The notes under the pieces: generated by a model
Told to the model about the DNA's origin: nothing
The model's database searches: none
What the model saw: the letters and a program-made list of their open reading frames with translations, nothing else
Program-made: the position numbers and the translations under genes
Sequence record: PZ445526.1
From: a phage
Reading direction: 5' to 3' (one strand)
Length of the DNA: 64,000 nucleotides
Part shown: positions 1-64,000 of the stretch, piece after piece
Position numbering within the stretch: the stretch's first letter is position 1
How the letters are laid out: each line of letters starts with the position of its first letter

Positions 1-432
1 GCACGCTTTGAATCTGTCGCCCTGGAACAACTCCAGATAGTTCATATATCATCTGAGGCAGACTTTAGTGCGGTGTATTCTTTCCGCCCTAAAAACTTAA
101 ACTATTTTGTTGATATTATAGCATACGAAGGAAAATTACCTTCAACAATAAGTGAAAAATCACTTGGAGGATATCCTGTTGATAAAACTATGGATGAATA
201 TACAGTTCATTTAAATGGACGTCATTATTATTCCAACTCAAAATTTGCTTTTTTACCAACTAAAAAGCCTACTCCCGAAATAAACTACATGTACAGTTGT
301 CCATATTTCAATTTGGATAATATCTATGCTGGAACAATAACCATGTACTGGTATAGAAATGATCATATAAGTAATGACCGCCTTGAATCAATATGTTCTC
401 AGGCGGCCAGAATATTAGGAAGGGCTAAATAA
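1..432 (+). CDS. t: holin T, C-terminal portion (5' end lies upstream of window)
   Basis: Frame-1 ORF open from base 1 to TAA at 430-432; C-terminus ...ESICSQAARILGRAK matches remembered T4 holin; convergent with asiA as in T4. Confidence 0.8.
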   Translation, partial: ARFESVALEQLQIVHISSEADFSAVYSFRPKNLNYFVDIIAYEGKLPSTISEKSLGGYPVDKTMDEYTVHLNGRHYYSNSKFAFLPTKKPTPEINYMYSCPYFNLDNIYAGTITMYWYRNDHISNDRLESICSQAARILGRAK

Positions 433-705
433 TTATTTGTTCGTATACATCTCTAGATATCGATATACACCCTCAAAACCCTCGTTGAATTCATCGATGA
501 GGGTTTTCTTATCTTCCTGAGTTAATTCAGAAACAATTTTACGGAATGAATTCTGATTTAATTTTCTACCTTCATGTGTTACTCCAATCTCATTCAGAAA
601 TGCAATAAAATTAGCACGATTCTCAACAATATCTTCTCTGGAAAATTTAATCAAAATAGACGCAACAGTAATAATTTCACGAACTGTATCAATATTTTTA
701 TTCAT
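433..705 (-). CDS. asiA: anti-sigma70 factor AsiA
   Basis: 90 aa, MNKNIDTVREIITVASILIKF...; length and sequence match remembered T4 AsiA; ATG start. Confidence 0.85.
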   Translation of the reverse strand: MNKNIDTVREIITVASILIKFSREDIVENRANFIAFLNEIGVTHEGRKLNQNSFRKIVSELTQEDKKTLIDEFNEGFEGVYRYLEMYTNK

Positions 706-717
706 TAACTATACCAC

Positions 718-870
718 TCAATTAGTTGACTTTGTTATAATATCATCAGACGCTTGATTTGTAAACTGGTCTGTGTTATTTTCTTCAAAAATTTTTTCTA
801 CGAATTCCTTGAACGACTCACGTTCCTGAGCTACATTATGCTCGATTACCTTTTCAAGATTATGACTCAT
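718..870 (-). CDS. hypothetical 50-aa protein (not in ORF track)
   Basis: ATG overlaps stop of upstream ORF (ATGA); hydrophilic MSHNLEKVIEHN...; contains the asiA promoter, so coding status uncertain. Confidence 0.25.
   Translation of the reverse strand: MSHNLEKVIEHNVAQERESFKEFVEKIFEENNTDQFTNQASDDIITKSTN
737..766 (-). promoter_or_regulatory. early promoter upstream of asiA
   Basis: minus strand GTTTACA-N18-TATTAT. Confidence 0.45.
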
Positions 871-1145
871 TCGAAATAATCTTCAATTTCATAATCATGG
901 ACATAAATCATTATAGTTTTTAATACATCATCAATACTTTTTCCTGGAGCTGGAATTACGTAAAAATATCCTGCTTTTGAGAGGTCTTTATAAGTTCCAA
1001 TCAAGAAATCATTATTCTCAAGATGTAGTTCTTCAACTAATTCATTAACAATTGAATGGTATAGGTTTGGTAGAAACTTATATAGCTTTTCTAGAATATC
1101 AATTTTGATTGTGTATTGAACCACGGACTGAGAATCAATAATCAT
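867..1145 (-). CDS. hypothetical 92-aa acidic protein, possible Arn (anti-restriction nuclease) equivalent
   Basis: 92 aa, position just beyond asiA as for T4 arn; assignment by size and synteny only. Confidence 0.45.
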   Translation of the reverse strand: MIIDSQSVVQYTIKIDILEKLYKFLPNLYHSIVNELVEELHLENNDFLIGTYKDLSKAGYFYVIPAPGKSIDDVLKTIMIYVHDYEIEDYFE

Positions 1146-1228
1146 AGACCTTCCCCTTATGTTTCTGTTTGCGATTAGATTCTTTAAACGCTTTCTTCTT
1201 ATCTTTATGGACAGAAGCTTTATTAAAA

Positions 1229-1447
1229 TTATGTTTTGCGACTAAATTGTTCATAGTGCTGAATTACCTCTCTCAAACATTTGCATGTGAATGAAAACTT
1301 TTTAGCTACACCACATTCAAATATATGTTCTCTTAAATCGCGTGTATCGGTATATCCCATCTCAACAATAAAATGCCGTATTAGATTTTTATCTTTATCA
1401 TTGAGAGAATTAAAATAGTCAGATTTTGAATTAATTTCCCTGGCCAA
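1229..1447 (-). CDS. hypothetical protein (72 aa)
   Basis: ORF track; start codon is TTG, true start uncertain; overlaps upstream ORF by 17 nt. Confidence 0.35.
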   Translation of the reverse strand: MAREINSKSDYFNSLNDKDKNLIRHFIVEMGYTDTRDLREHIFECGVAKKFSFTCKCLREVIQHYEQFSRKT

Positions 1448-1727
1448 ATTGAATCACCTTCAGTTGACGTTTTAACTCTTTTATCATTTCTTCGTTCATC
1501 GCAATATAAAGATCGCGTAAAGCAGGTTTTAGCATTCCATTTACCGGAGAACTAAATGGGCATACATAATCTTTTCCTACGAGCTTTTTAGTGAATTCCA
1601 TATTACAGAACTGAAATGCCGGTTCATTGGCATAAATTCCCCAATTAGTTGACATCATTTTATTGGCATATTCTAGTGCCTGGATTTGATTCATAATTCC
1701 ATCAATTTGAAACTTTTTAATATTCAT
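1431..1727 (-). CDS. hypothetical protein (98 aa)
   Basis: ORF track, ATG start, tightly packed in asiA-motA interval. Confidence 0.5.
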   Translation of the reverse strand: MNIKKFQIDGIMNQIQALEYANKMMSTNWGIYANEPAFQFCNMEFTKKLVGKDYVCPFSSPVNGMLKPALRDLYIAMNEEMIKELKRQLKVIQFGQGN

Positions 1728-2188
1728 TAGTAAAGGTCCTCAGAGTAAAGTTCTTTTTCACTACCACCACGTTCAATACGTACTTGTCCAGCGTAAGTTG
1801 CAATAATCATTGCTTCTTCGCGAGTCCAATAATTACTATATTGGTCAATAAATCCTTGGTCATCATCACAAACTTGCTGAGTAACTAATTGAGGTTTAAC
1901 TACATCTAAAACTTCTGCCATATCTTTAGAATAATGACGAGCACCTGGAATAATAAGAGTTCGTCCATCTTTTAATTTAAAACGATTAGCTGCACAGACA
2001 ATTCGTCGTTGATACTTTTGGTTTTCATCCCAGTATGCAGGCTGCCAACAGATTTCAGGAACTTCTTTCAGAATATCTTCTTCTGCGCATTTATAACCGT
2101 GTGCTTTAAATTTTTGAACAAGACTTTCTGGAGTCTCACGAGATAAAGGAACATTCAGCATTTTTAAACGATTAATAAATGGATTCAT
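1727..2188 (-). CDS. hypothetical protein (153 aa)
   Basis: ORF track, ATG start, stop/start abutting neighbours. Confidence 0.55.
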
Positions 2189-2514
2189 TTAAACCATCCT
2201 TTAATACGCTGCCACAAAGTTTTCTGTTGAGCTTTGTTAACACCAATTGAACGAATAACCGGTTGAGATTCCTGGAATTCTTTATAATCGGCAAGGTAAA
2301 TTTCGTAAGCTGCATCTGTAAAGGAACTTATCGCTGCCATGAAATTATTGCGAATACCTACTGGAGCATCTTTACTTTCACGAATAATCATGTATTTACC
2401 AGTCTTAATCTTTACAATAGTTCCAAGATAAGCTCCATGGTACCAAATATCCCAACCCTCTTGAGTAGGTTCTGCACAACGACGAAGTTCATTGACAATT
2501 TCTAACTTGTTCAT
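2185..2514 (-). CDS. hypothetical protein (109 aa)
   Basis: ORF track, ATG start, 4-nt overlap with downstream ORF. Confidence 0.55.
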
Positions 2515-2524
2515 TATTTATTCC

Positions 2525-3160
2525 TCATAGTTCAGATGCTACAGTGATTACAGCTTCAATGTTTTCTACTGAGCGTTTAATGTCAAGATACACATTACCG
2601 TTTTTAGCGATTTTACATGACATTCCGATGTCAGTAAATTTCTGAATATGATGTTCCATCATTTTGTATCCAAAAATTCGCATATTTCCATTGTTGTTAA
2701 TTTCAAAATTACGAATTCCGTGAGTGCGTTTTTCTAAAATAGCGAGATAGTTACTGCGATAAGTTTCAACCTTTTTAAGAACAAATCCATTTTCATCTAA
2801 AAGTTTTAACATGAAGTCTTTATCTTCTTCCATATCAGAAGTAATCTCACGAGCTTTACGAGTTGCTCGTTTTTTCAGCAGTTCCGGAGCATTTTCTTGT
2901 GCGTATAAAGTTGCTGCATTTGAAATAATATCCTGAGCTTCACCAGTAATGATTAATCCATCACCAGATTTCTCCACCAGGCCTTTTTTAATCAATACCC
3001 CAATATTACTATTAACTACTGCGTTACCTAAATCTGGATGCACCTCACGAACTTCTGCAGCTGTAATGAAATCTTTCTTAGCAATGGTAATTAAAATCGC
3101 AGCAGTTTTTTCATTCAGAACATCGTTAGAAGCTTTGATGATGTAAGTTACTTTAGACAT
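2525..3160 (-). CDS. motA: middle-transcription activator MotA
   Basis: 211 aa, MSKVTYIIKASNDVLNEKTAAILITIAKKDF...; matches remembered T4 MotA length and sequence; early promoter 3202-3231 upstream. Confidence 0.9.
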   Translation of the reverse strand: MSKVTYIIKASNDVLNEKTAAILITIAKKDFITAAEVREVHPDLGNAVVNSNIGVLIKKGLVEKSGDGLIITGEAQDIISNAATLYAQENAPELLKKRATRKAREITSDMEEDKDFMLKLLDENGFVLKKVETYRSNYLAILEKRTHGIRNFEINNNGNMRIFGYKMMEHHIQKFTDIGMSCKIAKNGNVYLDIKRSVENIEAVITVASEL

Positions 3161-3201
3161 TTTCTAATCTCCGTAATTCTGTATCAGTAGTTGATAGTTG
3201 T

Positions 3202-3231
3202 ATAGTACCATAGAATGCTTTGGTTGTAAAC
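3202..3231 (-). promoter_or_regulatory. early promoter for motA
   Basis: minus strand GTTTAC-N18-TACTAT with TGG extension; conserved leader. Confidence 0.6.
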
Positions 3232-3251
3232 AGTTTTGTGAAAAAATTTTT

Positions 3252-3282
3252 GAAATAAAAAAGGGAGAGCCGAGGCTCTCCC
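3252..3282 (-). terminator. rho-independent terminator
   Basis: GGGAGAGC-CUCG-GCUCUCCC followed by UUUUUUAUUU. Confidence 0.6.
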
Positions 3283-3287
3283 TAAAA

Positions 3288-3437
3288 TTACTGCATGACT
3301 GTGATAACTGTCATGATAACACGTTGAATTCCGAACGCAAGAAGACCTCCTGCTACGGCTGGAACAACACCTAAACCCGCCAGTAAAATGCTACCGGATA
3401 CTAATGCAGCGCTTGTAATACCTATGAATGGACTCAT
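3288..3437 (-). CDS. 49-aa hydrophobic membrane peptide (not in ORF track)
   Basis: ATG overlaps gene 52 stop (ATGA); MSPFIGITSAALVSGSILLAGLGVVPAVAGGLLAFGIQRVIMTVITVMQ; followed at once by terminator hairpin. Confidence 0.4.
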   Translation of the reverse strand: MSPFIGITSAALVSGSILLAGLGVVPAVAGGLLAFGIQRVIMTVITVMQ

Positions 3438-4762
3438 TTGATTTCCTCTAAATCTTTGGTGTATTCTGTAACTACATCAGTAGTTTTCCAATATTCGTTT
3501 TCTTCTTTTTTAGCTTTAGCTTCTTCGGCAAGTTTCTTTGCTTCATCAGAAGTCATGTGAAAAATATTCATTCCAACTAGTTTATCAACATAAGAAGAAT
3601 ACATATCGATTTTCGAAAGTTCTTCGGTCAGTTCTTTACGAGTTTTACCCTGCACAATGATTTCACCTGAAATTACTTTCTTAATGAAATGTGCCTTGGC
3701 AAAGGCTAAACGAAAAGCTGATTCAGTTTCTTTAATTTTGTTATCAATTCGTTTTTGAACATAAGTTTTACGAACTTCAACAAAGTCTTTAATTAAATCA
3801 ACTACGTTATCGTAAACTTGTAGTTTTCCTTTCTCATTAATAACCGTAATATTCTGAGAACGACGCTCAATCAACCCGAAGTCTTTCATAATTTTTGCAT
3901 GGCGTTCTTCTTCGTTATCGCTCAAAGAATATTCTTTGCGGAATTTAACTTTGAATCCAAAACCGTGCTCACCACAAGCATCATCCCATGTAATGAAGCC
4001 TTTATCTTCAAGTGGGTCTAAGATTTTACTCACATAAGTTTCACGATCATACTTATACGGAATCTCAGTGATATTCATTTGAGTTCGTGAAGTAAACTTG
4101 TACGTTCCACGAATTTCATATTGACCGTCAATCTCAACGACTTCACCACGAAATTCTGGGAATTCTACCTTCGGTTTAGTTACTTTCTTTCCTTGAAGAG
4201 CTTGCAGTACAGCTTTCTTGACAGAAGAAACACTATGAGGAAGAATGTAAGTTGCATAACCAGTTGCAATACCGGAAACGCCATTAAGAAGAACAGTAGG
4301 AATAATAGGCAAATAGAAAGCAGGCGGAATGTGTTCTTTATCTTGATGTACCGGAGCATATTCAGTATCTTTATATACGTTATAGAAATTTTTACTTACA
4401 CGAGCAAAAATATAACGACTTGCCGCTGCTTTTTGAACGGTACGAGAACCGAAGTTTCCTTGACCATCTAACAGAGGAAAGTTATTATTCCAAGTGTTAG
4501 CCATCAAAGCTCCCGCATCTTGCGCAGAGTTTTCGCCATGGTGATATCCAAGGTCCGCTACACCACCTGCGATAGAAGCTAGCTTATGAAACTTATCTTT
4601 ATTTCCTCGTGCCAAATCAAGAGCTCGAGCAATAACAAATCGTTGAACTGGCTTAAATCCATCAATCATATTTGGGATAGCACGATTTTCAACCGTGTAC
4701 ATAGCATAAGCCAATGCTTCATTATCAATGATACTTTTTAAATCGCGATTATTCAGTTGCAT
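3434..4762 (-). CDS. 52: DNA topoisomerase II medium subunit gp52 (GyrA-like)
   Basis: 442 aa, MQLNNRDLKSIIDNEALAYAMYTVENRAIPNMIDGFKPVQR...; matches remembered T4 gp52 length and N-terminus. Confidence 0.95.
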   Translation of the reverse strand: MQLNNRDLKSIIDNEALAYAMYTVENRAIPNMIDGFKPVQRFVIARALDLARGNKDKFHKLASIAGGVADLGYHHGENSAQDAGALMANTWNNNFPLLDGQGNFGSRTVQKAAASRYIFARVSKNFYNVYKDTEYAPVHQDKEHIPPAFYLPIIPTVLLNGVSGIATGYATYILPHSVSSVKKAVLQALQGKKVTKPKVEFPEFRGEVVEIDGQYEIRGTYKFTSRTQMNITEIPYKYDRETYVSKILDPLEDKGFITWDDACGEHGFGFKVKFRKEYSLSDNEEERHAKIMKDFGLIERRSQNITVINEKGKLQVYDNVVDLIKDFVEVRKTYVQKRIDNKIKETESAFRLAFAKAHFIKKVISGEIIVQGKTRKELTEELSKIDMYSSYVDKLVGMNIFHMTSDEAKKLAEEAKAKKEENEYWKTTDVVTEYTKDLEEIK

Positions 4763-4766
4763 AAAT

Positions 4767-4907
4767 TTACCATACTAGTGAATGTAGTGCCATAATAACA
4801 TCAGAAATGAAAAGCACGACTTGAATTAATCCGAACATTACTCCATAATATAGTGCTACTAATAAAGTAGCAAGGGCTAATGAATAGCCCAAGATTTTCT
4901 TAATCAT
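4767..4907 (-). CDS. 46-aa hydrophobic peptide (not in ORF track)
   Basis: MIKKILGYSLALATLLVALYYGVMFGLIQVVLFISDVIMALHSLVW; start overlaps stop of upstream micro-ORF (ATGATTAA); stop 5 nt before gene 52 ATG. Confidence 0.4.
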   Translation of the reverse strand: MIKKILGYSLALATLLVALYYGVMFGLIQVVLFISDVIMALHSLVW

Positions 4908-5058
4908 TAGTAGATAACAACACAAATGTTAAATATGCACACATACCCTGAGCTAAAGCTTGCGAAAACACACTGCTGGCATCAATACAGATAGTTAAAA
5001 CACATGCTACTATCCAACAAATAAATGAAATAACTCCTAATAATTTTGCAATATTCAT
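4900..5058 (-). CDS. 52-aa hydrophobic peptide, possible ac equivalent (not in ORF track)
   Basis: MNIAKLLGVISFICWIVACVLTICIDASSV...; SD GAGGAAA 7 nt upstream; position between stp and 52. Confidence 0.4.
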   Translation of the reverse strand: MNIAKLLGVISFICWIVACVLTICIDASSVFSQALAQGMCAYLTFVLLSTND

Positions 5059-5065
5059 ATTTTCC

Positions 5066-5146
5066 TCACTGGCGTCCGAAGACGCCTTTAGTTTTAAGAT
5101 TATTACGATAGAACTGCATCACGTGTTCGTTGTGGAAATTACTCAT
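5066..5146 (-). CDS. stp: Stp peptide (26 aa)
   Basis: [26 protein letters not shown] matches remembered T4 Stp; ATG overlaps ndd stop (TAATG). Confidence 0.7.
5071..5086 (-). other. UUCG-tetraloop hairpin inside the 3' end of stp
   Basis: GGCGUC-UUCG-GACGCC; no U-tract. Confidence 0.4.
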
Positions 5147-5604
5147 TAATATGCCTGCAAAACGAATTTAAAATTATCAGCCAACATACGGTTCATTTCT
5201 TCAAGTGTTTGATACTCAGAATGATGATTACGAGTAAACGCTAAAGCTAACTGTCCTTTTCCAAATCCCGTCGTCAGAGGTTTCATCTTAGAAGCAGGCA
5301 GATAAAATACTGTGTATGGAACATTGTTATTTGCAATAGTACGTGCAAGCTGAGACCGACGTTGACGAATATGACTTAGAACTGCACTGAATCCTTGCTT
5401 AGAACGCTGATTACCTACATAAAATCGTGCTGACACACATGGATTACTAAATGGACGACCATCTAATTTACTTACTAAAAAGTAAAATCCAGGTTTAGAT
5501 AAAATATCTTTATGCGGAGTTCCCAAAAACCATTCACCGCCCTTGATTGTACCAATAACAGTTGCGCCTGCATTGTTCAGATCAGTAACAGTCATGTATT
5601 TCAT
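5146..5604 (-). CDS. ndd: nucleoid disruption protein Ndd
   Basis: 152 aa from internal ATG with SD GAGGAAA ([13 protein letters not shown]...), matching remembered T4 Ndd; track start 5658 lies inside an upstream hairpin. Confidence 0.8.
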
Positions 5605-5636
5605 ATTAATTTCCTCTAAATTATTTTCTACTCCAA

Positions 5637-5656
5637 GGCCGCATGAATACGCGGCC
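5637..5656 (-). other. intercistronic stem-loop upstream of ndd
   Basis: GGCCGC / GCGGCC stem with 8-nt loop. Confidence 0.35.
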
Positions 5657-5662
5657 ATTAAA

Positions 5663-5878
5663 TTAATCGTCGCAGTCGACGCTCAATTCCCAAAACTCTT
5701 CTACGGTATAAGTTTCAGTATCATTTTCAATACAGAAACGTTCATTACTGTTATTTGCTAAAGTAGCATTAACTGTCGGTTTCTCGCTAGTGCTCTTAAG
5801 AGGTGAAATACGAATTAACTGATCACCGTTATCTAAACAGAAAATTTCACCAACTTTTACATCTTTAAAACTTTTCAT
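5663..5878 (-). CDS. hypothetical protein (71 aa)
   Basis: ORF track, ATG start with SD GAGGTGA. Confidence 0.5.
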
Positions 5879-5886
5879 AATTCACC

Positions 5887-5997
5887 TCAAGGAGTATAAA
5901 ATCCAAATGCAGTTGTTGACCATCCCATCCAATACGGAAAATTTGCACCAATGTAAAACATGAGAATATAAAACCAACCGCTCAGCAAATTCATCAT
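5887..5997 (-). CDS. 36-aa hydrophobic peptide (not in ORF track)
   Basis: ATG overlaps stop of upstream ORF (ATGA); MMNLLSGWFYILMFYIGANFPYWMGWSTTAFGFYTP. Confidence 0.3.
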   Translation of the reverse strand: MMNLLSGWFYILMFYIGANFPYWMGWSTTAFGFYTP

Positions 5998-6191
5998 TTT
6001 ACACCATTCCAAATTGTTTCAATCACGGATTTTAAACCATTTTGATGAATATCAATTCCGACAACTGCCATCAAATAGATTCCAACTACAACTGAACCCA
6101 AGGCGAAAATCAGCATGAAAATGAATAAAGCCGGAAAAATATTATCGAAAAACCATTCAATAAATGTAAAAGCACTACGTTTACGCTTCAT
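5994..6191 (-). CDS. hypothetical membrane protein (65 aa)
   Basis: Track ORF starts at TTG 6212; internal ATG at 6191 has SD GAGGAAA; one long hydrophobic helix. Confidence 0.5.
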   Translation of the reverse strand: MKRKRSAFTFIEWFFDNIFPALFIFMLIFALGSVVVGIYLMAVVGIDIHQNGLKSVIETIWNGVK

Positions 6192-6198
6192 ATTTTCC

Positions 6199-6312
6199 TC
6201 ACATAAATCCAAAATAAGCGTTTAATACATCAATCATTAAAACGATTGGGAATATACTCAAAACTATTAGTATTATAACTACATTCCATATAGCTTTAAC
6301 AATCTTTTTCAT
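6199..6312 (-). CDS. 37-aa membrane peptide
   Basis: Track ORF 6199..6408 runs through promoter 6341-6370; ATG at 6312 follows leader SD GGAGGA; MKKIVKAIWNVVIILIVLSIFPIVLMIDVLNAYFGFM. Confidence 0.45.
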   Translation of the reverse strand: MKKIVKAIWNVVIILIVLSIFPIVLMIDVLNAYFGFM

Positions 6313-6340
6313 TTTCTGTTCCTCCGTAGTTGATAGGGTA

Positions 6341-6370
6341 ATAATACCACAGAGGAACAGTCTTGTAAAC
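6341..6370 (-). promoter_or_regulatory. early promoter cassette
   Basis: GTTTAC-N18-TATTAT, TGG-extended; near-identical to cassette at 58078-58107. Confidence 0.55.
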
Positions 6371-6376
6371 AACTTT

Positions 6377-6475
6377 TTAAAAATATTCGTAATAAATGTG
6401 AATACCAATCACCACTGCCGAAACTTGTGCAACCCACCACGCACAAGCAATAAGTACAGAATTAAAAATTTTCAT
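6377..6475 (-). CDS. 32-aa hydrophobic peptide (not in ORF track)
   Basis: MKIFNSVLIACAWWVAQVSAVVIGIHIYYEYF; SD GAGG; start overlaps stop of another 28-aa micro-ORF. Confidence 0.25.
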   Translation of the reverse strand: MKIFNSVLIACAWWVAQVSAVVIGIHIYYEYF

Positions 6476-6554
6476 AATAACCTCATCACAAAAGTAAATG
6501 TTAAACAAATTAATGGAATACTAATTAACCAAACAAAACACCACCATAATGAAC

Positions 6555-6818
6555 TCATAGCTCAATCTCAGCGATTTTCATTTCATTACTATTAATAGCC
6601 GCTTTAAGACTATCTGAAAGAATTACATTCCAGTGGTCATTCATATGACCATTAACTAAGCGTGTAATTTCTTCAGGAGTTGAAAAATAAGGCTGATCAG
6701 ACTCCCAATGCGATAATCCTAAGCGAGTATAAATCATGCCTTCATCATCGCTAGAATATTCAACTGACACAAACTCATCAGTTATTTTATGCTTAGCATA
6801 ATAAAATTTAAATTTCAT
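6555..6818 (-). CDS. hypothetical protein (87 aa)
   Basis: Track ORF trimmed to ATG at 6818 behind leader SD GGAGAG; upstream early promoter 6853-6882. Confidence 0.5.
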   Translation of the reverse strand: MKFKFYYAKHKITDEFVSVEYSSDDEGMIYTRLGLSHWESDQPYFSTPEEITRLVNGHMNDHWNVILSDSLKAAINSNEMKIAEIEL

Positions 6819-6852
6819 TTTACTCTCCAAATCCATATCAGTTGATAGTTGT

Positions 6853-6882
6853 ATAGTACCACGGTCCTTGTGGTATGTAAAC
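6853..6882 (-). promoter_or_regulatory. early promoter cassette
   Basis: GTTTAC-N18-TACTAT, TGG-extended. Confidence 0.6.
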
Positions 6883-6897
6883 TGTTTTGTGAAATTT

Positions 6898-7455
6898 TTA
6901 AATGGAAAGATACCATCCGTTGTAGTTGCTTTTTCTTACAACTTTACGAAGGTCTTCTCTGTCACCGATGAACTTCGGAGTGTACTGGATGACACCTGGA
7001 TGAATTTCTTTAGTGTTGAATATAATTATACAGTCAGCGACTTGATGATTTAGAATGGGCCCTAGATTTATTCCAGAACCGTATGGATACTCTCCGCTGC
7101 ATCCTGTTGTTACAGAAATCCAACGTGAGTCAGTTTGGTGTGTCTTAACTTCTACACGAAGCCCGCAGTATCTTGGATGCGCCAATACATCCCATGCGTA
7201 TGTATACGGGTCATTAACATCCTCTTGGCCTTTATTGACATATCCGCTTAGCCAATCTGCTACAAAAAATTCTGCGTACACAGCGATACGACATCTTTCG
7301 ATAACTTCTGCCTTATCCTGATTTGGGTTTTGTTTTAAAGAGTATCTTGCTGTATCAGCAATTTTGACCTTCATTTCACTAGTCAAGTCACTGTTCGATA
7401 GGGTAAATGTCGGAATCTGAAATAGTCTCTGTAAACCCGGATTCGTTTTCTGCAT
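6898..7455 (-). CDS. denB: endonuclease IV DenB
   Basis: 185 aa, matches remembered T4 DenB length and position between ndd region and rIIB; SD AAGGAAAG. Confidence 0.75.
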   Translation of the reverse strand: MQKTNPGLQRLFQIPTFTLSNSDLTSEMKVKIADTARYSLKQNPNQDKAEVIERCRIAVYAEFFVADWLSGYVNKGQEDVNDPYTYAWDVLAHPRYCGLRVEVKTHQTDSRWISVTTGCSGEYPYGSGINLGPILNHQVADCIIIFNTKEIHPGVIQYTPKFIGDREDLRKVVRKSNYNGWYLSI

Positions 7456-7510
7456 TTAGACTTTCCTTTATGTCGGAATCACTGATATTCATATAATAAA
7501 TCATAATTTC

Positions 7511-7537
7511 TCTTAAAACAAAAGGGCCGAAGCCCTT
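7511..7537 (-). terminator. UUCG hairpin, terminator-like
   Basis: AAGGGC-UUCG-GCCCUU then UUGUUUUAAGA. Confidence 0.5.
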
Positions 7538-7539
7538 AT

Positions 7540-7734
7540 TTATTTGAATTGTGCAATTCTTTTCTCTAGACATTCAGCATAAGATTTCATTGAGATGAAC
7601 TGTGAAAGCAGCAGTTCTTGCTCAACTGCACTAACCGTTAGAAACTTTGTGCTTTCTAAAAATTTGCTCAGTGCATTAATTTTGAGCATTAATTGATCGT
7701 ATTCTTCTTTTACTCGTGCTTGATAACCTAACAT
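7540..7734 (-). CDS. hypothetical protein (64 aa)
   Basis: ORF track, ATG with SD AAGGAAAA; bracketed by two UUCG hairpins. Confidence 0.5.
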   Translation of the reverse strand: MLGYQARVKEEYDQLMLKINALSKFLESTKFLTVSAVEQELLLSQFISMKSYAECLEKRIAQFK

Positions 7735-7748
7735 AATTTTCCTTAGTT

Positions 7749-7764
7749 AAGGGCCGAAGCCCTT
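7749..7764 (-). other. UUCG hairpin overlapping the rIIB stop codon
   Basis: AAGGGC-UUCG-GCCCUU; no U-tract. Confidence 0.4.
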
Positions 7765-8701
7765 ATTTAAATTGTTCAGTAACGTCTTCAACTACTTCGT
7801 ATTGGCAGGTACGCATTTTAGCATCGTTGTAATCAATCGGAATTGATACTACATCACGCGGATGTACTTTAACTTTTACAACTCGGCTAGTTGAACTGCC
7901 AAAGTGACGAATATAAGATTTAGAACACACATGTAGACCACGAGAACAAGTTTGTGTATCATCGTCATTCACACGAGTACGCGGCATTTTAACTACTTTA
8001 CCAGGACTGTTATCAAAGGTATTTGAGTGACAGTCAAAGTAATTACTACGAACTACTTTCCAAGCATAGAAGTAACCATCTTCTGTAATTTCAATATCGT
8101 TTGCTACCAAGAAATCAAAAAGTCGAGATACCGCTTTCTGGCTTGGGTTTTCCAGCAGATTTTCCAAGAACGGAAAATAAAATTCAAAGTTTTCGCCTTT
8201 TTCCATCGAATCAAGAATACGATCAACCAAACCAGACCGCAATTCAATATTTTGATAGAATAAGCTTCCACCTTCAATTCGAACATCGCCGGAAATATAT
8301 TTTTCAACAGCGCGACGAACATTAATTTTTTGTGCCGCTTCTTCTAACTTATCTGCTACGAGCAGATTAAGAATTTCCTGGAAGTTTGAATGAGTATTAG
8401 GAGTTGCGTTATAAGTTACACCGTCAACAGTAATTGAAATGAATTTTTTAGAAGCATTCCAAATAATATCAGATTTAGCAGCTGGAGCAATAACTGCATC
8501 GCTATTAACTTTAACTGTAATATCACCGCTAATAGTAACTGTAGAGCGTTCTGCTTCTTCAGCATTTTTCAAAACACGACGGATTGTGTCAACCGATACA
8601 CCTTGCCAATCAGCCAATTCCTGCTGAGTGTAATTACCACTTGAATACAGTTTAACAATTTCAGCTTGTTCGTTTTTGGTCAGGCATTTAATATTGTACA
8701 T
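7763..8701 (-). CDS. rIIB: rIIB protein
   Basis: 312 aa, immediately downstream of rIIA; size and synteny match T4 rIIB. Confidence 0.9.
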   Translation of the reverse strand: MYNIKCLTKNEQAEIVKLYSSGNYTQQELADWQGVSVDTIRRVLKNAEEAERSTVTISGDITVKVNSDAVIAPAAKSDIIWNASKKFISITVDGVTYNATPNTHSNFQEILNLLVADKLEEAAQKINVRRAVEKYISGDVRIEGGSLFYQNIELRSGLVDRILDSMEKGENFEFYFPFLENLLENPSQKAVSRLFDFLVANDIEITEDGYFYAWKVVRSNYFDCHSNTFDNSPGKVVKMPRTRVNDDDTQTCSRGLHVCSKSYIRHFGSSTSRVVKVKVHPRDVVSIPIDYNDAKMRTCQYEVVEDVTEQFK

Positions 8702-8712
8702 AATTTTCCTTA

Positions 8713-10890
8713 TTAGGCCGCAAGGGCCTTCATAGTTTTAGCGATTTGGGAAACTTCATCATCACTTAAAGAGTTGCGATAACCGATGAAGTCGGAAACA
8801 ATGCGGAATTTCTTGGTAAACTCAGCAACCATTTTATCACTGTTTTTTGAAGCATTATTTGATAATACATCAAAAAGATTAGTTACTGTCCAGATGTCAT
8901 GACCGATGGTATCTTTTCCACCATTAAAATATACACCCTGTAATGAACTAACCATATTAGCAAGTCGTGTATATTCTTCAGAAACTTCATCTACACTGAA
9001 GTACTTCATCATAAAATCTAATTCAGGATACTTGATAATTTTATCAATATATCGTTTAGCTGAACTTGAATAACCTACATACTTATCATAATCTACATCA
9101 TCAAAAGCATCTACATATAAATCACGCAAAGCTTCAAAAATACATTGGCACTGACCGAGTTCTTTTACCTTTTTCTGTAAAAGCGGACGAATAACATAAA
9201 ATTCATTAATGCCAATAAGATTAGCCATACGAATCAAAATATTCATAGATGGATTACAAAGAGATGTAGTACCATCCATAGAGAAAATATCAGAACGATG
9301 CATATACGCTACATAACCAGTAATTTCATCTGCTTCTGACGTAAGTGTAAATAGTTCCTCTTTTTCCCAGCGCCCGTCTTTAATTTCAAACTTAAATGCT
9401 GTAGCAGCTTTAGGACGAGGAGCTTTACTTTTAACTACCTTTGGAATATAGTTTTTAACTAAAGCTTCAATTTCTGACAAATAATGAATGTTAACTTCAT
9501 CACTTTCAAACATCGCCATAATATCAGGAAGCAAATCAATCTGCGATTCTACTTCTGGATTAATAAACAGAAGGCGTTCGTTGTGATGAATATTCAAAGT
9601 GTTATTAAATTCACTATCATCTAACGCACGTGCTAATCCACGGACAATATTAACACGATTTTTAATATTATCAATAACAATATTAATTTTTGTTGTATTA
9701 ATACCAAACAGACGATAACTTGATGCAACGGCTGAAGTTTCATGACTTTGCTTAATGCGCTTCAGTCGAGGGTCAAGATTTACTTCATACACAACTCCTG
9801 CATTACATAACTTACTATCAGGTTCAAACATGCTCTGCATCTTCTTATATGACAGATTTTTAGTCGTGAATTTGACTGAATTACTAATCATATAATCTCG
9901 AGCAGAATACCCCATCTTCATTAATTCGCGATATGTATGACGAGGAGATGTAGATTCTTTAAATCGTTTTACATCTTCATTAAATGCTTTCTCACTGAGT
10001 TCTTTAACTCGTTCAATAATATTTTTACGAGTACGATCATCCAATGAAAGAGCCTCACGAGATGGAGCAATATCAAGTGAACCCATTGGAAACTTAATGT
10101 AATTCACTTCATTACGGATGCTTAGCCAGTTACGGTCTCTAATAACACCATCGATAGGATAAACAATACCGCCATAGATAGCATATAATCCACCGCGATC
10201 AGGCCAGTATCTTTCTGGATTTACGCCGTAATAATCATCAAAATCCGGAAAATAGTCAATTTCACGGTCAAGGCCATTAATGATAGCCAAATCTTTGAAC
10301 GGTCGCATGATATAAGAAACTTCATAAGCAAAGTTTCTAAAGTCTTTTTCTTCAACTGGAACTACGATTTCAATACCAGTTTTATCATCTGGACCCATTT
10401 CTTTTACGAATGTAGGTTTAATCTGTGGGCCATCACCATCCATGTAAGCTACATAACCACGAATTTCACCTTTATGGTATGAAGTAATACTAAACGTATC
10501 AGTATAACTAAACGGAGATTTAGAACCTAAACCAAATCCACCAATAAAATCATTAGATTCAGCTTTAGATGAACTGAAGTATGAATTATACAGCCCAGGA
10601 GAATTATCATCACCCTGAATATCAAAATCACTCATACCCGGACCAAAATCTCGACAAACAAATCGCGGATCTAATCGTCCTGGAACTTGAATGATAAATT
10701 TTTCAGGATTTCCATTGAGAGCATGGGCATCAATCATGTTGGTAATCAATTCACGGACTACTGCGCGAATCTTGTTTGTATACAAATCAGATGACAGAAT
10801 TTTAAATACTTTAGGAGATGCTGTGATGCTAAATGCTTTTGATTTAGAACCATTACCAAGAATTGTTTCTTTTTCAGTGGTGATAATCAT
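8713..10890 (-). CDS. rIIA: rIIA protein
   Basis: 725 aa, N-terminal GHKL-like ATPase motifs ([16 protein letters not shown]); size and synteny match T4 rIIA. Confidence 0.9.
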
Positions 10891-10900
10891 AATTTCCTCA

Positions 10901-11104
10901 TTAATTCATATTACGCTTAATAACTTCAGCAACTTCTAGTAATTCATCTTTAGTTGCGGTGTCGGATTGAATTTTATCTCTAATATCCTTAAAGCGGTTT
11001 TTAAATTCTTCGGCTTCTCCCATATCGAAAAAGCGTTGAATGATTCTATATTCTCGATGAACTGCTTTATCAAAAAGTTCTAAATTTACTCTATATGATT
11101 TCAT
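10901..11104 (-). CDS. hypothetical protein (67 aa)
   Basis: ORF track, ATG with SD GAGGA, driven by early promoter 11130-11159. Confidence 0.5.
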
Positions 11105-11129
11105 TTCAATATCCTCATTTGCCCAATTA

Positions 11130-11159
11130 ATTATACCACATCCTTGTGGTAAAGTAAAC
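11130..11159 (-). promoter_or_regulatory. early promoter cassette
   Basis: GTTTAC-N18-TATAAT, TGG-extended; near-identical to 55101-55130. Confidence 0.6.
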
Positions 11160-12976
11160 TACTGGCTCATCCATTCTTTACGAAGGTCAGCATTATCTCC
11201 CATGAGCATTTCAAAAAGCTCTTTCCAGTTCTCAGGAAGTTTAACAACATCATATACTGGATTTTGAATCATTTCACGATATTCAGATTTTTCCAAAGAG
11301 CCAAGTCCTTTAATATAACGGATGCTATGTTTAGGTAGAGCATCTTTGGCACTCTCATATTCAGCGACTGTATAAAACCATTCTTGTTTTTTACCGACCT
11401 GAGCGATGATTACAGGAGTTTTGACAAAGCGAATTCGTCCTTGCTCAAACAATTCTGGCCAATTACTAAAAAACCCGAGCAGAGAAGGATAAATGCTTCC
11501 TAGACCATCATGGTCAGCATCAGTCATAATAGCAATATTGCGATAATTCAAGTTTTCAGCTTTTTCACCAAGAACTAGACCAGTGATTGCGCAAATATCA
11601 AATAGTTCTTTGTTTTTAAGCATATCGGCATATGACATACCCCAGCTATTAAGAACTTTACCACGCAATGGATAACCACCATGAAGTTCTTTATCGCGAA
11701 CATCAATAAGATATCCGATAGCAGAATCACCCTCAGTCAAGAAAAGAGTAGTATCAGCATCTTTACCACAAAGGTTCGCTTTGATATGTTTATGAACCTT
11801 AGCTTTAGAAGCCTTTTTAGCTGCTTTAGTTTCAGCTGCTTTTTCTGCTGCCAATTTACGGGCCAAGGCAGCTTCAATAATTGGCATCAAAATAGCTTCA
11901 TTATTTAGAATAGCGCGTGAAATCTTTTTAGCATCAAGCTGAATATGACTACGAATTTCGCCAAATGGAGAAGTCAAACGCTCTTTAGTTTGAGAATCAA
12001 ATCGCATGTTTTTCATATCACGAACAAACATAACGATAGTCAAACATTCTTTAACACGTGCTTTAGTCACATCAATTTTGAACTTACGTTTGATTTGTGG
12101 AATAAGGTCTTCACAAATATCATCCATAACACAATCAATGTGATGGCCACCATTCTTAGTATGAATGTTATTGACGTACGTCAACTGACGAAAACCATCC
12201 GGTGAACGACCAACCGCAATAGAACAATTTTCTTGTTCTTGAACAATAGCATGTTCATCATACTGTCGTGCATATTTCTTAAAATTGCCCTGAACCTTTT
12301 TACCATTAAAGGTAAATTGAATATCAGGATAAACAACAGCAAGTGTCTGGAGACGATCTAGTGTAATGTCAAGATAAACTTGGGACAGCTCATTAGTTTC
12401 AAATGACATAAAATCAGGAATGAAAGTAACACGGGTTCCTTTCCATTTTCCAGGAATATCTTCCCATGATTTATTTTCCATGCCATTTGAACAACGAACT
12501 ACAATATTATTTTGACCATCACCAGTTTCACCAACAAACATCACAGAAAAAATGTTTGTCAAACTAGAACCAACACCATTCATACCGCCAGTGACGCGTT
12601 CTTTATCATCGCCGAAGTTACCACCTGCTTTTGGAATAGTCCAAGCAGCAACTGGACCAGGAATTTCTTCACCGGTAGGTGTTTTAACCATAGCCTGTGG
12701 AATACCACGACCGTTATCTTCAACTGTTACTTGATTGTTTTTAATAGTAACATTAATTTTATTTGCGAATTTAAACTTAGTACGAATACCTTCATCGACT
12801 GAGTTATCGATAATTTCATCAATAAGCTTAACAAGACCAGGTACATACTGAACACTTTCCCATTTACCAAACAGAAAGCGCTCATGCATTTCATTAGCAG
12901 AAGAGCCAATATACATGCCGCTACGCTTTTTGATATGTTCAATATCGCTCAGAATTTTAATTTCATTCTTAATCAT
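11159..12976 (-). CDS. 39: DNA topoisomerase II large subunit gp39 (GyrB-like), unsplit
   Basis: 605 aa from ATG at 12976; GHKL ATPase motifs (EIIDNSVDE, DNGRGIP, GGMNGVGSS) and Toprim (EGDSA, DADHDG) in one ORF. Confidence 0.9.
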   Translation of the reverse strand: MIKNEIKILSDIEHIKKRSGMYIGSSANEMHERFLFGKWESVQYVPGLVKLIDEIIDNSVDEGIRTKFKFANKINVTIKNNQVTVEDNGRGIPQAMVKTPTGEEIPGPVAAWTIPKAGGNFGDDKERVTGGMNGVGSSLTNIFSVMFVGETGDGQNNIVVRCSNGMENKSWEDIPGKWKGTRVTFIPDFMSFETNELSQVYLDITLDRLQTLAVVYPDIQFTFNGKKVQGNFKKYARQYDEHAIVQEQENCSIAVGRSPDGFRQLTYVNNIHTKNGGHHIDCVMDDICEDLIPQIKRKFKIDVTKARVKECLTIVMFVRDMKNMRFDSQTKERLTSPFGEIRSHIQLDAKKISRAILNNEAILMPIIEAALARKLAAEKAAETKAAKKASKAKVHKHIKANLCGKDADTTLFLTEGDSAIGYLIDVRDKELHGGYPLRGKVLNSWGMSYADMLKNKELFDICAITGLVLGEKAENLNYRNIAIMTDADHDGLGSIYPSLLGFFSNWPELFEQGRIRFVKTPVIIAQVGKKQEWFYTVAEYESAKDALPKHSIRYIKGLGSLEKSEYREMIQNPVYDVVKLPENWKELFEMLMGDNADLRKEWMSQ

Positions 12977-13003
12977 CACTTATCCTCGTTTGGTTTCGGG
13001 AAT

Positions 13004-13029
13004 ATTATACTCCGGTAATCATAAAGCTA
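13004..13029 (-). promoter_or_regulatory. candidate middle-type promoter for gene 39
   Basis: TATAAT preceded at 11 nt by MotA-box-like AGCTTTAT, directly after a UUCG hairpin. Confidence 0.35.
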
Positions 13030-13046
13030 AAGGCCCGAAGGCCTTT
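13029..13046 (-). terminator. UUCG hairpin downstream of lipoprotein gene
   Basis: AAAGGCC-UUCG-GGCCUUU. Confidence 0.45.
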
Positions 13047-13306
13047 TATTTAAAACGGATAGTCGAATCCTTGAAGAATAGACCAGAACATACTGTTCCT
13101 TCTACTTTCTGCCCAGTAGGTCCAACAGCACGAAATCCAGTGTGTTGGAAATCATTTTCAGAGCAACCGAACCAGTTATATCCAGTGATTTCAATATTAG
13201 TAAAACCACTTGAAGACAAAACTTTGGTTGCATTATCAGCATCAGTACATCCTACTAAAGACACTGCTAATACTAATGCTGCGATAGAACGATTAATATA
13301 TTTCAT
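13046..13306 (-). CDS. putative lipoprotein (86 aa)
   Basis: Track ORF starts at GTG; ATG at 13306 gives signal peptide ending LVGC (lipobox). Confidence 0.55.
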   Translation of the reverse strand: MKYINRSIAALVLAVSLVGCTDADNATKVLSSSGFTNIEITGYNWFGCSENDFQHTGFRAVGPTGQKVEGTVCSGLFFKDSTIRFK

Positions 13307-13311
13307 AATTT

Positions 13312-13683
13312 TCACTTAAATTTAATGGCTTGAAGAAGACTAATAACTCTCAAGCGACTTCTTTCATCTTTAACTGTAAAGGAAAGAGGGTCACCAGATT
13401 TCATAGTGATAGTGCATCCAAAATCAAAATTTTCGGGAACTTCTTCGAAGAAGTCAAATTCTTCAGCATAAATTAGAACATTACTCTGCATACTGTGAAG
13501 AATTTTTCCATTATTTCCAGACGCTGTACTAATCATCGTAACATTATGACCTTTCATATCTTCAACGATAAATTCGCTTGAAGATATTACAGCATTAATA
13601 GAACCATTCCTATAAATAGCAGACATTAGATATTTCTTTTCTTCGCCTTCGCGAATACGATATTTCTTACCGATTTTAAACAT
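13312..13683 (-). CDS. hypothetical protein (123 aa)
   Basis: ORF track trimmed from GTG to ATG at 13683. Confidence 0.55.
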   Translation of the reverse strand: MFKIGKKYRIREGEEKKYLMSAIYRNGSINAVISSSEFIVEDMKGHNVTMISTASGNNGKILHSMQSNVLIYAEEFDFFEEVPENFDFGCTITMKSGDPLSFTVKDERSRLRVISLLQAIKFK

Positions 13684-13685
13684 AA

Positions 13686-13862
13686 TCACCCTTTAAGTAA
13701 GTCGTAAAATCCACCATTCACATGCTTAGGAGCAGAAGGCCGACGAGTAGACAAACGATGACATTTAGGACAAACATCATTTTCTCGTTCAGAAATCTTT
13801 TTAATTTTTTCATATTCATGCCCGCAGTCTTCAGATTGGCATTTATAATCATACATTGGCAT
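13686..13862 (-). CDS. 58-aa zinc-ribbon micro-protein (not in ORF track)
   Basis: MPMYDYKCQSEDCGHEYEKIKKISERENDVCPKCHRL...: CxxxxC ... CxxC; stop overlaps next ATG region. Confidence 0.45.
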   Translation of the reverse strand: MPMYDYKCQSEDCGHEYEKIKKISERENDVCPKCHRLSTRRPSAPKHVNGGFYDLLKG

Positions 13863-13864
13863 AA

Positions 13865-14269
13865 TTATTCCTTAAAATGAGCTTTCAGCATCTGATACAA
13901 AGACCATGCTTGTTCATTATTTTCAATAGTAACTTTCATGACCGGGAATTCTGTGAAATCTTCTATCTGTTCTTGCTCTTCAGAAGCTTGGTATGGATTT
14001 TCCACTTCATCAAAGAACTCTGCTTCATTCGTGGAGAGCCAGATAAAGTTTTCGTCAAGGATATCAGCGCCGGCACAACGTTTGAGTACACCTGTGGATG
14101 TCACAATTTTAGTAGGACGACTTAGATGGTCAGCATCTAAAATTTTAAAAGGCTCCATACCTAAACGTCGTGCATAGATTCCGTTATCAGTATGGTCTTT
14201 AATAAAATTTTCTTGTGCTTGTTTATTTTTAAATTGATACCATTTATTAACTTCAAATTTAATAGCCAT
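13865..14269 (-). CDS. hypothetical protein (134 aa)
   Basis: ORF track, ATG start; stop abuts next ATG. Confidence 0.55.
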
Positions 14270-14484
14270 TAATAAATTTCCTTCCAGTAAGTTGTGCCGT
14301 CTTCAGTAATTTCACGAAATACACCGTAAATTGGCTGTTTATCACCGACTTTCTCATACACATAAACCGAAGTCAAGTGAGTAAACTTAACGGTATGTTC
14401 CTTTTGAACCACTACCAAATCTGGATCAAATAATACATCTTCAAATTCGTCATTAGTGCAATTCTGAACAATTTTACGTTTCAT
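14269..14484 (-). CDS. hypothetical protein (71 aa), possible cef equivalent
   Basis: ORF track, ATG start; size and position only. Confidence 0.5.
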
Positions 14485-14497
14485 TACAATTTCCTCA

Positions 14498-14770
14498 TTA
14501 ATTAAATAGTGGAGCGATACGTTTCAGAAGAGTAGCAACACCTTTAGCGAATTTTACATCATGAAAAACAGTTTCTTCTTCTGTAACAACACGAACTTTA
14601 ATATTTTCGCAATCCCAATTTTTGCGAACAATCTTCAAAAGCTGTAGTAAATCTTTACATTCAGCAATATCAATAACACATCCACGAGAATCTTCCATTA
14701 TCGCACGATAACCGTAAGCCATACCATAATCGTTGAAAGATTGTTCGATGATGATGATTAAGTTTTCCAT
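14498..14770 (-). CDS. hypothetical protein (90 aa)
   Basis: Track ORF starts at TTG inside leader; ATG at 14770 follows SD GGAGAA. Confidence 0.5.
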   Translation of the reverse strand: MENLIIIIEQSFNDYGMAYGYRAIMEDSRGCVIDIAECKDLLQLLKIVRKNWDCENIKVRVVTEEETVFHDVKFAKGVATLLKRIAPLFN

Positions 14771-14794
14771 TTTATTCTCCAAGTTGTTTTCTGT

Positions 14795-14837
14795 ATCAGT
14801 AGTTGATATTGATATAGTACCATAATCAACTACTGAT
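14795..14837. repeat. perfect 13-bp inverted repeat with 17-bp spacer
   Basis: ATCAGTAGTTGAT (14795-14807) / ATCAACTACTGAT (14825-14837); spacer contains TGGTACTAT -10-like element. Confidence 0.7.
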
Positions 14838-14867
14838 GTATATAGTTTTATGAAAAAATTTTAAACT

Positions 14868-15359
14868 TTATGCACAGCGAGCTTTGCTATAGTGTTTAAT
14901 CCAACTTTCAGGAATGACTTTGTATGTTCCTAAAAATACCACATTATACAACTTAACACCGTCTTCTACCCATTGATCGGTAATGTATGCACACATAGCG
15001 CGAGTACGATTAACAACACCTTCCTCACCTTCAGTAAATTCAAACTCATAAGGAGCAACGAACTTGATAGCTTGACCGAGTTTCCACTTAAAGTCTACGC
15101 CTACATGCGAAGTATCAATCGTTTCAATTCCTTTAGCAGGAACAGCTTTCAAAAACGCAGACTCAAGAAATTTCGCACGAACATAGCCAAACTGGGGTTT
15201 AGACTTTCCATCTTTAGGAATGATACGAACTTTTACTTCAGAATCTTCATCTTTAACACCATGCTTAAGCTGAATGCTTACAACTTCGACCAATTTTCCT
15301 GCTGCTTTAGAGCGGGATTTATCAGATACACGAGCTAATTCACCAATATTAATAATCAT
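14868..15359 (-). CDS. hypothetical 163-aa protein, probable MotB equivalent
   Basis: Size (T4 MotB ~162 aa) and position between gene 39 and dexA; early promoter 15403-15432 upstream. Confidence 0.5.
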   Translation of the reverse strand: MIINIGELARVSDKSRSKAAGKLVEVVSIQLKHGVKDEDSEVKVRIIPKDGKSKPQFGYVRAKFLESAFLKAVPAKGIETIDTSHVGVDFKWKLGQAIKFVAPYEFEFTEGEEGVVNRTRAMCAYITDQWVEDGVKLYNVVFLGTYKVIPESWIKHYSKARCA

Positions 15360-15402
15360 AGTTATCTCTCACTTGTTAAAAGATTTTATACTCCACGGGA
15401 CC

Positions 15403-15432
15403 ATTATACTCTGGTCCCAAAAGTTTGTAAAC
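15403..15432 (-). promoter_or_regulatory. early promoter for MotB-like gene
   Basis: GTTTAC-N18-TATAAT. Confidence 0.55.
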
Positions 15433-15866
15433 TAGCTTACACGAACATTAATCACTGCGCTACGAGGAACTACAGAGTATTCTCCAGCATGAACTACGTT
15501 CAGAAGTTCAACGCCATCTTCAATCCACTGGTCAGTTACCCAACCACCAATCGGATTCGCGAATGGACGACGAATGTAAACCGCCTTACACAACAAATCA
15601 GTCGGATCTTCAGGTTTTTCAATTTCTGTCAATAGATTAAAATCTTCTTCATAGATGATGAATGATGATACCCTTCCATAATAGTTTCTAATTTCCATGT
15701 ACACTGTACCAATGAGAATTCCGCTATTAACACTAATAACAGTAAAAGGATATCCGCCAGTTGTACCAAGAAGTTCCCAAAACTTGCTATCAGTCGTATT
15801 TGACATTGTCTGGAAATCAATTTCAGATGGTTTTTTCATTTGATACGCAGTATTAATTTTAATCAT
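15432..15866 (-). CDS. hypothetical 144-aa protein, paralog of the MotB-like ORF
   Basis: C-terminal motif TDQWIEDGVELLNVVHAGEY parallels TDQWVEDGVKLYNVVFLGTY in 14868..15359. Confidence 0.55.
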   Translation of the reverse strand: MIKINTAYQMKKPSEIDFQTMSNTTDSKFWELLGTTGGYPFTVISVNSGILIGTVYMEIRNYYGRVSSFIIYEEDFNLLTEIEKPEDPTDLLCKAVYIRRPFANPIGGWVTDQWIEDGVELLNVVHAGEYSVVPRSAVINVRVS

Positions 15867-15876
15867 GATTTTCTCT

Positions 15877-16377
15877 TTAATCTAAAGTAATAAAGCCTTT
15901 TAATTCGGCATGTGATTTGCGGAACATTACTTGGTGCCCGCCAATGATAACTTGATCATCTGGAACTTCGTATACAGCGAGATAAAATCCTTTAGAAGAT
16001 AATTCTTCACGCTCTTCTCGTGTGAACCATCTCATCATATCATATTCGCTAGCGAAAGCAAAATGATAAAGAGCTATAAACCATCCTGGAATATGATATT
16101 CTACTCCAACATAATCTTTCTTGAACTTAATATTAATTGCTATATTAGCATTTTTAACTAATAATTTGTCTTCGTGCGGAAGAGGAATTCTTTTATTATC
16201 ATTACTATGATGCATAAAATTAGGTCTGTCATAACCTACGTGTAATAACCACTCTTCGCTCCATGAATCTATTATACTCCTGTATGGCGTTATTTGAACA
16301 CAAAGATTTCGACGTATTGTTATAGCATCTTCATAATTAAGAATACTAAACGATGATTCAACACGATAAATTTTCAT
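15877..16377 (-). CDS. hypothetical protein (166 aa)
   Basis: ORF track, ATG start, early promoter 16405-16434 upstream. Confidence 0.55.
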   Translation of the reverse strand: MKIYRVESSFSILNYEDAITIRRNLCVQITPYRSIIDSWSEEWLLHVGYDRPNFMHHSNDNKRIPLPHEDKLLVKNANIAINIKFKKDYVGVEYHIPGWFIALYHFAFASEYDMMRWFTREEREELSSKGFYLAVYEVPDDQVIIGGHQVMFRKSHAELKGFITLD

Positions 16378-16404
16378 TTTATTATCCTCAGTAGCTATGG
16401 TGTT

Positions 16405-16434
16405 ATAATACCATAACTAACCGAGGAAGTAAAC
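16405..16434 (-). promoter_or_regulatory. early promoter cassette
   Basis: GTTTAC-N18-TATTAT, TGG-extended. Confidence 0.6.
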
Positions 16435-16440
16435 AACTTT

Positions 16441-17124
16441 TTATCGTTTTGTTGGAAGAGATAGAGGATCGCAATCTTCCTCTGATGGAGCATCTTCAAG
16501 ACCCATAGCATATCGCAAAGCGTACTTCATCATCAGGATGTCTTTCGCACAGTCATGAATAGAATCATGTGCAACGAATCCATCTAAAGTTCCCTTTGGA
16601 AGAGGACATGTGGTCATATCACGAACAAGGAGAAGTGCTTCAATTCTGGTACGAATATCACGCTGATTCCAGAATTTACATGGTTCTAGCTTAAATGTGT
16701 CAAGTTCATTCTCAGAAACACCATTAAGACGTTGAATATCACGAATTAGATCGACTAAAATTGGAAAATCAAACGACATTCCACGGCACCAGCCTTGAGA
16801 TTTCCAAGGATCGATATTATGCGCATTGATGTAATCATTAAATTTTGCAATACCATCGATGGTGCTTACATCTTCATCTGATGGTGCAATATTTTTTCGA
16901 GCTTCAGGAGATTGATTCTTCCACCATTCGATAGTACTTTTAGTAAAAAGACGATGTCCTTTTTGGCTTTTTAAATCAAATTTGATTTTAATGCCGCGTG
17001 AAACTAATTCATCAAATGTTTCAACTACTTCTGGGTTAGGGTCAAAAGCAATTACAGCTAAATCAATAACAGCTGCTTTTTCACCACTTCCCATTGTTTC
17101 AAAATCTATAATAAAATCAAACAT
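16441..17124 (-). CDS. dexA: exonuclease A (DnaQ-like 3'-5' exonuclease)
   Basis: 227 aa; DEDDh motifs (FDFIIDFETMG, HDSIHDCAKD); size matches T4 DexA. Confidence 0.85.
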   Translation of the reverse strand: MFDFIIDFETMGSGEKAAVIDLAVIAFDPNPEVVETFDELVSRGIKIKFDLKSQKGHRLFTKSTIEWWKNQSPEARKNIAPSDEDVSTIDGIAKFNDYINAHNIDPWKSQGWCRGMSFDFPILVDLIRDIQRLNGVSENELDTFKLEPCKFWNQRDIRTRIEALLLVRDMTTCPLPKGTLDGFVAHDSIHDCAKDILMMKYALRYAMGLEDAPSEEDCDPLSLPTKR

Positions 17125-17366
17125 TAAATTTTCCTTGCTAAATCGCGAATTTGACCTACAGTATAGTCTTGAATATAAACTTTATTAATAGGTTCATCAA
17201 TAAATTTTGCCATAGATTCAATATCTTTTTGCATCTCTTCAAGACTGTATATTATCTTTAAAGCTTTTTCGCGAATAGTAATATTTTCAGGACCAGAATT
17301 TTTCTCAATGACAGCTTTAACATTTGTCATAAGAGATTTAAACTGACACCAACTTAATTCAATCAT
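17124..17366 (-). CDS. hypothetical protein (80 aa)
   Basis: Track ORF starts at GTG 17399; internal ATG at 17366 chosen; true start uncertain. Confidence 0.4.
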   Translation of the reverse strand: MIELSWCQFKSLMTNVKAVIEKNSGPENITIREKALKIIYSLEEMQKDIESMAKFIDEPINKVYIQDYTVGQIRDLARKI

Positions 17367-17619
17367 TAATAACCGCCTTATAAAGATGGCTAATTTCACC
17401 TAAAATGTAATCACCGATTGTAACAGTTTTTACTTCACCACAAAAGAATTCTAACGCAATTAAATCTCGTTCAATTTCTTCCAATTGAAGCATTAACTTG
17501 CCTGATTCAGTTTTCACATTTTTGCGATTTTTGCTATAAGCTATTTCATAAATTTCGCTTACTTTATCTTGAAGAAGATAAAACTGATCTTTAGTTATTT
17601 CCACGAATAGCTTCCTCAA
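17359..17619 (-). CDS. hypothetical protein (about 86 aa)
   Basis: ORF track (TTG start); GTG 15 nt downstream has SD GAGGAAG; true start uncertain. Confidence 0.4.
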   Translation of the reverse strand: MRKLFVEITKDQFYLLQDKVSEIYEIAYSKNRKNVKTESGKLMLQLEEIERDLIALEFFCGEVKTVTIGDYILGEISHLYKAVIND

Positions 17620-17625
17620 ATTTAA

Positions 17626-18945
17626 TCATACATAAAATACATCATAACGACCACGGGTGACACCAACATAAAGAAGTTGTTGAGCCAATTCAGCATCTGC
17701 ATAATGAATACAAGGCGTATAAATGAAAGCACGGTCTACAGACATACCCTGTGCTTTATGGAATGTTGATGCAGGAAGTGCTTTCACTTTACTAAACTGT
17801 GATTTAGCATCCCAAAAATCACTCCACGGAGCTTTTCCACCTTTATTCCAGTTTTTATAAGTTTCTGCTGTTTTACCTAAAAATAGGTTAAACTTATATA
17901 GCTCTTCATCAGATGAAATTATTTTAATCTTTTCACGATAATATTCATCATCGCCGTAAGTTTCTACTGTTAAATCCCAATGACGAATTAAGTATTCTCC
18001 AGGAACACCACGAGCTTTAACAAACGTTGATGTATACTCTGCTTCTATAATACGAACTAACTGTCCGTTATTAAAAATAATTTCTGACACAGGCTTTCCA
18101 TCAATTTTATATGTTTTAATTAATGGTTCCTGCATTACAATAATTTCACCGACAATAAAATCTTTATCAGTTTCAAAAATCTTTTTACGAATAATGCTAT
18201 TTAACTTGTCAACAGATTTATTCGTAAATGCCATTACGCGATTTTCAAACAAATCATCTAGTGATTTGACGATTGAAAAATAATTTACCATAAAATCGCG
18301 TAAAGCGGTATCACCAGTAAATCCACGTACTCCATGCCCGTCAACAACTTTATCATAAATCCACTTACCGTTGCGAACATCAGTAGCTACATCAATAATA
18401 GGAGCATTACTGCGTTTAACTTCAGTAAGTTCACACTGATAAAAATCTTTGTGTGTAAAGAATGGACTGATATAAGCAGTATTTTCTCCTGGGTCAACAG
18501 GTCTAATTTGCTTATTATCACCTATTCCAATTATAGTACACCAAGGTGGGATAGTTGAAAGCAGAATTTTAAATAGCTTTCTATCATACATTGATACTTC
18601 GTCGCAGATTAATACCCTGCATTTAGCTAAATCTGGTACTTCCTTCTGTTCAAAAAGAACATTTTCTTCATATGTTACTGGGTTAATTTTAAGAATACTA
18701 TGAATAGTACTCGCTTCTTTCCCTGATAGTTTTGAAAGAATCTTTTTAGCTGCATGAGTAGGAGCTGCTAAAATAATACCAGTTTCACCCGTAGATATTA
18801 AAGCTTCAATGATGAACTTAGTAAGAGTAGTCTTACCGGTACCGGCAGGTCCATTAATAGTTACATGGTGTTTCTTTTCTTTAATAGCCTTCATAACAAT
18901 GTTAAAAGCATTTTTCTGGCCTTCGGTCAAATCATCAAATGTCAT
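17626..18945 (-). CDS. dda: Dda DNA helicase (SF1)
   Basis: 439 aa, Walker A GPAGTGKT near N-terminus; size and position match T4 Dda. Confidence 0.9.
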   Translation of the reverse strand: MTFDDLTEGQKNAFNIVMKAIKEKKHHVTINGPAGTGKTTLTKFIIEALISTGETGIILAAPTHAAKKILSKLSGKEASTIHSILKINPVTYEENVLFEQKEVPDLAKCRVLICDEVSMYDRKLFKILLSTIPPWCTIIGIGDNKQIRPVDPGENTAYISPFFTHKDFYQCELTEVKRSNAPIIDVATDVRNGKWIYDKVVDGHGVRGFTGDTALRDFMVNYFSIVKSLDDLFENRVMAFTNKSVDKLNSIIRKKIFETDKDFIVGEIIVMQEPLIKTYKIDGKPVSEIIFNNGQLVRIIEAEYTSTFVKARGVPGEYLIRHWDLTVETYGDDEYYREKIKIISSDEELYKFNLFLGKTAETYKNWNKGGKAPWSDFWDAKSQFSKVKALPASTFHKAQGMSVDRAFIYTPCIHYADAELAQQLLYVGVTRGRYDVFYV

Positions 18946-19253
18946 CGTAAATTCCCTGCAATTGGTATACTAACAATACGCCCAGTATCTAAAATTCGCT
19001 GATATAATCTTTGTGTGTCTACGTCAGGCTTAACATGTTTAACTTCTATTTTATTAAACCAAAACTTGCGTGGAGTCTCAACTAATCTTGGAATTCCCTT
19101 ACCTAAAGCTAGTTGATACTGCTCTTTAAGAGTGGTAAATACTTTATCAGCAATCTTCCATTCAAAAAATACAGCAGGACGATGTTCATCAAGCGGAACT
19201 GGCGCCGTAAATCCGTCTTTGTCTCGGTAAACTATCGCATATACATAAACCAT
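18942..19253 (-). CDS. hypothetical protein (103 aa)
   Basis: ORF track, ATG start, 4-nt overlap with dda. Confidence 0.5.
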   Translation of the reverse strand: MVYVYAIVYRDKDGFTAPVPLDEHRPAVFFEWKIADKVFTTLKEQYQLALGKGIPRLVETPRKFWFNKIEVKHVKPDVDTQRLYQRILDTGRIVSIPIAGNLR

Positions 19254-19254
19254 A

Positions 19255-20001
19255 TTATCCTCGGATAAGTTTAAAAATTGAACAATTTAGCGGATATCCT
19301 CTTTTCAGTTTAAGTTTATCAATAAAAGACAAATTTTGATACCGCTCTACACCTTGAATAATTTTATCACACATATCATATTGCATTTCTGCTTCTGACA
19401 ACTTTTTCACAATTTTCCAATCCGAACCTTTAAGAAGAACGTTCAATTTAACAACTTCAGCGCCTTCTGCTATACGAGAACCATCAATACGAGCTTTAAG
19501 TGCTATAATTCTTAGCTTAATGTCAGAGGTCTGTTTTGATTTAGAAAGCTGAGAAATGTGTTCAATTCGATTTTCACGTTTTTTCTGTATAGCTTTAATT
19601 TGATTATAAGTCTTTTTGATTTTAGCCCATTTCTTTTCATCTAAATTTAGTTTATGAACTTTTTTCGCAGATGAACGACCAATTCGCAAAGCAAATAAAT
19701 CCCGTTTTTCAATCAACTCCTCTAAAGTATAATCAGAACGAAATGTATTATACTTTTTCTTTACTGCAATAACATTCCCTTTAATGTATCCAACGTTATT
19801 ATCAAAACGTTCTAATGATAATTTCTCTCCTTCAATACGATTATCAAAAGGTTCTCCCGAGTAAGCACAAACTTTTTGATCTAAAATGTTCTTAATGTAA
19901 TTGAAGTCTAAGTTAAAATCTTTAGAACGTCTTTTTGCAGATGCCTGAGTATGCTCTAAACGACGTTTAATTTTACGAATTTGGTTATTAGACAGCTTCA
20001 T
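19255..20001 (-). CDS. hypothetical basic 248-aa protein, possible Srd equivalent
   Basis: Size and position between dda and modA; no sequence-level recognition. Confidence 0.45.
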   Translation of the reverse strand: MKLSNNQIRKIKRRLEHTQASAKRRSKDFNLDFNYIKNILDQKVCAYSGEPFDNRIEGEKLSLERFDNNVGYIKGNVIAVKKKYNTFRSDYTLEELIEKRDLFALRIGRSSAKKVHKLNLDEKKWAKIKKTYNQIKAIQKKRENRIEHISQLSKSKQTSDIKLRIIALKARIDGSRIAEGAEVVKLNVLLKGSDWKIVKKLSEAEMQYDMCDKIIQGVERYQNLSFIDKLKLKRGYPLNCSIFKLIRG

Positions 20002-20037
20002 ATTTTTCTCACATCTTACGGACGGTTAACTACTTAT

Positions 20038-20070
20038 ACTATAACATTTTTACTTTAACTTTTGTAAACA
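20038..20070 (-). promoter_or_regulatory. possible early promoter for srd-like gene
   Basis: GTTTACA present but spacing to TATAGT is 21 nt rather than 18. Confidence 0.3.
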
Positions 20071-20126
20071 ACTTTATGTAAAAATGCTTTAAAAATTTCA
20101 TGGTATAATGAATCTAAGTCCTTCCA

Positions 20127-20729
20127 TTATAGATTAAATCCTTCAAAATCAAGAGTATAGATAGTGTATGTTGAATACTTTTTGTACTCATATCTATCTG
20201 CAATTCTAAATACACTTCCAGCTGGTATCATTACTTCTTGTTCATCTGAAACTAATTCCATATTACGATAACGATGGCTATCCGGAAACTTAAAGTTTGG
20301 ATTGTATTCTTTACAGCGTAGAGCTTTTATAGCATACTCCTGGAAATTGAATACCATAGGAGCTTTGAATTCAAAGATAACTTGTGTGTTATACTCTAAA
20401 CCGGAAGCAAAATGTAGAGCTATATTTTTATCATATGAAGCTGATACGACTTTATCAAATGTAATAATATCAATTCCTTGATTTAATACTTGTTTAGTCT
20501 CAGCTGGAACACCTCTCCAAAGAGGTTTATCGTTTGGAACCAAACGAGATTTGATTATTTCATTTAACCAAGAATGATCGTCTGGTTTATTAGTAATACA
20601 ATGAATTAAAAGTTCAATTTCAGATAAATTAAACCCTTCAGAAAGTAATTCTTCACGAATAGAAGCACGCACCGATGCATCCATTGATTTTATTTTAAAA
20701 TCTTTTAGTTGCATTACTGAGTATTTCAT
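20127..20729 (-). CDS. modA: ADP-ribosyltransferase ModA
   Basis: 200 aa; R-S-EXE pattern (LWRGV ... SAS ... EQEVMIP); size matches T4 ModA. Confidence 0.8.
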   Translation of the reverse strand: MKYSVMQLKDFKIKSMDASVRASIREELLSEGFNLSEIELLIHCITNKPDDHSWLNEIIKSRLVPNDKPLWRGVPAETKQVLNQGIDIITFDKVVSASYDKNIALHFASGLEYNTQVIFEFKAPMVFNFQEYAIKALRCKEYNPNFKFPDSHRYRNMELVSDEQEVMIPAGSVFRIADRYEYKKYSTYTIYTLDFEGFNL

Positions 20730-21349
20730 TCAACTACCTCAATATCATAAACTTTAAATGTTCCAAATGAATCGTGTAATTTTTCTTTTGAAATAGAAGT
20801 TATTCTATACTTTCCAATTGGAATCATCCATTCTTGTTCACGCACAATCATCATTAAGTTATCAGTACGCTCTGAATCTAGCCCATCAGTATCTTCATAC
20901 GTGTACTTAAACTCAGTATTAGGAGAAGAAAGTATAATATCGCTGATATGGTCAGAATAATTAAAAGCTTTATCAGTTTTTAAGCGAAATATTATTTCAG
21001 TGAAATATTCAGCATAAGAAAAAGAACACGCTGTATGCAAACTAGTAGTAAATGAATCTACCCTGTTCGTTGAAAACACTTCTCCAACTTGTAAATCTTT
21101 AATAAGTTCTTCTGTTGATTTTGATATACCACGATATAACTGATATGGTGATTTAGTTAAATGCTTTTTAATGATTTTATTCAATTGCCGATGAAGAGCT
21201 TCATTCTTTTTGGCTTCCATACATTGCCAAAGAATTGACTGTTCAAAGTCAGTAAATTTTTCACAGACCTTTTTATACATATCATATTGAAAATCAACGC
21301 TTTCAGCTTTTATAGATAACTGTTCAACATCTGCAGGATTAATAATCAT
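20726..21349 (-). CDS. modB: ADP-ribosyltransferase ModB
   Basis: 207 aa; R-S-EXE pattern (LYRGIS ... EQEWMIP); paralog of ModA, 4-nt overlap; early promoter 21376-21405. Confidence 0.8.
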   Translation of the reverse strand: MIINPADVEQLSIKAESVDFQYDMYKKVCEKFTDFEQSILWQCMEAKKNEALHRQLNKIIKKHLTKSPYQLYRGISKSTEELIKDLQVGEVFSTNRVDSFTTSLHTACSFSYAEYFTEIIFRLKTDKAFNYSDHISDIILSSPNTEFKYTYEDTDGLDSERTDNLMMIVREQEWMIPIGKYRITSISKEKLHDSFGTFKVYDIEVVE

Positions 21350-21375
21350 GATAGCCTCCGTATACTTCAGAAGCT

Positions 21376-21405
21376 ATCATATCATCGTTAGAAAGGAAAG
21401 TAAAC
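21376..21405 (-). promoter_or_regulatory. early promoter for modB-modA
   Basis: GTTTAC-N18-TATGAT, TG-extended. Confidence 0.5.
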
Positions 21406-21416
21406 AACTTTTTGAA

Positions 21417-21599
21417 TTATTTTGCCCAGGGAGCCCAAGGCGGAGGGTCAAGATGGTATGAAGCTAGTTCTTCTAGAAGAGCATCTGGGGCTTCAATTCC
21501 ATAATTCTGTAATACTATACGGTACTCTTTCTTATAATCACTAGAATCATTCTGGTTATTCGTAGAATGATTATCTTCTAACATCTCAAATAAATCCAT
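21417..21599 (-). CDS. hypothetical protein (60 aa)
   Basis: ORF track. Confidence 0.4.
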   Translation of the reverse strand: MDLFEMLEDNHSTNNQNDSSDYKKEYRIVLQNYGIEAPDALLEELASYHLDPPPWAPWAK

Positions 21600-21607
21600 A
21601 TTAATTC

Positions 21608-22078
21608 CTAGCGATAAAAACCAAAGTGACGATTAGCTTCAACAATCTTTCTTTCTTCTTCGGACATTCTCCAGCGTAGTCCAACATCAAAATGAGCCCA
21701 GACCATCTTAACAAATGCGTTTATATCTTTAATATCTTCAATAATGAATGTTTTACTTTTAGAAGGTTGACTCGCTAATTTAACTTTATCATCTTCAAAC
21801 AGGTCAAAAAGACCATATTCATGAGCTCTTTTATAGCCTTTAATAGTTAAAGCTTCAGAAGAAGAAAACGGTGAATCAGTATTCTGCAAAATATCTTCAG
21901 TATGCTTTATAATTAGAATAACATTTTCTGGATATTTTCTTTCTTTTATATCTTTAATTAAAAAATCCGGATTTTCTGCTAAAGGAATAATCAATGAGCA
22001 ATTTTTATCAAGCGTATTTACTGATTTACCTTCTTTAGACATAAATTCTATTGAATAGTGTTTTGCTACTTCAATCAT
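21608..22078 (-). CDS. hypothetical protein (156 aa)
   Basis: ORF track, ATG start. Confidence 0.5.
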
Positions 22079-22231
22079 GTGATTTCCTTTTGCCTACTAA
22101 TGGACCGTCGGGAATTTTGTTTTCCTGGATATATTTCTCGTTTTCTTCCATCATTTTACTACCAATTTTAAGAAGCAAATCCATTGCTTCATTTGCTTTA
22201 GCTTTAGCCTCTTCTAACGTCATATCTTTGT

Positions 22232-22435
22232 TCATGATTTATCGCCATAGATGTCTCTCATCAATTTAAGCGCTGAGCGTTCTAATTTCTTTTCTTTCTC
22301 AGCACTAATCATTGATTTCATCCATTCTTCTGATTCATTCTGCATTTCTTTATTTGCTTGTTCAACCCAACCATCATCAATATACATTGAGTTTGGTCTA
22401 TTGAACCATTCAAGTATTTTCTTCAGAACTTTCAT
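22232..22435 (-). CDS. hypothetical protein (67 aa)
   Basis: ORF track, ATG start. Confidence 0.45.
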
Positions 22436-22895
22436 TTGTTTTACCTAAAACAATAGTAGGAGCATCGTCAAATTCATGAATTTTTAGCAATTTTGGATTT
22501 AAATTATTCCATACATAATAAATAAAGTATGATAAAGCATCTTCACTCGCAATTATAAATTTATTTCCTTCATTTATTTTCCAGTCATATACTGAATCGT
22601 ACGAATAAAAAGATAAAGGATTACCATTATATTGTTCTGCGCTAACATTAATGTATTCGGATTTAGTAAATGCTTCAATTGCTCTAAACGGACTATTTGG
22701 CACAGTTTCAATAATTCCGATCTTTTTAAGTTTTATTTCAACATCTTCTGGAACTGGCATTGAAACGAAATTTTCTACGAGATACATAGGGTTACAATAA
22801 CCCTTATCAATCACTACGGCTACAGTAATTGGAACATCTTTAGCAAACGACATGCTATTACTGCTAATATACATTTCAAACAAAATTGCTTCCAT
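22410..22895 (-). CDS. hypothetical protein (161 aa)
   Basis: Track ORF starts at TTG; ATG at 22895 has SD GAGGAAA. Confidence 0.5.
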
Positions 22896-22903
22896 AATTT
22901 TCC

Positions 22904-23236
22904 TCAATCACAAGATGTAGATGAACAGCTAGAATCACAAGAACTTCCACATGAATCGCCCGCCCATACATGAACAGGAACATTCGTATCATATGAATCA
23001 GAACTAGACTGTGTATTAGATGATGTAGTAGGTGTTGACCAGCGCCAAGGATTTTTATAATATTCTTGGGCTTCTTCATAAGTCATAGTAACTGCTTCTA
23101 CTGTTCCATCTCCCATATAAACATATTCAACTACAGTTAAAGGAAGATAGTCATTTGAAATAGGAACTACACCTTCCCCAGGAGTCGTAGAGAAAAAATC
23201 CGTAAAGAAACTTTTAAACCAATTAAAGATAAACAT
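22904..23236 (-). CDS. hypothetical protein with Ser/Cys-rich C-terminal tail (110 aa)
   Basis: ORF track, ATG start; C-terminus ...[20 protein letters not shown]. Confidence 0.5.
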
Positions 23237-23442
23237 TACAAAAAGCCTCTCTTGAATTCGACTTGCTTCTCACCATAATCGTATCGAATTTCTGCATTAA
23301 ATTCAACAGAACCATCTGCGTACATCATAAATGAATGTACAATAACTTCTGTAGACCATGGCTGTAGTTCATATTTCTTCATTACATGCCGTGAAATGAT
23401 AATATCTAAATCTTCATTCGGTTTAATCCAACGATTTAACAT
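23236..23442 (-). CDS. hypothetical protein (68 aa)
   Basis: ORF track, ATG start; early promoter 23469-23498 upstream. Confidence 0.5.
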   Translation of the reverse strand: MLNRWIKPNEDLDIIISRHVMKKYELQPWSTEVIVHSFMMYADGSVEFNAEIRYDYGEKQVEFKRGFL

Positions 23443-23468
23443 AGCGCTCTCCTCTATAAGATAATTCT

Positions 23469-23498
23469 ATTATACCATACTCATTTTGATATGTAAAC
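23469..23498 (-). promoter_or_regulatory. early promoter cassette
   Basis: GTTTAC-N18-TATAAT, TGG-extended; directly after soc terminator. Confidence 0.6.
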
Positions 23499-23504
23499 CG
23501 TTTA

Positions 23505-23536
23505 AATGAAAAAAAAGGACTCCCGAAGGAGTCCTT
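23505..23536 (-). terminator. rho-independent terminator after soc
   Basis: AAGGACUCC-UUCG-GGAGUCCUU followed by eight U. Confidence 0.65.
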
Positions 23537-23540
23537 GAAT

Positions 23541-23786
23541 TTATTCACCAGTTACTTTCCACAAATCTTCATTTGCAGTAATCCATTCAGTACGTTGATT
23601 TTCTTCATATACTGTAGAATATGCTGCTTTTTCTGAAGGGAATGTCTGGTAATGAGCACCAGAAATTTTGTGAACGTCAGAATAAAGAGGGAAAGCTACG
23701 GAAATTTCCTTTCCTTCAATTTTCTTATTTCCATCTAATTTCTGCTCAAATGTTTTGATATTAACATAACCGCGAGTACTAGCCAT
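23541..23786 (-). CDS. soc: small outer capsid protein Soc
   Basis: 81 aa, MASTRGYVNIKTFEQKLDGNKKIEGKEISVAFPLYSD... matches remembered T4 Soc; TATAAATA late promoter upstream, strong terminator downstream. Confidence 0.9.
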   Translation of the reverse strand: MASTRGYVNIKTFEQKLDGNKKIEGKEISVAFPLYSDVHKISGAHYQTFPSEKAAYSTVYEENQRTEWITANEDLWKVTGE

Positions 23787-23802
23787 GTAATTCTCCTTTT
23801 AT

Positions 23803-24012
23803 TTAAATTACATGATTATTTATAATAAATTCTCGCGGAACGTTAAAATACCCAATTTTAGTTAATATAACAACATCGCCGTTAATAATTACCGGAGAAT
23901 AATCGGCTGGAGCATTAAATTTCCAATGGGCTCTAATATTATATCCATCAGAACCAAATGCTCGACTAGCCGGTCTCCCGGCTTTTTGCCATGCATAAAA
24001 ATCAAATTTCAT
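23803..24012 (-). CDS. hypothetical protein (69 aa)
   Basis: ORF track. Confidence 0.45.
   Translation of the reverse strand: MKFDFYAWQKAGRPASRAFGSDGYNIRAHWKFNAPADYSPVIINGDVVILTKIGYFNVPREFIINNHVI
23817..23824 (-). promoter_or_regulatory. late promoter for soc
   Basis: exact TATAAATA on minus strand about 30 nt upstream of soc ATG. Confidence 0.5.
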
Positions 24013-24209
24013 TTTGAATGCTCTATAATTAATTTTAAAGCTTCTTCACGCACCAACTTGCCTGGTATATGCCCAGTTTTAATTGTGTAAACTTTGTGGA
24101 GCTGATTAGATAAGAGCTCACATACGAGCTCCTTGTCATAATCTTTAAATAGCTGGTCAATACGCTTCTTGTGGGCTTTCTTGAGCTGGCGTTTATTTAA
24201 ACGAGCCAT
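24009..24209 (-). CDS. hypothetical basic protein (66 aa)
   Basis: ORF track; Lys/Arg-rich N-terminus. Confidence 0.45.
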   Translation of the reverse strand: MARLNKRQLKKAHKKRIDQLFKDYDKELVCELLSNQLHKVYTIKTGHIPGKLVREEALKLIIEHSK

Positions 24210-24727
24210 TAATAGCCTCGATCTTGACGAGCGAAGTTTTCAGCATTTTTCAGATAATAAAGTTTAAAGATTTCCTCAGCTGACATTCCAAGAGCAATGA
24301 ATTTATTCATGAAAAAGTGAAATTGATCAATCAGTTCAAATTTAATTTCAAGTTGATCTTCAGGAGATAAATCTTGAATTTTCTTGGATTGCATTTCAGA
24401 ATAACGTTTTTTCCAAGGTTTCCATACAGCAGAAGCTTCTTTTTCACCATTACTCATACCACCAAGAGAAGTATATAGCTCGCGAGTTTCATCTGCGATA
24501 TAATCGTCTTGGTTTCGCAGCCAAGCAAGAACTTCTCCTGCAGTTTCAAGTGAATCAGGATGACGATTTGTTTCTGGTTTATCATTAGCCAAACGAATCT
24601 GTAAATGCCGCTGCATGTCAAGCATAACCTGTAGTGGGTCAATATTGTGCATAATATTCTCAGCATATGCACGATTTGCTTTATCAACACCTTCGATCAA
24701 ATGAGCACATTCATTAAAGTGAGCCAT
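24209..24727 (-). CDS. 56: dCTP pyrophosphatase gp56 (MazG-like)
   Basis: 172 aa from internal ATG (MAHFNECAHLIEG...) with SD AAAGGAAAAA; size and position match T4 gp56; track start extended 31 codons. Confidence 0.8.
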   Translation of the reverse strand: MAHFNECAHLIEGVDKANRAYAENIMHNIDPLQVMLDMQRHLQIRLANDKPETNRHPDSLETAGEVLAWLRNQDDYIADETRELYTSLGGMSNGEKEASAVWKPWKKRYSEMQSKKIQDLSPEDQLEIKFELIDQFHFFMNKFIALGMSAEEIFKLYYLKNAENFARQDRGY

Positions 24728-24798
24728 TATTTTTCCTTTCAATTCATGGGTTAGTAGATTAATTATACAATAAATATATAAAGCAATAAGGAGGACAT

Positions 24799-24999
24799 AT
24801 GGTACAAAAATTAATGGCACTTGTTAATGCCATCAAAGGTAATAAAAAGCGTATAGCTTTTACTATTTCTGCTATGGTAGGAATTTTACTCTGGAACTTT
24901 ATTTTATCACCTGTTGCAATTGCACATGGTATTAATATTCCAGTAGTTACTCTTGATACATTCGTAGATTTAGCATTTGCTTTAGTTGGGTTAATTTAA
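24799..24999 (+). CDS. 66-aa predicted membrane protein on the plus strand
   Basis: Strong SD TAAGGAGG 4 nt before ATG; two hydrophobic segments; convergent with and overlapping the primase stop. Confidence 0.5.
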   Translation: MVQKLMALVNAIKGNKKRIAFTISAMVGILLWNFILSPVAIAHGINIPVVTLDTFVDLAFALVGLI

Positions 25000-26024
25000 A
25001 TCTTAGCATATTTAGATAGCCGCATTTTAGCCATCAACCCCTGGGCAATATTATTTTTCATATATTCCATAATTTGTTCAGGGGTTGCACCTTCCTTTTT
25101 AATCATATCATTAACATCTTTTGATTTCCAGGGAGATTTATCCCAAAACATAACCCTTTCTCCTGCATCAACTAATTTAGTCATTCGCTTAATAGTGTCA
25201 GGATGACGAGGTTCATTATCTAAAACCCACACACGTCTATCTTTAAATGGAACAACTTCTAGGTCTAATTGACCACCCGTAATAGCTATACCATTTTCAA
25301 TAAAAAGTGAATCTATAGGTCCTTCTAGAACATATACATCACCATCTTTAACTCGTTCGACTCCATAGATTTTTGTTGCCTCAGGATAAGCTTTGATGGT
25401 TATATATTTTTGAGGAGCATCTTTCTTTAATGCACGTCCTTGAAAAGACTCAGCTTTTCCATTAGCATTATAAATTGGAATAACAAGACGAGGCTCAGGT
25501 ATTTCCTTTTTATATGTTCCGGGTGCTATACTATTAACTAATTTAGGCCATTCGGTTGTAAACCAAAGATATTTCCATTTATCCTTTGGAATACAACGAG
25601 CTTTTACATATTTTATAATTGGATGGTCTTCCGCCAGTTTATCTAATCTAACACATGACGGAAGAGATTTAATTATTTTCTTCTCAGGTTGTTTAGGAAG
25701 TTCTTTAGGTTTTTCTACTGGACGACTTTTACCTTTTTCTTTTCTTATTTCAAAGATATACTCACGATATAAATCAGGTTCAAACTCCTTTAAATATATT
25801 CCGATTGGTGCATGATAGTTACAGTTATAACAATGAATATTTCCTTCATTATTATCACCATAATACCATCCACGAGCTTTATTCTGGTCGGTTTTTGAAT
25901 CTCCACAAACAGGGCATCTAAACCGCAATTTAAAAGTTGAACTATTATTTACTTGTGTGAATTTAGGTAAATGAGCTAATGCACGGTATGCAAACTCATT
26001 ATCAATCCAAGGTATTGATGACAT
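24996..26024 (-). CDS. 61: DNA primase gp61
   Basis: 342 aa; N-terminal zinc ribbon (CPVCGDS ... CYNC); size matches T4 gp61. Confidence 0.9.
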   Translation of the reverse strand: MSSIPWIDNEFAYRALAHLPKFTQVNNSSTFKLRFRCPVCGDSKTDQNKARGWYYGDNNEGNIHCYNCNYHAPIGIYLKEFEPDLYREYIFEIRKEKGKSRPVEKPKELPKQPEKKIIKSLPSCVRLDKLAEDHPIIKYVKARCIPKDKWKYLWFTTEWPKLVNSIAPGTYKKEIPEPRLVIPIYNANGKAESFQGRALKKDAPQKYITIKAYPEATKIYGVERVKDGDVYVLEGPIDSLFIENGIAITGGQLDLEVVPFKDRRVWVLDNEPRHPDTIKRMTKLVDAGERVMFWDKSPWKSKDVNDMIKKEGATPEQIMEYMKNNIAQGLMAKMRLSKYAKI

Positions 26025-26026
26025 TT

Positions 26027-26191
26027 TTACTCTTCTTTTTCTTTAGATTCCTCTTTTTTCTTTTTAGGAATCTGTTCAGGACCTTTATTTACTACAGCGC
26101 CTGACGTTGTTCCAGTAGAGATATTTTCAGGATTACCACCTGAATCTCCAGCTACCATATCTTCTTTAATAAATTCTTTATATGTTTTCAT
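26027..26191 (-). CDS. 54-aa Lys-rich hydrophilic protein (not in ORF track)
   Basis: MKTYKEFIKEDMVAGDSGG...KKKKEESKEKEE; SD AGAGGT; stop 2 nt before primase ATG. Confidence 0.35.
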   Translation of the reverse strand: MKTYKEFIKEDMVAGDSGGNPENISTGTTSGAVVNKGPEQIPKKKKEESKEKEE

Positions 26192-26192
26192 A

Positions 26193-26819
26193 TTAACCTC
26201 TATTCATAAAAGCATTAAAAATTTGGTCATCAATAGAAACATTTACTTTAGACTGTTTTTCAGATGGCAATTCATATCCACATATTACAATTTTATGATC
26301 AATATCAAAATACACAGAAGCAATATGATTAATGATATTTTCAGTGAAGTCTAAATCAACATCAATGTCTTTTTGACCAAAGCCCAAAGGATAAATAATG
26401 CGAGTAATTCGATTATCTTTAACAAAGATTCCACCGACATACTCTGTGCTGCGTTTAAAGTCTACACGCCGACGAAATGAAAAATATTCAGGCTCTTTAT
26501 GAGCTCGGCTCATAGGGCACAACGAATAACTAGAATAAGAGATGTCAAATCCTACGCCTTCAATATGAACTAAATTGTCATGATTAAACCAATTATAATC
26601 ATATGCCAAGTCCATTAGATTGTCATATGTGAAAGGCACCGGATTAACATCATTGGTCACAAGCATATAATTAGCAACTGCTATAATTTCATTATTTTTA
26701 ACGAATACAAACCGTGATTGATGCGAATGACCTGGACCTGCGTTTTCACGATTAATGATATAACACTGGGCACCTTTATATTTGTACGTGTCTTTACACT
26801 TGTGCATTTGATAAAGCAT
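26193..26819 (-). CDS. hypothetical protein (208 aa), 61.2-position accessory gene
   Basis: ORF track, ATG start; between primase and sp. Confidence 0.55.
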   Translation of the reverse strand: MLYQMHKCKDTYKYKGAQCYIINRENAGPGHSHQSRFVFVKNNEIIAVANYMLVTNDVNPVPFTYDNLMDLAYDYNWFNHDNLVHIEGVGFDISYSSYSLCPMSRAHKEPEYFSFRRRVDFKRSTEYVGGIFVKDNRITRIIYPLGFGQKDIDVDLDFTENIINHIASVYFDIDHKIVICGYELPSEKQSKVNVSIDDQIFNAFMNRG

Positions 26820-27112
26820 TATTCACCTACCACTTCAGCGATGATATTTTTATTATTAAAGTTTTTATCGCAATACAGAACATAATTATACTGCATTACA
26901 CCACCAGACTTAAGTTGTTTTTGAACTTCAGCTTTCATTTCAGGACGATCACGCTCAACGATATTCATAATATCTGCTTCAATTTGAGTTTCAACCTCAG
27001 TCTGATCTGCAGTCATAGACCATTCACACAAATCTTTATCATAACCTGCCATAGCAGGCTGAGCAGCACAAGAAGCTAAAGCAAAAATTGTAGCAAAGAT
27101 AAATTTTTTCAT
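26819..27112 (-). CDS. sp: spackle periplasmic protein Sp
   Basis: 97 aa with signal peptide MKKFIFATIFALASCAAQPAMA; size and position match T4 sp (61.3). Confidence 0.75.
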   Translation of the reverse strand: MKKFIFATIFALASCAAQPAMAGYDKDLCEWSMTADQTEVETQIEADIMNIVERDRPEMKAEVQKQLKSGGVMQYNYVLYCDKNFNNKNIIAEVVGE

Positions 27113-27173
27113 GATAATCTCCTCAGTAATTTATGTTTATATAGTATCTCAATTTCTAATAAAAAGTAAACAG

Positions 27174-27473
27174 TTATTTTAAAACTTTTGCATAATCACA
27201 TGTTACAAACTGTTTCTCTAGCTTGACGATTTTACGAAAGTATCTTTTGCATTGGCGAATCTGCCGCTTCGTAGGGCGAACAACAAACTTAATAAATTCC
27301 ACTCGACCAAATGGAGGACTTTCTTCTGCTGGAATATCTAACACCAATTCCCACGTATCTGCAATAAGTGCTTTGAATTGTGTATTTTTCCTGACGTTAT
27401 ACGGAGTAGGTTTAAATAAAACAATATGCATATTATCCTCGGCAATCCACTTCACATACTTTCTTGTCATCAA
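27174..27473 (-). CDS. hypothetical basic protein (99 aa), 61.4-position accessory gene
   Basis: ORF track; strongly basic; between sp and dmd. Confidence 0.5.
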   Translation of the reverse strand: MMTRKYVKWIAEDNMHIVLFKPTPYNVRKNTQFKALIADTWELVLDIPAEESPPFGRVEFIKFVVRPTKRQIRQCKRYFRKIVKLEKQFVTCDYAKVLK

Positions 27474-27615
27474 TGAAAGCTTTAACTAATGCTTTATTAA
27501 CTTCAGCATATTGAGCAGTAGCCCATTGAACGTCATCTTTCATCATTGTAGTTTCTTTAGTAAACATGCTTTCATTCTTAAACCACCCCATAAAAACTAC
27601 CTTTACCAATTCCAT
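27433..27615 (-). CDS. dmd: Dmd (discriminator of mRNA degradation, antitoxin against RnlA/LsoA)
   Basis: 60 aa, MELVKVVFMGWFKNESMF...; size and position (next to gene 41) match T4 dmd; SD GAGGAG. Confidence 0.75.
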   Translation of the reverse strand: MELVKVVFMGWFKNESMFTKETTMMKDDVQWATAQYAEVNKALVKAFIDDKKVCEVDCRG

Positions 27616-27644
27616 AACAATCTCCTCATTTAACCAACAAGACT

Positions 27645-27674
27645 ACTATACCATAGTCCTGTCAGCTTGTAAAC
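27645..27674 (-). promoter_or_regulatory. early promoter for dmd
   Basis: GTTTAC-N18-TATAGT, TGG-extended. Confidence 0.6.
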
Positions 27675-29101
27675 TAAAATTTTAATTCATTTGCCAAAGC
27701 ATCTAACTGAGCTCGAGTCGATTCATTTCTTTGATAGCGATTCTGTTCAGCCTGAATCTGTTGTGAACCTGCTACTTCACTCACTTCAGTTGGAGTAGAA
27801 TCTTGTTCAATTTCTACCCATTTCTGATTTCCTTTTTGAACACCCATCAAAAACTTATTCCATTTGTTCTTATCGCCATATCGTGATTTGATTTGCTTAA
27901 TGAGTTGTTGTTCAGCAGCTGCTAGCTCCTCGGTTTCAATGACCGCAAGCATAAAATCGGCTGTTGCTGGAAGACCGGCAGATTCTGCAATATCGCTCAT
28001 GTTAACATCGGAAGAGTCCCAAGCTTGTTTACCAACCTGTGCTGCAGTCCAAAGAACAGTTTCGGTTTCAACAGCCAGAGCACGCAATTCCTCTGCAATA
28101 GCTTTAACAGTTGTGTAACTATTTTCTGAATAAACTCTAATGCGGCAAGATTTACAAATACCTAGATAATCGACAATAATGATTGTTGGAACAAAATTCT
28201 TTTTGAGCTTCAATTCGTTTAAAAGTGATCGAAACGTATTAGCATCTGCTCCACCGGTAGGATACTGTTTAACGATTAAACGACCGAGAGTAGATTTCTC
28301 ACGCCATTTTTCCATTTTTCCTTTATACTCAGCGTAAGAAATATGCCCATCATCAATGTCATCAAGAGAAACATCAAGCATATTAGCATCAATACGCTTA
28401 GCACAGACTTCTTCTGCCATTTCCATGGAAATGTAAAGAACATTATGTCCGAGCTGTAAATAATCTGCTGCCAATGAACACAGACCTAATGACTTACCAA
28501 CGTTAACGCCAGCCATTAAAACGTTCAGTGTTCCAGTCTCAGCTCCGCCTTTAGTAATTTTGTTCAGAATTCTGAGTTTAAATGGAACCTTACGAGCTTT
28601 ATTCATATAAGATAGCCAACGTGCTTCGTAGTCATCCATCCAGTCATGACCAACGTAACTATCAAATGAAATTGATAATGCTTGGCGCATGATGTCAGGA
28701 ATAGCACCAACATCCGGCATTTTCTTATTTCGTTTTTCCGGAGGAAGCTCAGCATTAGTTTGAATTTCGATTATTTTAGACGTAGCATTAAACATCGCCC
28801 TTTGCTGAACATATTTTTCTGTTTCTTTTATTAACCAACTGTGGTCTTCCGGAGAATCAGCCAGTTTTGAAATAAGTGTTTTTACACCAGAATATTCTGT
28901 TTCAGTAAATGAACTATTTTCTAATGCAACATTTAACGCATTAATAGATGGAACGCTATGATACTCATTAACATGAGATTTAATTAATTTGAATGTATTT
29001 TTAGCTGGGCCACTTTCAAAATATTCTGAATCCATATATGGCCAAACTTTTGAAAAATAAGCTTGATCAAATATGAGATGAGAAAGAATAATTTCTACCA
29101 C
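27674..29101 (-). CDS. 41: replicative DNA helicase gp41 (DnaB-like)
   Basis: 475 aa; Walker A GVNVGKS; GTG start with SD AAGGAG 6 nt upstream; size matches T4 gp41. Confidence 0.9.
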   Translation of the reverse strand: MVEIILSHLIFDQAYFSKVWPYMDSEYFESGPAKNTFKLIKSHVNEYHSVPSINALNVALENSSFTETEYSGVKTLISKLADSPEDHSWLIKETEKYVQQRAMFNATSKIIEIQTNAELPPEKRNKKMPDVGAIPDIMRQALSISFDSYVGHDWMDDYEARWLSYMNKARKVPFKLRILNKITKGGAETGTLNVLMAGVNVGKSLGLCSLAADYLQLGHNVLYISMEMAEEVCAKRIDANMLDVSLDDIDDGHISYAEYKGKMEKWREKSTLGRLIVKQYPTGGADANTFRSLLNELKLKKNFVPTIIIVDYLGICKSCRIRVYSENSYTTVKAIAEELRALAVETETVLWTAAQVGKQAWDSSDVNMSDIAESAGLPATADFMLAVIETEELAAAEQQLIKQIKSRYGDKNKWNKFLMGVQKGNQKWVEIEQDSTPTEVSEVAGSQQIQAEQNRYQRNESTRAQLDALANELKF

Positions 29102-29110
29102 ACTTACTCC

Positions 29111-29473
29111 TTAAAAGAATTTAAATTTTTTCTTTGACCTTTTATTAAATGCATCTTGCAGTTGCATTGTAATACATTTTTCTACATGAGGAGCTAACTC
29201 AGCTTTTCTTTCTTGGTCAAGAACAGCAAAGTCCATTACAACCTTTCCATCAACCCAATCCAGTTTTGTTACATACACTATATGTGTAGAACCATCTTCT
29301 AGTTTAATGACAATCTCCTGGATAACATTTTCCATGGCAGATTTAATTATCTTAAGAGACTCATTAAAAAGACGTTCTTTTCTTTCTTCTTCCCCCTCCG
29401 AAGAGGGGGATTCATCGATAATTTCTAGATCTAAATCTAAATCATCTTTATTCATTAAATTCTTCCATATCAC
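29111..29473 (-). CDS. hypothetical acidic protein (120 aa), possible gp40 equivalent
   Basis: Position between 41 and uvsX; track start is GTG, internal ATG at 29455 possible. Confidence 0.45.
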   Translation of the reverse strand: MIWKNLMNKDDLDLDLEIIDESPSSEGEEERKERLFNESLKIIKSAMENVIQEIVIKLEDGSTHIVYVTKLDWVDGKVVMDFAVLDQERKAELAPHVEKCITMQLQDAFNKRSKKKFKFF

Positions 29474-30629
29474 TTAACTGTTCTAGGTCAGTTTCTAAAT
29501 CAGCTGCTGATTTACTTTTACTTTCTGGAGATTTAAATTTTTCAACCTTTGAGTTAATCAATTCATCAACTTCAGCTTCAACAATTTCATTACTATCAAT
29601 AGCACCTAACTGATAAGCACGTTTAATAGCATCTCGGAATGGTTGATGCTTAAATAAAGGACCCCAGAATGTAGTACAGTTGGTATCTTTTGCACGCCAA
29701 GATTTTTCTTCGCGAATCATCTCGCCGGTTTCTTCATCAAGAAATTCACGAGCATACCAGCCATTTTTAGGTTTTACTACAAATCCTAATTCTAGAGCCA
29801 TATCTAACAATCCAGAATAAGGATCGATACCACCGTCAAATTTAACATCAATAAAGAATTTACTTTTTTCTTTAACGGTACGAGATTTTTCTACATTTAG
29901 AACAAATTGATACCCCTGAAGATCAGAACCATCTTTAATCTGACGTTTACCAATAATGAATACAGTATCAGCCGAATACATTACGCCTGTACCACCTGTC
30001 ATCACGGTTTTACTAAACATTTCAATTGTTTCAATTGTATGGTTAACCGCAACGCATGGAATGTTTTTAATGCTAAAATAAGGAGTAACAATACGGAATA
30101 ATGACTTCAGTGATTTAGCACGAGTCATATCTGCCACAGATTTTTCATTCAAGGCATCTTCAGTTTCTTTCTTAGAAGCCATATTACCGATTGAGTCGAT
30201 GAATACAATAACCTTTTCACCACGCTCAATAGCTTCAAGCTGATTCACCATATCAATTTTCAGCTGTTCAACTGACTGAATTGGCGTATGAATTACTCGT
30301 TCCGGGTCAACTCCCATGGATCGCAAATAAGCTGGAGTAATACCAAATTCGCTATCATAGAATAGACAAACCGCGTCAGGATACTTGTTCAAATATGCCG
30401 CAACCATAGTCAAAGACATATTTGATTTAAAGTGTTTAGAAGGCCCTGCGAAAATAGTTAAACCAGACTGCATACCACCATCAATCGCACCGGAAATAGC
30501 GATATTAAGCATTGGAATTTTTGTACGGATTACATCCTTTTCATTAAAGAATTTAGATGTAGTCAGTTCAGCAGTCATTTTAGAAGTGGAAGCTTTAATC
30601 AAACGGGATTTTAAATCTGCAATAGACAT
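29448..30629 (-). CDS. uvsX: UvsX recombinase (RecA-like)
   Basis: 393 aa; MSIADLKSRLIKASTSKMTAELTTSKFFNEKDV..., Walker A GPSKHFKS; matches remembered T4 UvsX. Confidence 0.9.
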   Translation of the reverse strand: MSIADLKSRLIKASTSKMTAELTTSKFFNEKDVIRTKIPMLNIAISGAIDGGMQSGLTIFAGPSKHFKSNMSLTMVAAYLNKYPDAVCLFYDSEFGITPAYLRSMGVDPERVIHTPIQSVEQLKIDMVNQLEAIERGEKVIVFIDSIGNMASKKETEDALNEKSVADMTRAKSLKSLFRIVTPYFSIKNIPCVAVNHTIETIEMFSKTVMTGGTGVMYSADTVFIIGKRQIKDGSDLQGYQFVLNVEKSRTVKEKSKFFIDVKFDGGIDPYSGLLDMALELGFVVKPKNGWYAREFLDEETGEMIREEKSWRAKDTNCTTFWGPLFKHQPFRDAIKRAYQLGAIDSNEIVEAEVDELINSKVEKFKSPESKSKSAADLETDLEQLSDMEEFNE

Positions 30630-30682
30630 TCATTTTTTCCATAGGCATCATTATATTTTCCTCACTGGTTAAAGATAGAGTA

Positions 30683-30712
30683 ATTATAACACAATAAATT
30701 TAGGCATTAATC
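30683..30712 (-). promoter_or_regulatory. candidate promoter for uvsX
   Basis: extended -10 TGTTATAAT with imperfect MotA-like box ATGCCTAAA 11 nt upstream. Confidence 0.3.
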
Positions 30713-31549
30713 AACTGCTATTGGATGAATAGCATTAAACTTATGAAATGCTTCTGATTTTTCTTTACGCGAAACACACATGCGAAGAACCTTTAATGGC
30801 TCATCTTCTTCACCCAACGATTTTCGTTTTTCAATATTAGAAGTTTTCCAACGAGCTTGCTCTGGAAACTCTCTATTGATTTGCTCAAGCGCTCTATTAT
30901 GTTTAGAATTACTACGAATTGAACTGCACCCGCCAGGAGCTTGTGCTTTTCCAGATACAACCAGATATTTGAACAAGGCCAAATGCGGATAACCTTGATT
31001 AATTAAATTGAGAAATGCATACATATCTTCACATAAATCAATTTTTCCATACCCAATTTGTTCTGTCGTAAGTTTTCCAAGGTCATACCATGTATTCGTG
31101 AATCCATATGAATTTTCACGATAATTACCCCAAGATGAAGTAATTTTAAAAATAGGTAGACGAGCATGGCCATGATAATACCCGCAATCCATGGCATCCT
31201 CAACATATTGAATCAATTCATAGAACTGTTCACGAGTTAATTGATTAATTTTATCTACACATCGGCGATCATCTCTTTTTCGCATTGAACTCATACGAAT
31301 AGTAGTATCATCGTCAATCATCCAGATTCGTTGACCTGCATACATGTCAGTAATTGCTTTACGAGTACCGGCAATTCCATTTACATCATCAGGAATAGTT
31401 ACAATTTTAGCTCTAGACCCATAGGCATCATAATAAGCTTTTTCTTCGTGTTCACGCACTACAATATGCGGTTCATAATCAGTCGGAAACATATCAAGGG
31501 CAAAAACTGCCCCTACACGTTGATAGCTTGGAATTACGAATTGAATCAT
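30707..31549 (-). CDS. GT-A type (DXD) glycosyltransferase, probable DNA glucosyl-modification enzyme
   Basis: 280 aa from ATG overlapping gene 42 stop (ATGA); DXD-like motif WMIDDDT; occupies the slot where T4 has beta-gt. Confidence 0.5.
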   Translation of the reverse strand: MIQFVIPSYQRVGAVFALDMFPTDYEPHIVVREHEEKAYYDAYGSRAKIVTIPDDVNGIAGTRKAITDMYAGQRIWMIDDDTTIRMSSMRKRDDRRCVDKINQLTREQFYELIQYVEDAMDCGYYHGHARLPIFKITSSWGNYRENSYGFTNTWYDLGKLTTEQIGYGKIDLCEDMYAFLNLINQGYPHLALFKYLVVSGKAQAPGGCSSIRSNSKHNRALEQINREFPEQARWKTSNIEKRKSLGEEDEPLKVLRMCVSRKEKSEAFHKFNAIHPIAVD

Positions 31550-32286
31550 TTCCACTCACCGTTATAATCTTTTTTCACAATATGAGTTTCGCCAGTATTC
31601 CACCAGTGATCAACCAAGTAAAAATGACGAGAATATACATGAAGACTTCCAACATTCCATATAATAGAACCTGCTTTATACTGACGAGTTGAATCGCCTG
31701 CATTCAAATCAGATACTAATTTATCTAATACGTATTTTTGCCATGCATAATCATTACGGAATCCGAAGACCACGTCATTTGAGCGCATGCTTACTACTGC
31801 ATTGACTTTCTTATCACGAATCAGGTACTGTACTGTATTCGTACACATGAAATCTGACATACCATCTTTATTGTAGTCAAATTGCATGGATGGACGAGTA
31901 TAAATCATGATACCACGTCGAGAATCAGGATTTTGACCAAGTTCAGCTAAACACATATCATACTGGGCATAGTTATCTTCTGACCAAATAGCCCAACCAT
32001 AATTCGAGTTAATTTCGCCTTTAGAAGATGCTACCTGCTGCCAAATCTTTGGTGTTTCACCTGGAATATCTTTAACAAACAAGCTCTTAGATTTATACCA
32101 TTCAAGTTCGCGCTGAATGTATTCATCATTAAGAGCGCCAAAAATAAACGGTTCATCTGCTACAAATGATGCGCCAATAATTTCAATAGTTTTAACACCA
32201 GTTTTATCAACTACGAAATCTTTTTCTTTTAATGCAAGCCCCAAATGAAGACGGATTTCTTCAACTGTCATAGAGTCACTAATCAT
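31546..32286 (-). CDS. 42: dCMP hydroxymethylase gp42
   Basis: 246 aa, thymidylate-synthase-like; size and position match T4 gp42. Confidence 0.9.
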   Translation of the reverse strand: MISDSMTVEEIRLHLGLALKEKDFVVDKTGVKTIEIIGASFVADEPFIFGALNDEYIQRELEWYKSKSLFVKDIPGETPKIWQQVASSKGEINSNYGWAIWSEDNYAQYDMCLAELGQNPDSRRGIMIYTRPSMQFDYNKDGMSDFMCTNTVQYLIRDKKVNAVVSMRSNDVVFGFRNDYAWQKYVLDKLVSDLNAGDSTRQYKAGSIIWNVGSLHVYSRHFYLVDHWWNTGETHIVKKDYNGEWK

Positions 32287-32439
32287 TTAAACCTCAGTTG
32301 ATACATTCATATTTAACTTGTAACAGTAATAAACCCCAACCTAAAATAATAGTTGGAATCATAAGAGGAACCGTTACACTATAGTATATACTTATTATAA
32401 CCATCAAGATTAAAAGCAATGCTGCTATAATTTTGCTTT

Positions 32440-32691
32440 TCATTCCTTCTCTCTGATGATAATTACCTGATTTGGCTGTGCAGACTTTTTAGTTTCACCT
32501 GCAATTGACCAAATAAATGTAATAAACCAACCAATAATTGACCAGTTAAACAGTAAAGATGTGAAAAAGATTCCTACTGTCGATTTTGACCCACGCATCA
32601 AGGCGATAAACCATGGAAGCATGTATATAATAATAGCCAACACGCCTGAAACTAAAACCATAAAAATTGAACCTGCTACTAAAGTTTCCAT
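32440..32691 (-). CDS. imm: immunity (superinfection exclusion) membrane protein Imm
   Basis: 83 aa, two hydrophobic helices; size and position match T4 Imm. Confidence 0.8.
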   Translation of the reverse strand: METLVAGSIFMVLVSGVLAIIIYMLPWFIALMRGSKSTVGIFFTSLLFNWSIIGWFITFIWSIAGETKKSAQPNQVIIIREKE

Positions 32692-32698
32692 GTTTTCC

Positions 32699-33079
32699 TC
32701 ACTTAGTCAAATTTTTTACACATGAATTATAAGAATTCACTACATACTCCATCGGAGCATTTTTACCGGTACGCCACTGGTAATTATTAGCCCAATTTGC
32801 CCAAATTTCAGCGCAGTAGTTTTCAATTTTTTCTTCGCGTGTAATTACATCCGAATTACGATATGCTTGAGCAGATTCATCTGGACGAATAGCTTCGTCA
32901 AAATTCGCCTGCATTTGTTCTACTGTCTGTTTTGGAGCTTCTTTATAACACTTTACATTAGGATTATAAAACTTGCTTGAACAGTTTACAATTTTTCCTA
33001 CATCAGACTGATTTACTACCGGTCCTTGAGCTACACAACCAGTAAGACCTAATGCAATAACCAAAATAGCGATTTTCAT
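32699..33079 (-). CDS. putative lipoprotein (126 aa)
   Basis: Track ORF runs through promoter 33117-33146; ATG at 33079 gives MKIAILVIALGLTGC lipobox signal. Confidence 0.5.
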   Translation of the reverse strand: MKIAILVIALGLTGCVAQGPVVNQSDVGKIVNCSSKFYNPNVKCYKEAPKQTVEQMQANFDEAIRPDESAQAYRNSDVITREEKIENYCAEIWANWANNYQWRTGKNAPMEYVVNSYNSCVKNLTK

Positions 33080-33116
33080 TTCATTCTCCAAATCCGTATC
33101 AGTAGTTGATAGTTGT

Positions 33117-33146
33117 ATAGTACCATAGAAGAACAGGGATGTAAAC
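33117..33146 (-). promoter_or_regulatory. early promoter cassette
   Basis: GTTTAC-N18-TACTAT, TGG-extended; after gene 43 terminator. Confidence 0.6.
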
Positions 33147-33225
33147 AGTTTTGTGAAAAAAATTTTTAGGGAATCCAAAGGGTCCAGAATCATCTCTTTT
33201 TCATAAGTATAGATTTATATTACTT

Positions 33226-33251
33226 GTATGAAAAAGGGACCTGGAGGTCCC
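33226..33251 (-). terminator. rho-independent terminator after gene 43
   Basis: GGGACC-UCCA-GGUCCC followed by UUUUU. Confidence 0.6.
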
Positions 33252-33264
33252 TAGATTTATTCTA

Positions 33265-35961
33265 TCAGCCAAACAGGAAGTCTAACGAAGCTTTTTCTTC
33301 ATAGTCCATGCCAGCCGATTCACACATACCCGCAAGCGGTTTAACAAACGATTTTTGGAACAAAGTTGAGTGGTCAATCCAAGATAGCACATCAGAACGA
33401 ATTTCTTTTGGAAGTTCTGTACCCGATGGCCAAGCAATGCACTTGTCACCAAATGGATTTCCTTCACGTAATGGAAGAACCATTACTTTATTTCCATCCA
33501 AAATTGGAGCTACACCCAGACCACTAACAGCTCGACGATAAGTTAGCACACCGCGAATATGGAACGGGCATTTAAATCCTGGCCAACCTTTATCATCATA
33601 TTTCGCTATATCGTTCGCAGTTTTTACTTCAGCAATAACTTTATAGTCAAGTTGACGATATTCTTTCTCGAAGTTCTTGTAATATTCTTGGACAGACTCT
33701 TCACCTTCCTGAAGAATACGACGAATACTTTCTTCGAGAGCTTCTTGGACCGCTTTAGGCGTTGAACTCTGCTGAGTTTCCATACCCATGATTTTTAGAT
33801 GCGGTTCAGCAAATCGCTTATCTTCCATATCATATACGTTCAGAGCATAACGCTTTTTCGCTTTCCAAAATCCACCAACGCCCTTTGAACCAAGTGGAGG
33901 GCAAGAAATAGCTTCACGGTCCATATGCATCAGATGCTCGCGGTTATTCATATAATCACATAACTCACGATATGCAACATCAATCATAGGTTCCATCTTT
34001 TTCTTACCGAACTGATTCATGAATTCAACTAAATCGTTCTGCTCTTTGAATCGGTCAAGACCAACTTTTTCAATAACTTTATCTACACAAACATATACCG
34101 AATCAGTATCACCTGCTGCAATGAAATCTTCGCCATTAGTTCCGCATACTTTATTCAGATATTCATTAATTTTACGAGCAATCCACTGAATACCAACTTG
34201 GCCGAAAATTGTGATAGCAGTAGCATTTCGCAAATCATAGTAACGGAAATGAATATTACCAAGAGCACCATAAAGACTGTTAATAAGAATTTTACGGTTC
34301 AGCTGATTTGTATTAGCAAGTGTAGCCGCTTTTTCACATTCTTCAATCAAACTATTGAGAACAGATTCAGTATAATTCGATAGTTCATTTAAGAAATCAT
34401 CACTGAACTTAACATATCGTTCAACTTCAGGTTTAGTTGAACAAGACCCTGCGCCTTTCATAATAATCTTTTTAATAGCTTCGGCATTCATTTCTTCAGC
34501 GAACATTTTCTTTTTCCAATCTTTACGCTGGAAAAATACTTTAGCGATTTCCTTTGGAATGATACCTTCTTGATGCTTATCATACATCCATCCATTAGGA
34601 GAACAAGAATATTCATCACTCGGTTTAGGAGCTGTTCCTGCGATATATTCATGAATTGGATGAACTTTAAACTGACCACGAATAGTTTCAGGACTAATGT
34701 TAACCTGACGAATAATGCTCGGATACAGAGACGTCAAGTCAAAACTCATAATGTATCGACGTGCAATTGGTTTAGGTTCAAATACAAATGCACCCGGAAA
34801 ACTCTGTTTAACGTGCGAACCTTGTTGAGGAATAACCTTATGTTCACCTTTCAATGAGTTAAAAATAATAGCATCCCAAGTTTTAATAGGACTCATTACA
34901 CCAGAAAAAGGCATTTTAGCGTAATAAGACATACTTAAAACTAGATCGATAAACCCGCGAATTTTATCAATTGCTTGAACTGATTCTACGTCAATGATGT
35001 TATAACTAATGTATCGTTGATGATTAGTCTCACGAAGTTTATTAATAGGACCGTCGTATGGTAATTTACCTTTTTTGGTTTCATGTTGAGCAACTGATTC
35101 CAAAGAGAATGACGGCAAATTAGTAAAAGCAAATTTCTTGTACAAATCTAAATAATCAAGAATAGATACGCCATCAATAGAATAAATTTCTTTGCTGCCG
35201 TACATATTTTGAATTAGTTTAGATTTTACCCGACCGATTGGAGAGAAACGTTTCATACTGCGTTCGCCCAGAATCATTTTAACACGATTCATGATATACG
35301 GAACGTCAAACCCCTCAATATTCCAACCAGTAAAAATAGCAGGTCGTTTCTGTTCCCAGAGATTGATATATTCCATGAGCATATCACGCTCATTATCGAA
35401 TGGCATATAAATTACTCGGTCAAGAATTTCTTGAGGAACTTCATCACCACCTTCACAGTCAAGCTTAGCAGCTAACTTTGCATCCCATTTTGATACTGAA
35501 CCGTACATTGAATTCAAAAGGTCGAAAACATAAAAACGATCGTCAATTGAATCGTAATGAGTGATAGCATCAATTTCATATTCAGCTTTCATTGGGTCAG
35601 GAAATTTATCACCAGTAACCTCAATGTCACAGTTAGCTACACGAACAAATTTTCGGTCATAAACAATTTCTGAACCATATGTATCACTGATATAAGCGAG
35701 TTTAAAATCGTTCATACCGAGAGCTTCGAGACCGATGTCTTCCATTCGCTTCATCCAATCTCGAGCATCTTTCATTGATGGAAATTTTTGAGGAGCGCAG
35801 TTTTTACCATAGATGTCTTTGTATTTTGACTCTTCCTTACAATGCCTAAACATAGTTGGAAGATATTCTACTTCACGAGTACGTTCCTTTCCGTTTTCAT
35901 CAATATAACGTTCAACAATGTTATTTCCGACTGTTTCGATAGAGATATAAAATTCTTTCAT
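33265..35961 (-). CDS. 43: DNA polymerase gp43 (family B)
   Basis: 898 aa; exonuclease DIE motif, polymerase DTDS motif; C-terminus ...SLDFLFG; size matches T4 gp43. Confidence 0.95.
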   Translation of the reverse strand: MKEFYISIETVGNNIVERYIDENGKERTREVEYLPTMFRHCKEESKYKDIYGKNCAPQKFPSMKDARDWMKRMEDIGLEALGMNDFKLAYISDTYGSEIVYDRKFVRVANCDIEVTGDKFPDPMKAEYEIDAITHYDSIDDRFYVFDLLNSMYGSVSKWDAKLAAKLDCEGGDEVPQEILDRVIYMPFDNERDMLMEYINLWEQKRPAIFTGWNIEGFDVPYIMNRVKMILGERSMKRFSPIGRVKSKLIQNMYGSKEIYSIDGVSILDYLDLYKKFAFTNLPSFSLESVAQHETKKGKLPYDGPINKLRETNHQRYISYNIIDVESVQAIDKIRGFIDLVLSMSYYAKMPFSGVMSPIKTWDAIIFNSLKGEHKVIPQQGSHVKQSFPGAFVFEPKPIARRYIMSFDLTSLYPSIIRQVNISPETIRGQFKVHPIHEYIAGTAPKPSDEYSCSPNGWMYDKHQEGIIPKEIAKVFFQRKDWKKKMFAEEMNAEAIKKIIMKGAGSCSTKPEVERYVKFSDDFLNELSNYTESVLNSLIEECEKAATLANTNQLNRKILINSLYGALGNIHFRYYDLRNATAITIFGQVGIQWIARKINEYLNKVCGTNGEDFIAAGDTDSVYVCVDKVIEKVGLDRFKEQNDLVEFMNQFGKKKMEPMIDVAYRELCDYMNNREHLMHMDREAISCPPLGSKGVGGFWKAKKRYALNVYDMEDKRFAEPHLKIMGMETQQSSTPKAVQEALEESIRRILQEGEESVQEYYKNFEKEYRQLDYKVIAEVKTANDIAKYDDKGWPGFKCPFHIRGVLTYRRAVSGLGVAPILDGNKVMVLPLREGNPFGDKCIAWPSGTELPKEIRSDVLSWIDHSTLFQKSFVKPLAGMCESAGMDYEEKASLDFLFG

Positions 35962-36000
35962 AGATATTCCTTAGTTTATAGCCCGAGTTATTAGGCTCTT
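35962..36000 (-). promoter_or_regulatory. candidate gene 43 translational operator
   Basis: minus strand AAGAGCCUAAUAACUCGGGCUAUAAACUAAGGAAUAUCUAUG: short hairpin next to the SD of gene 43, as remembered for the T4 gp43 autoregulatory operator. Confidence 0.4.
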
Positions 36001-36020
36001 GATATATTATACTCCAAATA

Positions 36021-36036
36021 AGGGGCCGAAGCCCCT
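36021..36036 (-). other. UUCG hairpin upstream of gene 43
   Basis: AGGGGC-UUCG-GCCCCU followed by a TATAAT element. Confidence 0.4.
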
Positions 36037-36039
36037 TGC

Positions 36040-36261
36040 TTAAATTAGTACTATTTGTCGGTGAAAAATTGTCATTCCATCTGCATTAATTGACTTAACG
36101 ACTGCGGTAAAGTGTTTTTGTTCTGGATGAATTAATTTTTGAAATTCTACCTGAAATTTTAGTTGAAGGTTTTCTGGTAAATCAAAAAGTGTTTCTGTTG
36201 CAGAAAGATTATATTTTTCTTTAAGAGACGCCATGTATTCTTGTGGAGTTATAGCAGTCAT
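36040..36261 (-). CDS. hypothetical protein (73 aa)
   Basis: Track ORF trimmed to ATG 2 nt after regA stop. Confidence 0.4.
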   Translation of the reverse strand: MTAITPQEYMASLKEKYNLSATETLFDLPENLQLKFQVEFQKLIHPEQKHFTAVVKSINADGMTIFHRQIVLI

Positions 36262-36262
36262 A

Positions 36263-36631
36263 TTAATTACCAATCGTATATTTAGGAACGAGTTTCCATT
36301 CATGTTTTTGTTTAAAAGAGATAACTCGGAAGTTATTAGTTAAATCTTTCATAAAAGTTCTTTGACCGGGAACGATTTCAATCAGTCCCCAATCTTCTAA
36401 CAACCATGCAATCGAATCACGACGAACTTCATCTTCTTCTGTCATTTCAACTTGGCGACCATCCATACGAAGCATTTCTTTAAAATGAACGATATAGTAT
36501 AGTCCTTTTTTCTGAAGAATATGACAGGACTGATACAGAACTTTATCTTTATTATTAGCAATTCCCATACGAGTCAAAGTTTCTTTTACTTTCAGAAAAT
36601 CTTCAGGTTTTTTAAGAGTAATTTCAATCAT
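36263..36631 (-). CDS. regA: translational repressor RegA
   Basis: 122 aa, MIEITLKKPEDFLKVKETLTRMGIANN...; size and position match T4 RegA. Confidence 0.85.
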   Translation of the reverse strand: MIEITLKKPEDFLKVKETLTRMGIANNKDKVLYQSCHILQKKGLYYIVHFKEMLRMDGRQVEMTEEDEVRRDSIAWLLEDWGLIEIVPGQRTFMKDLTNNFRVISFKQKHEWKLVPKYTIGN

Positions 36632-36632
36632 T

Positions 36633-37196
36633 TTACCATTCCAATGCTAGTTTTTTGAGTTGTTTCTGTTCTTTTACGTTCTTAGTCACTTCTTTTAAAA
36701 AATCATCCGTGACTAAACCTTTTAGTTCTTTTAATACTAAAGGAAGTTTTCCATTTTTAGTAAGAATTGATTTATAGTTAATTGCATCATTTGTATTAAC
36801 TTGATACCGCTTAGCAAGTAACTTAATAATCAATACTTCGGTGGAATCTTCAACCAGTTTTGCCCATTTACCATATCTTTTACCACGAGGAACTGCAGCC
36901 ATCAGATAATTAAAATGAGCTTCATCACTTAAACCTGATCCAATTAAATTCATAGCATATACAGCTGGCATGCACTCTGGAAATTGTGATAATGCATTCT
37001 CAACCATGTATTTTGAATAATCTTTTTGAGCAATAGAGCATTTAGTTTTATTATTAATAGCTCCAATTATTTCAAAAAATTCATTTTCAGCTTTTTCTTT
37101 AAAAGAATCAGCAGCGGATTGGACAGCTGTCCAATCTTTTGAATACCAAGCAACTTGATGCTCGTTTAATTGAATATCATCTTCAAATAAGCTCAT
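36633..37196 (-). CDS. 62: clamp loader small subunit gp62
   Basis: 187 aa from ATG at 37196 (track starts at GTG); coupled to gene 44 stop. Confidence 0.85.
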
Positions 37197-37197
37197 A

Positions 37198-38157
37198 TCA
37201 CTTCCACTGCATTTCACATGCCAATTGAATGAAAAGATATGCTAAATGTAATTCAGTATTAGCTGCAATACCATGATACTGATTATTTTCACCAACAATT
37301 TCATACATACGAATAATACTTTGCGGAGTTACACGTGAATAGATTTCTTCGGCAAGTTTACCCACGAACCACGAATAATCAGCTGCATATTTTGGTGCTA
37401 AAGCTCTGAGTTGTTTAACATCTTTATTTTTGAGAGACTCAAGAACATCATCAATAGCACCACGATCGTTAGTAACCAGTGATAAAATACCAGCATCCAA
37501 AACACCTTTAGATGAATAACTATCGAGTTCGCCAATAGTTTTACGAAAATCAGGAAAATTCTTTTTAACCAAAGCTGCTACAACTTTCATATCAGCTATA
37601 GCAATTCCTTCATGCTTACAGATTTCAGTCAATCGACGAATCATCTGCTTCATCATTTCAATTTTATCTTCATCGGTCGGTTGACCGAATGTAATAACTC
37701 GGCAGCGTGACTGAAGAGGTTTAATAATACCATCAATATTGTTAGCAGTAATAATAATACTACAGTTTGAACTATAAGCTTCCATAAAGGAACGAAGATG
37801 TCGCTGAGACTCTGCTAATCCTGAACGGTCAAATTCATCAATAACGATTACTTTTTGACGACCATCAAATGAAGCTGCACTGGCAAAATTAGTCAAAGGA
37901 CCACGAACGAAATCAATTTTACAGTCTGATCCATTCACAAACATCATATCAGCATTTACATCATGACACAATGCTTTCGCTACAGTTGTTTTACCTGTTC
38001 CTGGAGAAGGAGAATGAAGAATAATATGTGGAATCTTACCTTTACTTGTAATAGATTTAAAGGTTTCTTTATCAAAGGCGGGAAGAATACATTCATCGAT
38101 AGTAGATGGACGATATTTCTGTTCAAGAATGTGTTCTTTTTCATTTACGGTAATCAT
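37198..38157 (-). CDS. 44: clamp loader ATPase gp44
   Basis: 319 aa from ATG at 38157 with SD GAGGAAA (track starts at TTG); Walker [11 protein letters not shown]. Confidence 0.9.
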
Positions 38158-38189
38158 AATTTCCTCATTCAAGTTTTAGTGTAAATTAT

Positions 38190-38207
38190 AAAGGGCCGAA
38201 GCCCTTT
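38190..38207 (-). terminator. UUCG hairpin just after gene 45 stop
   Basis: AAGGGC-UUCG-GCCCUU. Confidence 0.45.
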
Positions 38208-38208
38208 A

Positions 38209-38895
38209 TTAAAAATCGTGGGTAGAATCAGCTTCAAGAGCTACTACATAATTCGCATGTTCACCTTCAAATTTAGCAGCACCTTGTTTACCTTTTGCCC
38301 AGAGCAGAAGTTTATAATTTCCTGGTTGCATTTTCATATTTGCCATATTGATAATGAAATTAAATGTATTTTCACCATCATAATCACCAAGAGTCAAAGA
38401 ATATTTAACACGGGTCAGAGCAGAATCTTCTACTTTATTAAAACCGTTAATTACGATTTTACCTTCTTTTACCGTGATAGCAATTGTATCAATTTGCAGA
38501 CCACGAGATACACGCAACAGTTGTTGAAGGTCTTCAGCTTTAATTTCAGTAACAACAGATGCTACCGGGAATGGAATTGGTTTATTAGGAGCAACTACTG
38601 TGCTCGGATCGGCTGCTGGCCAAAAAATTGTTGAGCGGGCATCAGCAATTTTAATATTTCCATCTTCTGACTGGGAAATTTCTGCATCATCATTAACTAG
38701 AGACAGAATACCGAGAAAACCGTTCAAATCGTAAATTGCTACATCAAAATCAATAACGTCAGAAATATTTGCTTCCGCATAAGTTGTACCATTAACTGCG
38801 CGAGTCATAATAAATTGACCGGATTTAAGCATAATACCGGAGTTAATAGTAGCGAAATTTTTAAGCAGAGCAGTAGTATCTTTAGACAGTTTCAT
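38209..38895 (-). CDS. 45: sliding clamp gp45
   Basis: 228 aa; size and position match T4 gp45; MotA-box middle promoter upstream. Confidence 0.9.
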   Translation of the reverse strand: MKLSKDTTALLKNFATINSGIMLKSGQFIMTRAVNGTTYAEANISDVIDFDVAIYDLNGFLGILSLVNDDAEISQSEDGNIKIADARSTIFWPAADPSTVVAPNKPIPFPVASVVTEIKAEDLQQLLRVSRGLQIDTIAITVKEGKIVINGFNKVEDSALTRVKYSLTLGDYDGENTFNFIINMANMKMQPGNYKLLLWAKGKQGAAKFEGEHANYVVALEADSTHDF

Positions 38896-38924
38896 GTAAT
38901 TTCCTTCAATTCAAATGAGATTTA

Positions 38925-38951
38925 ATTTTATAACTAATTTAATAAAGCAAT
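38925..38951 (-). promoter_or_regulatory. MotA-dependent middle promoter for gene 45
   Basis: MotA box ATTGCTTTA, 12-nt spacer, -10 TAAAAT. Confidence 0.55.
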
Positions 38952-39340
38952 TAACGATTAAAATCAGCCGCAATTGTTTCCGCAACAATTTGAGCAGCAA
39001 CAATTAAACGTTCATCTGCATTACCGCAATAATCATCTTCAAGGCGTTCACCACATGAAGTCATAATAAATTTAGCACCGGCGTTTAGGGATTCTGCAGT
39101 ATGTTTGCGCATTAGTTCAATCCATTTATTACTTACTTCACGATCGATAGCTTCATAATACGCATGACGAGCAGGTGCAGATTTAATTTTATTCTGAATA
39201 ACTTCCATTGCGTTATCAGAAAGAGACAAAACCCATGCTCGACGAATTTTATTTTGGTTTTGTGGATTTGATTCAGAACGCACGTGTTTTGGCTGAATAT
39301 CTTTTACATCAACAGTATAATTCACAGTAATTTTAGTCAT
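38951..39340 (-). CDS. rpbA: RNA polymerase binding protein RpbA
   Basis: 129 aa between genes 45 and 46; size and position match T4 RpbA. Confidence 0.7.
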
Positions 39341-39349
39341 AATACACCT

Positions 39350-39538
39350 TTAGTCATAATAATCAGTAACAGTCCAAGCTTCATTTCTATTGGACATTAT
39401 TTTTGTATATTCTGCTTTAAATGCATTCCTAAGCATAGATTCAGTAACTATATGCTCTTCATTAGAAAAATTATTTCTCAGAATATATCGTTTTATTTCA
39501 GGAATGGTTAATAGATGCTGTCCGGTTGAATATTCCAT
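39350..39538 (-). CDS. hypothetical protein (62 aa)
   Basis: ORF track, ATG with SD GGAGGAAAA; own middle-type promoter. Confidence 0.45.
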   Translation of the reverse strand: MEYSTGQHLLTIPEIKRYILRNNFSNEEHIVTESMLRNAFKAEYTKIMSNRNEAWTVTDYYD

Positions 39539-39555
39539 GTTTTTCCTCCATAGAG

Positions 39556-39580
39556 ATTATACTCTAATAAATTAAAGCAT
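39556..39580 (-). promoter_or_regulatory. MotA-dependent middle promoter
   Basis: MotA box ATGCTTTA, 11-nt spacer, -10 TATAAT; inside an 8-bp inverted repeat. Confidence 0.5.
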
Positions 39581-39593
39581 AATCTCTTATAAA

Positions 39594-41276
39594 TTAAACC
39601 ATTACAGTAAATCGACCAACTTTCTTCATTTGAAGATGCTGACCGTATGCTTGTGGGTCATGGTCTCTATGCGAAATAACAAAAACATTAGTATTTTTTA
39701 AACTATCTAAAATAGTTGAAATAGCTTTTACACCTTCAACGTCGGTCGCTGAATCAAAAACTTCATCAAGAATCAGTGTGTTTATTTTAACACCTGAAAC
39801 TTTTTCAGCAATATCACGCCAAGTAAATAAAAGAGCAATATCAATTCGCGCTTTTTCACCTTGACTAAATGAAGCATAACTAAAATCTTCACGACCACGG
39901 GATTTAATTGTCTCATTAAATTCTTCATCTAATGTAAACACATAATCCGCTTCCATTATTTTAAGATAATGGTTAATCTGCTTATTAAATAATGGAATGT
40001 ACTTTTTAATAATAGCACCTTTAATACCAGAATCTTTGAGCATATCAGTCAAAATTCCTCGGTGGTATTTTTCCATTACTAAATTAGTTTTTGTCTTAAC
40101 AATTTTATCAAGTTCTTCTTGAAGCAGTGCTATTTCATCAGCATGGTCAATAAACTCAGAAGATGCTTTTTCTATAGCTGCTTTAACTTTTTTAGCTTTA
40201 TCTACCGTCGTGATTAGAGATTGCTTTTTATTGCGAATATCATTTGCCAACGACTGTTGGGTTTTAATATTATCTCGGTATTCATCAACAAGAACTTTTA
40301 AATTATCACGATGTGTTGAAAGCTGTTCAAACGAATGCGTACATTCAGAAACTTTATCTTTAATTTTAGAAACAACTTTATCACCGGAACTTAATTGTGA
40401 CAAACAGGTTGGACATAATCCACCTTCGTGATACATATTAATGACTTTATTATACGAGTCAATTTTTGATTTAATTAAAACTGCTTCTTGACCGATTTTA
40501 TTAAATGCATCAGTCGGGTCTTCATCCAAAACAATATTAACTAATCTTTCATTAGCTTCTTCTATTTCCGATTTTAGCGTTCTAGCTTCCTTTGCCAAAT
40601 CGTCATACATATTCTGCAGACGAGTAAGGTTGTCACCAGACAATTTTTTCTGGCGTTCAACGTTATCATTATATATTTTAATTTGTTGGATAATACTATC
40701 TTTTTTAACATCAAGCACTTGGTTCTGCGAATTTAATTCACGTATTAGTGCTTTATTAAGCTTATCCATTTCAGCTAATGTTCCTACCTCGAGCAGGTCT
40801 TCCACAAGCTTTCTTCGCGCAGGGGTCGACAAACCCATGAAAGGGGTATACCCTGCTGTACCAAGGACAACAATCTGCTTGAAACTGGCATATGACATTC
40901 CGATAAGCTGTTCAAATTCTGCTTGGAAATCTTTACTGCTGGCAGATTCATTAAGACGTGTACCGTTAACGGTGATTTCGAAAACGTTTGGTTTTTGTCC
41001 TCTTTTGATATAGTACTTTTTCTCATCATATTCCATCCACAGTTCAACTAAAAGTTCTTTCTTATTTGTGCTGTTTATTAATTGACCTTTCTTTACATCA
41101 CGGAATGGCTTGCCAAAAAGCCCAAATGTGATGGCTTCTAACATAGTAGACTTACCACCGCCATTTCGTCCAGTAATAAGAGTTTTTTGAACCTTATCTA
41201 ATTGAATGTCAATAGGATTTCCACCTACTGACATTATATTTTGATACCTAACTCGGTTTAGTTTAAAATTCTTCAC
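39594..41276 (-). CDS. 46: recombination nuclease subunit gp46 (Rad50/SbcC-like)
   Basis: 560 aa; Walker A GRNGGGKST, zinc hook CPTC, signature FSQGEKARID; GTG start with SD AAGGAA. Confidence 0.9.
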   Translation of the reverse strand: MKNFKLNRVRYQNIMSVGGNPIDIQLDKVQKTLITGRNGGGKSTMLEAITFGLFGKPFRDVKKGQLINSTNKKELLVELWMEYDEKKYYIKRGQKPNVFEITVNGTRLNESASSKDFQAEFEQLIGMSYASFKQIVVLGTAGYTPFMGLSTPARRKLVEDLLEVGTLAEMDKLNKALIRELNSQNQVLDVKKDSIIQQIKIYNDNVERQKKLSGDNLTRLQNMYDDLAKEARTLKSEIEEANERLVNIVLDEDPTDAFNKIGQEAVLIKSKIDSYNKVINMYHEGGLCPTCLSQLSSGDKVVSKIKDKVSECTHSFEQLSTHRDNLKVLVDEYRDNIKTQQSLANDIRNKKQSLITTVDKAKKVKAAIEKASSEFIDHADEIALLQEELDKIVKTKTNLVMEKYHRGILTDMLKDSGIKGAIIKKYIPLFNKQINHYLKIMEADYVFTLDEEFNETIKSRGREDFSYASFSQGEKARIDIALLFTWRDIAEKVSGVKINTLILDEVFDSATDVEGVKAISTILDSLKNTNVFVISHRDHDPQAYGQHLQMKKVGRFTVMV

Positions 41277-41536
41277 AAAAGATTCCTTTTAATGTATCTT
41301 TTAGACCATTCTATCATATCATCATAATCTAAAAAGTATTCATCAAATTCAGCCATGCAAACAACACCTTGTGCTGTTTTTGATGTAATATAAATTATTC
41401 CAACATATCTAGAATCTTCTTCGGTATAATCAATGTTTGCTATGAATTCATCATTAATGTCAAATGTCGAAAACTTCACAGTATGCATCCTTAATACAAG
41501 ATACAGCCATATCTCGTAATGATTTAGGTGTGTCAT
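41273..41536 (-). CDS. hypothetical protein (87 aa)
   Basis: ORF track, ATG start; overlaps next ORF by 77 nt. Confidence 0.4.
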   Translation of the reverse strand: MTHLNHYEIWLYLVLRMHTVKFSTFDINDEFIANIDYTEEDSRYVGIIYITSKTAQGVVCMAEFDEYFLDYDDMIEWSKRYIKRNLL

Positions 41537-41723
41537 TATCTAAAATGTTGAAGTTAAAAGATACAGCCCAGTCAGTGCAGACCGTGACCTTTTTAATACA
41601 ATTATCTTCAACCTCTAACGGTTCAAACCAATATTCAATAATTTCTTTATGTCCAATATCATCTTTTACTTCGCATTCAAAATGCTGACTCATCATAACA
41701 TTTTTAAATTCATCAAAAGTCAT
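41460..41723 (-). CDS. hypothetical protein (87 aa)
   Basis: ORF track, ATG start, 4-nt overlap with gene 47. Confidence 0.45.
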   Translation of the reverse strand: MTFDEFKNVMMSQHFECEVKDDIGHKEIIEYWFEPLEVEDNCIKKVTVCTDWAVSFNFNILDNDTPKSLRDMAVSCIKDAYCEVFDI

Positions 41724-42739
41724 TGTGTTGCCTCTACATATAACTGATTTGCATATTGAATAAGTGCTTCGCGATCAGAATCAGTGATGTCTGGAATTGC
41801 ATTAATGTATTCTTCCATCAATGTCTGAAGAGATTGAACTTCAACTTCTTCACTGTCATCTGACTCGACAGAGTTATCAATCTTTGACACAACTCGTAAC
41901 GAATGCACAACTTTTTCTAGTTCAGATTCGAACTTCGTCAGATTTTTGTCTACTTCAGTTACTATAACACGTACTGATAGATTTGTAAAATCTTTATAGT
42001 CAATTTTTCCTTTAAATGGATAATGAATTCTACGATGCCAGGTAGTATTGTTTGGAATAAATTCCATTCGTTCTGTTTCTGTATCAAACACCCAGAACCC
42101 ACGAGGGTCATTCTCGTCACCTGCAGTTAGTGTCCATGGTGTCCCAATATATCTGACGTTTGCAGCCTCAGAGATAGTATGGAAGTGACCAGACCACACT
42201 TCTTTATAAGTCTTAAGGAAATCAGGTTCAAGACCGTGAGATTTCATTCCTTTATAAAAATAAAATCCATTCAGTTCCCAGTGACCAACACAAAAAGAAG
42301 CAGATGAAGTTTTGATGTGCTCAAGAATTTCACCAGTATTTTCTTCACACATCCAAGGAATTAAATCAATTAAACATCCGTCAAAATCTACCGTAGTAGG
42401 CTTATCATATACTTTAACATTAGGATATTTAGCCAAAAGCTCAGTAGAGGCATTTGGATGCATTACATTTTTGTAGTGGAGATCGTGATTTCCTACAACA
42501 GTATGTAGGGTAATACCAGCATCATCAAGCATTTGAACTATTTCACGGGCGAACTCCATAGTTTTATGCGTGATTGCTTTTCGCACATCAAAAATATCAC
42601 CGTATTGAATCCATACCGTAATTCCATTTTTCTTAGAATATTCTATCGCTTGCTTAATTCCATCAATTTGAATACCGCGAATCCACTCATCATCAGCTTT
42701 AACGCCTAAATGCCAATCACCTAAATTTAAAATTTTCAT
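41720..42739 (-). CDS. 47: recombination nuclease subunit gp47 (Mre11/SbcD-like)
   Basis: 339 aa; phosphoesterase motifs GDWHLG, GNHD, GHWE, GHFH. Confidence 0.9.
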   Translation of the reverse strand: MKILNLGDWHLGVKADDEWIRGIQIDGIKQAIEYSKKNGITVWIQYGDIFDVRKAITHKTMEFAREIVQMLDDAGITLHTVVGNHDLHYKNVMHPNASTELLAKYPNVKVYDKPTTVDFDGCLIDLIPWMCEENTGEILEHIKTSSASFCVGHWELNGFYFYKGMKSHGLEPDFLKTYKEVWSGHFHTISEAANVRYIGTPWTLTAGDENDPRGFWVFDTETERMEFIPNNTTWHRRIHYPFKGKIDYKDFTNLSVRVIVTEVDKNLTKFESELEKVVHSLRVVSKIDNSVESDDSEEVEVQSLQTLMEEYINAIPDITDSDREALIQYANQLYVEATQ

Positions 42740-42884
42740 ATATCAAGAACCGTCATTGAAATGCAAAATAAAATTATTGAAATAAATCCATCTAGAGTGC
42801 TAAAGAACCCAATCCAACATGCTCTAGTGAATAGATAAAATGCAAGAAAAAGTATCACATATCCAAGAAATATCATTATATCAA

Positions 42885-42899
42885 ACTCCGTATAAAGCT
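42885..42899 (-). promoter_or_regulatory. candidate middle-type promoter upstream of gene 47
   Basis: AGCTTTATA, 12 nt, TATAAT directly after UUCG hairpin; same layout as gene 39 candidate. Confidence 0.35.
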
Positions 42900-42900
42900 A

Positions 42901-42916
42901 AAGGGCCGAAGCCCTT
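42901..42916 (-). other. UUCG hairpin overlapping the alpha-gt stop codon
   Basis: AAGGGC-UUCG-GCCCUU. Confidence 0.4.
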
Positions 42917-44118
42917 TATTTTGTAATAATGTCAAACTGTTCTTTAAAGCAGAAGCTTGAATCTTGGTGCTGATACAAAAATTCATATGCTTTTTCTCGC
43001 TCACGGTCATAAAGAGCTCGGTCAGATGACAGTTCTTTAATACGCTCGAGTGTTGATTCCATATCATTTTCATCAAACCAAATGATACCGCTATCATGCG
43101 AGGTCAAAGGAGTATTATCAACACGGAATTTTAAATTTTCGCCAGTAGATTTCCAAAATACCGGAATTGTTCCACATGCACCAAGCTCGAGATGAGTATA
43201 TTCTAAAGAACGTTGTAGATATTTTTTGTCCAACTTACTCAGCTGATAACCAAATCCGGATTTACTCATGCGTTCAAGCATTTCGCTATTTACATAACGG
43301 TCAAGAATTTGCGTTGGCAAATTAGGAGCAATTTTAATTTGGTCTACTTGATGAAGACGATAATACTCGTATGGAATTCCTTTTTCTTTAATAGGAATGA
43401 ACGCTGGAGAACGTTCCAGACCTTCCATAATAGTACTTAGTCCTGCAGGTTTAAGATGTTTTTCGTGAAAATCAAACATCTGGTAAAAACCTTTCCATGT
43501 AGTCGTACGACCAATCCAACGGTTGATATTCATGTTAATTTCAGAAACATCTTTCCAGTAGGTTGATCGAACCTTCGCAATATCCATAGGAGGCTGAAAG
43601 TTGTATACGGTCGGTGCTTCTTCAATATCATCAAACAGAGAAACTGTTTCTGGATACCATTCTTTCATCAAAACTTTATTAAAGTCACCATTATCAGAAT
43701 GGCTAAAAATAACATCAGCTCGACGAACAGTTTCTTCTAATCCCAAATTTCGACGCAAAGAAAGAGAAGAATGGTCATGTTGATAAACTACAACACGAAC
43801 CGAAGGTTTAATGTTATCAATAATTTTTTTATAGTTATTAATAGTGTCTTCTTCAACTGAAGTAGCAGGAACTGAATTGATAATTAGAATATCACAATCA
43901 TTTACCAGCTTAAGTGTTTTATCGTATTCTTTTGCCAATAAAACCGGAATTGAAAATGATTTATAATCATGTGCACAGTTACGAGTAAATGATTTATCTT
44001 TAGCATAAACCAAAGTTACTTCATGACCATTTTTAATAAACCAATCACGTTGCTCAAGAGAAAATTTAGTTACACCGCAACCTTCAAGACCTCGAGCCAT
44101 AAAAATACATACTTTCAT
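42916..44118 (-). CDS. agt: DNA alpha-glucosyltransferase
   Basis: 400 aa, MKVCIFMARGLEGCGVTKFSLEQRDWFIKNGHEVTLVYAKDKSF... matches remembered T4 alpha-gt. Confidence 0.9.
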   Translation of the reverse strand: MKVCIFMARGLEGCGVTKFSLEQRDWFIKNGHEVTLVYAKDKSFTRNCAHDYKSFSIPVLLAKEYDKTLKLVNDCDILIINSVPATSVEEDTINNYKKIIDNIKPSVRVVVYQHDHSSLSLRRNLGLEETVRRADVIFSHSDNGDFNKVLMKEWYPETVSLFDDIEEAPTVYNFQPPMDIAKVRSTYWKDVSEINMNINRWIGRTTTWKGFYQMFDFHEKHLKPAGLSTIMEGLERSPAFIPIKEKGIPYEYYRLHQVDQIKIAPNLPTQILDRYVNSEMLERMSKSGFGYQLSKLDKKYLQRSLEYTHLELGACGTIPVFWKSTGENLKFRVDNTPLTSHDSGIIWFDENDMESTLERIKELSSDRALYDREREKAYEFLYQHQDSSFCFKEQFDIITK

Positions 44119-44142
44119 TTAATATCCTCTTTGTTTTGGTTT

Positions 44143-44168
44143 ATTTTACCAAAAATTTATAAAGCAAT
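44143..44168 (-). promoter_or_regulatory. MotA-dependent middle promoter for alpha-gt
   Basis: MotA box ATTGCTTTA, 11-nt spacer, -10 TAAAAT. Confidence 0.55.
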
Positions 44169-44169
44169 A

Positions 44170-44187
44170 TAGGAGCCGAAGCTCCTA
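44170..44187 (-). terminator. UUCG hairpin upstream of alpha-gt middle promoter
   Basis: UAGGAGC-UUCG-GCUCCUA. Confidence 0.45.
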
Positions 44188-44358
44188 TCCACATAATACG
44201 CCATACAGAGGCTCGTTAGAACTTCTAAATTTTCTGCGCTTATATGTTATAGTTCCTTCTGCTTTAGCTTTATCATGAGACTCTTTAAAGCGTCTCATCA
44301 TTTCCTCTTTAGAGGAACTAATTTTATTATAATCTATTTCAGAAGTCTGGGTGTTCAT
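44185..44358 (-). CDS. 57-aa basic protein (not in ORF track)
   Basis: MNTQTSEIDYNKISSSKEEMMRRFKESHDKAKAEG...; stop lies inside UUCG hairpin. Confidence 0.35.
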   Translation of the reverse strand: MNTQTSEIDYNKISSSKEEMMRRFKESHDKAKAEGTITYKRRKFRSSNEPLYGVLCG

Positions 44359-44361
44359 CTT

Positions 44362-44568
44362 TCATAACTGCCACCATTTTTTAACTTGATAAGAATCAAC
44401 CCACACTTTCATATTAGGGTCTGCTCTTACAATAGGAGGATTAACTTCTTTAATTGAACTATCACGGTATTCTTTTTCAGAAATTTTCACACAAAGATGA
44501 CCATTCAAAGATTCAGTAAATCCTGCATTAATTTTAAGACGCTTGAATTTTACGTGTGTAAGCATCAA
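44362..44568 (-). CDS. hypothetical protein (68 aa)
   Basis: ORF track. Confidence 0.4.
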   Translation of the reverse strand: MMLTHVKFKRLKINAGFTESLNGHLCVKISEKEYRDSSIKEVNPPIVRADPNMKVWVDSYQVKKWWQL

Positions 44569-44851
44569 TCATATCCTCAATCTGCGATCTAGTAGTCTTC
44601 CAAAGAATACTAATGAGTTCATCGTTATATGGCTGTTTTAGAATATCCCGACTTTTCTTGATAGCATATTCGTATTGAGCAAAATTATTATTTTCAGCTG
44701 CAATCTGAGCGTGCTTATAAAGACGATTCAGTTCGCGTTTGTTTTTAGACAATAACTTATTTGCTTTTCTTTCTGCTTCAAGACGGTTCTTTTCTTCAAT
44801 AGAAGAAATAAGCTTTTCCACTTCATCATTAATTTCGGGTTTATCAGTCAT
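44534..44851 (-). CDS. hypothetical protein (105 aa)
   Basis: ORF track. Confidence 0.5.
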   Translation of the reverse strand: MTDKPEINDEVEKLISSIEEKNRLEAERKANKLLSKNKRELNRLYKHAQIAAENNNFAQYEYAIKKSRDILKQPYNDELISILWKTTRSQIEDMIDAYTRKIQAS

Positions 44852-44852
44852 A

Positions 44853-45071
44853 TTATTTCTCTAATATAAAATAAAAATCATCATCTGTTAAATGATACCG
44901 ATAGTTTAATTCTACACCATTAGATTTAAAAGCGGTATCATACGGATTTTCTGGATCAATATCAATGTCAAGAGCTAAAACTTCCCTGAGATACATTTTA
45001 AGTAAATAGGGAATAGCTTCAACTTCAGGTATTTCTTCCAAGAATCCGGAGAGGTTAATCGTTAGCCTCAT
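44853..45071 (-). CDS. hypothetical protein (72 aa)
   Basis: ORF track. Confidence 0.5.
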
Positions 45072-45612
45072 ATAAAAAATCCAAACTAGGAGAATCGTCT
45101 ACAACACTTTTCTTTTCAGCCCCCGGTGTTCTATAGGTTGATTCTTCGTAATGCGTCATTTTATCGTAGATGTCTTGAATAAAAGTTTCATCTACTAACG
45201 CAACCATATCGTCGTCACGGCTGTCATAGACATTGTGAACGAAGTAACTATATTTCTTTGCAACTTCCTTACGTTCTTTTTTAATACGTTGGACGAATGC
45301 ATTAAAACAAGCTTGAGTTATATACGCATGTGGATTTTTATATTTCGTTTCATCAAAATTATGAAGCCCCTTAATAGAAGCTTCTATACCATCTGCAATC
45401 ATTTCTTGTTTCCAAGACTGGGTGTATCCTGAAAAGTTGAAACGTTTAGATAAGCCTTCTGCAATAAGCATAATGGCTAATCCGATAGTATCATTCTGAC
45501 GAACTACTTTATTTGGGTCTTTATTATTTGCTAATTCTGTTTTCCAATCAATAATAGCTTGTAAAAGCTCTTTATTGTTTACGTAATTATATTTAGGCTT
45601 AGTTTCTGACAT
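45055..45612 (-). CDS. 55: late-transcription sigma factor gp55
   Basis: 185 aa from ATG at 45612 ([17 protein letters not shown]...), track begins at GTG two codons upstream. Confidence 0.85.
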
Positions 45613-45690
45613 TTTCACCTCTTAGCTTAATTCATAGATCTATTATATCATAATATTTGAAGATCTATCTTAAAGCATAGAGGATATCAG

Positions 45691-45960
45691 TTATCTAAGT
45701 AAACAGTATGCTTGGAATACTTTTTCCATCATCTTTTTAAATTCATGAATATCTATATAATGACTAGTTAAATCAGCATGATATAAAAAGTCTAAAAACT
45801 TTTCATGTGTATTAACATATTCGCTTTCATTTAATTCAGAAACATGGCTTTCCCAATATCCAACACCAGTCTTATTTGGGAAAAATGAAATTTTCATGTA
45901 TTGGTCAACATAGAAAATGCCATAATTTTCAATAGTAATAGAAATATTAATAAATTTCAT
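45691..45960 (-). CDS. hypothetical protein (89 aa)
   Basis: ORF track. Confidence 0.5.
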   Translation of the reverse strand: MKFINISITIENYGIFYVDQYMKISFFPNKTGVGYWESHVSELNESEYVNTHEKFLDFLYHADLTSHYIDIHEFKKMMEKVFQAYCLLR

Positions 45961-46172
45961 ACATTCATCAACTTAGCCGCTCCAAGAGCTGTATCTAGTG
46001 AATCAAATTGATCAACATATTCAATCAATTCGCCGTAATTGGCATATAACCACCATTGGCTAAATTCATACTCAAGGATGAATCCATTTCCTTCAATTTG
46101 AGTTAAACCATTGCCGTTTGTATTTACTTCATATCCGGCAAGACGCAAATCGTTAATAAGAGTTTCGTTCAT
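45957..46172 (-). CDS. hypothetical protein (71 aa)
   Basis: ORF track, 4-nt overlap. Confidence 0.5.
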   Translation of the reverse strand: MNETLINDLRLAGYEVNTNGNGLTQIEGNGFILEYEFSQWWLYANYGELIEYVDQFDSLDTALGAAKLMNV

Positions 46173-46174
46173 AA

Positions 46175-46501
46175 TTATACCTTAGTAATTTTCAGGTCTG
46201 CAAATTTTTTCTTGCGTTGATTTTTCATGCGACGAATAGTTTTATCGGAAATTTCATGCTTTTGATAAGCTTTAGATTCTACACCAAAAGCTTTAACATC
46301 AAATTCTGACAAGATATATTGAACCATCAATTCGCGGACAGTGTTGCGTCCAATTTTCTGATCATTCTGTTTCATCGTCTGATGAAGCTCTTTTTCCCAT
46401 TTATCCAAAATTTGAGGAGTTACAATATCGCCTTTTTCTAGCAAAGAAACTACTTTATCATATGCGTAAGAATTGATGGCGTTTTTAATTTGAATAGTCA
46501 T
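46175..46501 (-). CDS. hypothetical protein (108 aa)
   Basis: ORF track. Confidence 0.5.
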   Translation of the reverse strand: MTIQIKNAINSYAYDKVVSLLEKGDIVTPQILDKWEKELHQTMKQNDQKIGRNTVRELMVQYILSEFDVKAFGVESKAYQKHEISDKTIRRMKNQRKKKFADLKITKV

Positions 46502-46529
46502 ACATTATCCCCAATTACGTTAAAATTTT

Positions 46530-46555
46530 ATTATCCAAAAAGGGCCGAAGCCCTT
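46530..46555 (-). terminator. UUCG hairpin terminator-like
   Basis: AAGGGC-UUCG-GCCCUU then UUUUGGAUAAU. Confidence 0.45.
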
Positions 46556-46754
46556 AGCTAAACTTTTTTGCACCCTTCCAGCCTTCGTACATCATTGCGA
46601 CTGACAATGACAAAGCTCCTTCACATGCTGCATACTTATTATTCCAGAACCAATTTAGAAAAACTTCATCCTCAATACCATTGTGTTTCATGTTCTGGAA
46701 AAATTTGGCGCGTTCTTCAGCAATTCGCTGCGATAATTTAGATTCAGGATTCAT
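46554..46754 (-). CDS. hypothetical protein (66 aa)
   Basis: ORF track; followed by hairpin terminator. Confidence 0.45.
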   Translation of the reverse strand: MNPESKLSQRIAEERAKFFQNMKHNGIEDEVFLNWFWNNKYAACEGALSLSVAMMYEGWKGAKKFS

Positions 46755-46886
46755 TTAAATTTCCCAATTGCCATTTTCATCAATAAATTTAATCCAGTCA
46801 TTTACTGACCACTTAGTTGTATCGCCTTTTGGAGTAACATTTAAAGTATATAGCCCTTGCTTAAAAAGCATTCGTTTGATATTCAT
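46755..46886 (-). CDS. hypothetical protein (43 aa)
   Basis: Track ORF trimmed to ATG with SD GAGGAAA. Confidence 0.35.
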   Translation of the reverse strand: MNIKRMLFKQGLYTLNVTPKGDTTKWSVNDWIKFIDENGNWEI

Positions 46887-46893
46887 ATTTTCC

Positions 46894-47187
46894 TCAGCTG
46901 TAACGATAACACTCGTTTGATTTACGTTTAGCAACTCGTTGAGAAGTATTATAATCAAAATCATCATCAATGTAAACTGATTTTTTCAACTTTCTTACTT
47001 CACCGCGTAATTGACGATTTAACTCATCTTTAACTTCTGAATCAATACCTTTCATTCTACGCCATTTATCTGAGCGAAAAATGTTTTCAACCATATCTTT
47101 ATGACTTACACCATCAGGAGCTTTACGCTTTCCGAAATAGTCATAATCACGCACTTTTAAGTCTTTACGACGATACGTTTTACCCAT
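46894..47187 (-). CDS. hypothetical basic protein (97 aa)
   Basis: Track ORF starts at GTG; internal ATG at 47187 with SD AAGGA. Confidence 0.45.
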   Translation of the reverse strand: MGKTYRRKDLKVRDYDYFGKRKAPDGVSHKDMVENIFRSDKWRRMKGIDSEVKDELNRQLRGEVRKLKKSVYIDDDFDYNTSQRVAKRKSNECYRYS

Positions 47188-47362
47188 GGAGTTTAATTTC
47201 CTTAGCAACTGAACTAAATGCAGCACGATCGCAAATCATGCGTTTATGTAACTTGAGTATAATATAGCAAACTTCAAAACTATTTACATGAGTAACACGA
47301 ACAGCATTACCATTAATGAGATAATACTGTCCCTTTTTAATTTCTTTATCAACCATAACCAT
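47180..47362 (-). CDS. hypothetical protein (60 aa)
   Basis: ORF track, ATG with SD GAGGAA; early promoter 47393-47422. Confidence 0.45.
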   Translation of the reverse strand: MVMVDKEIKKGQYYLINGNAVRVTHVNSFEVCYIILKLHKRMICDRAAFSSVAKEIKLHG

Positions 47363-47392
47363 ATCAATTCCTCAAAGGTAATTCATATGTTA

Positions 47393-47422
47393 ATAATACC
47401 ATAGTTTGAACTTGTTGTAAAC
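47393..47422 (-). promoter_or_regulatory. early promoter cassette
   Basis: GTTTAC-N18-TATTAT, TGG-extended. Confidence 0.6.
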
Positions 47423-47489
47423 AACTTTGTGAAAAATATTTTAGGGAATGATAAGAAAGGAACGATAGCTTAGAATGGTAATATACAGA

Positions 47490-47516
47490 ATGTGAGAAAG
47501 AAAGGCCCAGAGGGCC
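47490..47516 (-). terminator. rho-independent terminator after nrdH
   Basis: GGCCC-UCU-GGGCC followed by UUUCUUUCUC. Confidence 0.5.
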
Positions 47517-47520
47517 CGTC

Positions 47521-47829
47521 TTAATCTTCTATGATATCTCTATCATATCCAAGTGAAATGAGAGTTTCTTTGAAGTGTTTAATGTTCTTTTGTCTAGAAT
47601 CATTAATGAAAATGACTGGATAACGAATGTTAAGAGATGTGAATCCAGCGCGTTTAGCAAGAGATACAATCAGCGGACGATCATACTCAATCTTACCATT
47701 ATTTGTAAGAACTTTATAGAAAGTAAAAGGAGCATTGAGCTCCTTTAGAAGTTTTGTAACTGATTGACATCCAGGACAACGACCTACTTCATCTGGAATT
47801 CCATAGACTTCAATCTTATTTTGTTTCAC
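47521..47829 (-). CDS. nrdH: glutaredoxin-like protein NrdH
   Basis: 102 aa, CPGC redox motif; GTG start with SD AAGGAA. Confidence 0.8.
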   Translation of the reverse strand: MKQNKIEVYGIPDEVGRCPGCQSVTKLLKELNAPFTFYKVLTNNGKIEYDRPLIVSLAKRAGFTSLNIRYPVIFINDSRQKNIKHFKETLISLGYDRDIIED

Positions 47830-47831
47830 AA

Positions 47832-48044
47832 CTATTCCTTACTAAGAGCAGCATTCAGCTTGTTAGTAATTTTATCCAGACGCTCACTGAACTCACTTGA
47901 AGATAAGCCCTTTTCTGGAGAAATTAAACTAATCACGAAAAATATAGCAATAAAAGGAATAAGGAAAATAGCTCCAACTGCCATAAACAGAAAGAATGTT
48001 ACAGTTGTAAGAAAATCAGCTAAACCTTTACGAAATTTATACAT
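47832..48044 (-). CDS. hypothetical membrane protein (70 aa)
   Basis: ORF track; hydrophobic core LFMAVGAIFLIPFIAIFFVISLI. Confidence 0.5.
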   Translation of the reverse strand: MYKFRKGLADFLTTVTFFLFMAVGAIFLIPFIAIFFVISLISPEKGLSSSEFSERLDKITNKLNAALSKE

Positions 48045-48162
48045 TTACCTTTACCTTTAATTGATTAACCAAGCATTAATAAGCACTAAACTATATTGTG
48101 AATAAAATTCTGGACCAAAATGAAAAATCATATCATTTATAGTATCCATAATATAATTCAAT

Positions 48163-48633
48163 TTAATCATGTTTCCACACCCCATCGGTATTTGACCAAA
48201 GTCGCTGATTATCTGATCCTCGCCACAGCTTTTTAGTCGGAAGATTTTTCTCATACTTCCCATCAATAATAACATCAACATATTTAAGCATTTCTAGTTG
48301 TTTAATATCTTCAAACTTATATCCTGTCCACAACCAAATGCTTTTATTGGGATAAAGATTTTTTACTGTTTGAACAATGCAATGAACAACATCTCGATTG
48401 TCAGGATAGAGAGGGTCTCCTCCAGTTATAGTTAATCCTTCTATATAATCATTATTCAAACATTCAATCAATTGTTCTAGTGTTTCACCAGTGAATGGAA
48501 TACCATTTCTAGCATTCCATGTTGATTTATTATAACACCCTTCGCATTTATGCAAACAACCTGTAACGAAAAGAACGACCCTGCATCCAGGGCCATTCAC
48601 AAAATCACAAGGATAAAATCTATCATAATTCAT
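48163..48633 (-). CDS. nrdG: anaerobic ribonucleotide reductase activating enzyme NrdG (radical SAM)
   Basis: 156 aa; CLHKCEGC cysteine cluster; 4-nt overlap with nrdD. Confidence 0.9.
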   Translation of the reverse strand: MNYDRFYPCDFVNGPGCRVVLFVTGCLHKCEGCYNKSTWNARNGIPFTGETLEQLIECLNNDYIEGLTITGGDPLYPDNRDVVHCIVQTVKNLYPNKSIWLWTGYKFEDIKQLEMLKYVDVIIDGKYEKNLPTKKLWRGSDNQRLWSNTDGVWKHD

Positions 48634-50447
48634 TGGTGTTTAACCCTATGCATGATTTCTTTATTTTTACCGAGATTAAATCCGCGTTCGTTCGGATTTC
48701 CCAAATAACCACATGTTCTTCTTATTGTGTTCATCTTTTTAGGATCAGTTTCTCCACAAATAGAACAAACAAATCCGTTTTCAGTAGGAGTCATTTCATG
48801 GGTACTTCCACATGTAAAACATTTATCTACTGGCATATTAACACCAAAATAATCTAAATGTTGTGCAGCATAATCCCATACGGCCTCAAGACCCTTTAAG
48901 TTATTTTTCATATCAGGAAGTTCAACATAAGAAATGTGACCACCTGTCGCAATGAAATGATATGGTGCTTCACGAGAAATCTTTTCAAACGGAGTAATAT
49001 TTTCTTCTACTGAAACATGGAAACTGTTAGTGTACCAGCCTTTATCGGTAACATCTTTTACGCTTCCATATTTTTCTGTATCGAGTTTACAGAAGCGATA
49101 ACAAAGGTTTTCAGCAGGAGTCGAATATAAACTAAAAGCAAATCCAGTTCTTTCAGTCCACTGTTTAAGATGAGCATTCATTTTAGTTAAAATTTCCTGT
49201 CCAATATCACGACCGACAAGAATATTCAATTCATGAATACCAATGTATCCTAGGGACACTGAACTTCTACCGTTTTTAAATAACTCAATTACGTCGTCAT
49301 CAGGTTTAAGACGAACCCCGAATGCACCTTCTTGGTAAAGAATAGGAGCAACAGTCGCTTTAACTCCTTTTAAGGAACTAATTCTACACATCAAAGCTTC
49401 AAAACACAAATCCATTCGTTCATTGAATAATTCAACAAATTTATGTTCATTGAACTGTGTTCCAATATAAGAATCTAACGCGATGCGAGGAAGATTCAGT
49501 GTTACAACACCAAGATTATTACGTCCATCAAGAATTTCATTACCAGTCGAATCTTTCCATACGCTCAAGAAACTACGGCAACCCATTGGAGAAACAGGAA
49601 CAGATGAACCAGTGATAGCTTTATTATTCTTAGCTGAAATAATATCAGGATACATCCTTTTGCTTGCGCACTCTAGAGCAAGCTGCTTAATATCATAGTT
49701 CGGATCGTCTTTATAAAGATTAACGCCTTCTTCGACGAACATAACAAGCTTAGGAAAAATAGGAGTTATCCCATCACGACCGAGACCTTTAATACGATTT
49801 TTCAGAATTGCTTTCTGAATCATTCGTTCAGTCCAGTCAGTTCCCGTACCAAATGTAATTGTTACAAAAGGAGTCTGTCCGTTTGAACTAAAGAGAGTAT
49901 TTACTTCATATTCATAAGCTTGGAATGCATCGTATACGTCTTTTTCTGTTTTAGATTGAGCATAATTCAACGCATCAGCGATTTGCCATTTTTCTGCATC
50001 CTCAATATGTTTTGCATAGGTGCGTTTAACATAAGGAGAAAGTACTTTATCTACATTCGCAAAAGTCGTTCCGCCGTATTGGTGAGAAGCAACCTGTGCA
50101 GTAATTTGTGCCATAATTGCAGTAGCAACACCGATTGATTTAGGAGTTTCAATCTGTGCATTACCAAGCTTAAATCCATTCTCAAGCATTCCTTTTAAAT
50201 CTACTAAACAACAATTAGTAAATGGAAGAGCAGGGGAATAATCAATATCGTGGAAATGGATAATTCCGCTTTCATGCGCTTTCATAATAAAAGACGGGAC
50301 CATATTTTTGGCAATGTGTTTAGACACAATACCAGCCATAAGGTCCCGTTGAGTTGGAAAAACACGAGAATCTTTATTAGCATTCTCGTTTAAAAGGTCT
50401 TTATTAGTTTTATGAATCAATCCTTCAATTTCTTTTTCAATTGTCAT
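48630..50447 (-). CDS. nrdD: anaerobic ribonucleotide reductase NrdD, uninterrupted
   Basis: 605 aa continuous ORF; C-terminal zinc ribbon and glycyl-radical motif RRTCGYLG. Confidence 0.9.
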   Translation of the reverse strand: MTIEKEIEGLIHKTNKDLLNENANKDSRVFPTQRDLMAGIVSKHIAKNMVPSFIMKAHESGIIHFHDIDYSPALPFTNCCLVDLKGMLENGFKLGNAQIETPKSIGVATAIMAQITAQVASHQYGGTTFANVDKVLSPYVKRTYAKHIEDAEKWQIADALNYAQSKTEKDVYDAFQAYEYEVNTLFSSNGQTPFVTITFGTGTDWTERMIQKAILKNRIKGLGRDGITPIFPKLVMFVEEGVNLYKDDPNYDIKQLALECASKRMYPDIISAKNNKAITGSSVPVSPMGCRSFLSVWKDSTGNEILDGRNNLGVVTLNLPRIALDSYIGTQFNEHKFVELFNERMDLCFEALMCRISSLKGVKATVAPILYQEGAFGVRLKPDDDVIELFKNGRSSVSLGYIGIHELNILVGRDIGQEILTKMNAHLKQWTERTGFAFSLYSTPAENLCYRFCKLDTEKYGSVKDVTDKGWYTNSFHVSVEENITPFEKISREAPYHFIATGGHISYVELPDMKNNLKGLEAVWDYAAQHLDYFGVNMPVDKCFTCGSTHEMTPTENGFVCSICGETDPKKMNTIRRTCGYLGNPNERGFNLGKNKEIMHRVKHQ

Positions 50448-50917
50448 TTTAAACTCTTTCTAAGCTGCTTCTTGAATGAAGCTATTAATTGTGTTTTGGT
50501 GTCAGATTCATTATATTCAAATCCTCTTTGAAGCATCTCAGCCATCATTTCCTCTTTTCCTAAACGAGAAAATTCCTTTGATTTATCTCCAACGAAGTTA
50601 GGGTGAATATTATTTTGGGTGTAATCGGATTTTAAATAAGTAAGTAAATTTTCTAACCATTCAAGATAATCAACACCTTGTCCCTTTAAGCCAGAACGAT
50701 TAAATTTATGCTTCATTTGACCTTCTGCGGCATTGCAGAGATTACAAAGCAATCCACGTACCTTTCCTGCTTTTGGTCCATTTAATTCATGGTCATGGTC
50801 GAGGTGATTAGCTTGAACGTCAGGATTTAGTTCTCGTTGGCAAATTAAGCATTTACCGTTTTGTGCATCATAAAATTTCTGTTTTTCTTCTTTATATAAT
50901 TTGCCAGTCAATAACAT
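50444..50917 (-). CDS. 49: endonuclease VII gp49 (Holliday junction resolvase)
   Basis: 157 aa, MLLTGKLYKEEKQKFYDAQNGKCLICQRELNP...; matches remembered T4 endo VII. Confidence 0.85.
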   Translation of the reverse strand: MLLTGKLYKEEKQKFYDAQNGKCLICQRELNPDVQANHLDHDHELNGPKAGKVRGLLCNLCNAAEGQMKHKFNRSGLKGQGVDYLEWLENLLTYLKSDYTQNNIHPNFVGDKSKEFSRLGKEEMMAEMLQRGFEYNESDTKTQLIASFKKQLRKSLK

Positions 50918-50958
50918 AATAAACCCTTACCTTAAATAGATAAGGGTATTTATTATTT

Positions 50959-51462
50959 TCAAGTATTGTAAAACATTTGATGCAATCGCTTATATTGCCG
51001 AATCTTTTGGTCAGAAAAAGAAATTTGAGTTTCAAGCCATTCAATGTACTCTGCGGCAGCTTGCATTAAATTTCCTTCATAACCATCGTTATTTTCTTGT
51101 GCAGCTAATTTAGCTAATGCATATGAAATGCGTTCACCTTGAAAAGCGGCTTTAGGTTTATGAATAGCTTGATCAACTCGTTCTACGACTTCTTCAATTT
51201 CGCCATTTTCTACTGATTCAGTATTCCACAAACACCAATACGTAATTGGCTTATCGTAGATGTTAATAATCTTTCCATCAGAAAGTTCAATTTCAATAAT
51301 TCCAGTATCAGGTTCTATATCATCTTCACATTCTTTTGCAAGTTCACGAACTTTAAAGACAGTACCTGCACTAAGTTCCGGCCAGTAATTACATAGCCCT
51401 GTATCAGCACGATTAATTCTAAACCACTTATCTACTGTAATCATGTCCCATCTCCATATCAA
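50959..51462 (-). CDS. hypothetical protein (167 aa), possible Pin (protease inhibitor) equivalent
   Basis: Position just beyond gene 49 and similar size to T4 Pin; no sequence recognition. Confidence 0.4.
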   Translation of the reverse strand: MIWRWDMITVDKWFRINRADTGLCNYWPELSAGTVFKVRELAKECEDDIEPDTGIIEIELSDGKIINIYDKPITYWCLWNTESVENGEIEEVVERVDQAIHKPKAAFQGERISYALAKLAAQENNDGYEGNLMQAAAEYIEWLETQISFSDQKIRQYKRLHQMFYNT

Positions 51463-51567
51463 TTAAGTCATTTATCGTTGGTTCATTATATACTGTTTCT
51501 TCATCAGTGTAAACCGGTTCTTCCGGCTCTGGCTCTACAGTTTCCCATCTAGCCGCCCACCAAGGTT

Positions 51568-51888
51568 TTATAGCGTAATCCATTCTCGTACTGTCTGAAT
51601 TACTACACGTTCTCGAAGCTCAACCAGTTCAACAGTAGGAACTGCATAATACCAGTCAGAATGGTAAGAACCTGAGCGAGATTCATTTACGGAAACATAT
51701 ACGTGGTGTTTTGAGCTAAAGTAAATTACTCGACGATATTGGCATTTGCCTTGTTGAGTCCATTCTTCGGATTCAATCGGAATAAGATAGTCGGAAAAAT
51801 CGAAATCATAGTTTTCCGAAAATGCATCATGGTCTTCGATGATTTCACTCAGAATTGCATCAACATCTAATTTATTTTCAATAGTCAT
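51568..51888 (-). CDS. hypothetical protein (106 aa)
   Basis: ORF track. Confidence 0.5.
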   Translation of the reverse strand: MTIENKLDVDAILSEIIEDHDAFSENYDFDFSDYLIPIESEEWTQQGKCQYRRVIYFSSKHHVYVSVNESRSGSYHSDWYYAVPTVELVELRERVVIQTVREWITL

Positions 51889-51899
51889 TTTTTCACCAA

Positions 51900-52109
51900 T
51901 TAATTTCGCAATTTATTAAGTTCTTCATAATCAATCCAGGATTCTAATCCTGATGGCAAATCAGATTCAATTTCCCAAAGAAGCTCTTCAATTTTCTGAA
52001 GACGATCTAGTTCTTCAGCTGGAATAGTAACCATTGATGGAGTTCTTGATACACTAATATCGTAAATCATATTTACCCCAGTTTGACCATGCAATCGCCG
52101 TATTTCCAC
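51900..52109 (-). CDS. hypothetical protein (69 aa)
   Basis: ORF track. Confidence 0.45.
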   Translation of the reverse strand: MEIRRLHGQTGVNMIYDISVSRTPSMVTIPAEELDRLQKIEELLWEIESDLPSGLESWIDYEELNKLRN

Positions 52110-52288
52110 TTAGAAATAGACTTTTCACCATTAGAATAATAAACTTCGAGTTTAGCACGATTATTTTTAATTTGAATAACCTTGGCTGTCATCAAAGTTC
52201 CATACCCATAGTAAACTGCAACTTCATCACCTACATATACCGCGCTTCCGCGGTAATCATGGATATAATCAGTTCCTTCAAGCATCAT
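52073..52288 (-). CDS. hypothetical protein (71 aa)
   Basis: ORF track. Confidence 0.45.
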   Translation of the reverse strand: MMLEGTDYIHDYRGSAVYVGDEVAVYYGYGTLMTAKVIQIKNNRAKLEVYYSNGEKSISKWKYGDCMVKLG

Positions 52289-52548
52289 TTAAAGTATTCC
52301 CGCAATTGGTCAAATCCACCAATATGACTTCCATCAGGAGCAAATACCTGAGGCATCGTCAGTCCAATTTGAGTATCACGACCTAGTTTAGTCAGAAGCT
52401 CAGCGATTTTCTCATCATCAAAAACACCTTTTTCCGGCATAATGTTGATAAATTCAAATGGCTGTTTCTTCACGGTCAAAAGACGTTTTGCATTATCGCA
52501 ATACACACATTTATGGATGTTGCTATCATAACCATATACTTTAAACAT
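52285..52548 (-). CDS. nrdC: thioredoxin/glutaredoxin NrdC
   Basis: 87 aa, CVYC redox motif; size matches T4 NrdC. Confidence 0.85.
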   Translation of the reverse strand: MFKVYGYDSNIHKCVYCDNAKRLLTVKKQPFEFINIMPEKGVFDDEKIAELLTKLGRDTQIGLTMPQVFAPDGSHIGGFDQLREYFK

Positions 52549-52549
52549 A

Positions 52550-52792
52550 TTATTCCTTAATTCCTAGTACTTGTTTAAAAGTCTCGTCGTAATCAAGACT
52601 TTGGCCCGTTTGTTCTTTATGTTTGTATATAATATCACTTACTTCTGATAGCATATTTTTATATGAACGAGTTAAAGCAGATTTAAGCACGCTGTATCTA
52701 TCAGGAAATTTACCATGTTCATTATAATAAGCTATTGCTAATTCACGGACTGCCTTTTCAGCAGTCTCCATATATTCTTTACGCTTGGTCAT
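52550..52792 (-). CDS. hypothetical protein (80 aa)
   Basis: Track ORF trimmed to internal ATG; upstream part overlaps neighbouring ORF in another frame. Confidence 0.4.
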
Positions 52793-53093
52793 TTTCTTCT
52801 CGGTCAAATCGGTGTTTACAATGGCGACATTTATAACGAAGATTATTAGTCTGCCAATGGACCAATTGCACCTGTTCAGTTCCACATTCAGGGCAATTAG
52901 GAACGTTTTTAGAAGCCCTTTCGCGACGTTCAACCATGACCATTACAGAATCCCAATTAATAGGGCTGCTATAATCATCACAACCGTGAATCTTTCCACG
53001 CATTTCCAGATCGTCTTCTTCACCAGCCATAATAATTTTAATTAGACTAGAATTACTTGAAGCTGCAATGTCTTCTAATAGACGCTTTTTCAT
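52779..53093 (-). CDS. hypothetical zinc-ribbon protein (104 aa)
   Basis: CPECG ... CRHCKHRF cysteine pairs. Confidence 0.5.
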
Positions 53094-54016
53094 TTCAATA
53101 CCTCAATAGCATTACGTAAACCATTTGCTTTTGCATTAAGAGCTTTTAACAATTTGGTGTGTTCTGCAATTTGGGCTTCAACTTCAATCAAACGAGCATT
53201 GAGATATTCGCGTTCTTCTTTCATAGTATCATTCCCATGATTGGATTTTGGTGTAGGTTTAAATTCACTAGGGTCCTTTAATTTAATAACAAATTTAGTT
53301 TCAAACAGTGAAAGACCATAATTCGTATTATCATCAAAGGATTTGACTACATCCATATCAGATAATAACACGCGTAAATTATAAGCCAAAGAACTAATAG
53401 TTTCATTGTGTTTATTAGCTTCGCGTGGTTTCATATACGGAAGATTTTTATATATCTCGTGCGGAGCACAAATGATAATTGACAATTCAAATTGCCCATT
53501 CTGGGACGATGGAGTGAATTTAGCCGTAACCCAGTCTTTTACATTCACATTAATAGTACGGTTATCACCATGACAAAACAGTCTACGAGAATGCTTAAAA
53601 AGCATATTCACGTTATTATTGAATTCGTGTGAAAATTCACTAGCAAATTTTTCTTTACTATCTTTAGAAAACCATTCTTCTAAATAAGTTCTTTTCACGT
53701 CGTTAATAATATTAAATGTAACAACACTAGCATTTGATACATTAGTCTCAATGTAGCTTGGATACATAAATTTTTTAACATTATTAACAGCTATCACAGA
53801 AGATAGTAATCGGGAACGTTTGAACCACTCGAGCAAAGAACCAAGAGAATGTGAATACGCATTTTGTGTATCTTTACAAATATGGTTTTCCCATCCAATA
53901 TAGTCTAAAAAATCACGAAGAATATTATTGATTACTGCTCTGTGTCCTATCTGATAATTACGATGTTTAGTAATAAGACTGTCAAAATAATCAATATAAT
54001 GTTTACGAGTTTTCAT
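53090..54016 (-). CDS. coiled-coil family protein A (308 aa)
   Basis: ORF track; N-terminal motifs shared with 54071..55072; C-terminal predicted coiled coil. Confidence 0.6.
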   Translation of the reverse strand: MKTRKHYIDYFDSLITKHRNYQIGHRAVINNILRDFLDYIGWENHICKDTQNAYSHSLGSLLEWFKRSRLLSSVIAVNNVKKFMYPSYIETNVSNASVVTFNIINDVKRTYLEEWFSKDSKEKFASEFSHEFNNNVNMLFKHSRRLFCHGDNRTINVNVKDWVTAKFTPSSQNGQFELSIIICAPHEIYKNLPYMKPREANKHNETISSLAYNLRVLLSDMDVVKSFDDNTNYGLSLFETKFVIKLKDPSEFKPTPKSNHGNDTMKEEREYLNARLIEVEAQIAEHTKLLKALNAKANGLRNAIEVLK

Positions 54017-54070
54017 GTTCTTCTCACTTGGTTAATGATTTATACTCCGAGCCATCCTTGGCTTTAAATT

Positions 54071-55072
54071 TTACTTAATTAACTGTAAAGCTTGTTCCAG
54101 ACGATCAAGACGATTAACAGATTCTTCCCAAATCCTTTTAGCCTGCTCATATTCTTTCTGCGCTTTATTAGAAATTTCTAGAACTTCTTTATAAGCTTTT
54201 TCTAATGCAATAACTTCTGGACGAATTTCTATCGGTTCAGGTGAATCATCAAGACATTCCATTAGTTCCTCAAGGGTAGTTTCTTCTTTAGGAGTATTCA
54301 CAATTTCATCACATTTTTGTTGGTAAATTTCTTTATCAGTAGGTGAGTACGCGCACTTTACTTCACGAAGACTAATTACAATTTTATATCCTTCCCAACC
54401 GCATATATTCTTAAAAGGATAAGTATGAATATTTTCTACTGTTTCCATACAAAGTAATGCGGTCTCTAATTGACGAGTTATAGTGCTAGCAATTGAGAAA
54501 AATTTATTAATATTCTTTTGGTTAGTTTCTGGTGTAAAAAATCCATAATTCACAAAAATAGATACTTTATTTTTATCAAGTTCATATTCTTTTATGATAA
54601 TCATATCAGAAGCCAAAGGATGAATTTGACGATAATCGCCATAACATAATTTAGAAGCTGATTTTAGAATCTGTCCTTTGAAAAGTCTGAAATTACTAAT
54701 CCAACGACGAGTAAAAATATTCTCAGGGTCTTCTTTATTATTAAGATGATAAGAATTAACATCACCGAACCAATTATATCCTACTACATCTTTGGTTCGT
54801 TTAATTTCTTTCCCAAAATTACCAAGAATATCCCGATTAACCAAATATGAAAGAAGACGAGACTCTTTAAAGGTTTTCTTGATAACATCTTTATCTACAC
54901 GGCTAGAAATTTTACGAATTTCATGAATAAATTTAGTAGAAGAAACAATACTTGCATCAACACTATTGAGCCATTGATTGATAATAGAAAGAACGCTATT
55001 TTGGCCAAACATCGGTATAGCTTTATCATCAATAACGCTATTGAATGATTTGATATATTCGTTACGAGTCAT
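54071..55072 (-). CDS. coiled-coil family protein B (333 aa)
   Basis: Track ORF trimmed to ATG with SD GAGGAG (upstream part is promoter DNA); paralog of protein A; C-terminal coiled coil. Confidence 0.6.
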   Translation of the reverse strand: MTRNEYIKSFNSVIDDKAIPMFGQNSVLSIINQWLNSVDASIVSSTKFIHEIRKISSRVDKDVIKKTFKESRLLSYLVNRDILGNFGKEIKRTKDVVGYNWFGDVNSYHLNNKEDPENIFTRRWISNFRLFKGQILKSASKLCYGDYRQIHPLASDMIIIKEYELDKNKVSIFVNYGFFTPETNQKNINKFFSIASTITRQLETALLCMETVENIHTYPFKNICGWEGYKIVISLREVKCAYSPTDKEIYQQKCDEIVNTPKEETTLEELMECLDDSPEPIEIRPEVIALEKAYKEVLEISNKAQKEYEQAKRIWEESVNRLDRLEQALQLIK

Positions 55073-55100
55073 ATTAATCTCCTCAGTAGAAAGTAAGAAC

Positions 55101-55130
55101 ATTATACCACATCCTTGTGGCAAAGTAAAC
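55101..55130 (-). promoter_or_regulatory. early promoter cassette
   Basis: GTTTAC-N18-TATAAT, TGG-extended; near-identical to 11130-11159. Confidence 0.6.
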
Positions 55131-56158
55131 TAGTTCAGTGCATTTAGTGCATTGTTCAGTTTAGAACGTTGCTTTGTCAGATTTTGAACCCTTGACTGAG
55201 CTTGTTTTAACACCTTTTCAGCTTCTAACACTTCATTAGTTGCTTTAACGAGTTCAGCATCTACTGCTTTAAGAGACTTCTCAATCGCATCTGCATGCCA
55301 TTTTTCAACAGGTTTAAGACTCGGATTTTCAATAGGAAGAAAATTCACTTTATTGAATTTCCATGCATCCTTATTACCTGAACTATACATCCAAAATTTA
55401 GGATCGTTTGATAAGTAATTGGATAAATTTAAATTTAAGTTATCTTGTACTTCTTGCTTTTTCTCTTGTGTAACTTCGTCCTTTCTCAAAAAATCATATT
55501 TAAATGAAACAATCATATCAAGTTCATATGATGTTGTATCTAACTTAAATCGTTCAAAACGAGGTAAAATCTTAGATTGAACAGCAGCAACAACATCCAT
55601 ATACTTAAATGCTTCTGTCAACTGTGATTTAAGGCATTCACAAATTGAAAGAGAATTTTTTGTATTAGGTTTAAAGCTAATTCGTGCAGTTCTATTATTT
55701 TCTTTTAACGGTCTTACTTCCATCTGAAGAGTATAACCATCAAATTTCAGGTTCTTTAAGTTAATATCAGAACCTTTTAATCGACTTGCTGTGGACAAAA
55801 TTTGCTTTAATTGTTTACGGAATAGAGCAATAAATCTCCATTCAAGACGATAATGATTTGGATTAAAAAATCCTGTTGATAAATCGACCTTACTTTGACC
55901 AACGCCTTGAACAAATAGAGGATTTTTATAATCAATAGTTTTACAGAAATCGGTGAGCTGTTCACGAGCAGTCATTTGCGTAATATACCCTGCTTTACTA
56001 AAATTACGCACCCATTCACTGCTATTCGTATACTTAAAGTGATGAATAACACGATTAACTTTATCAGGGTCTAAATTATTTTCACACAAAAATGTCATAA
56101 CATCACGAGTATAGCTGGCATTACGAACCATATCTTCAATTTGAGAACGAGTTTTCAT
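55130..56158 (-). CDS. coiled-coil family protein C (342 aa)
   Basis: ORF track; N-terminus MKTR... like protein A; C-terminal coiled coil. Confidence 0.6.
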   Translation of the reverse strand: MKTRSQIEDMVRNASYTRDVMTFLCENNLDPDKVNRVIHHFKYTNSSEWVRNFSKAGYITQMTAREQLTDFCKTIDYKNPLFVQGVGQSKVDLSTGFFNPNHYRLEWRFIALFRKQLKQILSTASRLKGSDINLKNLKFDGYTLQMEVRPLKENNRTARISFKPNTKNSLSICECLKSQLTEAFKYMDVVAAVQSKILPRFERFKLDTTSYELDMIVSFKYDFLRKDEVTQEKKQEVQDNLNLNLSNYLSNDPKFWMYSSGNKDAWKFNKVNFLPIENPSLKPVEKWHADAIEKSLKAVDAELVKATNEVLEAEKVLKQAQSRVQNLTKQRSKLNNALNALN

Positions 56159-56166
56159 GGTGTTCC

Positions 56167-57072
56167 TTAAGATTTAAGTAAATCAACAATTTTAATTAAT
56201 TTTTCACGTTCAGATTTAGCTTTACTACTCAATCCGGATAGTCTAAAGATTTCATCGTCATATTGTTGAATAGAAATATTCAGCTCTTCAATTTGCTTAT
56301 TAAAATAATCAATTTGTTCAGAATGTTTTTCGTTACTACGAACTGGTACATGGTTTGTAGGCAATTTAGTTAAACTGGATTCATCCGGGCGATAAATTAA
56401 AATACAACTTGAACCAATCGGACATTTAGCACCAGACACATATTCTAATGTTCCAGCTTCTTTTAAAATTTCAAAAGCTAAACAGAGATGATGACCCATA
56501 TTGGCATAATCTGTAGAGTGAGCTCTGACGTAATAATCATCTCCACGAGTGCTAAATTTAAAGCATTTAAGGTCTTCTGTATTATTAGTTTTAAAAATCA
56601 TTTGTTTATCTAGACCTTTAGCCAATCGAGCGCCTAATGCTAATAATCGTCGTTGATTTTCCCACAAATCCGCAATCATTTGATCGAATGATAATTTCGG
56701 CATTAGTCGGCCATAAAGGTCATATCCTTTATTATAATTGCGAAGGATTTCACTCGCATTAATGCGAGACAACGCTCCAATTTTATTAAGGGCTTTCATG
56801 ATGCGATTAGATAAACTCATTCCAGACCCGTTTGTTCGCTGTAAATGTTTTTCTAATCCAAATCCAATATCAACTTTAAATTTATCTAAAATTTTGGCAT
56901 GAACGTCTCTGTCAATAACATTCAAATCCAAAGTTGGGTTAAATCTATGAAAAAATTTATCTGGCTCTCCACGACGAAATACAGTCCATTCATTCATCAT
57001 TTTTTTATTAACTAAAGATTTAATTACTGCATTGACATTATTAATTACTACTGACATATTTTCCTCACTCAA
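56167..57072 (-). CDS. coiled-coil family protein D (301 aa)
   Basis: ORF track; similar length and C-terminal coiled coil. Confidence 0.55.
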   Translation of the reverse strand: MSEENMSVVINNVNAVIKSLVNKKMMNEWTVFRRGEPDKFFHRFNPTLDLNVIDRDVHAKILDKFKVDIGFGLEKHLQRTNGSGMSLSNRIMKALNKIGALSRINASEILRNYNKGYDLYGRLMPKLSFDQMIADLWENQRRLLALGARLAKGLDKQMIFKTNNTEDLKCFKFSTRGDDYYVRAHSTDYANMGHHLCLAFEILKEAGTLEYVSGAKCPIGSSCILIYRPDESSLTKLPTNHVPVRSNEKHSEQIDYFNKQIEELNISIQQYDDEIFRLSGLSSKAKSEREKLIKIVDLLKS

Positions 57073-57466
57073 TTTTACTAATTACGCGGAATAAGATTGA
57101 ACAGACTATATAAGTACCACATATAGATTGAACTAATGCCATTCCAAAGAACCAAACAATATTATCAAACCATGTCTGTTTTACGTCGAAAGGACGTAAA
57201 CTTACAGTAATATTATCACCTTTTTCTATTGAAGAATACATCTCTGGTGAAATATATTCACTAAATCTATAACCGTCTTTGAGTTCATATACAGCAATAA
57301 ACGATAAACTAGACCCCTTTCCTTGAGTTCCTGTAAGGGTATTAACTACAGTAACATCATAATCTTTATAATGCATATAATCATTAATTGCGTAATAACC
57401 ATATGCAATTACTATACATAAACAACATATCAATAAATTCAATCTTTTAATTATCAACTGTTTCAT
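57065..57466 (-). CDS. hypothetical membrane protein (133 aa)
   Basis: ORF track; hydrophobic helices at both ends. Confidence 0.55.
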   Translation of the reverse strand: MKQLIIKRLNLLICCLCIVIAYGYYAINDYMHYKDYDVTVVNTLTGTQGKGSSLSFIAVYELKDGYRFSEYISPEMYSSIEKGDNITVSLRPFDVKQTWFDNIVWFFGMALVQSICGTYIVCSILFRVISKIE

Positions 57467-57495
57467 AATAATCTCAATTAAAAGGGCTTAGAACC

Positions 57496-57525
57496 ATTAT
57501 ACCATCCTTGGTATAAAGCGGTTAT
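57496..57525 (-). promoter_or_regulatory. candidate middle-type promoter
   Basis: TGG-extended TATAAT with CGCTTTA box 12 nt upstream. Confidence 0.35.
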
Positions 57526-58049
57526 GCGAGTACCGTCTTTAACCGTTCTTCAAACTTCCGAAGAGTATTTTGGCGTTCAGCTCTTTGCTTTTTGTAAGTT
57601 TCAATACGCTCTGAAATGAGAGTGTATCGTTCATTTACTGATTCTTTCATAAAATCAGGAATTTCACGAGAAGCTTTAATCTCGTCAAATTTATCAATAA
57701 CAGCTTGCTCTTCAGCAATTAAGTTATCATACATCAAAATATCTTTCTTGATGAACTCAATATCTTCTTGAGTTACGCGAGATAATTTAGATGCTTTATC
57801 CTTTTTGTACTGTTCGTTAGTATCACGAGACCAGTGTAATGTACGATTTTTATTCGTATTCTTGTAAATTTCTACAATACCAATCTCATCAATAATAACG
57901 ATCCAATTCCAACGGGATTTGTAAATTTGTCCTCCGTCAACCGTGATTTCACCTCCGATTGAGATGTCATTAAAGAACTTGCTTTGTGCTTCAGATTTAA
58001 ATTTACCATCATTGTAGTTTACCAAGTTGAAAATATCTTTAGCATTCAT
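57522..58049 (-). CDS. hypothetical protein (175 aa)
   Basis: Track ORF trimmed to ATG after leader SD GGAGGA; early promoter 58078-58107. Confidence 0.55.
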   Translation of the reverse strand: MNAKDIFNLVNYNDGKFKSEAQSKFFNDISIGGEITVDGGQIYKSRWNWIVIIDEIGIVEIYKNTNKNRTLHWSRDTNEQYKKDKASKLSRVTQEDIEFIKKDILMYDNLIAEEQAVIDKFDEIKASREIPDFMKESVNERYTLISERIETYKKQRAERQNTLRKFEERLKTVLA

Positions 58050-58077
58050 TTTCTGTTCCTCCGTAGTTGATAGTTGT

Positions 58078-58107
58078 ATAGTACCACAGAGGAACGGTCT
58101 TGTAAAC
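58078..58107 (-). promoter_or_regulatory. early promoter cassette
   Basis: GTTTAC-N18-TACTAT, TGG-extended; near-identical to 6341-6370. Confidence 0.6.
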
Positions 58108-58109
58108 AA

Positions 58110-58424
58110 CTAAAAGAAACTTCTTTCACAATTTTTTCCACTAAACCATGCGCTAACCGCTTTCTTAGTCTCAGGAGCAGTGTTATCCATAAACCATTCA
58201 AAAGCAGCCTTTTTATGATTCTGGAGGGCTTCTCGGGCTTTAATCTGCTCACGGTCTATTAACACTAACATATGAGCCTTTCTTGTCACCAGGGGCTTCT
58301 TATGATTTTTTGAATATTCCCAATCATTTGTCCATCGCATCGTTGTTGCGAATTGAAGTACAGCTTCTTTAATCTTAGTTTCGTAAATTTCACGAGCCTT
58401 TGAGTATAACATCATTACCTCCAT
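58110..58424 (-). CDS. hypothetical protein (104 aa)
   Basis: ORF track. Confidence 0.5.
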   Translation of the reverse strand: MEVMMLYSKAREIYETKIKEAVLQFATTMRWTNDWEYSKNHKKPLVTRKAHMLVLIDREQIKAREALQNHKKAAFEWFMDNTAPETKKAVSAWFSGKNCERSFF

Positions 58425-58513
58425 TTACTAGTTTAATTCTAGTCATCTTTTTGATGGCAGTCCATATAATCTATTTCTGAACTGCCTTTTTGTCATAGAA
58501 GTCCTCTTATGAA

Positions 58514-59482
58514 TTATTTCAGAAGAGTAACCTCAGCGATTTCTTCCCAACCGTTTTTGTCGGTCATAATAAAGTCAGCAAGATAAAGAGCAGTACGCAG
58601 TGAAACATTGCGTAAACGATTAACATTGACTTTCATCCATGATAATGCTTTATAAGTTTCTTCATCAGAAAGACCGCGCTTTTGCATCATGTCGGTTGAA
58701 AGAATAACATCTTCAACCCTGACCATAATTTCTTCATTAGTGTGAACACCCAAATCCAAATAAACTGAGCGGGACACTAATGCTTGTAAATGTGGAGCAA
58801 GTTTAGTACCACGGTCTAATTCGCGGTCAATGTCAACGTTTGTGATAAAAACAATCGTTCCTTTAAATTCAAACTCACGCTCAATGCCTTTTTCTTCTAA
58901 GTAAGAAGATGCAGTGCTCCAGCAGACTTTACGGGTCTCTCCAGTGTCCAGAGCAGCTTTCAGAAGATTAAGAATGTCCATATCAGAGAAAACATCCACA
59001 TCATCAATCAAAAGGACAGAATTCTCTTCACGATTATTCCAAAGCTGTTCATAAAGACCAATACCAGAGATTTTACCATTAATGCTTTTATATTCAATGT
59101 ATCCAATATCATTTGCTTTATTTAAAGCTTTATCTAAAGAATACGTTTTACCAATACCCGCCGCACCAGAGATAATTAATGAACGAATGTTTCCGTTAAT
59201 AATACCATTCGTCATCATTCCCATAACATTAAATCTTTTATTAATGCGGGTTTTCATATCTTCATATGATTCTTTAACTTCTTCAACTTTTACACCATCA
59301 TATGAAATGTCTGATTTGTAAACCCAAACACCGCGACGTTTACCGTCAATTTCAACAAAAACTTTACCATCTCCTTGTGCATCTACCGGAGCATTATCTG
59401 GGAACCATTCACCTAAGAGCTCAAAAGTTCCAGAGATTTCTTTACCGAAGTAGATACCCTTATTGATAGTTACAGTTTTCAT
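58514..59482 (-). CDS. AAA+/P-loop ATPase (322 aa)
   Basis: Walker A GAAGIGKT, Walker B LLIDDVD, sensor-1-like FITN; trimmed to ATG behind leader; early promoter 59517-59546. Confidence 0.6.
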   Translation of the reverse strand: MKTVTINKGIYFGKEISGTFELLGEWFPDNAPVDAQGDGKVFVEIDGKRRGVWVYKSDISYDGVKVEEVKESYEDMKTRINKRFNVMGMMTNGIINGNIRSLIISGAAGIGKTYSLDKALNKANDIGYIEYKSINGKISGIGLYEQLWNNREENSVLLIDDVDVFSDMDILNLLKAALDTGETRKVCWSTASSYLEEKGIEREFEFKGTIVFITNVDIDRELDRGTKLAPHLQALVSRSVYLDLGVHTNEEIMVRVEDVILSTDMMQKRGLSDEETYKALSWMKVNVNRLRNVSLRTALYLADFIMTDKNGWEEIAEVTLLK

Positions 59483-59516
59483 TTTATTCTCCAAATCCGT
59501 ATCAGTTGATAGTTGT

Positions 59517-59546
59517 ATAGTACCATAAAGCTTTATGCTTGTAAAC
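59517..59546 (-). promoter_or_regulatory. early promoter for AAA+ ATPase gene
   Basis: GTTTAC-N18-TACTAT, TGG-extended; directly after terminator 59566-59593. Confidence 0.6.
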
Positions 59547-59565
59547 CGTTTTGTGAAAAAATTTT

Positions 59566-59593
59566 GAAATAAAAAGGGAGCCCGAAGGCTCCC
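59566..59593 (-). terminator. rho-independent terminator after nucleotidyltransferase gene
   Basis: GGGAGCC-UUCG-GGCUCCC followed by UUUUUAUUU. Confidence 0.6.
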
Positions 59594-59595
59594 TA

Positions 59596-60609
59596 TCATT
59601 TATAATAACTTCGGTGGTTTTCAAGATAGACCTTCTCAAGGAAGTCATCCCAGAAACCCATGTCTACTTTTTGCTGCATACCGTTCTTAGAAGCTTCAGT
59701 AGATGCTGCTTCTACTTGATCGACCACATCTTCCAAAAACTCTTGAACTGTTTTAAATGGATGTTTACCCAACTTCACGTCGAGAATAAATGGAGCATCT
59801 TGGAGTGGATAAACCAAGTCACCAGTTTTGTAAATTTCCAATAGTTGAAGTCCACCACGACAAGCATGGCTCAGAGCTTTCCAGTCAATACCTTCATTGG
59901 CTTCGGCCTTACGAGCACGTTCACCGTATTCAGCATCTAATTTGTTCAGTGACTGCTTAAGCTCAATAAGAGAAAGCGTTGTCTGATATTTACGACCCAA
60001 CACAGTGTAGAACGTTTGTGGGCCTGTTTTCTCATGATTATGGAACACCCATTCACAGAATTCGTTTTCTGGAAGACGATGCTTAATATCTTCAACTTTA
60101 GTACGACGCTGCTTAATGGAACCGTCTTCTTGGTAATCAACCCATTGCTCAGGGATTTGATTAACTACTTTCAATACATCGCGTAATGCAGCCAAACGAG
60201 AACCCTTGACACCGTATTTAGAAGCTTGCTTGCGAACATATCCTAAATAGGATTTCATGTTAGTCGTATAAAAACGAGAACGGTTGTCTTGAATAAACTT
60301 CCACACATCAGGCAAATCAGATTTAACCACTAGTTCAGGTGGAGTGTGAAGCATATCCAATGCTACAGTTTCACCATCTGCTGCTAATTTAAAGAAATAT
60401 TTAAGACTGTATAGTTCATGGTCAATATCATCTTTAGTGTTTTTAGATGATGTGTTGTTAGTGTTTTTACTCATGTGCTCTTTAACATTTCCAATAAGAA
60501 TATCACGAGCAGGAGGAACAAAGATTTCTTTAAAATCTACATCAGATTCTAGAGTAGAAGTTCCATAAAGATGACTACCAAAATAGCTTTTCATTACTGT
60601 TTTCATCAT
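59596..60609 (-). CDS. Pol-beta superfamily nucleotidyltransferase-like protein (337 aa)
   Basis: N-terminal signature YFGSHLYGTSTLESDVDF (G-S ... D-x-D) with third acidic residue in VALDMLH. Confidence 0.6.
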   Translation of the reverse strand: MMKTVMKSYFGSHLYGTSTLESDVDFKEIFVPPARDILIGNVKEHMSKNTNNTSSKNTKDDIDHELYSLKYFFKLAADGETVALDMLHTPPELVVKSDLPDVWKFIQDNRSRFYTTNMKSYLGYVRKQASKYGVKGSRLAALRDVLKVVNQIPEQWVDYQEDGSIKQRRTKVEDIKHRLPENEFCEWVFHNHEKTGPQTFYTVLGRKYQTTLSLIELKQSLNKLDAEYGERARKAEANEGIDWKALSHACRGGLQLLEIYKTGDLVYPLQDAPFILDVKLGKHPFKTVQEFLEDVVDQVEAASTEASKNGMQQKVDMGFWDDFLEKVYLENHRSYYK

Positions 60610-61067
60610 TCAGCCTTATATTCAATAACAGGACATACTTTAGCTTTACGAGCTTTTAAAAATTCAACGATAACCGATTTCTTGGGTTGAATAGGAGGTA
60701 AACCTTTATACGCCCTATCAATATTTTCTACGTGTAAAGCATAATCCTTTTTCCATTTATAATCTTTATATTTTTCACGCAAATGTGCAGGAATAACAAA
60801 TGAACCGATAATAAGTAAAACAACCAAAAGCGCAAGTATAAATGCTGATGGAAGCAAAGTCCATAAACTACCAAAAATAATCCAACGCTGTAGGCTTTCT
60901 GCACAAATAATTGTTAGCCCTACGAGTATAGCACATCCAAAAATAGAAACGAAAAATGTAGGAATGGCAATAGACCAAAAATATGCGCATAGTGTCTTAG
61001 GTCGTTGCCATTCATCGTTAAACAATTTGAATAATTTATAGTGCCAAGAGTTTTCATTAATAATCAT
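60606..61067 (-). CDS. hypothetical membrane protein (153 aa)
   Basis: ORF track; about three hydrophobic helices. Confidence 0.55.
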   Translation of the reverse strand: MIINENSWHYKLFKLFNDEWQRPKTLCAYFWSIAIPTFFVSIFGCAILVGLTIICAESLQRWIIFGSLWTLLPSAFILALLVVLLIIGSFVIPAHLREKYKDYKWKKDYALHVENIDRAYKGLPPIQPKKSVIVEFLKARKAKVCPVIEYKAE

Positions 61068-61069
61068 AA

Positions 61070-61591
61070 TTATCCTTTCATTGAAGGCGTAACGGTTGTT
61101 AAATACTTAATCATAGCTTCAGCTTCTGATTTTGATAATGAAATTTCTCCATTGTTTTGACGAATAGAAATAAAATCCGGATGACGGTCACCACCAGCTT
61201 TTAAAACACACATATAAGTATCAACTTCGCCTTCAATATTTGAAATGATTGAAGCAGTTCCACATGAATGCGGTTTTTGATAAATCAATACAGCTTTTCT
61301 TCCGCCATTTGACTGCTCATAGGCTTTTAATACATCAAACAAATCAGTTCTTTTATCAATAGCTAAAATGTTATTTTCATCTTCAATGTTAAATCCTTCG
61401 GATACTTCATAAAGCGTTACCCATAAATCACCAATGTCAATAACAGCATTTACTTTTCCACGGCTTTCAAGGGTATGACAAATTTTCTTGATTTCGTCAT
61501 AACTCATTTTAATAATATCATCTCCTTGAATAAGGAAGATGTCATTTTTAAATTCAACACGAATTAAACCGCTTCCACTTGAAATAAACAT
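61070..61591 (-). CDS. hypothetical protein (173 aa), tandem paralog E
   Basis: Shares GFNIEDEN and ...EAEAMIKYLTTVTPSM motifs with 61598..62143. Confidence 0.55.
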   Translation of the reverse strand: MFISSGSGLIRVEFKNDIFLIQGDDIIKMSYDEIKKICHTLESRGKVNAVIDIGDLWVTLYEVSEGFNIEDENNILAIDKRTDLFDVLKAYEQSNGGRKAVLIYQKPHSCGTASIISNIEGEVDTYMCVLKAGGDRHPDFISIRQNNGEISLSKSEAEAMIKYLTTVTPSMKG

Positions 61592-61597
61592 ATTTCC

Positions 61598-62143
61598 TCA
61601 CTTTGAAATCATAGTTGGAATAACAGAATCAAGATAAGTCTTTAGCGCAATAGCTTCGTCTTTGGTAAATGTGACAATATGTGCTCGAAAATCATCAATT
61701 TGACGAATAGTTAAGACATCTCCATCTTCATAACATTTTGATACGTTTAAAACAGTTTCATCATTCTGATCGCAAGCGTTAGTAATAATAGCATTGCAAT
61801 TTTTAAGCCATTTTAAACTATGTTTTCTTTCATTAGAATAATAAAAATATTTAATCTTAGTTATAAAATTATCCCAATTATTAATTGATAAGCATATTGA
61901 CTCGCTTTCAATATTAAATCCTGGGCATAAAGAATAAAAATGAATTTTATGCTCATCATTAATGCTTACAATTTTATCAGTATAAGAATTTTCAATTTGG
62001 GTTAAATGAATAATTTCGTTAGGCGTAAAATATAACATATCGTCTTCTTGTGTCAAACGATACATATTATTTACTTTTTCTATAGCCAATTCACCAAAAA
62101 GTGAACTAACTTCTAATACTAATCGTTTCGCCTCGCCCATCAT
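61598..62143 (-). CDS. hypothetical protein (181 aa), tandem paralog F
   Basis: Shares GFNIESES and ...DEAIALKTYLDSVIPTM motifs with 61070..61591; SD GAGGAG. Confidence 0.55.
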   Translation of the reverse strand: MMGEAKRLVLEVSSLFGELAIEKVNNMYRLTQEDDMLYFTPNEIIHLTQIENSYTDKIVSINDEHKIHFYSLCPGFNIESESICLSINNWDNFITKIKYFYYSNERKHSLKWLKNCNAIITNACDQNDETVLNVSKCYEDGDVLTIRQIDDFRAHIVTFTKDEAIALKTYLDSVIPTMISK

Positions 62144-62247
62144 TACATACTCCTCTGAATCATATCAATAATGTTGTTCACCAGATTATAAGTAAACATT
62201 GGGTAATTATATTGAATCATCACATACACAACAAACAAAACTTTCAT
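62143..62247 (-). CDS. 34-aa leader micro-ORF (not in ORF track)
   Basis: ATG with strong SD AAGGAGAAGAGA just downstream of promoter 62276-62305; stop overlaps next ATG (TAATG). Confidence 0.3.
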   Translation of the reverse strand: MKVLFVVYVMIQYNYPMFTYNLVNNIIDMIQRSM

Positions 62248-62275
62248 TCTCTTCTCCTTGGCAGTTGACAAGATT

Positions 62276-62305
62276 ACTATACCATAACCTTGCCAACTTG
62301 TAAAC
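62276..62305 (-). promoter_or_regulatory. early promoter cassette
   Basis: GTTTAC-N18-TATAGT, TGG-extended. Confidence 0.55.
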
Positions 62306-62470
62306 CATTAAATGACGTTTTCGATAAAATTCTGAAGCTTTGTGTGAGCATCAACCATGATTTTCATTTCTTCTTTGGCGAAAGCTATACCTCTTTCCCG
62401 AGAAGAACATTCATAGTCAGAAACTGCATTAGCATATTCTTCAATTAGCTTCATTAAAAACATCTGCTTT

Positions 62471-62665
62471 TCAGTTTTCATTATTCCACCTAATCATTTC
62501 AAGATATTGAACTAACTTAGCTTTAGATTTATCCAAATCCTTTTTAGCTGCTTCTATACCGTCGTATGAATATCCTTCACAATGCTCAACTGCTAATTGA
62601 TATGAATCTATTTCAATATCACGTGCTAATTTAATGATTTTTTCAAACTGTTCACGTGTTAGCAT
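62471..62665 (-). CDS. hypothetical protein (64 aa)
   Basis: ORF track. Confidence 0.45.
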   Translation of the reverse strand: MLTREQFEKIIKLARDIEIDSYQLAVEHCEGYSYDGIEAAKKDLDKSKAKLVQYLEMIRWNNEN

Positions 62666-62667
62666 AA

Positions 62668-62886
62668 TTAAACTCTCGTATTATGATCGATAATTTCATC
62701 AAGAAACATATCTAACGCTTCTAAAGCATTATCAACTTTAGCTTCAAATTCTTCAATACCTGATAAGGCAAAGTTAATGCGTTCCTCATCTGCTTTACGA
62801 ATTAAAGCTACCAATTCCTTAATTTTATCCGCTTGTTCGATACTAATCATTATTCCACCACATATGAAAGAGAGAATATTGCACAC
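62668..62886 (-). CDS. hypothetical protein (72 aa)
   Basis: ORF track. Confidence 0.45.
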
Positions 62887-63038
62887 GCCATGTGAGTTGC
62901 AACTTCATCACACATATTATAACGTTTCTTGAGAAGTTCTACAAGTTCTTCACTAGTAACTTCATCCATGTCGACGAAAAAATCACCATTAATGATGACG
63001 TAGATATTTCCTTCTTGATTGAGTGCTTCAATTTTCAT
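62850..63038 (-). CDS. hypothetical acidic protein (62 aa)
   Basis: Track ORF trimmed to ATG with SD GAGGAGAA; upstream part is promoter/leader DNA. Confidence 0.45.
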
Positions 63039-63066
63039 GATGTTCTCCTCTTTATCCGATAGTTGT

Positions 63067-63096
63067 ATAGTACCACAGCTCAAACGGAAAGTAAAC
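63067..63096 (-). promoter_or_regulatory. early promoter cassette
   Basis: GTTTAC-N18-TACTAT, TGG-extended; directly after terminator 63104-63129. Confidence 0.6.
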
Positions 63097-63103
63097 CGGT
63101 AAA

Positions 63104-63129
63104 ATGAAAAAAGTCTCCCGAAGGAGACT
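63104..63129 (-). terminator. rho-independent terminator
   Basis: AGUCUCC-UUCG-GGAGACU followed by UUUUUUC. Confidence 0.6.
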
Positions 63130-63133
63130 AATG

Positions 63134-63520
63134 TTATTCGAGGGAAAGAAGATACTTACTCTGGTAAAACATTCCAGTAATATCATCTATCGTGCTTTGG
63201 ATGGCTGGAGGCATTTCTTTATAAATGCTGTTAGATTGGTCTAGTATGTGATCAATCATTTTAATTGTGTCGGTAGGAAGTTTACTGGCATCTGGAATTG
63301 AAGGCGTGTATTTTCTACCAGAATACCCCAAATATTGCTCACCAAATTTATCAATCAAATCTGGCAACTCGGAGAAAATAAAATCGTATGCTTTGTGTCT
63401 AGCATAACTTTTAGTTTCAAAATGCGCAGAATGAAAATAAGCTTGTGCAGCCATTAATAAACCTAAGTATTCATCTGCCTTTGAAGGTTTTCCACTTTGT
63501 GAAAAGTCGCTGAATTTCAT
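63134..63520 (-). CDS. hypothetical protein (128 aa)
   Basis: ORF track; immediately downstream of rI. Confidence 0.5.
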
Positions 63521-63810
63521 TCAGTCTCCAATTTAATTTTCATAATTCTAGCGTATGATTGTGCCATCTCCGCGCCTCGCTCTATACATTCAAAATCAGA
63601 AGAGCACGGGTCATTTTTATAGGTCGTTCTCATAAAACTATAGAATTGTTCAGACGATTCTACGCTTTTATTTTCAAAAAGCATATAAACGTGCCTAATA
63701 CCAGATTCCATAAATTTATCAAAATGAGGATCGACATTCGCTTCAATCGATGGAGATAAAACAAATGACAATCCTAGCATGGCAAATAGTGCCGTTGCTT
63801 TTAAGGCCAT
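63517..63810 (-). CDS. rI: lysis-inhibition regulator RI
   Basis: 97 aa, MALKATALFAMLGLSFVLSPSIEANVDPHF... matches remembered T4 RI; SD GGAGG. Confidence 0.8.
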   Translation of the reverse strand: MALKATALFAMLGLSFVLSPSIEANVDPHFDKFMESGIRHVYMLFENKSVESSEQFYSFMRTTYKNDPCSSDFECIERGAEMAQSYARIMKIKLETE

Positions 63811-63822
63811 AAAGGCCTCCTA

Positions 63823-64000
63823 TCATTTTTGTCCTGTATTTACTTTATGCCGATGCACGGCCTTAACTTTATCAAGGTATTTTTCAAAATTTCGCAATCT
63901 AGTATAGTCTGCCGGAGATTGGTTGAGTGATACTTCTCGACGCAAAGCTGAAATGATATTTCCAACTTCCCTACGAATTTCATCTAATTGAAGCACAGTA
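63823..64000 (-). CDS. 3' end of a gene whose start lies beyond the window
   Basis: Open frame from window edge to TGA at 63823-63825 (...[17 protein letters not shown]). Confidence 0.4.

Follow-up and report, generated by a model that had tools for sequence, protein, structure and literature searches.

An early operon of a T4-like phage with a micro-protein gene, mobD.2, and an old pair of MobD.1-family paralogs

The locus described here belongs to a stretch of phage DNA of 64,000 nucleotides (sequence record PZ445526.1), which is referred to as the window. The 1.9 kb around the finding are 98% identical to Escherichia phage teqskov and 90 to 98% identical to about 500 records of Tequatrovirus (T4-like) phages, and by sequence comparison the source phage is a Tequatrovirus. 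All genes at the locus are encoded on the minus strand, and their map is based on the annotations of fPS-2, RB14, and T4, with which the region was compared. In the direction of transcription, rI (positions 63517 to 63810) and rI.-1 (63134 to 63520) are followed by the genes mobD.5, mobD.4, mobD.3, and mobD.2a (62308 to 63038) and by a T4-type early promoter (62276 to 62305) with a conserved hairpin. Downstream of the promoter are located mobD.2 (62143 to 62247), a micro-protein gene of 34 codons with the product MKVLFVVYVMIQYNYPMFTYNLVNNIIDMIQRSM; mobD.1 (61598 to 62143; 181 amino acids), which corresponds to T4 Y05I (UniProt Y05I_BPT4); a MobD.1-family paralog of 173 amino acids of the RB32ORF097c type (61070 to 61591); a basic membrane-type open reading frame (ORF) of 153 amino acids (RB32ORF096c; 60606 to 61067); nrdC.11 (59596 to 60609); and nrdC.10 (58514 to 59599). 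Three Shine-Dalgarno (SD) sequences belong to this series. AAGGAG (62254 to 62259) lies ahead of mobD.2, and its GGAG is invariant in an alignment of 12 sequences; GAGGAG (62150 to 62155), the SD of mobD.1, is located within the last mobD.2 codons, and GAGGAA (61594 to 61599), the SD of the 173-amino-acid paralog, overlaps the mobD.1 stop codon TGA (61598 to 61600), all three having been read from the sequence.

The original prediction had described a 34-codon ORF with a strong SD directly after an early promoter, and both elements were recovered: the ORF extends from the ATG at 62247 to the TAA at 62145 to 62143, AAGGAG is found 6 nucleotides before the ATG, and GTTTAC-N18-TATAGT occupies positions 62305 to 62276. 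The described TAATG overlap (62143 to 62147; minus strand AGTATGTAATGATG) is present as well, the final A of the micro-ORF stop codon being the A of the mobD.1 ATG. T4 mobD.2 (NP_049712) and mobD.1 (NP_049711), as well as RB32ORF097c and RB14ORF98, are orthologs in the same order and behind the same early promoter, and the T4 mobD.2/mobD.1 junction likewise shares one base. The difference from T4 lies downstream, where T4 lacks the 173-amino-acid paralog and the 153-amino-acid membrane ORF and, according to its map, carries the HNH homing endonuclease gene mobD in their place, which agrees with the RB14 annotation note "replaces mobD." The arrangement of the window is of the RB32/teqskov type. 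The 153-amino-acid ORF matches phrog_944 ("membrane protein"), and its orthologs come after a MobD.1-family gene in RB69, Dhakavirus, Jiaodavirus, and Karamvirus. The position of mobD.1 in the early region of Tevenvirinae, between rI/tk and nrdC.11, is the same in T4, RB14, fPS-2, RB69, Dhakavirus FB, and Solly. This stretch is an ordinary early operon of the T4 type, seen at its promoter-proximal end, and since each of its parts is an annotated gene of a well-known phage, the arrangement counts as already known. A search of the literature for mobD.1, mobD.2, and Y05I turned up nothing beyond one table entry concerning the site of mobD insertion, and a single-protein query of IMG/VR for related loci retrieved no more than four close relatives.

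The peptide encoded by mobD.2 in the window is 94% identical to T4 MobD.2 and matches phrog_3515 over its full length (E value of 2.8e-22). The gene is annotated in T4, RB14, T2, and Sf22, but it has been left unannotated in several other genomes (RB69, fPS-2, and Solly), and homologs with about 71% DNA identity are present in RB69 and other Mosigvirus genomes. A tblastn search matched 844 phage records, including phages of Klebsiella, Enterobacter, and Aeromonas. Homologs with the same core and 42 to 68% identity occur in four genera, and the sequences of the homologous ORFs were inspected directly in RB69, Nispero, PG7, and PS49; the peptide is MKNILIILYMVVQYQYPMFTYNFVNDLLDLIIASLK in Nispero (Jiaodavirus) and MRTVFVLLYLFVQYHNPLFTYNLVNGIMDLVQRSL in PG7 (Karamvirus), with one residue different in PS49. 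Tequatrovirus and Mosigvirus share the invariant core QYNYPMFTYN, and synonymous differences inside this core indicate that it is the peptide that is constrained rather than the DNA. Comparison of the two genera yielded a pS of 0.70 to 0.78 and a pN of 0.16 to 0.19, corresponding to a dN/dS of 0.07 to 0.08 with saturated synonymous sites, and reading frame, start codon, and SD are conserved, whereas the two alternative frames are full of stops. As judged from these alignments, strong purifying selection acts on the MobD.2 peptide. A transmembrane helix was considered and rejected (best 19-residue Kyte-Doolittle mean of 1.02, no clear transmembrane segment), and PADLOC gave no match for mobD.2 or the paralogs.

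Against this background, it is extremely improbable that the micro-ORF represents a fortuitous reading frame within a 5' untranslated region and that the mobD.2 annotation is a gene-calling artefact. Several observations would agree with such an artefact, i.e., the length of only 34 codons, the omission of the gene from the RB69, fPS-2, and Solly annotations, and two data sets from T4, in which mobD.2 RNA is early and the peptide went undetected by proteomics (PMC9697503 supplement) and in which dCas13d knock-down of mobD.1 or mobD.2 left fitness unaffected (PMC11879866 supplement). However, a chance ORF is at odds with a dN/dS of about 0.07 at saturated synonymous sites, with the conservation of frame, start, and SD next to stop-rich alternative frames, and with homologs sharing the same core in four genera. 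As a marker of MobD.2 for targeted mass spectrometry, the peptide VLFVVYVMIQYNYPMFTYNLVNNIIDMIQR is proposed. The second alternative had been raised by the original prediction itself, which suggested coupled translation or a leader-peptide arrangement. According to the latter, the micro-ORF would encode a cis-acting leader or arrest peptide that controls mobD.1 and its paralog, either through attenuation or by exposing the mobD.1 start in a ribosome-dependent manner. The likeness to leader-peptide attenuators (trpL and hisL) and arrest peptides (SecM, TnaC, and ErmCL) consists of a short ORF with a strong SD between promoter and structural gene, and in the window this ORF lies in the 5' region right after the promoter and overlaps the mobD.1 start. 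Conservation at the amino acid level would fit as well, because arrest peptides are conserved in the same way. A weak hairpin that pairs the mobD.1 AUGAUG start with mobD.2 codons (-9.2 kcal/mol in the window and -8.2 kcal/mol in T4) could be taken as a further hint, but it is missing from six other lineages (fPS-2, T2, CHD2BS1, Sf22, RB14, and RB69-type) and was rejected as a conserved SD-masking feature. Moreover, mobD.1 has its own GAGGAG SD.

The genomic context of mobD.2 also speaks against a leader. A short ORF between a promoter and the gene on the mobD.1 side is found in the window, T4, and RB69-type phages, but in Jiaodavirus and Karamvirus the ORF is located mid-operon. The gene directly after mobD.2 is mobD.1 in the window, T4, and fPS-2; in T2 and CHD2BS1 (T2 type), mobD.1 follows after a 2-nucleotide gap or with a later start, and in RB14, Sf22, Solly, and RB69, the next gene is a DUF7438 ORF of 59 to 61 amino acids. 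In Nispero, PG7, and PS49, mobD.2 has no promoter of its own, overlaps the upstream stop codon (ATGA or TAATG), and overlaps the start of a downstream Zn-finger-like gene. Due to this variability, the promoter and mobD.2 behave as a module that is independent of mobD.1. In contrast to trpL, hisL, SecM, TnaC, and ErmCL, mobD.2 has no alternative terminator/antiterminator and no regulatory codons, and the gene downstream of it is not conserved: no terminator-like site was found in or after mobD.2, the translation contains no run of regulatory codons, and an Rfam scan of positions 60500 to 63300 yielded only a chance snoRNA match below the threshold. The leader-peptide arrangement is thus unsupported and very unlikely, because mobD.2 is an annotated gene whose peptide is under strong purifying selection, because different genes come after it in different lineages, because in Jiaodavirus and Karamvirus it occupies a mid-operon position and lacks a promoter, and because the locus lacks a terminator/antiterminator, a regulatory codon run, and a conserved SD-masking hairpin. 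Instead, mobD.2 is a micro-protein gene that is kept for the sequence of its own peptide, and its place as the first cistron behind the promoter in Tequatrovirus and Mosigvirus is incidental.

Of the two suggestions in the original prediction, coupled translation fared better. With the TAATG overlap and an SD inside the micro-ORF, translational coupling of mobD.2 and mobD.1 is plausible from the sequence, but it is generic, because overlapping stop and start codons are typical of this operon. Overlaps of 4 nucleotides are present in the window at nrdC.10/nrdC.11, nrdC.11/153-amino-acid ORF, and rI.-1/rI, the mobD.2a/mobD.3 overlap amounts to 11 nucleotides, and mobD.4/mobD.5 share 1 nucleotide as annotated in fPS-2, RB14, and T4. 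In a 9-kb region of T4, 8 of the 20 gene junctions overlap, and just as in T4 early operons with coupled overlapping cistrons, TAATG and ATGA overlaps occur all through the operon of the locus. The TAATG overlap represents the usual packing of T4 genes, which may provide some coupling to a gene that also has a strong SD of its own.

The promoter upstream of the SD and ATG of mobD.2 (62276 to 62305; minus strand) has an N18 spacer ending in TGG between GTTTAC and TATAGT, reached a score of 10/12 in a consensus scan with an extended -10 TG, and is predicted to be a textbook T4 early (sigma-70) promoter. In an alignment of 12 sequences from Tequatrovirus and Mosigvirus, GTTTAC is invariant and TATAGT is present in all but one, while the flanks diverge. 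The pattern GTTTAC-N18-TAnnnT occurs 21 times in the window, with 19 matches on the gene strand, nearly all of which have a TGGTA extended -10 followed by an SD and an ATG. The literature search returned no T4 transcription start site data set. A "predicted early promoter" of fPS-2 was rejected as support for the upstream promoter, since it maps inside mobD.2 (window positions 62168 to 62197).

The -10 box is enclosed by a conserved hairpin (62263 to 62298; minus strand) with a 15-bp stem and a 6-nucleotide loop, which ends 3 nucleotides before the mobD.2 SD. The stem was found in both the MFE and the centroid structures, with a local z-score of -4.0. Across 11 distinct sequences from Tequatrovirus and Mosigvirus, pairing is seen in 95% of the cells, compared with 24 to 65% in slid controls, and five pairs are changed on both sides. 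The G-U intermediates are compatible only with RNA in the sense orientation, which points to a structure formed by the RNA of read-through transcripts. The 5' arm is missing from transcripts initiated at the promoter itself, so the hairpin can form only in transcripts that read through from upstream. Hairpins of similar strength (z-scores of -3 or lower) enclose about 7 of the 19 early-promoter sites of the window, and in three of these cases (58107, 16434, and 6370) the downstream SD is paired with the 3' arm. In T4, promoters within hairpins are known for the genes e, soc, 49, and I-TevI, where the ribosome-binding site is masked in long transcripts and an internal promoter provides a translatable RNA. 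The locus resembles these cases in that the loop of its conserved hairpin contains the -10 box and the hairpin can form in read-through transcripts only. However, the 3' arm of the classical T4 hairpins masks the SD, whereas that of the present hairpin stops 3 nucleotides upstream of the mobD.2 SD, which is why an effect on translation is uncertain. If there is any regulatory element at the locus, it is this hairpin rather than the micro-ORF.

With respect to the genes further downstream, the original prediction had proposed a tandem pair of paralogs based on shared internal (GFNIEDEN/GFNIESES) and C-terminal (KYLTTVTPSM/TYLDSVIPTM) motifs, and the two ORFs of 173 amino acids (61070 to 61591) and 181 amino acids (61598 to 62143) indeed contain them. 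Alignment of the two proteins by BLASTP confirmed the relationship (30% identity over 176 columns; E value of 6e-11). Both proteins match PF24449 (T4_y05I_N) with E values of 5e-34 for the 173-amino-acid paralog and 5e-40 for MobD.1 (117.2 and 136.6 bits; gathering cut-off of 24.9 bits) and PF24448 (T4_y05I_C) with E values of 8e-23 and 5e-21, respectively (81.0 and 75.3 bits; gathering cut-off of 27 bits). In view of the BLASTP E value and of Pfam matches far above the gathering scores, the similarity of the pair is not due to chance. Both paralogs also match phrog_1502, and the C-terminal motif YLxSVIPTM is conserved in the MobD.1 family. The paralogy is hence real, but it had already been recorded as "similar to mobD.1" in the GenBank entries of RB14 and RB32 and in the form of the Pfam family.

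A profile search with the MobD.1 family among 1.84 billion representative proteins yielded only 27 with an E value of at most 0.001, and according to these sequence searches the family is tiny and phage restricted. In tblastn, mobD.1 matched 729 phage records (Tequatrovirus, Mosigvirus, and Dhakavirus). The 173-amino-acid paralog was found at an identity of at least 80% in 434 records, by name T4-like coliphages and relatives, and every one of the loci that were checked belongs to Tequatrovirus. A recent duplication in situ was considered and rejected: the paralog is 23 to 32% identical to the aligned MobD.1 orthologs of the T4, RB69, and Dhakavirus types, which is below the identity of T4-type MobD.1 to the RB69 type (46 to 54%) and the Dhakavirus type (36%). 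The low identity between paralog and orthologs indicates that the duplication is old. With a dN/dS of 0.06 to 0.26 for the 173-amino-acid paralog and 0.16 to 0.48 for mobD.1, both genes are kept by purifying selection. P0021 is a natural chimera in which the N-terminal part of mobD.1 is joined to the C-terminal part of the paralog. In T4, mobD.1 has been reported to give rise to early RNA and early protein (PMC9697503 supplement).

The AlphaFold2 model of the 173-amino-acid paralog is confident (pLDDT of 86.6), and that of MobD.1 is partial (pLDDT of 65) with a good N-domain. Both models show three beta-beta-beta-beta-alpha units, two in the N-domain and one in the C-domain, and an hhalign comparison of repeat 1 with repeat 3 resulted in a probability of 77% (E value of 2e-5). 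The predicted fold class of the MobD.1 family is hence that of a repeated beta-beta-beta-beta-alpha unit with a PUR/Whirly-like N-domain. Two repeats would form this N-terminal domain and one repeat the C-terminal module. The latter also exists on its own in stand-alone phage proteins of 69 to 87 amino acids, whose genes in Jiaodavirus and Karamvirus are located in the same operon, 2 to 4 genes after the mobD.2 homolog and directly before the ortholog of the 153-amino-acid ORF. Foldseek comparison of the models with the PDB gave nothing significant, Pfam PUR or Whirly matches at an E value of at most 0.1 were absent for the paralogs, and a profile search of the PDB sequences returned nothing below an E value of 0.5. 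Accordingly, Pur-alpha (3k44, 5fgo, and 8chw), PBF-2 (1l3a), StWhy2 (3n1h), MRP1/MRP2 (2gia), and the SsgB-like protein 3cm1 have no detectable sequence similarity to the paralogs and are not significant in Foldseek. Members of the MobD.1 family have a pI of 4.2 to 5.0 and a net charge of -7 to -22, with a charge of about -8 for the PUR-like N-domains, whereas proteins of the PUR/Whirly fold are basic.

Both paralogs match both domains of the Pfam "y05I-like putative transcription factor" without a structural difference, but the function given in the label is only predicted, and the acidity of the family argues against it. It is possible, although rather unlikely, that the MobD.1 paralogs bind single-stranded nucleic acids and regulate transcription or RNA in the manner of PUR/Whirly proteins. 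Early expression and the Pfam name would be in line with this function, and Pur-alpha, MRP1/2, PBF-2, and StWhy2 as the best structural neighbors all bind single-stranded DNA or RNA. However, the whole family is acidic, down to a charge of -22 and including the N-domains, there is no link to PUR or Whirly on the sequence level, and SsgB-like proteins of the same fold bind protein instead. The strong acidity suggests protein binders rather than classical DNA-binding transcription factors, and as it fits poorly with the Pfam label, an acidic PUR/Whirly-like scaffold is favored. By analogy with repeat III of Pur-alpha, such a scaffold would probably dimerize via its C-terminal repeat, and it would bind a protein partner. 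MobD.1 proteins would then be early accessory proteins that the phage can do without and whose binding partner is a macromolecule of host or phage origin, most likely another protein; dispensability is based on the natural absence of the paralog from T4 and the knock-down of mobD.1 and mobD.2 in this phage, which was neutral on a laboratory host.

Overall, the locus is explained with good confidence by an ordinary early operon that consists of an early promoter, the micro-protein gene mobD.2 instead of a leader, mobD.1, its ancient 173-amino-acid paralog, the 153-amino-acid membrane ORF, nrdC.11, and nrdC.10, with MobD.1 proteins forming an acidic PUR/Whirly-like family. A more far-reaching and clearly tentative proposal concerns both MobD.2 and the MobD.1 family. 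In view of its retention in at least four genera of Tevenvirinae, whatever its neighbors, MobD.2 would be a functional micro-protein of 34 to 36 amino acids with the strongly conserved core QY-x-x-P-(M/L)-FTYN-x-VN that acts in trans on a conserved host component early in infection. The MobD.1 family would represent a phage-specific acidic branch of the PUR/Whirly repeat fold, apparently built by fusion of single repeats, given the stand-alone repeat proteins in Klebsiella and Aeromonas phages. Its tandem paralogs might heterodimerize via the C-terminal repeat and mimic or inhibit a host protein involved in nucleic acid binding or defense. Both the MobD.2 micro-protein and the acidic PUR-like MobD.1 branch appear to be undescribed so far.

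As a regulatory finding, the locus carries little weight, given that T4 early genes are normally packed in this way and that every ORF is annotated. It exemplifies, however, that a micro-ORF close to a promoter whose stop codon overlaps the next gene can be a selected micro-protein gene, and that comparative linkage and dN/dS can tell such a gene from a leader. For the MobD.1 family, the acidic three-repeat PUR/Whirly-like fold provides a testable structural hypothesis. These observations are also relevant for genome annotation, in which mobD.2 is often missed, as in RB69, fPS-2, and Solly, and in which the mobD.x genes are misnamed, being widely labeled [quoted passage not shown] in RefSeq.

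The conserved hairpin at the early promoter upstream of mobD.2 comprises 15 bp (62263-62298, minus strand) and encloses the -10 box. Between Tequatrovirus and Mosigvirus, covariation was observed at five of its base pairs, and its G-U states are compatible with the sense RNA only. The hairpin, 3 nt beyond whose end the Shine-Dalgarno (SD) sequence of mobD.2 begins, can only form in read-through transcripts. Several further early promoters of the window (GTTTAC-N18-TAnnnT) are likewise embedded in strong hairpins, with their -10 box enclosed and z <= -3, i.e., those at 58107, 27674, 16434, 15432, and 6370 (and 21405), all on the minus strand. At the promoters 58107, 16434, and 6370, the 3' arm of the hairpin pairs with the downstream SD (GGAGGAAC or GAGGA), which would mask the ribosome-binding site in read-through transcripts only.

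Directly upstream of the mobD.2 promoter, the successive genes mobD.2a (62308-62481), mobD.3 (62471-62665), and mobD.4 (62668-62850) all belong to the Pfam family DUF7438 (PF24219) and therefore represent a second tandem paralog array, spanning positions 62308-62850. In RB14, Sf22, Solly, and RB69-type phages, mobD.2 is separated from mobD.1 by the insertion of a fourth, tk.1-like DUF7438 copy, which bears the wrong name "helicase loader."

Downstream of mobD.1, a comparison of window positions 60606-61067 with T4 (NC_000866, 56429-57208) revealed that the 173-aa paralog of mobD.1, together with a 153-aa membrane ORF, fills exactly the slot of the HNH homing endonuclease gene mobD. Since the same slot is occupied by mobD in T4 and by these two ORFs in the window, the two arrangements represent alternative alleles of the locus among Tequatroviruses. 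A natural chimera of the tandem paralogs (protein P0021, six contigs), in which the N-terminal part of MobD.1 is joined to the C-terminal part of the 173-aa paralog, is consistent with unequal recombination between the two copies. A frameshift divides mobD.1 in the RB14 record (locus L002, 3502-4061), and both paralogs are fragmented into several frames in the T2 record NC_054931 (locus L013, 1657-2757), the cause of which may be either pseudogenization or sequencing errors. In Klebsiella phage Nispero (locus L019, 2168-2570) and Aeromonas phage PS49 (locus L021, 2913-3158), the syntenic operon encodes stand-alone proteins of one repeat that are related to the MobD.1 C-domain, namely gp77 and PS49_103, respectively. 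Together with the "IVLKQGNDIIHLDTKQIDSLIKFL"-like motif in the neighboring Nispero gp78 (63 aa), they suggest that the three-repeat proteins of the MobD.1 family originated from a fusion of single-repeat genes.

The operon of mobD.2, mobD.1, and the paralog continues downstream with nrdC.11 (59596-60609), an RlaP-type nucleotidyltransferase ("RNA repair pathway DNA polymerase beta family"; PF10127, E 1.6e-10), and nrdC.10 (58514-59599), an AAA/STAND-like NTPase with weak Pfam matches to AAA_14 and nSTAND3 below the cut-offs; the two genes overlap by 4 nt.

Homologs of mobD.2 were left unannotated in RB69 (AY303349; locus L008, 2210-2320), Solly (locus L010, 2207-2311), and fPS-2 (locus L001, 4044-4148), and a "predicted early promoter" annotated in fPS-2 (record positions 56183-56212, window 62168-62197) lies within the mobD.2 coding sequence. 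The RefSeq label [quoted passage not shown] is widespread on the mobD.x genes, being borne by mobD.1, mobD.4, mobD.5, and also the 36-aa homolog of mobD.2, in records such as NC_000866 (mobD.4), NC_054934, and Nispero (gp80). These labels look like name-driven annotation errors, as do "starvation-inducible transcriptional regulator" for rI.-1 and "thioredoxin" for both nrdC.10 and nrdC.11.
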